Source: Candidatus Woesearchaeota archaeon (GTDB taxonomy: Archaea > Nanobdellota > Nanobdellia > Pacearchaeales > GW2011-AR1). Taken from it: a DNA stretch of 23,659 nucleotides. The notes beneath the pieces are model-generated. The model worked only from the letters and a program-made list of their open reading frames with translations, was not told the origin of the DNA and searched no databases. The number at the start of each line of letters is the position of its first letter. The stretch's first letter is position 1. Shown piece after piece: positions 1 to 23,659 of the stretch. The translations under genes were made by a program, and so were the position numbers. The DNA is taken from assembly GCA_964430085.1 (NCBI GenBank), contig CAYSES010000005.1, positions 7,677-31,335 on the forward strand. The letters run 5' to 3'.

Positions 1-74
1 GGCTCCGTAGCTCAGTCTGGCAGAGCACTGGACTTTTAATCCAGGTGTCGTGGGTTCAAATCCCATCGGGGCCA
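1..74 (+). tRNA. tRNA-Lys (anticodon TTT)
   Basis: Hand-folded cloverleaf. Acceptor GGCTCCG/CGGGGCC (one G-T pair), D arm GCTC/GAGC, anticodon arm CTGGA-CTTTTAA-TCCAG (anticodon TTT), T arm GTGGG-TTCAAAT-CCCAT, discriminator A. No encoded CCA and no intron. Confidence 0.9.
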
Positions 75-176
75 CTACTTATTGTGCAAAGCCGGCCTAA
101 CCCAAAGATTTTTAAACTAAATTTTATTGTTTTTTATTATTCAAAAGTTGTTAAAGTTTACTGCTTACTTTAGCAC

Positions 177-184
177 TTTATTAA
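177..184 (+). promoter_or_regulatory. TATA-like box (TTTATTAA) upstream of rpoH
   Basis: A/T 8-mer lying 19 nt before the rpoH ATG at 204. This is similar to the 21-22 nt spacing seen at other genes in the window. Confidence 0.35.
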
Positions 185-203
185 ACCCTACCTAATTTGT
201 ACA

Positions 204-398
204 ATGCATATTCTTCAACCTAAACACATAAAACTGAGTGAAAAAGAAGCCGAAGAACTATTGAAAAAATTAAATGTTTCTAAGGCCCAATTACCCAAAA
301 TCCTTTCTACAGATGCTGCCTTGCCAGAAGGTTGTAATGTGGGGGATATAATCAAAATTGAAAGAAAATCGGGGGACTATTTTAGAGTTGTTGTATAA
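204..398 (+). CDS. rpoH: DNA-directed RNA polymerase subunit H (Rpo5/Rpb5 C-terminal domain homologue)
   Basis: 64-aa ORF. The pattern HxLxPKHxxLSExEAEELLKKxN...LPKI...D...GDIIKIxRKS...YFRVV is typical of archaeal RpoH. It lies directly upstream of rpoB, with a TAATG stop/start overlap at 398. Confidence 0.85.
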   Translation: MHILQPKHIKLSEKEAEELLKKLNVSKAQLPKILSTDAALPEGCNVGDIIKIERKSGDYFRVVV

Positions 399-3300
399 TG
401 GAAAAAGAGAATCATCTTATAATAAAAAGATATCTTGAAGAACATTCACTAGTTGAATCAAACGTAATCTCTTTTAATGATTTTCTTGAACATAGGATGC
501 AGGAAATTGTAGATGAAATTTCTGAAAGTATGAATAATGAAGAATTTGAAATTATTCTAGGAAAAGTTAAAATTGAAAAACCAAAAGTAATCGAAGCTGA
601 TGGAAGCTCTTCATTGGTAATGCCTTTTGAAGCTCGTCTTAGAAATTTAACTTACTCTGCTCCAATTACTCTTGAAATAACAATAAAAAAAGGTGATCAA
701 GTTGATTCTGAAACTGTAGAAGTTGGGAAAATTCCAATTATGGTTAAGAGTAAAGCATGTAATACTTATGGCATGACTACTGAACAACTTATTGAGAATT
801 ACAATGACCCTTATGACCCTGGAGGCTATTTCATAATAAACGGAAATGAAAGAGTTATGATTATGGCAGAAGATTTAGCTGAGAACCAACCATTCATTGA
901 AACAAACAAAAAAGGAGAATTAACACTTAGACTATTTTCATTAAAGGGAACATACAGAATTCCTATAACAATATCTGAGAGTAAAGAAGGTCTTTTTGAT
1001 TTATCCTTCAGCAGATTCAAGGATTTGCCTGCAATTGTTATATTAAAGGCGCTAGGATTAACAAAGGAATCAGACATCGCAAAATACATTGGGAAAGAAA
1101 CTGACAGTGTTATAGTAAATTTATATGAATTTGTAAATTTAGCGACAAAAGAAGATGCAATGATGTTTATTGCAGAAAAGACAGGATTACAAGGAACAAA
1201 AAAAGAAATATTGGATAGAATTAAACAAAGAATTGATTCTTACTTATTACCCCACATAGGACATAAAAAAGAAGATAGATTAAACAAAGCAATTACTATC
1301 TGTAAATTAATAAAACAATTTCTAATAGCAAAAGAAAATCCACGATTAAGAACAGATAAAGACCACTATTCAAATAAGAGAGTAAGACTCTCAGGGGATT
1401 TATTAGCAAATCTTTTCAGAGTTAATCTTGGTATTTTAATAAGAGATATCCAATATTCTATTCAAAAAACATCAAAGAGAAGAAAATTCTTTTCTATAAA
1501 GGTAATAGCTAAATCAACATTATTTTCACATAGAGTAGAATCCGCAATTGCAACTGGAAGTTGGACAGGAGAAAGAAGCGGAGTTACTCAAAATATGGAT
1601 AAGACAAATTACTTTGCTATGATCTCACAATTGCAGAGAGTTTCAAGCATGCTTCCTTCTGATCAAGAAAACTTTTTAGCAAGAACACTTCATCCAACTC
1701 ATTTTGGAAGATTTTGTCCTATAGAAACTCCAGAAGGAACTGAAATTGGATTAAGAAAAAATCTTGCTATCTTAAGCAGAATTTCTACAAGAGTCAATCT
1801 AGATTATACGAAGTTTATCAAAGATTTAGAATCAATTGGAATGGAAAAAGAAGGCGTTGAGGGAGATGATGTCTTTTTTAATGGAAGATTTATAGGTAGC
1901 ATAAAAGATTCTGATGGTTTCATAAAAAAAATAAAAGATAAAAGAAGATCTGCAGAATTCCCAATTGAAATGAATGTAAGAAATGAAATGGGCTTCAGGA
2001 CAGTCCTAATTTCTACAGAACCTGGAAGAGTTTTAAGACCATTAATTGTTGTAGAGAATGGTACTCCAAAATTAAAAAATGAACATATAATACAAGTAGA
2101 ACAAGGAGAATTAAACTGGGAAGATTTATTGAATAAAGGAATCATAGAATATCTTGACGCTGCAGAAGAAGAAAATGCATTAACTGCGTTATATGAAGAA
2201 GAACTTACCCCAGAACATACTCATTTAGAGATTGATAACGTTGATATATTGGGAGCTGTAACAAGTTTGGTTCCTTATGGAAATCATGATCAGAGTTCAA
2301 GATTAAACAGAGGAAGTAAAACACAAAAACAGGCATTAGGATTATATGCTGCAAATTATCTCTGTAGACTTGATACTGATGTGTCTATTTTACAATATCC
2401 TCAAAAACCAATTGTCAGAAGTTTTATGTATGATACATTAAACACATATCCTGCAGGCCAAAACTTAGTTGTTGCAATAATGACTTATGAGGGGTATAAT
2501 ATGGAAGATGCATTAGTCTTAAATAAAGGAAGTGTTGAAAGGGGGATTGGAAGAAGTTTCTATTTCCGTCCTTATTCTGCATTGGAAATGAATTATGCCG
2601 GAGGATTAAAAGATGAAATTGCTATTCCTGAAAAAGATGCCTCTGGATACAAAACAGAAGCAAGTTATAGATTTTTAGAGGGAGATGGGGTAGTTTACCC
2701 TGAAGCAAAGATTAGCGAGGGAGAGGTAATGATCGGAAAAATGTCCCCTCCTAAATTCTTATCCGAAGCAAGAGAAATATCTATCAGAACAAAAAAAGAA
2801 TCTAGTATAACAATGAGACAAGAAGAAAAAGGAATTGTCGACGGTGTTTTTATAACTGAAGATTCTGAAGGAAATAAAATTGTACAAATCAGAACAAGAG
2901 ACCAGAGAATTCCTGAACTTGGAGATAAATTTGCAACATCACACGGACAGAAAGGAGTTATTGGAATGATAGTACCTCAAGAAGATATCCCCTTCACATC
3001 AAGAGGAGTTCGTCCTGATGTAATATTCAACCCACATGGTTTACCAAGTAGAATGACTGTCGGTTATTTATTAGAATTGCTTGCAGGAAAAGTTGGAAGT
3101 TTGAAAGGAGAAGTAGTTGATGGAACATGTTTCTCAGGGGTAAATAAAAAACAATTAGAAGAAAACCTCAAAGATCTAGGATTTAGATATGATGGTAAGG
3201 AAACAATGTATAATGGGATTACTGGAAAAAGAATGGCTGTTAAAATATTCATTGGAAATTTATATTACTTAAAATTGAAATACATGGTTGGAAACAAAAT

Positions 3301-3652
3301 GCATGGAAGAGCTTCTGGAAAAGTTGCATTGCTTACAAGACAACCTATTGAAGGAAGAGCAAGAGGTGGAGCATTGAGATTGGGAGAAATGGAACAGGAA
3401 GCATTAGTAGCTCACGGAGCATCATTATTACTTAAGGAAAGATATGACTCAGACAAAGTTGTATTGCCTATATGTACAAAATGCGGAAGTATTGGGATTG
3501 ATGATAATATCAGGAGTAAATTAATTTGCCCGATGTGTGGAAGTGAAGATATAGAGCCTGTAGAAATGTCTTACGCATTCAAATTATTACTTGAAGAATT
3601 GCAGGGATTACATATCCACACAACATTTGAATTAAAAAACAAATACGAATAA
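398..3652 (+). CDS. rpoB: DNA-directed RNA polymerase subunit B, unsplit (Rpo2)
   Basis: 1084-aa ORF with conserved Rpb2/RpoB blocks: FGRFCPIETPEG, GYNMEDA, GDKFATSHGQKGV, NPHGLPSRMTVG, GEMEQEALVAHGA. It ends in a C-terminal Cys4 zinc ribbon (CTKCGS...CPMCGS). Confidence 0.97.
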   Translation: MEKENHLIIKRYLEEHSLVESNVISFNDFLEHRMQEIVDEISESMNNEEFEIILGKVKIEKPKVIEADGSSSLVMPFEARLRNLTYSAPITLEITIKKGDQVDSETVEVGKIPIMVKSKACNTYGMTTEQLIENYNDPYDPGGYFIINGNERVMIMAEDLAENQPFIETNKKGELTLRLFSLKGTYRIPITISESKEGLFDLSFSRFKDLPAIVILKALGLTKESDIAKYIGKETDSVIVNLYEFVNLATKEDAMMFIAEKTGLQGTKKEILDRIKQRIDSYLLPHIGHKKEDRLNKAITICKLIKQFLIAKENPRLRTDKDHYSNKRVRLSGDLLANLFRVNLGILIRDIQYSIQKTSKRRKFFSIKVIAKSTLFSHRVESAIATGSWTGERSGVTQNMDKTNYFAMISQLQRVSSMLPSDQENFLARTLHPTHFGRFCPIETPEGTEIGLRKNLAILSRISTRVNLDYTKFIKDLESIGMEKEGVEGDDVFFNGRFIGSIKDSDGFIKKIKDKRRSAEFPIEMNVRNEMGFRTVLISTEPGRVLRPLIVVENGTPKLKNEHIIQVEQGELNWEDLLNKGIIEYLDAAEEENALTALYEEELTPEHTHLEIDNVDILGAVTSLVPYGNHDQSSRLNRGSKTQKQALGLYAANYLCRLDTDVSILQYPQKPIVRSFMYDTLNTYPAGQNLVVAIMTYEGYNMEDALVLNKGSVERGIGRSFYFRPYSALEMNYAGGLKDEIAIPEKDASGYKTEASYRFLEGDGVVYPEAKISEGEVMIGKMSPPKFLSEAREISIRTKKESSITMRQEEKGIVDGVFITEDSEGNKIVQIRTRDQRIPELGDKFATSHGQKGVIGMIVPQEDIPFTSRGVRPDVIFNPHGLPSRMTVGYLLELLAGKVGSLKGEVVDGTCFSGVNKKQLEENLKDLGFRYDGKETMYNGITGKRMAVKIFIGNLYYLKLKYMVGNKMHGRASGKVALLTRQPIEGRARGGALRLGEMEQEALVAHGASLLLKERYDSDKVVLPICTKCGSIGIDDNIRSKLICPMCGSEDIEPVEMSYAFKLLLEELQGLHIHTTFELKNKYE

Positions 3653-3653
3653 A

Positions 3654-6600
3654 ATGATAGAACAAAAACCAGTAAAGAAAAAAGTAGAAGAAATAAAATT
3701 CGCTTTATTTAGCCCTGATGATATTAAAAAAATATCAGCAGCAAAAATAGTCACACCTGAATTATATAATATAGATGGATATCCTGTAGACGGGGGATTG
3801 ATGGACTTAAGACTTGGAGCAATTGATCCGGGGGTAAGATGCCGTACTTGTGGAGGAAGATTAAAAGAATGTTTCGGACATCCCGGAAGCATTGACCTTG
3901 CAAGACCAGTGATTCATTTGAAATATGTTCCATTAATAGAACTCGGATTAAGATGTTTTTGCAGAGACTGCGGAAAATTATGTCTAGCTGACAAAGATTT
4001 AGAAAGATATACTCCAAGCGAAAGAGCAAAGAAAGCAAAAGATGCCAAAAAATGTCCTCATTGCGGCGCTGTTCATGAAAGAATTAAAGTTGATAAGCCC
4101 ACAAGTTTTTTCTTGGGCAAAAAAAGACTTTTCCCTACTGAGATAAGAGATATCCTTGTTAACATAAAAGAGGAAGAATTAAGAAAGATCGGAGTTAATC
4201 CTGTAACATGCAGACCCGAGTGGGCTGTTCTGACAATGTTATTAGTTCCTCCTGTAACAGTTCGTCCAAGTATAATATTAGAATCAGGCGAAAGAAGTGA
4301 AGATGATTTAACACACAAATTATCAGATATAATAAGAGCTAATCAAAGACTTTGGGAAAATCTAAATGCAGGAGCTCCTGAAGTTATTATTGAAGATTTA
4401 TGGGATCTACTGCAATTTCATATAACAACTTTCTTTGATAATAGTGTATCTAAGATTCCTCCTGCAAGACACAGAAGCGGACAGCCATTAAAAACAATAA
4501 TGGAAAGGATAAAGGGAAAAGAAGGAAGAATAAGAAAGAATCTTGCTGGTAAAAGAGTAAATTATTCTGGAAGAACAGTCATCTCTCCTGAACCTTATAT
4601 AGGGATTAATGAAGTTGGGATTCCTTATGAAATTGCCAAAGTAGTGACTGTTGCAGAAAGTGTAACTGATTTGAATATTCACAAATTAAAAAAATTAATT
4701 GAAAAATCTGAAGAATATCCGGGAGCAAATTACATAATAAGGCCTGATGGGAAGAGAAAGAAAATAACCCCTGATTTAAAAGAAGAAATAATCAGTGAAC
4801 TTGCCCCAGGCTATAAAGTTGAAAGGCATTTACAGGACGGAGATGTTGTTTTATTTAACAGACACCCAAGTCTTCACAGAGGAAGTTTAATGGCTCACTT
4901 TGTGAGAGTTCTTCCTGGAAGAACTTTCAGATTACACCCTGCTGTAGCTGCTCCGTATAATGCAGACTTTGACGGAGATGAAATGAACATACATTCACCT
5001 CAAACAGAAGAAGCAAGAGCAGAAGCAAAAATTCTTCTTGATGTAAAAAGAAATCTTATTTCTCCAAAGAATAACACAAATCTCATAGGATGTATTGGAG
5101 ATGCAATAACAGGGACTTATCTTCTTGGAGAAGAAGAATTTTCAAGAGATTATGCAGATGAACTTCTTTTCAAATCAGGCATTGATTATAAAATTTCAAA
5201 GAAAACAATGAAAGGAACAGAAATTTTTTCTGCAGTACTTCCTAAAGTTAACTTCTCTAATGATTCTATACAAATTAAAAACGGAGAAATTGTGAAAGGA
5301 GAAATAAACAAAACTTTATTCGGAAGTGAAGACGGTGAATTGATTAAAGAACTTGAGAAAGATGTAGGAACTAATGAAACATTCGAAACAATAAGAAAAG
5401 TATTTAATTTAGGGGTTAAGTATTTATCAGACAGGGGGATAACAATTTCTGTAGAAGATTTGGATTTAGATCCTAGTGTTATTGAAGCCGGTGAAGAAAT
5501 AATCAAAAAAGCAGAAAAGAAAACAGAAGAGATTATTGAATCATACAATAAAAAAGAATTAGAAAGAATTCCAGGAAAAACAGAAGAAGAATCAAGAGAA
5601 ATTATAATACTTCAAACATTAAACGAAGTAAGAACCAAGATCGGAGAGATAGTAAAAGAAAAATTCCCAAAAGACAACCCTGTAAATCACATGATTATGT
5701 CAGGGGGCGGAGGGAATATATTGAATATTACACAAATGGCTTCATGTGTCGGGCAGCAGGCTTTGTGGGGAAGGAGAATTGATATAGGATACACTCAAAG
5801 AACATTATCTTCTTTCAAACAAGGAGACTTATCTCCAAAGGCAAGAGGATTTATCAGAAGTTCTTTTATCAAGGGATTGCGTCCTGATGAATTTTTCTTT
5901 GGAGCGATTACAGGGAGAGATTCTCTTATGGATACTGCATTAAGAACACCTAAATCAGGGTATTTATACAGAAGATTAGCTAATGCATTGCAAGATCTCA
6001 GAGTAGAATACGACGGAACAATAAGAGACAGCAATAACAGTTTAATCCAATACAAATATGGTGATGATGGACTTGATGTTTCAAAACTTCATCTTAAGGA
6101 ACAAATAAAACCAGGAGAAGCAATAGGTGTTGTAACTGCACAATCTTTTGGAGAACCTTCTACACAGATGGCATTAAATGTATTTCACTTTGCAGGTGTA
6201 CATGAAATGCAGATTACACAAGGTCTTCCAAGACTTATAGAAATTTTTGATGCAAGAAAAAAACCTTCATCTCCAAAAATGGAAATTTTCCTTAAAAAAG
6301 AACACAATAATGAAAAAGATACCAAGATTTTTGCTGAAAAAATAAAAGAAGTAACATTAAGAGAAATAGCATCAGAAATAAATCTTAATTTCAGCAATAA
6401 AATAATTGAAATAAAAATTGACAGAGAAGGATTGAGGCAAACACATAGCTCGATAAAGACTATTGTAGATAAACTTAACAAATTAGGATTCAAGGTTAAA
6501 GAAAAAACAGATTCAATCACCTTGAATGCATCTGAATTTAATTTCAAAGACATATATAAACTAAAAGAAAAATTAAAGAAAACAATAATCTCTGGAATTA

Positions 6601-7148
6601 AAGGAATAAAACAAATCCTGATTGTTAAGAAAGGAAAAGATTTTGTAATAATGACTCTGGGAACAAATTTGAAAAAGATAATTGAACTTAAAGAAGTTGA
6701 TGCTGATAAGATTATATCCAATGATTTATATGAAGTTGCAGATATTTTTGGAATAGAAGTTGCAAGGCAATTGATAATGGATGAAATTTACAGTGTAATA
6801 AACACCCAGGGATTAGACATAAATGAAAGACATCTAAAACTTGTTTCAGATGCTATGACAAGTACTGGAGGAATTAAGGGGGTTACAAGAATGGGGATAA
6901 TCGCACAAAAATCTTCAATACTAGCAAGAGCAACTTTTGAAACTCCTGGAAAACAATTCATTAATGCGACGATAAAAGGAAGCAAAGACAGATTAGTAAG
7001 TGTTATAGAAAACATAATGCTTAACCAACCTGTTCCAATCGGGACCGGACTTCCGGGTCTTTTAGTTAAAGTGATTGGATCTTTAGTAAAGAAAGAAGAT
7101 GAAAAGAAAACAGCAAAAAAAGAAGTTGTAGAAAATACTAACAAATGA
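3654..7148 (+). CDS. rpoA: DNA-directed RNA polymerase subunit A, with A' and A'' parts in one continuous ORF (Rpo1N-Rpo1C fusion)
   Basis: 1164-aa ORF. It has N-terminal zinc motifs (CRTCGG...CFGHPG; CRDCG...CPHCG), the catalytic NADFDGDEMN (nt 4959-4988) and a bridge-helix block (GLRPDEFFFGAITGRDSLMDTALRT). YGDDGLDV is then followed after 10 aa by the A''-type trigger-loop block PGEAIGVVTAQSFGEPSTQMALNVFHFAGV...GLPRLIEIFDARK. Confidence 0.95.
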   Translation: MIEQKPVKKKVEEIKFALFSPDDIKKISAAKIVTPELYNIDGYPVDGGLMDLRLGAIDPGVRCRTCGGRLKECFGHPGSIDLARPVIHLKYVPLIELGLRCFCRDCGKLCLADKDLERYTPSERAKKAKDAKKCPHCGAVHERIKVDKPTSFFLGKKRLFPTEIRDILVNIKEEELRKIGVNPVTCRPEWAVLTMLLVPPVTVRPSIILESGERSEDDLTHKLSDIIRANQRLWENLNAGAPEVIIEDLWDLLQFHITTFFDNSVSKIPPARHRSGQPLKTIMERIKGKEGRIRKNLAGKRVNYSGRTVISPEPYIGINEVGIPYEIAKVVTVAESVTDLNIHKLKKLIEKSEEYPGANYIIRPDGKRKKITPDLKEEIISELAPGYKVERHLQDGDVVLFNRHPSLHRGSLMAHFVRVLPGRTFRLHPAVAAPYNADFDGDEMNIHSPQTEEARAEAKILLDVKRNLISPKNNTNLIGCIGDAITGTYLLGEEEFSRDYADELLFKSGIDYKISKKTMKGTEIFSAVLPKVNFSNDSIQIKNGEIVKGEINKTLFGSEDGELIKELEKDVGTNETFETIRKVFNLGVKYLSDRGITISVEDLDLDPSVIEAGEEIIKKAEKKTEEIIESYNKKELERIPGKTEEESREIIILQTLNEVRTKIGEIVKEKFPKDNPVNHMIMSGGGGNILNITQMASCVGQQALWGRRIDIGYTQRTLSSFKQGDLSPKARGFIRSSFIKGLRPDEFFFGAITGRDSLMDTALRTPKSGYLYRRLANALQDLRVEYDGTIRDSNNSLIQYKYGDDGLDVSKLHLKEQIKPGEAIGVVTAQSFGEPSTQMALNVFHFAGVHEMQITQGLPRLIEIFDARKKPSSPKMEIFLKKEHNNEKDTKIFAEKIKEVTLREIASEINLNFSNKIIEIKIDREGLRQTHSSIKTIVDKLNKLGFKVKEKTDSITLNASEFNFKDIYKLKEKLKKTIISGIKGIKQILIVKKGKDFVIMTLGTNLKKIIELKEVDADKIISNDLYEVADIFGIEVARQLIMDEIYSVINTQGLDINERHLKLVSDAMTSTGGIKGVTRMGIIAQKSSILARATFETPGKQFINATIKGSKDRLVSVIENIMLNQPVPIGTGLPGLLVKVIGSLVKKEDEKKTAKKEVVENTNK

Positions 7149-7245
7149 ACATAACTTTAACAAAACAATAAATTTATAAAACAATTCTCTCTAACAAAAT
7201 TAACAAAAAGATGAAAATAAAATTTTGTGATTGTCCTTTTTTGTT

Positions 7246-7692
7246 ATGGACATTCAGGAACTCGTTTTTATAATAATGAACACAATCAATATGCAAGATA
7301 TGAGACATTTGAATTTGTTTAGTAGAATTACTAAAATAAATACAAGGTTCTGCGTAAAGTATAATGGAACGATAATTTTCTGTGTTCCGAAGAGTTCTGT
7401 TATGAGGGCTGTTGGGGAAGATGCACGAAATATAAGAAAGTTAAATGAAATTTTAGGAAAAAGAATAAGAATTATCCCAAATCCAAGGGGGTTACAAGAT
7501 GCAAAGCAATTTATAGAGAATATTGTAAAACCGGTGATGTTCAAGGATCTTGAAATAAGAAACAATGAAATAATCTTAACTGCCGGAGGAAATCAGAATA
7601 AGGCAGCTTTAATTGGAAGGGATAAAAGAAGGCTTCTTGAAATGCAAAAGATTATTAAGGATTATTTTGGAAAAGAGTTCAGAATAATATAA
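7246..7692 (+). CDS. nusA: Archaeal NusA-like transcription factor (two KH domains)
   Basis: NLFSRITKINTRFCV...IIFCVPKSSVMRAVGEDARNIRKLNEILGKRIRII...NKAALIGRDKRRLLEMQKII matches the archaeal NusA KH-KH layout, and the gene is in the conserved position after rpoA. The start is uncertain. The ORF track begins at a TTG (7231), and in-frame ATGs occur at 7246, 7276 and 7291. Comparison with other archaeal NusA N-termini favours 7276. Confidence 0.8.
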   Translation: MDIQELVFIIMNTINMQDMRHLNLFSRITKINTRFCVKYNGTIIFCVPKSSVMRAVGEDARNIRKLNEILGKRIRIIPNPRGLQDAKQFIENIVKPVMFKDLEIRNNEIILTAGGNQNKAALIGRDKRRLLEMQKIIKDYFGKEFRII

Positions 7693-7693
7693 A

Positions 7694-8035
7694 ATGAATT
7701 CAAAAAACTACATTAGAATTTTCATCCTTATCGGATTTTTAGTTTTGCTTTATTTTCTTAATGTACCCTTGCAAGCAATAATATTTCTCGGAATTTTTAT
7801 GTTCTTATTGCTATTATTCAGGACAAGGCTATATAAGAAAGTAGATAAGACAATTCGAGATCATGTTCACTTTATTTCAAAATTCCCTGAGTGGCTGATA
7901 AGAACCATTATAATAATAATTTTTATATTAATCTATTTAGCAATTAAACAGGTTACATTTGAGGTATTGAAAGTTTTTGGGTTGGATATACAAAAAACAA
8001 TGTTTGATGGTATTAACCAGTCAGTAAAAGGATGA
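7694..8035 (+). CDS. Small integral membrane protein (about 3 predicted TM helices), hypothetical
   Basis: 113-aa ORF with three long hydrophobic stretches (IRIFILIGFLVLLYFL, AIIFLGIFMFLLLLF, IIIIIFILIYLAI). It starts 1 nt after the nusA stop. Confidence 0.5.
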   Translation: MNSKNYIRIFILIGFLVLLYFLNVPLQAIIFLGIFMFLLLLFRTRLYKKVDKTIRDHVHFISKFPEWLIRTIIIIIFILIYLAIKQVTFEVLKVFGLDIQKTMFDGINQSVKG

Positions 8036-8087
8036 AAAAACATAAATATATTCATAAATAATAACACATCCCAAGGACCTCCTTCTG

Positions 8088-8111
8088 AAAAAAGTTAAAC
8101 TTGACTTTTTT
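8088..8111 (+). terminator. A/T hairpin ending in a T6 tract (possible terminator)
   Basis: AAAAAAGT-TAAACTTG-ACTTTTTT forms a perfect 8-bp inverted repeat whose 3' arm ends in T6. It lies downstream of the 113-aa gene and before the rps12 promoter region. The stem is weak because it is almost all A/T. Confidence 0.3.
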
Positions 8112-8200
8112 AAATTGTGAAGAAAGTTTTATAAATCAAATTTCTCAAGAGTATTTATAGACATAGAATAAAATTCTGGTCAACATTTTTAATAAGAAAA

Positions 8201-8623
8201 ATGGGATTAAAAAACGCACGAAAATTAATGAAAAACAGGAGAAAGTTCCAATGGAAGGACAGAAAATTCAAAGTGAAAACTCTAGGTCTTTATGCTAAAT
8301 CAGATCCTCTTGAAGGAGCAAATCAAGCAAAGGGAATTGTTTTGCAAAAAGTGCAAAAAGAAGCAAAACAGCCAAATTCTGCAATGAGAAAATGTTGCAA
8401 AGTTCAGTTAACTAAAAACGGAAAAACTGTAACTGCTTTTATTCCTGGCAACCTTGCACAGAAATATATCGATGAACACGATGAAGTTATGATACAAAGA
8501 ATTGGCGGAAAACAAGGAAGAAGTAAAGGAGATATCCCCGGTGTAAGATTCCAAGTTATCCAAGTAAATGATCAGCCCTTGCATTTATTAGCAAAGGGAA
8601 AGATCGAAAAGGGTAGAAGATAA
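8201..8623 (+). CDS. rps12: 30S ribosomal protein uS12
   Basis: 140-aa ORF with [13 protein letters not shown]...[28 protein letters not shown]...[11 protein letters not shown], typical of archaeal S12. It is followed by rps7. Confidence 0.95.
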
Positions 8624-8624
8624 A

Positions 8625-9233
8625 ATGGAAGAACAAAGAAATAATTTCAAGATTTTTGGGTTATATGATCTTTCAGAAATCAGAGTAGAAGACCCAGGAT
8701 TAAAGGCTGTAATAAATTTACAACCAAAACTTGTTATTCAAAGTCACGGAAGAAATGCTCAAAGATTCGGGCAAACAAAAGTTAATATTGTTGAAAGATT
8801 GATGAACAGATTAGCTGTTGCAGGACACAGAGGAAAAAAACATAAGATAATAAAAGGAACAGCAACAGGCAAATATTCGAAAAACATGAAGATCATTCTT
8901 GACGCATTTAAACTTATAGAAAAAAGAACAGGAAAAAATCCTGTTGAAGTTTTGGTAAAAGCCATTGAAAACTCTGCTCCAAGAGATGAAATAACTGTCA
9001 TCGAATATGGCGGAGCCAGATACCCCCAAGCTGTTGACGTTTCTCCGTTAAGGAGAGTTAACTTAGCATTAAGATGGATTGTTCATGGAGCATCAGACAA
9101 AGCTTTCAATAAAAAGAAAACAATTGTTGAAGGACTTGCAGAAGAAATCATACTTGCATCAGAAGGAAACGGAGAAAGTTTCGCAATGAGAAAAAAGAAT
9201 GAAAGTGAAAAACAAGCTGATAGTGCAAGATAG
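8625..9233 (+). CDS. rps7: 30S ribosomal protein uS7
   Basis: 202-aa ORF with IVERLMNRL...GKK...A...V..A........P.EVLVKAIENSAPRDE....YGGARYPQAVDVSPLRRVNLALRW, typical of archaeal S7. It starts 1 nt after the rps12 stop. Confidence 0.95.
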   Translation: MEEQRNNFKIFGLYDLSEIRVEDPGLKAVINLQPKLVIQSHGRNAQRFGQTKVNIVERLMNRLAVAGHRGKKHKIIKGTATGKYSKNMKIILDAFKLIEKRTGKNPVEVLVKAIENSAPRDEITVIEYGGARYPQAVDVSPLRRVNLALRWIVHGASDKAFNKKKTIVEGLAEEIILASEGNGESFAMRKKNESEKQADSAR

Positions 9234-9252
9234 CCATTCTAGTGCATATTTA

Positions 9253-9260
9253 TTTTTAAA
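9253..9260 (+). promoter_or_regulatory. TATA box (TTTTTAAA) for the 71-aa zinc-ribbon gene
   Basis: 8-mer lying 22 nt before the ATG at 9283. Confidence 0.4.
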
Positions 9261-9282
9261 TAAATAAAAGTTTTTATGATGT

Positions 9283-9498
9283 ATGATTCAAGGCAATTAT
9301 TTTTCAACACTTTGTCCACAATGCAAAAAAGAAAGTCCATATATACCAAATCCATATAATTTGCATATATGTAAAAGCTGCGGATTCAAAGGATTAAATT
9401 CTGATTTAATTACTGTAGTTGATGATAGAAAAATCAAAAAAAATATGTCAGAGTTGGAGGATTTGTTAAAAAGATTTCCACATTTAAGCAAATTTTAA
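9283..9498 (+). CDS. Small zinc-ribbon protein (CxxC...CxxC), hypothetical
   Basis: 71-aa ORF with CPQC (aa 11-14) and CKSC (aa 30-33). It has its own TATA at canonical spacing. No family was recognised. Confidence 0.5.
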   Translation: MIQGNYFSTLCPQCKKESPYIPNPYNLHICKSCGFKGLNSDLITVVDDRKIKKNMSELEDLLKRFPHLSKF

Positions 9499-9555
9499 AA
9501 AAATTATACCACCAAATTGCAATAATTCTTAAATAATAAAATTCCAACTTATATT

Positions 9556-9873
9556 ATGAAAAAATCAGAATATTCAGAGATTACAAAAAAATATCTTAAA
9601 CGAAGAAGTTATCTGCAAAAAATAAATCTGGGAGACCTTGTCTGGGATGAGAATGGGTGGGGGGACTACCATACTGCAATTGTAAAAGAAGTGAATATTG
9701 ATGAGGATTATATAAGGGTAATTGATGTTACAAGAAGTAATGAAGAATTTGATTATGAATATTTTCTAACTGAAGAAGAAATGCTTAAAAAAGGATTTTC
9801 AAAAGAAGGCATAGAAAAAGAACGTAAAAAATATGCGGGGCTGATAAAGAAAGTTATTGAAAACAAATTATAA
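9556..9873 (+). CDS. Hypothetical protein (105 aa)
   Basis: Intact ORF between rps7 and the EF-2 gene, with a charged, K/E-rich C-terminus. No motif was recognised. Confidence 0.45.
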   Translation: MKKSEYSEITKKYLKRRSYLQKINLGDLVWDENGWGDYHTAIVKEVNIDEDYIRVIDVTRSNEEFDYEYFLTEEEMLKKGFSKEGIEKERKKYAGLIKKVIENKL

Positions 9874-9941
9874 CCAAAGTTTTTTAAAGCATTTTTTCAA
9901 TTAGATTATTATTCTTGATTATATCATGAATTATATTTACT

Positions 9942-12131
9942 ATGGCAGAAAAAGAAACACAATTTCAGAAAATAGAAAGACTTAGCAGAAGCCAGAAACA
10001 TGTTAGGAATATAGCAACAAGTGCACATATTCATCATGGAAAAACTGCATTGACAGATAATTTATTGGCAGCTTCAGGTTATATGGCTGCAAAAAATGCG
10101 GGAAGCCTTGAAGAAGGAATGGCAACATGGCAACATTCTGATGAGCAGGAAAGACTAATGACAGTTGATGCTGCAAATGTCTCAATGGTTCACGATTTTC
10201 ACGGAGAAGAGTGCTTAATTAATTTAATTGATACTCCCGGACACGTTGATTTTTCTGGGAATGTTACTAGGGCTATGAGAGCAATTGACGGAACTGTTGT
10301 TCTTGTATGTGCTGTAGAAGGAATAATGCCGCAAACAGAAACTGTTATCAAACAGGCTTTGAGAGAAAGAGTAAAACCTGTTTTGTTTATCAATAAAGTT
10401 GATAGATTGATAAAAGAAATGAAACTAACTCCTGAAAGCATGCAAAAAAGATTTGTAAGAATCATAAAAGAATTTAATGATTTAATCAGTAAAATTGCAG
10501 AACCAGAATTCAAAGAAAAATGGCTTGTTAATATCAATGACGGAAGTGTTGCATTTGGAAGTGCGAGAGAAAACTGGGCTTTATCTGTTCCGTTCATGAA
10601 AAAGAAGGGGATAACATTCAAAGATATTTTTACATTATATGAAATGAATGAACAAGAAAAAAAAGATTGGGTCTGGAAAAATGCCCCGTTATATGAAGTT
10701 CTTTTAGACATGGTAGTCAAACATTTGCCCAATCCATTAGATGCTCAAAAATACAGAATCCCAAAAATCTGGCACGGAGACCTTGACAGTGAATTAGGAA
10801 AAAATCTAATAAATTGTGATCCAAAAGGAAAAGTTGCATTTGTTATAACGAGAATTGTTATAGATCCAAGATCAGGAAAAGAAATTTCTGCAGGAAGATT
10901 ATTTTCAGGGACTATAAAAAACGGGATGGAGGTTTATCTTAATCTTGCAAACAAAAAACAAAAAGTTCAACAGATATTTATTTACAACGGAATAAGGCCA
11001 GAACAAATTGAAGAAATTGGCCCAGGAAATGTTCTTGCTATCTCAGGAGTAACAGGAGAAGCAGGAGAGACTGTTACATTAGAACCAGAAACTCCATTTG
11101 AAGAATTGAAACATATATTTGAACCTGTGGTTACAAAATCTATTGAAGTTAAGAAAATGATGGACTTGCCAAAACTTGTTGAAATATTAAAACAAGTTGC
11201 AAAAGAAGATCCTTCTATCAAAGTAGAAATTAACGAACAGACAGGAGAAAGTCTTATCTCTGGAATGGGAGAATTGCATTTGGAAATTATAGAAAACAGA
11301 ATAAGAACAGAAAAAGGATTGGATGTTAAAACCTCTGCGCCAATTGTTGTTTACAGGGAGACTGTTAATAAAGAATCACCGTCAGTTGAAGGAAGAAGCC
11401 CAAACAAACATAATAGTTTTTTCATTTCTGTCGAGCCCTTAGAAGATAATATTTATGAAGGAATCAAAAGTGGAGAAATCCCAGAAGGGAGAGTAAAAAA
11501 GAAAAGCCAGGAATTAGCTAATAAACTTTCACAATTTGGATGGGACGGGGATACTATAAGGAATGTGAGAGATGTTTACAAAGGAAATATTTTTCTTGAT
11601 GAAACAAGAGGAGAAGTTCATATTGGAGAAGTAATTGAAATGGTTTTAGATGCATTTGAGATGGTAATGGACAGAGGACCTTTGGCAAGAGAACCTTGTA
11701 CAAAAATGAAGGTCTCTTTAATGGATATTAAACTTCATGAGGATGCAATTCATCGTGGCCCTGCTCAAGTTTATCCTGCTGTAAGAGAAGCTATAACAGA
11801 AGCAATGAAAAGTGCTGATGCATGTTTATTAGAACCTGTTCAGATACATGTTATTGAAATCCCAGAAAGATTTATGGGAGCTATTACAAGACTTGTCGGA
11901 AGCAAGAGAGGACAATTATTAGAAGTTAAACAGGAAGAAATGGGAACAGAAATAAAAGCAAAGATTCCCGTTGCTGAGATGATTGGATGGAGTAATGATT
12001 TAAGAAGCGCTACTGAAGGAAGAGGAGTTTCATCTTTATATGATCAACTTTTCGAAAAAGTTCCCCGATCTTTAACTGAAGACATAATCAGAAAGATAAG
12101 GGATAGAAAAGGTTTAGCAGAAAACCAATAG
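9942..12131 (+). CDS. fusA: Translation elongation factor aEF-2
   Basis: 729-aa ORF with GTPase motifs AHIHHGKT, DTPGHVDF and NKVDR, and the diphthamide-site block LHEDAIHRGPAQ. It is in the conserved position between rps7 and tuf. Confidence 0.97.
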   Translation: MAEKETQFQKIERLSRSQKHVRNIATSAHIHHGKTALTDNLLAASGYMAAKNAGSLEEGMATWQHSDEQERLMTVDAANVSMVHDFHGEECLINLIDTPGHVDFSGNVTRAMRAIDGTVVLVCAVEGIMPQTETVIKQALRERVKPVLFINKVDRLIKEMKLTPESMQKRFVRIIKEFNDLISKIAEPEFKEKWLVNINDGSVAFGSARENWALSVPFMKKKGITFKDIFTLYEMNEQEKKDWVWKNAPLYEVLLDMVVKHLPNPLDAQKYRIPKIWHGDLDSELGKNLINCDPKGKVAFVITRIVIDPRSGKEISAGRLFSGTIKNGMEVYLNLANKKQKVQQIFIYNGIRPEQIEEIGPGNVLAISGVTGEAGETVTLEPETPFEELKHIFEPVVTKSIEVKKMMDLPKLVEILKQVAKEDPSIKVEINEQTGESLISGMGELHLEIIENRIRTEKGLDVKTSAPIVVYRETVNKESPSVEGRSPNKHNSFFISVEPLEDNIYEGIKSGEIPEGRVKKKSQELANKLSQFGWDGDTIRNVRDVYKGNIFLDETRGEVHIGEVIEMVLDAFEMVMDRGPLAREPCTKMKVSLMDIKLHEDAIHRGPAQVYPAVREAITEAMKSADACLLEPVQIHVIEIPERFMGAITRLVGSKRGQLLEVKQEEMGTEIKAKIPVAEMIGWSNDLRSATEGRGVSSLYDQLFEKVPRSLTEDIIRKIRDRKGLAENQ

Positions 12132-12147
12132 GGGCAAAAAAGAAAAA

Positions 12148-12155
12148 TTTATAAA
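12148..12155 (+). promoter_or_regulatory. TATA box (TTTATAAA) upstream of the EF-1alpha gene
   Basis: Consensus-like archaeal TATA preceded by an A-rich (BRE-like) run. It lies 57 nt before the ATG at 12213, so this transcript would carry a leader. Confidence 0.4.
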
Positions 12156-12212
12156 CCCAAATTTTTTTACATAACTACCAAAAATTTTCTAACGAAAATT
12201 TAACATAATACA

Positions 12213-13499
12213 ATGGCAAAAGAAAAACCAAACATGAACGTCGTGTTCGTTGGACACGTTGATGCAGGAAAATCAACTACAGTCGGAAGACTATTGTTTG
12301 ATAGCGGAGCAGTTTCTGAACAGGAGCTAAAAAAGCTTAAAGAAGAAGCTGAGAAGCACGGAAAAGCTGGTTTTGAGTTTGCTTATGTTATGGACAAGAT
12401 TAAAGAAGAAAGAGAAAGAGGAGTTACAATTGATCTTGCTTACAAAAAGATTCTTACACAAAAATACCAAATAACAATAATTGATGCACCTGGACACAGA
12501 GATTTTGTTAAGAACATGATAACAGGAGCTTCACAGGCAGATGCTGCATTCCTTGTTGTTGCAGCTACAACTGGAGTAGAACCTCAAACAAGAGAACATT
12601 TATGGCTTTTAAGAACAATGGGTGTAAGGAATATTGCAGTTATAATAAACAAAATGGACGGGATAAATTATGATGAAAGCAAATTCAACAAGGTAAAAGA
12701 AGATGTCTCTGCTCTTTTGAAGAGTGTTGGAATAAACGCTGATAAAACAACTTTCATTGCATGTTCAGGATTAAAAGGAGATAATGTTGTTAAAAAATCA
12801 ACAAATATGCCTTGGTATAAAGGTCCAACAGTTTTAGAAGAGATGGATTTATTCCCTAAACCAGAACTTCCAACAAATCTTCCAATGAGAATGCCTGTTC
12901 AGGATGTTTATGAAATTACAGGAATAGGAACTGTTCCAGTTGGAAAAATTGAAACAGGAATAATGAAAGTTGGTCAAAAAGTAAGAGTATTACCTGGAAG
13001 AACAGGAAAAGGAATTGACGGAGAAATTAAGACAGTAGAAATGCATCATGAAGCATTACCACAAGCAGATGCAGGAGATAATGTTGGAGTAAATGTAAGA
13101 GGTGTCGGAAAGAAAGATATTGCAAGAGGAGATGTTATCTGCGAGGCAACACACCCAATACCTGTTGTTGAAGAATTTATAGGAATAATCACAGTAATTA
13201 ATCATCCAACTGTTTTGGCTAAAGGATATACACCAGTATTCCACATTCATACTGCTCAAGTTCCTTGTCAATTTGTTGAATTGATTGCAAAAATCAATCC
13301 TGCAACTATGGAAGTTATACAGGAAAATCCTGATTTCCTTAAGAACGGAGAAACTGCAAGAGTAAGAATAAAACCACAAGGAAATTTATGTTTAGAAACT
13401 CAGAAAGATAATCCATACATGTCAAAATTCGCAGTAAGAGATGCAGGTTCAACTGTTGCAGCAGGAATGTGTACTGAGATTACAAAAAAGAAAGAATAA
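12213..13499 (+). CDS. tuf: Translation elongation factor aEF-1alpha
   Basis: 428-aa ORF with [27 protein letters not shown] and the typical domain II/III blocks ([26 protein letters not shown]). Confidence 0.97.
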
Positions 13500-13525
13500 T
13501 TCTAAATTCTATTAACTTTTTTACA

Positions 13526-13696
13526 ATGATAACGAAATATAATAAAACATTCAAAGAAATCTATAAAAAGATAAAAACGGAAAGAGATCCTTTAGAAGTT
13601 ATTGAGGAATATGTTCCGGTTTTCAAGGAAGAAGGATTAGGGCGTTTGGGAATATTCAATTATTTATGCCTTTATATAGCAGAAAGAAAAAATTAA
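13526..13696 (+). CDS. Possible 56-aa ORF (hand-translated, below the ORF-track cutoff)
   Basis: ATG...TAA ORF reading MITKYNKTFKEIYKKIKTERDPLEVIEEYVPVFKEEGLGRLGIFNYLCLYIAERKN. There is no convincing TATA upstream. A T6 tract at 13517-13522, just upstream, may terminate tuf transcripts, which argues against expression. Confidence 0.15.
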   Translation: MITKYNKTFKEIYKKIKTERDPLEVIEEYVPVFKEEGLGRLGIFNYLCLYIAERKN

Positions 13697-13709
13697 AAGT
13701 ACATAAAAA

Positions 13710-13717
13710 TTTTTAAA
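13710..13717 (+). promoter_or_regulatory. TATA box (TTTTTAAA) 22 nt before the ATG at 13740
   Basis: Same 8-mer-plus-22-nt architecture as other promoters in the window. Confidence 0.4.
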
Positions 13718-13739
13718 GTCCAGACTTGTGTGTTTTCTT

Positions 13740-13871
13740 ATGGAAGGAAAAGAGAGTAGATATAATGTTTTAATTACAGGAAAAAATACACATTTTGAAT
13801 TCTCAATAAATGAATTATCAGATTTTGATGATCTTGAAGAAATTCTAAGATTATTAAAGGAGAAATTATAA
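13740..13871 (+). CDS. Possible 43-aa microprotein, coupled to the downstream helical-repeat gene
   Basis: Hand-translated as MEGKESRYNVLITGKNTHFEFSINELSDFDDLEEILRLLKEKL. It has a TATA at canonical leaderless spacing. Its stop overlaps the next start (TAATG at 13869-13873). Confidence 0.3.
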   Translation: MEGKESRYNVLITGKNTHFEFSINELSDFDDLEEILRLLKEKL

Positions 13872-14428
13872 TGTTAAGAAAAGACATGACAAAATCAGAG
13901 ATTGAAAAAGAACTTAATGGGAAAGGGGATTATGTTTTAATTGATAATATAACAAGGTTCCTGAAAGAAAACCCTGCACTGGATGTAAAAAAATTTCTTT
14001 ATCTTAAACTAACAGAAATATATGAAAGAAGGAATATGTTCTCTGAAGCAGCAGAATTGTATGACAGGCTTTCTGAAATATCTTCTATTGTTGAAGAACG
14101 GGCAAAATATTTTACAAAAGAAACAGAAGATTACATAAAAGCCGGATTTTTTGACAAGGCAGACTTAGCTTTAAAGAAAATTATTGTAAATATAAAAGCA
14201 AGTGAAAGGCCGAAAATAATGCTAACTATAAAGGAATTTTACAAAAACCAAGCCAATACATATGAAAAAGAGAAGAGAAGAAGCCTTGCTGTTAAAACCT
14301 ATGAAAAACTGCTTGATATGAATATTCCGGATTTAGAAAAAGAAGAAATCAATAGAAAACTTCTTGAACTTTATCAGTCTCTTGGAATGATTAAAAAATT
14401 GATGATTCTAAAAGAAAAATTAAGGTAA
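13871..14428 (+). CDS. All-helical, TPR-like repeat protein, hypothetical
   Basis: 185-aa ORF with recurring helix-pair-like segments of about 34 aa (e.g. LYLKLTEIYERRNMFSEAAELYDRL, AVKTYEKLLDMNIP). No catalytic motif was seen. Confidence 0.55.
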   Translation: MLRKDMTKSEIEKELNGKGDYVLIDNITRFLKENPALDVKKFLYLKLTEIYERRNMFSEAAELYDRLSEISSIVEERAKYFTKETEDYIKAGFFDKADLALKKIIVNIKASERPKIMLTIKEFYKNQANTYEKEKRRSLAVKTYEKLLDMNIPDLEKEEINRKLLELYQSLGMIKKLMILKEKLR

Positions 14429-14607
14429 ACTTTAAAAACCTTCTTAATCACTTATTACCCATAGAAGTATCTATTTTATAGATCAATCACATTCACAAAT
14501 CACTTTCCTATATTCATTTTTGAGAGGAAATTAAGAATTGTAAATTCGTAGATATTTCTAAAAAGAAATCATAGATTTCAAAAAAATTAAACTTAGGAAA
14601 CAAAAAA

Positions 14608-15732
14608 ATGGCAAAAATAAGCCCAGTATCAATAAAATATATGATACATGCAAATTTTTCAGCAGAAGGCGCTTTAGAAAAGCCAGATGTAATCGGTGCT
14701 ATATTCGGACAAACAGAAGGTCTTTTAGGAGCTGAACTCGAAATGAGAGAACTCCAAAAAGAAGGAAAGATTGGAAGGATAGAAGTTGAATTACATAAAG
14801 AAGGGAAAAAGACTGTAGGGAGTATAAAAATTCCAACAGCACTTGACCAATCAGAAACTACATTAATTGCTGCTGCTATTGAGACAATAGAAAGAATAGG
14901 TCCTTGCGATTCTCAAATAGAAGTTGAAAGAATAGAAGATGTCAGAGGAAGCAAGAGAGATTATATTGTTGAAAGAGCAAAGAAACTAATGCAGGAAATT
15001 CACGGAACAACTGATTCAAGAGAGATCTCTGCAGAAATAAAAGATTCTGCAAGAATTGCAGGAATCAAAGAGTATGGCGAAAACAAATTACCATGCGGTG
15101 ATATTTCAGGAAAAGAATTGATAGTAGTTGAAGGAAGAGCAGATGTTTTGAACCTGATAAGAAACGGAGTAAACAATGTTATTGGGATGAACGGAACAAA
15201 ACTTCCTGATGAAATCAAAGAATTGAGCAAGGAAAAAGAAATAACTCTTTTTGTCGACGGTGACAGAGGAGGAAAACTTATTGCTCAGAATGTAGCTGAA
15301 AATGCTGATGTAACATACATTGCTAGTGCTCCTGACGGAAAAGAAGTCGAAGAGCTTACTGGCAAGGAAATCTTGATGAACCTTAGAAAGAAAGTGCCTG
15401 CAAAGGAATTTCTTTCTAGGTCTCAAGACCGAAAAAAAGAGACTTTTAAATTAACTGAAAAAGATAAAGATCAATTGAAAAAAATTTCAAAAGAAAATGA
15501 AGGAAGCAACAAAGCAATGCTTCTTGACAGTTCATTAAATAAAATAAAAGAAATTTCTGTGAAAAGCCTTTCAGGCAATTTGAAAAGAATAAAAGAGAAA
15601 CCTGAAGTTATTGTAATTGACGGAACTGCTACAAAACAAATAATTTATACAGCTGAGGAAATCGGATGCAAGGTTATAGTAGCAAAGAATTTTATGACAA
15701 CTGATACGAAGATGAAATTATTAAGTTTATAG
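14608..15732 (+). CDS. dnaG: Archaeal DnaG-type primase/Toprim protein
   Basis: 374-aa ORF. The N-terminal block EKPDVIGAIFGQTEGLLG...LRELQKEGKIGRIEV is characteristic of archaeal DnaG. Toprim signatures are present (VVEGRADVLNL, FVDGDRGG). Confidence 0.9.
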   Translation: MAKISPVSIKYMIHANFSAEGALEKPDVIGAIFGQTEGLLGAELEMRELQKEGKIGRIEVELHKEGKKTVGSIKIPTALDQSETTLIAAAIETIERIGPCDSQIEVERIEDVRGSKRDYIVERAKKLMQEIHGTTDSREISAEIKDSARIAGIKEYGENKLPCGDISGKELIVVEGRADVLNLIRNGVNNVIGMNGTKLPDEIKELSKEKEITLFVDGDRGGKLIAQNVAENADVTYIASAPDGKEVEELTGKEILMNLRKKVPAKEFLSRSQDRKKETFKLTEKDKDQLKKISKENEGSNKAMLLDSSLNKIKEISVKSLSGNLKRIKEKPEVIVIDGTATKQIIYTAEEIGCKVIVAKNFMTTDTKMKLLSL

Positions 15733-15756
15733 TGTTGTGTTTCTAGAGTAGTAATA

Positions 15757-15764
15757 TTTTTATA
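15757..15764 (+). promoter_or_regulatory. TATA box (TTTTTATA) for the patatin-like gene
   Basis: Exactly 21 nt separate the 8-mer from the ATG at 15786. Confidence 0.45.
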
Positions 15765-15785
15765 GTTTGGTTTCTGTATATTATC

Positions 15786-16775
15786 ATGTTTAGACCAAAA
15801 TCCACTGCAGAAGTTTTTAGCGGAGCTGTTTGTAAAGGTTTTTCTGGCGTAGGATATATGAAATTAAAAGAGGAACTGGGTATCACTGATGAAGATCTTG
15901 GAAAAAAGACATGGAAATATGGGGTATCCGCAGGAACTATATTGGCTGCGTTCTTAGCTGAGGGTATTAAATCTGAATATATTAATGAATATTTTAGAAA
16001 AAACGATGCTCTTTTAAAGAAAATATTCCCTATAGATTTTTTTGGAATGTTTCATTTACATAATGGAACTATCGATGAAAATGGATATATCATAGATATT
16101 AGAAAAAGGCAAATTGCGAACAGTGGCTTTGTAAATCCAAGAAATCTTGAGAGATTTTTAGAGGATTTTTTAGGAACTGTGACATTTAAAGAGAGACCTG
16201 ATTTAGAATTCATAGCCATAGACTGGAAAAACAAAGAGCCTATATATCTTAATTATAAAACATGTCCAGATCTTAAGATTGTTGAGGGGTGTATGACCAG
16301 TGCTGCAATCCCGGGGATGTATCCTGCAAGAAGAATAAATCATAATGGCAAATGGAAATATTGTATTGACGGAGGGGTCATTGAAAATCTTCCAATAAAA
16401 CACGCTTTAGAAAACAAGAAGGTAAAAGATATTCTTGCGGTTACATTTACCGATCTTTTCCCAGAAGAAAAGCATTCTGGAGCTTGGTGGGAATTCTTAA
16501 TACCTTCCATTGGCCTATGTGCTGGTTATAATGAAAAGAAATTTATGAGTAAGATTCTAAAAGAAGATTATCTTAATTTTGTTTCTAATAAAGAGGTAAA
16601 AAAGATTAGATATCATGGAAGAAGAAAAAATCTTGCTGTATTGGCTCCAAAAATTGATCCAAAATATTTCTTTGAAGCAAGTTATAAAAATCTCCAAGAA
16701 TTAATTAAAATTGGTTATGAGGATTCAAAACGGATATTGGGAAAATTAATGAGAGTACAAAAAAAGATATTTTAA
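15786..16775 (+). CDS. Patatin-like phospholipase/acyl hydrolase
   Basis: 329-aa ORF with the nucleophile elbow G-V-S-A-G (aa 46-50, nt 15921-15935) and the catalytic Asp motif D-G-G (aa 195-197, nt 16368-16376), plus SAAIPGMYP between them. The N-terminal oxyanion loop is degenerate (SGAVCKG instead of SGGGxRG). Confidence 0.8.
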   Translation: MFRPKSTAEVFSGAVCKGFSGVGYMKLKEELGITDEDLGKKTWKYGVSAGTILAAFLAEGIKSEYINEYFRKNDALLKKIFPIDFFGMFHLHNGTIDENGYIIDIRKRQIANSGFVNPRNLERFLEDFLGTVTFKERPDLEFIAIDWKNKEPIYLNYKTCPDLKIVEGCMTSAAIPGMYPARRINHNGKWKYCIDGGVIENLPIKHALENKKVKDILAVTFTDLFPEEKHSGAWWEFLIPSIGLCAGYNEKKFMSKILKEDYLNFVSNKEVKKIRYHGRRKNLAVLAPKIDPKYFFEASYKNLQELIKIGYEDSKRILGKLMRVQKKIF

Positions 16776-16808
16776 TTGTTTCTTATTAGTAGTAACAAAA
16801 TAGAAGGA

Positions 16809-16816
16809 TTTATAAA
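16809..16816 (+). promoter_or_regulatory. TATA box (TTTATAAA) for the HExxH gene
   Basis: Exactly 21 nt separate the 8-mer from the ATG at 16838. Confidence 0.45.
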
Positions 16817-16837
16817 TATCCTAATTAATAAATTTTT

Positions 16838-17545
16838 ATGGCAATAAGACTTGTAGAATCAGGCAGAGAATTTTCTGATGGAGATATTGATGAGATAAAA
16901 GGATTTCTGTCAAAATTGCCTTACTCACATGTTGATAAATTATATCGCATTGAAAGATTACCGATTATAATAGGGGATTATGCAAATGTTCCACATAATT
17001 TGGGTGGGGAGATGGGAATAGCTGATGATTTTTACCATTTAAATAAAGAAGAAAGAGAATTTATATTTATACATGAAATGGGGCATAATTTTTTTAATTC
17101 AAAAGATGAAAATGAAGGAAAATATTCATCTATAGGATTACCCTGCAAAAGAGAGGATATTGAACATCTTTCAATGATACAATGGATGGAATTGGGAAAT
17201 TGGGAATTAGATCCTAAGATATGGAAAACAATAGAAAAGATAAGCGGGAAAAAAGACAAATATAATCATTTAATGGAAAAAGGAAAAAATGATCATGAAA
17301 TTGGTGAATGGAAATGCCCAACTGAAAGTAGGATTTTAGAAAATTTATTTGATCTTGCTTTTAGATATGATAAATATTTTTATTCCCCAAAAGAAGAAAT
17401 GGCAGATGCCTATGCATTATTTGCAGCGGATAAAAATTTGTTTAAAAAATATGCTGAAAAAAATGAAAATATTAAAGCAAAATATAATTTTATTTCAAAG
17501 TTTTTTGAAGAGAACTCTAAAGGCGAGATAATTTTTAAAAGATAA
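16838..17545 (+). CDS. Putative zinc metallopeptidase-like protein (HExxH), family unassigned
   Basis: 235-aa ORF with HEMGH at aa 79-83 (nt 17072-17086), preceded by a hydrophobic strand (FIFI). A possible third-ligand segment EEMADAYALF lies near aa 196. There is no signal peptide or TM helix. Confidence 0.6.
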   Translation: MAIRLVESGREFSDGDIDEIKGFLSKLPYSHVDKLYRIERLPIIIGDYANVPHNLGGEMGIADDFYHLNKEEREFIFIHEMGHNFFNSKDENEGKYSSIGLPCKREDIEHLSMIQWMELGNWELDPKIWKTIEKISGKKDKYNHLMEKGKNDHEIGEWKCPTESRILENLFDLAFRYDKYFYSPKEEMADAYALFAADKNLFKKYAEKNENIKAKYNFISKFFEENSKGEIIFKR

Positions 17546-17642
17546 AATTTACCGACGATAAAATTATATGTAAGGTAAATTCACTTTTTGTTACTTACAT
17601 TTAGTACTATAGGATAAATACATACCTGTTGTCACCATAAAG

Positions 17643-17650
17643 TTTATAAA
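17643..17650 (+). promoter_or_regulatory. TATA box (TTTATAAA) upstream of the surface-protein gene
   Basis: Consensus-like TATA preceded by AAAG. It lies 52 nt before the ATG at 17703 and 73 nt before the ATG at 17724, so this gene would have a 5' leader. Confidence 0.4.
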
Positions 17651-17702
17651 CGATTTTCAGTTATGTAAAATTACAGAAAACGAAGTTTTTCTGCAATTAA
17701 AT

Positions 17703-18869
17703 ATGGATGAAAAAGACACAAAAATGAATGCAAAAAGAACTTTGGTTTCTTTTTTGTTAATCGCAAGTGTTTTGTTCTTAGCTGCTACAGTTAGTGCTGC
17801 TGGAACTACAAGTGAAGTAGTTAAGGTTGATGGAATTAGTGTAGTGGATAGTCCCGCATTAATCACTGGCGACACTATAAGTGTTAAAGTTAAGTTCACT
17901 GCGAGTGTTGACGCATCAGATGTTAGAGTTAAAGCAACACTTGAAGGAAACAAAGATGATGTAACCGATGTTACTCATTATTTTGATGTTGTAGATGGGA
18001 ATACTTATACCCAGATTTTAACATTGAAAGTTCCTTCTGATATCGATAAAGATGAGATATCTGATAAATTTACTTTAACTATTAAGGTCTGGAATTCAGA
18101 CGATGATGTAACTTATGAAGATGAATGGGATTTAACTGTTCAAAGACCTTCATATGACTTTGCTATAAAGTCAGTAAATGTTGACAATTCAATTGATGCT
18201 GGACAATCTGTTCCAGTTGAAGTTGTATTGAAAAATGTTGGTTACAATAATGCAGATGATGTTTACGTAACTGTAAGCATACCAGAACTTAACATCGAAA
18301 AATCAGCCTATCTTGGAGACCTTGTTACAAAGAATTACAAGGACACTTTAAGTACTGATGACGATGACACAGACACTGTTAGTGGTAGACTTTACTTAGA
18401 AGTTCCTTACACTGCTAAGTCTGGAGTTTATACACTTGTAGTTACTGCTGAAAACGATGAAACAACAAGCACTGCTGAGAAACAAGTAGCAATAGAAAAC
18501 AGCGTTTCTGACATTGCAATGAAGTCAGGGAATGATTTGGTATTAATTAACCCTACAAACCAATTAAAGGTTTACAGAGTTGTTTACGGATCAAATGATG
18601 TTACTGTTGTTATTCAAGCTGGTTCAAGCAAGACAATTACAATAGAAACTGCAGAAGATACTGATGTAATGGTTTATTCTGGAGAAACTCTATTAAGCAC
18701 TGTTAAATTCAGCGGTTCAGCTCAGACAACTGAAGACCAATTAACAAACCCAGTATTCGTACTTACAGTTATACTAGCAATAGTATTCCTTGTTTTGTTA
18801 GTTGTATTGGTTGTTTTGATAACAAAGAAACCACAGAAAACTGAAGAATTCGGCGAAAGTTATTACTAA
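17703..18869 (+). CDS. Cell-surface protein with a signal peptide, tandem beta-sandwich (CARDB/Ig-like) domains and a C-terminal TM anchor; S-layer or adhesin candidate
   Basis: 388-aa ORF. N-terminal signal-like segment KRTLVSFLLIASVLFLAATVSAAG. Two similar T/V/D-rich modules of about 110 aa (e.g. VNVDNSIDAGQSVPVEVVLKNVGYNNADDVYVTVSIP). C-terminal hydrophobic helix VFVLTVILAIVFLVLLVVLVVLI followed by KKPQK. The true start may be the second ATG at 17724 (MNAKRT...). Confidence 0.7.
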   Translation: MDEKDTKMNAKRTLVSFLLIASVLFLAATVSAAGTTSEVVKVDGISVVDSPALITGDTISVKVKFTASVDASDVRVKATLEGNKDDVTDVTHYFDVVDGNTYTQILTLKVPSDIDKDEISDKFTLTIKVWNSDDDVTYEDEWDLTVQRPSYDFAIKSVNVDNSIDAGQSVPVEVVLKNVGYNNADDVYVTVSIPELNIEKSAYLGDLVTKNYKDTLSTDDDDTDTVSGRLYLEVPYTAKSGVYTLVVTAENDETTSTAEKQVAIENSVSDIAMKSGNDLVLINPTNQLKVYRVVYGSNDVTVVIQAGSSKTITIETAEDTDVMVYSGETLLSTVKFSGSAQTTEDQLTNPVFVLTVILAIVFLVLLVVLVVLITKKPQKTEEFGESYY

Positions 18870-18870
18870 A

Positions 18871-18905
18871 TTTTTTAATTTTTTTATTTTTCTTTTTTTA
18901 TTTTT
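18871..18905 (+). terminator. Cluster of oligo-T tracts (archaeal intrinsic terminator signals)
   Basis: T6, T7, T5, T7 and T5 runs fall within 35 nt immediately after the surface-protein stop codon (18867-18869). Confidence 0.5.
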
Positions 18906-18996
18906 ATATTAATAACAACCCCTAAGGGGAAAAGAGGGAATAGTAAAAATGGAGATGTTGAATAAACTTAAAAAGGAAATTCGCTAATAAAAAGAG

Positions 18997-19404
18997 ATGG
19001 ATGTCTTACAAAAACTAGAACCTCGATGGGGGTTTGATTATGTAGCATATCAAATTGAACATAATGAAATCAATTTTAGTGATACTGGAAGAATTTATGT
19101 TGGGACTATAAAAGTTTTCTTTGATAATATAGAAAGGGAGCTTGAATCAATAGTAAATCCAAAACAAGATTATTTTTTAGTAGATAATTTAAAAAGATTG
19201 CATGAAATAATTGGTGGAGAAAAAGATTTTTCAAAGAAAGGAATTGAGAATACAATCCAAAAAATCGACAAAATAAAAAAACAATTAGATAATCTTGTTG
19301 AAAATCCAAAAGAGTTTTATAAAAGCAAAGATTCTGAAGAATTATTCAATCTTTGCAAAAAAATCAACAAAATTTATGAACTTAAGTTTAAACCCTCATA
19401 CTAA
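18997..19404 (+). CDS. Hypothetical protein (135 aa)
   Basis: Intact ORF with an A/T 8-mer (CTTAAAAA, 18967-18974) 22 nt upstream. No motif was recognised. Its 3' end overlaps the convergent SMC 3' end by 17 nt. Confidence 0.45.
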   Translation: MDVLQKLEPRWGFDYVAYQIEHNEINFSDTGRIYVGTIKVFFDNIERELESIVNPKQDYFLVDNLKRLHEIIGGEKDFSKKGIENTIQKIDKIKKQLDNLVENPKEFYKSKDSEELFNLCKKINKIYELKFKPSY

Positions 19405-22243
19405 GAATTCTGCTAATTCCATCATGCATACTCACCCCATAGATATTTGTGGCATTGGTTATAACCTCATCATTGTGAGTGATTACAATATATTGTCCTT
19501 TTTGCATGTATTTCTTCAAAAGATCTGCAAGTCTCTCTGAATTTCTTTTGTCAAGCGCAGCATCTATTTCATCAAATATGTAAAAATAATATGGTTTTAA
19601 TTCTTGTATAGCAAAAATCAAGGATAAGGCAACAAGAGTTTGTTCCCCACCTGAAAGCGATTTAACATCAAAATATTTTCCATGCCCCATTTTTACAATA
19701 ATATTAACTCCTCCACTAAAAGGATCTTTCTTATTTTCAAGATCAAGGGATACGTGTCCCTTTGAACTTAATTGGGAAAAATTTCTGGAAAAAATCTCAT
19801 TTAAAGAATTCAAGGTTTGAAGAAATATTTTTTTCTTTTTCACATCAATTTCATGGATTATTTTTAAAATTCCTTCTTTTTCTCTTGTAATAATCTCTGT
19901 CTTCTCTTTGATTAAATCATATTCTTTTTTTATTGAATCATAAACTTCAAGAGAACGCATGTTTACAGAACCAATTTTTGATAATAACTCTTGGGTTCGG
20001 TTTAATCTTTCAAGCAATGAACTTTTGTTTGCTTTTATTATTTCGGCATTAGGGAAATCAAGCATTTCTGTTTCAAGGTTTTCAATTTCAGCACTGACTC
20101 TTGCCATGTCAATTTTTAAGTTATTCATTTCCTGTTCAAGGTTATGTACTATATTCTGTTTTCTTGAAATTTCTATTTCATTATCCCTTATCTTTCTTTG
20201 GAAAGAATCTCTTTCAGATATCATTCTCTGGAATTTTTCTACAAGACTTTCTTCCTGTTTTTTCTTTTTTTCAAGCAACTCGCTTTTTTCATCAATCTTC
20301 TCATTCATTTCTTCAAGTTCAGAATTTAAATCTTCTTCTTCTCTTGATAATTGTTTTAGGGAAACTTTTGAACGTTCAAGGTCTCTTGCTTTAAAAGAAA
20401 TTTCTGAATCAAGGTTTTCCTGATTTCTCATGGATATTTCCTGAACTTCTATTTTAAGTGTTTCATATTTTTGTTCTATGTTTGAATTTTCATCAAAAGA
20501 ATTTTCAAGATTCTTTTCTCTTCTCATAAGTTCAGAAATTTCCCCTTTTAGATAATCAATTTTTTCTTGAAGGGTTTTTATTTGATTTTGTTTTTCATGG
20601 ATATTTGAAATTTTTATCAAATCAGAATTTGCTTTTGAGATATTCAAATTTATTTGTTCTATTTCGTCATTGAGCATGCCCTTTTTTCCGTATATTTCGT
20701 TTAATTCTTTATCTGAATTGTTAATCTCCTTTTGAAGGGAATCAACTGCCTGATGCATCTCCTTATGCATTGAGTCTATATGCTCTTTGGTTATTTTGCA
20801 TTTACAAAGAGGGCAAATATCCATTTTTGAGATTTTTTCTATTAGTTTTTTTTGCTTGTCAATTTCATATTCATTTGCTGCGGAGATTTTTTCAAGGCTT
20901 ATCTCTCTCTTTGCTAGATTTTCCATTAAGTTTTTCTTTTCTGAAAGAGCTATTTTTAGTCTGTCAATTTTTTCGGGAGTTGCTTTCATATCAGAAAGTT
21001 CTTGGGAGATTGATTTTATTTGCTTTAACAGGAAATCAGATTCAGTAATATATGAATTAAAATTTGTCTTTTTATCCTGAATTCTTTCTTTTAATGATTT
21101 CAATTCAGATTTTATTGTGTAGAATTTTTTTCTTTGTTCTTCGACTTTTTCTAGTTCATTTTGTTTTGCTTCTGCTTCTTTTTGAGTCTTTGCTGAAGAA
21201 AGGGGTTTCTGAAGTTCTTTTAAACTCAAGTCAGTATTCCTAATTGATTCTTGAAGATCTTGTTTTTCCTTAGATATAGAAGATATTTTATTTTCATAGT
21301 TTTCTGAGCGTACTTTCATGCCTGCAAGCTCTGCTCTTATATTAGCTATTTCTTGATTTAGTCTTTCTTGTTCAAGTCCAGTGGATTTTTGGATTGTTGA
21401 ATTTATAGATGAAATTTTGGATTCTATATTTTCTATAATTGTCTGAAGTTCAATTATCTTTTTTCTTTCTTTTTCTATTTCTTTATTTTTGTTAGAAATT
21501 TTTAAATTAATTTCATCAGAAATTTTTCTCTTTTGAGTTATGTCTCCGTAAATGATACTTGCTTTTAATTTTTTTACGTCTTCCTGAAGTTTCTTGAATC
21601 TTAATGCCTGTTGTCTTTCTTTCTCTAAGTTGTTCAAATAAATTGTCCTTTCTCTTAAAATTGCTAATACTTCTTTTAGTTTTTCTTCTGTTTTTTCTAA
21701 TTCTCTTAAGGATTTTTCTTTTCTCATTTCATAAATAGAAATTCCTGAAACTTCCTCAATTACTTTTCTTCTTTCTTCTGATTGCATTCTTACAAAATTC
21801 TGAATTTCTCCCTGAAGAACTATATTAAAACCATTTGGATCTATTCCTCCCTGAGCAAGGAGAGATAAAACTTCCTGTCTTGTCTTTGTTTCATTATTTA
21901 TTTTGTATATACTTTGTCCATTTCTTCTTACTATTCTTTTAATTGAAATTTCATTGGCATCAATTGAAAAAACTTTATCTGAGTTGTCAATTATTATTTC
22001 AACCATTGCTTCTTTTGCCGGAGCAAATGATTTATTCCCCAAGAAAATAAGATTCCCTGCTTTTGCAGCCCTCATTGATTTTATGCTTAATCGCCCAAGA
22101 ACAAAACATAATGCATCAGAGATATTACTTTTTCCACTTCCGTTTGCTCCAATAATTACATTAATGCCAGGGGCAAGGGGAACTTCTGTTTTTTTTACAA
22201 AGCTCTTAAATCCATATATCACTAATTTTTTGATATAAAGCAT
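19388..22243 (-). CDS. smc: SMC-family chromosome-organisation ATPase with a hinge-less architecture and a central CxxC (zinc-hook-like) motif
   Basis: 951-aa ORF. N-terminal head: Walker A GANGSGKSN (nt 22127-22150), FVLGRLSIKSMRA, QGEIQNFVRMQSEERRKVIEEVSGIS. C-terminal head: signature LSGGEQTLVALSLIFA (LSGGE at nt 19643-19657), Walker B/D-loop FYIFDEIDAALD, then ITHNDE...IYGVSM. The roughly 600 aa between them are coiled-coil-like. CPLC sits at aa 477-480 (nt 20804-20815). Confidence 0.9.
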   Translation of the reverse strand: MLYIKKLVIYGFKSFVKKTEVPLAPGINVIIGANGSGKSNISDALCFVLGRLSIKSMRAAKAGNLIFLGNKSFAPAKEAMVEIIIDNSDKVFSIDANEISIKRIVRRNGQSIYKINNETKTRQEVLSLLAQGGIDPNGFNIVLQGEIQNFVRMQSEERRKVIEEVSGISIYEMRKEKSLRELEKTEEKLKEVLAILRERTIYLNNLEKERQQALRFKKLQEDVKKLKASIIYGDITQKRKISDEINLKISNKNKEIEKERKKIIELQTIIENIESKISSINSTIQKSTGLEQERLNQEIANIRAELAGMKVRSENYENKISSISKEKQDLQESIRNTDLSLKELQKPLSSAKTQKEAEAKQNELEKVEEQRKKFYTIKSELKSLKERIQDKKTNFNSYITESDFLLKQIKSISQELSDMKATPEKIDRLKIALSEKKNLMENLAKREISLEKISAANEYEIDKQKKLIEKISKMDICPLCKCKITKEHIDSMHKEMHQAVDSLQKEINNSDKELNEIYGKKGMLNDEIEQINLNISKANSDLIKISNIHEKQNQIKTLQEKIDYLKGEISELMRREKNLENSFDENSNIEQKYETLKIEVQEISMRNQENLDSEISFKARDLERSKVSLKQLSREEEDLNSELEEMNEKIDEKSELLEKKKKQEESLVEKFQRMISERDSFQRKIRDNEIEISRKQNIVHNLEQEMNNLKIDMARVSAEIENLETEMLDFPNAEIIKANKSSLLERLNRTQELLSKIGSVNMRSLEVYDSIKKEYDLIKEKTEIITREKEGILKIIHEIDVKKKKIFLQTLNSLNEIFSRNFSQLSSKGHVSLDLENKKDPFSGGVNIIVKMGHGKYFDVKSLSGGEQTLVALSLIFAIQELKPYYFYIFDEIDAALDKRNSERLADLLKKYMQKGQYIVITHNDEVITNATNIYGVSMHDGISRILSMRV

Positions 22244-22264
22244 TGTACAGATAAAGAAAATAGA

Positions 22265-22272
22265 TTTTTAAA
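22265..22272 (-). promoter_or_regulatory. TATA box (TTTAAAAA on the minus strand) for smc
   Basis: Lies in the 42-nt rnhB-smc spacer, exactly 21 nt before the smc ATG (22243). Confidence 0.45.
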
Positions 22273-22285
22273 GTTTAAGCAGAAA

Positions 22286-22954
22286 TTATTCAAACAATTT
22301 TTTCTGTTCTGCGACAGCACATGCCTCTCTCCAAGTACCCCATGTTTTCCTAAATATGCCTTTATTCGCATGCTCTTTTGAATGTAGTTCAAGAAATTTA
22401 TATGTTTTGGGATCAGAGCAATAACCTGAACCCATTTCATTCCCATATTCTCCTTTTAATTTGTCCATCTCTGTCTCCCTTACGCATTTAGCAAGGATAG
22501 AAGCAGCTGAAACAGAAACATATTTTTGATCAGCTTTATGTTCGCAAACAATTTCTAGATTTGAAAGATTGTTAATTTTAGTTTTTAAGAAATCTTTCCA
22601 TTTTTCAATGCTTACTGAGGGGCAGTCTATAATTACTTTAATCCTTGTGAATCCTTTATTTATCTTGTTTATGATTTCGGCCATTTTTAATGCCTCAATT
22701 GCATTCAGATTTACTCCATGAGCATTCTTCCCATCTATCTCTTTAGGGTAAGCAAGTGTAATTTCAAAAGTTTCAGCAGCATCTTTTATTTTCTCTGATA
22801 AGAATTCTCTTCTTTTTTGTGTTAATTTCTTTGAATCTTTTACTCCAAGTCTTTTAAGTTTCCCTTCTTCACTGTCATCTATAAGACATCCTGCCAGAAC
22901 CATTGGCCCAATAACAGGACCTCTTCCTGCATCATCTATACCTAACACTAACAT
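22286..22954 (-). CDS. rnhB: Ribonuclease HII
   Basis: 222-aa ORF with GIDDAGRGPVIGPMVLAG, DSKKLTQKRRE and HKADQKYVSVSAASILAK, typical of archaeal RNase HII. Confidence 0.93.
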   Translation of the reverse strand: MLVLGIDDAGRGPVIGPMVLAGCLIDDSEEGKLKRLGVKDSKKLTQKRREFLSEKIKDAAETFEITLAYPKEIDGKNAHGVNLNAIEALKMAEIINKINKGFTRIKVIIDCPSVSIEKWKDFLKTKINNLSNLEIVCEHKADQKYVSVSAASILAKCVRETEMDKLKGEYGNEMGSGYCSDPKTYKFLELHSKEHANKGIFRKTWGTWREACAVAEQKKLFE

Positions 22955-22975
22955 AGTTCTCTCAGATTCATAACC

Positions 22976-22983
22976 TTTATAAA
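22976..22983. promoter_or_regulatory. Palindromic TATA box (TTTATAAA) shared by divergent rnhB and tRNAi-Met
   Basis: This is the only TATA-like element in the 54-nt spacer. It lies 21 nt from the rnhB ATG (22954, minus strand) and 25 nt from the mature tRNA 5' end (23009, plus strand). Confidence 0.5.
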
Positions 22984-23008
22984 TTTAATTCTAATCGTTT
23001 CTATATAT

Positions 23009-23084
23009 AGCGGGGTAGAGCAGTCTGGAGTGCTCGTCGGGCCCATAACCCGGAGGTCGCATGGTTCAAATCCTGCCCCCGCTA
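23009..23084 (+). tRNA. Initiator tRNA-Met (anticodon CAT)
   Basis: Acceptor AGCGGGG/CCCCGCT gives an A1:U72 pair. The anticodon stem ends in three G:C pairs (GGG/CCC) flanking the loop CCCATAA. The T loop is TTCAAAT and the discriminator is A. These are archaeal initiator hallmarks. My hand fold leaves one unpaired T in the T arm (GCATGG/CCTGC). Confidence 0.8.
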
Positions 23085-23090
23085 TTTTTT
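23085..23090 (+). terminator. T6 tract immediately after tRNAi-Met
   Basis: An oligo-T run directly follows the discriminator base. Confidence 0.45.
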
Positions 23091-23095
23091 AAGAA

Positions 23096-23659
23096 TTATA
23101 TTTTTTTCAGTGCTTTCTTTTCAAGCCTAAAAAGGAATAATAATCCGATAACTGCAATTGCTCCTGTTAACATAAAGACCCATTGAAAACCTATATGTTC
23201 TGCTAACCATGCCCCAACACCTGCTGTAATTGCAGTTCCTATACCTACACTTGAAGAATAAATTGAATATTGAAAACCCCTTCTTCCCTTTTCAAGATGT
23301 GCTGTGAATAAACTGGACCATGAAGGATATGCAAAAGCTGCACCAAGACCATAGAAAAATTCTACAATATAAATATGATAAATTGAAGTTGAGAATACAT
23401 AACCAAAAGGAACCAATGCTATAATTGCAGTTCCTACTTTAAGCATCCAAAGTCTGTCTTTTGGTTTAAAGGTATAAGAAAAAAATATTTGTAATAAAGC
23501 ATGGGTAAGGAGGAAAATTGTACTTGCGAATCCTGCAGAAAAAATACTTCCTCCTTGGAGATTATCGTTAATAAAAATTGAGAGTATTGGGGCAATTAAT
23601 CCGAATCCTGTGAATACAAAGATATCAGAAATGATTAGAAGTTTTAATGTTTTGTTCAT
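23096..23659 (-). CDS. MFS-like membrane transporter, 6 TM helices in the window (possibly 5'-truncated by the window edge)
   Basis: 187-aa ORF with six hydrophobic helices and an MFS-like loop (FKPKDRLWMLKVG). The ATG is the last codon of the window, so an upstream extension to a 12-TM protein cannot be excluded. Confidence 0.7.
   Translation of the reverse strand: MNKTLKLLIISDIFVFTGFGLIAPILSIFINDNLQGGSIFSAGFASTIFLLTHALLQIFFSYTFKPKDRLWMLKVGTAIIALVPFGYVFSTSIYHIYIVEFFYGLGAAFAYPSWSSLFTAHLEKGRRGFQYSIYSSSVGIGTAITAGVGAWLAEHIGFQWVFMLTGAIAVIGLLFLFRLEKKALKKI

Follow-up and report, generated by a model that had tools for sequence, protein, structure and literature searches.

The window analysed here, a stretch of 23,659 nucleotides of DNA from a Candidatus Woesearchaeota archaeon, contains a gene whose product is likely to be the condensin-type, chromosome-organizing SMC of a Pacearchaeota-like DPANN archaeon in which a hinge of about 215 amino acids has been replaced by a CPxC zinc hook of the kind typical of the DNA-repair protein Rad50, at the same locus and with the arm length unchanged. 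A natural SMC of this kind had been proposed from a sequence-only reading, and the three points fixed in advance on which the proposal could have failed were examined: it was found that the heads are of the SMC type, that the hinge is without a match, and that the CPxC at the apex is invariant, so that all three came out in its favor. We found no paper that describes a natural SMC whose hinge has given way to a zinc hook.

The gene (19388..22243, minus strand) encodes 951 amino acids plus the stop codon, as seen in the ORF listing and in the matches to Pfam SMC_N and TIGR02169. The SMC_N match extended over aa 3-944 (E=8e-48). The scores with the equivalog models TIGR02169 (NCBIfam SMC_prok_A) and TIGR02168 were 535.2 and 509.4 bits, which are below the respective cut-offs of 729.4 and 567.35; the TIGR02169 alignment consisted of two stretches with the hinge part of the model skipped, and the shortfall (535 vs 729 bits) is due to the absence from the protein of the hinge segment of the models. 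The Rad50 models of NCBIfam gave 49-112 bits relative to cut-offs of 700-1087, the SbcC model gave 29 bits relative to a cut-off of 478, and the ASRP model NF045487 gave 124.4 bits relative to a cut-off of 300, with a best stretch (aa 299-675) that covers only the coiled coil and the hook. The best PDB match was the Pyrococcus Smc head 5xei at 367 bits, with 4i99 at 295 bits, whereas Rad50 heads reached about 45 bits.

Every SMC head motif quoted in the sequence-only reading was located in the translation of this ORF. In the ABC-ATPase head, the N-terminal half (aa 1-167; 21743..22243, minus strand), assigned by motifs and PDB matches, contains the Walker A motif GANGSGKS (aa 32-39; nt 22127-22150), the sequence KSMRA (aa 55-59; nt 22067-22081), and the Q-loop LQGEIQNF (aa 143-150; nt 21794-21817), all on the minus strand, and constructs of the Pyrococcus Smc head matched over aa 1-246 (5xei), 1-198 (5xns), and 1-182 (4i99). 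The C-terminal half, assigned in the same way (aa 826-951 and the stop; 19388..19768, minus strand), contains on that strand the signature LSGGEQ (aa 863-868; nt 19640-19657), the Walker B motif FYIFDEID (aa 887-894; nt 19562-19585), the D-loop AALD (nt 19550-19561), the H-loop ITHND (aa 921-925; nt 19469-19483), and, from the motif search, IYGVSM (aa 934-939); the C-terminal halves of the Smc heads 3kta_B and 1xew_Y matched aa 801-949. The split ABC-ATPase heads of this protein are genuine SMC heads, nearer to those of Smc than to other heads of the superfamily. The earlier claim that they are of the SMC rather than the Rad50/SbcC type is borne out by the difference in model and PDB scores and by a tree of the head halves, in which the protein nests among SMCs.

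The approximately 650 residues between the head halves (aa 168-825) are rich in E, K, I, and L, with just 8 Gly and 4 Pro, and were modeled by AlphaFold2 as a near-unbroken helix, in agreement with the long, uninterrupted coiled-coil-like middle that had been noticed from the sequence. The ascending N-terminal arm (aa 168-473; 20825..21742, minus strand) comprises helices 168-340, 355-414, and 423-473, and the descending C-terminal arm (aa 486-825; 19769..20788, minus strand) comprises helices 486-585, 589-602, 613-727, 740-757, and 763-825; the limits of both rest on these AlphaFold2 helices and on alignment to hinge-bearing SMCs. The predicted coiled-coil arm has at least about 300 residues per strand, with a confident hairpin around the apex, and antiparallel packing of the entire arm is predicted.

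A hinge was sought in two ways. Pfam SMC_hinge (PF06470) gave no match in the 951-aa protein even at E<=10, and an HMM that we built from the hinges of 20 canonical SMCs gave 0 matches at E<=10 among the CPxC proteins, although most of the hinge-type relatives matched it at 1e-40 to 1e-84. The Pfam model detected the hinge of a related DPANN SMC, P0164, at 1e-31, and therefore the miss in the hook protein is not a problem of sensitivity. The proposed absence of a hinge from the central region thus agrees with both models. The ascending arm aligned to aa 1-463 of a hinge SMC of the Woesearchaeota type and is of equal length. On the descending side, aa 578-951 of the hook protein aligned to aa 779-1157 of the hinge SMC P0157, and aa 512-949 aligned to aa 713-1138 of the hinge SMC P0155; the two alignments are shifted by +201 to +206, a difference that the hinge segment of about 216 aa explains. 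Because the arm lengths are equal in the hook protein and its hinge-bearing relatives, a hinge of about 215 aa has been exchanged in situ for a hook of 12 aa.

The apex loop (aa 474-485; 20789..20824, minus strand) was recognized by its invariance, by profile matches, and by the helix-loop-helix models. Its CPLC motif (aa 477-480; nt 20804-20815, minus strand), followed by KCKITKEH, lies at the arithmetic midpoint of the 951 residues and at a predicted helix-loop-helix apex, as the sequence-only reading had placed it. The extended motif of the hook family is [LIM][DE]xCPxCxxx[ILMV][TSD]xx[HY]. Conservation of the CxxC in relatives, which had been put forward as a check, was complete: C, P, and C were invariant in 120/120 close homologs, in about 35/35 cluster representatives (about 950 aa, the full-length ones 40-66% identical), and in 80/80 loci of GTDB species representatives. 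These three are the only invariant residues in the central 94 aa among proteins that are 40-100% identical overall. The 951-aa protein has four Cys in total, and a third Cys in this region, C482 (CPLCKC), lies outside the motif and was found in the window sequence alone relative to its close homologs.

The likeness to archaeal Rad50 hooks that had been pointed out was confirmed at the level of profiles. The top PDB match of the central 94-aa profile was the P. furiosus Rad50 zinc hook 1l8d (E=2.5e-8), followed by 6zff (1.7e-7) and the human RAD50 hook 5gox (1.4e-4); the 1l8d match was five orders of magnitude ahead of the first non-Rad50 match, and the alignment spanned the whole hook and both flanking helices. 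In it, the shared pattern CPxCxxx[IL]TxEH aligned residue for residue with P. furiosus Rad50 CPVCGRELTDEH. Pfam Rad50_zn_hook (PF04423) was matched at E<=1 by 32 of the 33 central fragments (best 1.3e-7), archaeal Rad50 models of NCBIfam were matched at the hook position by 31/33, ASRP models by 24/33, and arcadin-4 by 19/33. The window protein alone scored 15-16 bits with Rad50_zn_hook, below the gathering score of 24.3, and therefore the assignment of the hook rests on evidence from the family profile. Both AlphaFold2 models placed the apex loop between two long helices; in the model of the apex fragment (pLDDT 94, pTM 0.72), a helix extending to aa 472 is followed by a loop of 13 residues and a second helix, and the best PDB match of this model by Foldseek was the Rad50 Zn hook 1l8d_B, at an E of only 0.019, helical hairpins being unspecific.

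In the neighbor-joining tree of the head halves, which had no Rad50 or ASRP outgroup, the hook proteins formed one clade (bootstrap 90/100) beside the hinge-bearing SMCs of Woesearchaeota, with a support of 12/100 for the sister relationship; the hook protein is 39-46% identical to the Woesearchaeota SMCs over the heads and arms. Nested inside the hook clade were four SMC forms, about 780-804 aa long, that have neither a hinge nor any CxxC, and therefore the apex Cys pair is not indispensable in this group. Immediately upstream of the hook gene, across a gap of 42 nt, is a gene for RNase HII (22286..22954, minus strand; Pfam RNase_HII E=1.5e-46), which was upstream and co-oriented in 73/83 hook loci and was also upstream of smc in the most divergent hook loci, at the 804-aa form, and in the hinge-SMC loci of Woesearchaeota. 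The RNase HII-smc pair marks the hook locus as the positional ortholog of the hinge-type smc locus, and by the head tree and the conserved locus taken together, the hook gene is an ortholog of canonical smc.

The neighbors of the hook gene encode RNase HII, an MFS transporter, a secreted protein, a Toprim protein, and translation factors, so that it is set among core housekeeping genes, and this neighborhood was kept in 73/83 genomes. The downstream ORF (18997-19404), described previously as an orphan, is not strictly one, as weak homologs were present in 3/93 related loci. No match to ScpA or ScpB (PF02616/PF04079) was obtained in the window or in the 10 kb to either side of each hook and hinge locus examined. 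The earlier statement that no scpA follows the gene has no weight as evidence, because the hinge-type smc genes of the Woesearchaeota relatives also lack an adjacent scpA. The window and 83 related loci contained no phosphoesterase of the Mre11 type, whose gene usually adjoins that of Rad50/SbcC, and neither NurA/HerA nor a defense partner was found nearby.

Four other explanations were weighed against a hook that has replaced the hinge of a condensin. That the hinge was deleted in the contig by an artifact of assembly or annotation has a negligible probability: it has the unusual length in its favor and nothing further, whereas the 943-959 aa architecture was common to 120 close homologs from NCBI, JGI, ENA, and Logan assemblies, to 80 GTDB species representatives without internal stops, and to cluster representatives down to 40% identity. 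This recurrence across hundreds of independent assemblies refutes the artifact and disposes of the misassembly that the sequence-only reading had raised. Nearly as improbable is an ordinary Rad50/SbcC, or a defense SMC such as Lamassu LmuB or Wadjet JetC, misread as an SMC. The protein does have a central CxxC hook and full-length alignments to Rad50 models, and PADLOC returned mad3 at 169 bits and LmuB at 87 bits, but these PADLOC scores are generic head similarity, and the scores (far below the cut-offs of the Rad50 models, and about 45 bits for Rad50 heads against 367 bits for Smc in the PDB search), together with a housekeeping neighborhood that lacks Mre11/SbcD, NurA/HerA, and defense partners, effectively refute this explanation.

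It is improbable, though somewhat less so than a misread Rad50, that the protein is a paralog, not orthologous to Smc, from among the SMC-related proteins (ASRP/ClsN/Sph or arcadin-4) that act in archaea beside or instead of condensin. A family of archaeal proteins that combine SMC-like heads and coiled coils with a zinc hook, the ASRPs, has been described (PMC9389158), and the NF045487 match and the central fragments that matched ASRP or arcadin-4 models fit such a protein. However, the ASRP score is far under its cut-off and confined to the coiled coil and hook, whereas the heads reach 535 bits on the SMC equivalog model and group among SMCs in the neighbor-joining tree; moreover, the locus shares its synteny with the hinge-type smc loci, and the arm has the length of a canonical SMC arm, which is about double that of the ASRP model with its 593 positions. 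The alternative to which we give the most room, still an unlikely one, accepts an SMC ortholog in which the CPxC forms a turn in the structure, or serves in an intramolecular or redox capacity, and dimerization depends on other features such as head or kleisin contacts or the packing of the apex helices. The relatives of about 800 aa that share the clade and the locus show the Cys pair to be dispensable in some members, and the Foldseek value to 1l8d is weak, both of which suit this alternative; it has to contend with C, P, and C being the sole invariant central residues and with the residue-for-residue match of the extended motif to Rad50. Tetrahedral zinc coordination needs more than two Cys, so that two chains are required, as in Rad50 (Hopfner 2002). 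We infer a zinc-mediated dimerization through the CPxC.

In a hook-bearing condensin, the hook would be the point at which each chain turns back on itself, so that its two strands of roughly 300 residues pair as an antiparallel coiled coil and its head halves come together. Two chains would be permanently joined at the apex by one Zn2+ bound to four Cys, with each CPxC contributing two, in the manner of Rad50. On binding ATP, the heads would engage by way of the Walker A and signature motifs, and they would be released on its hydrolysis; this cycle would drive the usual action of an SMC on DNA, presumably with a kleisin if one is encoded in the genome. The hook would supply only the constitutive dimerization function of the hinge, a view that matches the finding that B. 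subtilis Smc remains functional when its hinge is exchanged for the P. furiosus hook.

An origin of the hook by recombination from rad50, which would make the protein a chimera in that sense, is plausible. For the joint reading we see about even chances: that an order-level DPANN lineage (Pacearchaeota-type Nanoarchaeota, with at least 80 and probably >300 species-level genomes) runs its only condensin with a Rad50-type hook, that some sublineages have gone further, to an SMC of about 800 aa that lacks both hinge and hook, and that the hook was captured from the lineage's own Rad50 by recombination between coiled-coil genes. If this is true, then the hinge, including its proposed roles in DNA binding and as a DNA gate, is dispensable for SMC function in nature. 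The exchange of hinge for hook in this gene is one that had previously been made only by engineering.

The hook protein has in common with prokaryotic condensin Smc (Smc-ScpAB; Pyrococcus 5xei, 4i99) and the hinge SMCs of Woesearchaeota its head motifs, head sequence, and arm length, and with the Woesearchaeota loci its position just downstream of RNase HII. It differs in having the 12-residue CPxC loop instead of a hinge region of about 215 aa with PF06470 and the GRxTFLPL block. With Rad50/SbcC (PF04423; P. furiosus 1L8D/6ZFF, human 5GOX), it shares a CPxC that caps an antiparallel coiled coil, and with archaeal Rad50 the pattern CPxCxxx[IL]TxEH, but its heads are not those of Rad50, there is no Mre11 gene nearby, and its arms are SMC arms with SMC-like breaks. 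The ASRPs (ClsN/coalescin, Sph1/2; Yoshinaga et al. 2022, PMC9389158) and arcadin-4 are likewise archaeal members of the SMC superfamily with a zinc hook and not a hinge; however, the ASRPs are a separate, shorter family with divergent heads, in contrast to the bona fide SMC heads of the hook protein. A 'hinge-less' SMC clade in marine Actinobacteria, explicitly without a CXXC motif (Sussfeld et al. 2025, PMC12153180), resembles the hook protein in being natural, of the SMC clade, and without a hinge, but it is bacterial and CXXC-free, whereas the hook is conserved; the apex-less Pacearchaeota forms of about 800 aa are a closer analog of that clade than the hook proteins are.

Two further parallels are engineered. 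In B. subtilis Smc(Zh), the zinc hook of P. furiosus Rad50 was put in place of the Smc hinge, and the protein supported growth, with function depending on the correct arm length (Buermann et al. 2017, PMC5344682); the mention of a functional Smc of this kind in the sequence-only reading was thus correct. In a reciprocal chimera, in which fission-yeast Rad50 carries a MukB hinge, the Rad50 hook and the MukB hinge proved to be interchangeable (Tatebe et al. 2020, PMC6969161). The hook protein, known here from its sequence, has the same domain architecture as Smc(Zh), with SMC heads and arms and a Rad50-type hook, but it is natural and ancient (some members are no more than 40% identical), it has become fixed throughout a lineage, and it keeps the ancestral arm length.

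Translation of the 951-codon ORF at 19388..22243 on the minus strand of the window located all of the head motifs that a sequence-only reading of this DNA had quoted: Walker A (GANGSGKS, aa 32-39), KSMRA (aa 55-59), the Q-loop (LQGEIQNF, aa 143-150), the signature (LSGGEQ, aa 863-868), Walker B (FYIFDEID, aa 887-894), the H-loop (ITHND, aa 921-925) and IYGVSM (aa 934-939). Pfam SMC_N covered aa 3-944. When the whole protein was compared with NCBIfam models, the highest scores were those of SMC_prok_A (TIGR02169; 535 bits, curated cut-off 729.4), with a first aligned stretch corresponding to model positions 1-482 of 1165, and SMC_prok_B (TIGR02168; 509 bits, cut-off 567.35), whereas the Rad50 models gave 49-112 bits (cut-offs 700-1087), the archaea-specific SMC-related protein (ASRP) model NF045487 gave 124 bits (cut-off 300) and SbcC gave 29 bits (cut-off 478). 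The top PDB matches were Pyrococcus Smc head constructs (5xei, 367 bits; 5xns, 326; 4i99, 295), compared to about 45 bits for Rad50 heads. Therefore, the heads of the window protein are SMC heads, and the assignment to the SMC type rather than the Rad50 type that had been made from the motifs was upheld.

The segment between the head halves (aa 168-825) is rich in E, K, I and L, with only 8 Gly and 4 Pro in all, and the proposal that it lacks a hinge agreed with both profile searches: Pfam SMC_hinge was not found in the window protein even at E<=10, and a custom hinge HMM made from 20 canonical SMCs matched most hinge-type relatives at E=1e-40 to 1e-84 and no CPxC protein at E<=10. The absence of a hinge is not a failure of sensitivity, because the Pfam hinge model did recognise the hinge in a related DPANN SMC (1e-31). 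A full-length AlphaFold2 model (pLDDT 72, heads poorly modelled) predicted helices at 168-340, 355-414 and 423-473, a loop at 474-485, and returning helices at 486-585, 589-602, 613-727, 740-757 and 763-825, with the four prolines (P347, P423, P478 and P731) at or adjoining helix breaks. A fold search with this model matched SMC complexes, although the superpositions (rmsd 25-115 A) were meaningless, owing to its extended rod shape and poorly predicted heads. Modelled alone, aa 400-560 gave a pLDDT of 94 and a pTM of 0.72, and consisted of a helix, a 13-residue loop containing CPLC, and a second helix.

The CPLC motif (aa 477-480, nt 20804-20815) lies at the arithmetic midpoint of the protein, as had been noticed from the sequence, and the central CxxC proved to be conserved. 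The residues C, P and C were invariant in all 120 of the homologues listed (at least 68% identity), in every cluster representative spanning the midpoint (the full-length ones being 40-66% identical), and in 80 of 80 GTDB species-representative genomes, the hook proteins of which were 948-955 aa long without internal stops, except for one clipped by a contig end. No other residue was invariant in the central 94 aa; the extended motif of the family is [LIM][DE]xCPxCxxx[ILMV][TSD]xx[HY]. A third cysteine two residues past the hook (C482, nt 20798-20800, giving CPLCKC) was found in the window protein only, with S, N, T or another residue in the other homologues examined.

In a PDB search with a profile built from the central 94 aa, the zinc hook of P. 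furiosus Rad50 (1L8D) ranked first, at E=2.5e-8 and aligned end to end (iskld-iCPlCkskitkeh against lkkakgKCPVCGRELTDEH), followed by 6ZFF (1.7e-7) and the human RAD50 hook 5GOX (1.4e-4), with the first unrelated coiled coil only at 2.6e-3. Pfam Rad50_zn_hook matched 32 of 33 central fragments at E<=1 (best 1.3e-7); the window protein by itself scored 15-16 bits, which is under the gathering score of 24.3. Among NCBIfam models, archaeal Rad50 models matched 31 of the 33 fragments, at the central hook position of the models, and the ASRP and arcadin-4 models, which represent other archaeal hook-bearing relatives, matched 24 and 19. Foldseek with the aa 400-560 model placed 1L8D_B at the top of 350,542 chains, yet at E=0.019.

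The named homologues came from MAGs of Candidatus Pacearchaeota, Nanoarchaeota or Nanoarchaeia, some with the submitter label Woesearchaeota; Pacearchaeota are placed in Nanobdellati (DPANN) in the NCBI taxonomy. The family-specific peptides IDPNGFNI and [IV]LQGEIQN yielded 335 tblastn-confirmed relatives among GTDB species representatives. The closest hinge-bearing SMCs were 1140-1160 aa long and 36-42% identical, and the two with named cluster members belonged to Woesearchaeota. In a neighbour-joining tree of 81 proteins, based on 333 columns from the joined head halves, every hook protein and four forms of about 800 aa fell into one clade (bootstrap 90/100), which adjoined a Woesearchaeota-type group in the observed tree, the exact sister set having 12/100 support. 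Alignment with the hinge-bearing SMC P0157 paired aa 1-446 with 1-463 and aa 578-951 with 779-1157, and the P0157 hinge occupies 484-699; therefore, about 215 residues were exchanged for about 12 with arm lengths unchanged.

Contigs with 66-68% identical hook-SMC genes bear the submitter labels 'Parcubacteria group bacterium' or 'Candidatus Iainarchaeum', and very often 'Candidatus Woesearchaeota' (L039, JBAZBJ010000017.1, L054 and many other loci). Submitter taxonomy is unreliable for this group, and at least one contig looks mis-binned. The 777-kb contig JBFOMX010000005.1 carries two hook-SMC genes (L001, 670-693 kb; L094, 72-95 kb). Rather than true paralogues, which would have suggested a heterodimer, the two copies most likely represent two related strains joined in one assembly, because the duplication takes in the entire neighbourhood with EF-1a and EF-2 (84% protein identity, also between the SMC proteins).

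Directly upstream of the window smc gene, on the same strand, is the RNase HII gene (22286-22954). This tightly conserved, co-oriented arrangement was found in 73 of 83 hook loci, in the most divergent hook loci and in the locus of the 804-aa form, and in Woesearchaeota loci with a hinge-type smc, RNase HII is encoded 0.5-3 kb upstream of that gene. Genes for CN_hydrolase, RimK-type ATP-grasp and NUDIX proteins are further neighbours common to hook and hinge loci. The hook-SMC is therefore a positional orthologue of hinge-type smc. We know of no functional link between RNase HII and SMC.

Other features of the locus were also recorded. A Toprim (DnaG-like) gene is often near the RNase HII-smc pair. 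Downstream of and convergent with smc, 17703-18869 (+) encodes a protein of about 390-400 aa with a signal-like N-terminal segment and a C-terminal transmembrane segment, possibly a surface protein, which is the second most conserved neighbour (54-62 related loci). A 135-aa ORF at 18997-19404 (+), convergent with smc and overlapping its 3′ end by 17 nt, had no family match, and tblastn found homologues (35% identity) in only 3 of 93 related loci. The archaeal large RNA polymerase subunit is normally split into A' and A''; in the window, one 1164-aa ORF at 3654-7148 (+) contains Rpb1 domains 1-5, such that the subunit appears fused and compact, and rpoB (398-3652) is likewise unsplit.

In Pfam and NCBIfam searches, ScpA and ScpB were absent from the unassigned ORFs of the window and from unannotated neighbours in Pacearchaeota and Woesearchaeota loci, as well as from precomputed Pfam lists of 12 neighbourhoods. 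The regular expression DPWxIDI (an archaeal ScpA motif, and a weak test) had no match in 1.46 Mb of loci, and when 1227 ORFs flanking 83 hook loci were clustered, the conserved neighbours were limited to RNase HII, a secreted protein, a Toprim protein and PCMT. The lack of an adjacent scpA, to which the sequence-only reading had drawn attention, is uninformative because no ScpA or ScpB was found within 10 kb of any locus examined, whether hook or hinge type.

The possibility that the protein is an ordinary Rad50 or a defence SMC, which the hook might suggest, is excluded by the head scores and gene context; a defence system was also ruled out on PADLOC scores together with that context. A paralogue of the ASRP/ClsN type, although these carry hooks, is unlikely in view of the 124 bits obtained against a cut-off of 300, the SMC-type heads, the SMC arm length and the syntenic locus. 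The concern that a deletion or misassembly had created the architecture is excluded by its presence in hundreds of independent assemblies. The one rival reading that carries weight, although we regard it as unlikely, is that the CPxC is not an intermolecular zinc site, in keeping with relatives of about 780-804 aa that lack any Cys pair and yet nest in the hook clade at the same locus.

These shorter SMCs (P0140/P0298, at L012 6279-8693 and L013 6069-8483, and P0143, P0144 and P0146), from Pacearchaeota-type genomes (one being GCA_002780285.1), have normal heads and neither a hinge nor any CxxC, and share the RNase HII-smc arrangement. Insertions of some 525-550 aa that directly follow Walker A were seen in hook-type P0122 and P0130 (1479 and 1483 aa) and in hinge-type P0164, P0169, P0171, P0178 and others (1660-1805 aa); in the two scanned, P0122 and P0164, Pfam identified an intein (Intein_splicing and a LAGLIDADG homing endonuclease). 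P0241 and P0269 (about 1480 aa) have SMC heads and a very long, acidic, Cys-free, non-hinge middle.

Taken together, these analyses establish a protein that has SMC heads and an arm of SMC length, lacks a hinge, and carries an invariant CPxC loop of Rad50-like character at the predicted fold-back of the coil. By analogy with Rad50, two chains would be joined at the apex through one zinc ion and four cysteines, so that the hook would be the source of the constitutive dimerisation normally given by the hinge; the heads would engage upon ATP binding and part upon hydrolysis. What SMC hinges do beyond joining the arms (DNA binding, a DNA entry gate, head communication) is a long-running question, and a hook-for-hinge exchange made by evolution and maintained in proteins diverged to 40% identity offers a test, by evolution, of which roles of the hinge are indispensable. 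For structural and single-molecule studies, the hook-SMC provides a minimal SMC of natural origin, and a clade that includes hinge, hook and apex-less forms provides a comparative series.

Databases name these proteins plainly 'chromosome segregation protein SMC', filing them as ordinary SMC despite the missed equivalog cut-off and the missing hinge. Searches of the literature outside subscription-only journals turned up no account of a naturally occurring SMC orthologue that carries a zinc hook. Swaps of hook and hinge by engineering, ASRP hooks and a hinge-less actinobacterial SMC clade are already known, and the principle is predictable from the work on Smc(Zh), in which, as the sequence-only reading had rightly stated, B. 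subtilis Smc stays functional when the P. furiosus hook takes the place of its hinge, with function then depending on arm length (PMC5344682). In fission yeast, the Rad50 hook and the MukB hinge can substitute for each other (PMC6969161). The hook-SMC is the natural counterpart of the Smc(Zh) experiment, and of real interest to SMC specialists: natural hook-SMCs made the same exchange with the ancestral arm length kept. It differs from the ASRP family, whose proteins carry hooks but lie outside SMC proper, and from the hinge-less actinobacterial clade, which is explicitly without CXXC, whereas the hook-SMC has CPxC.
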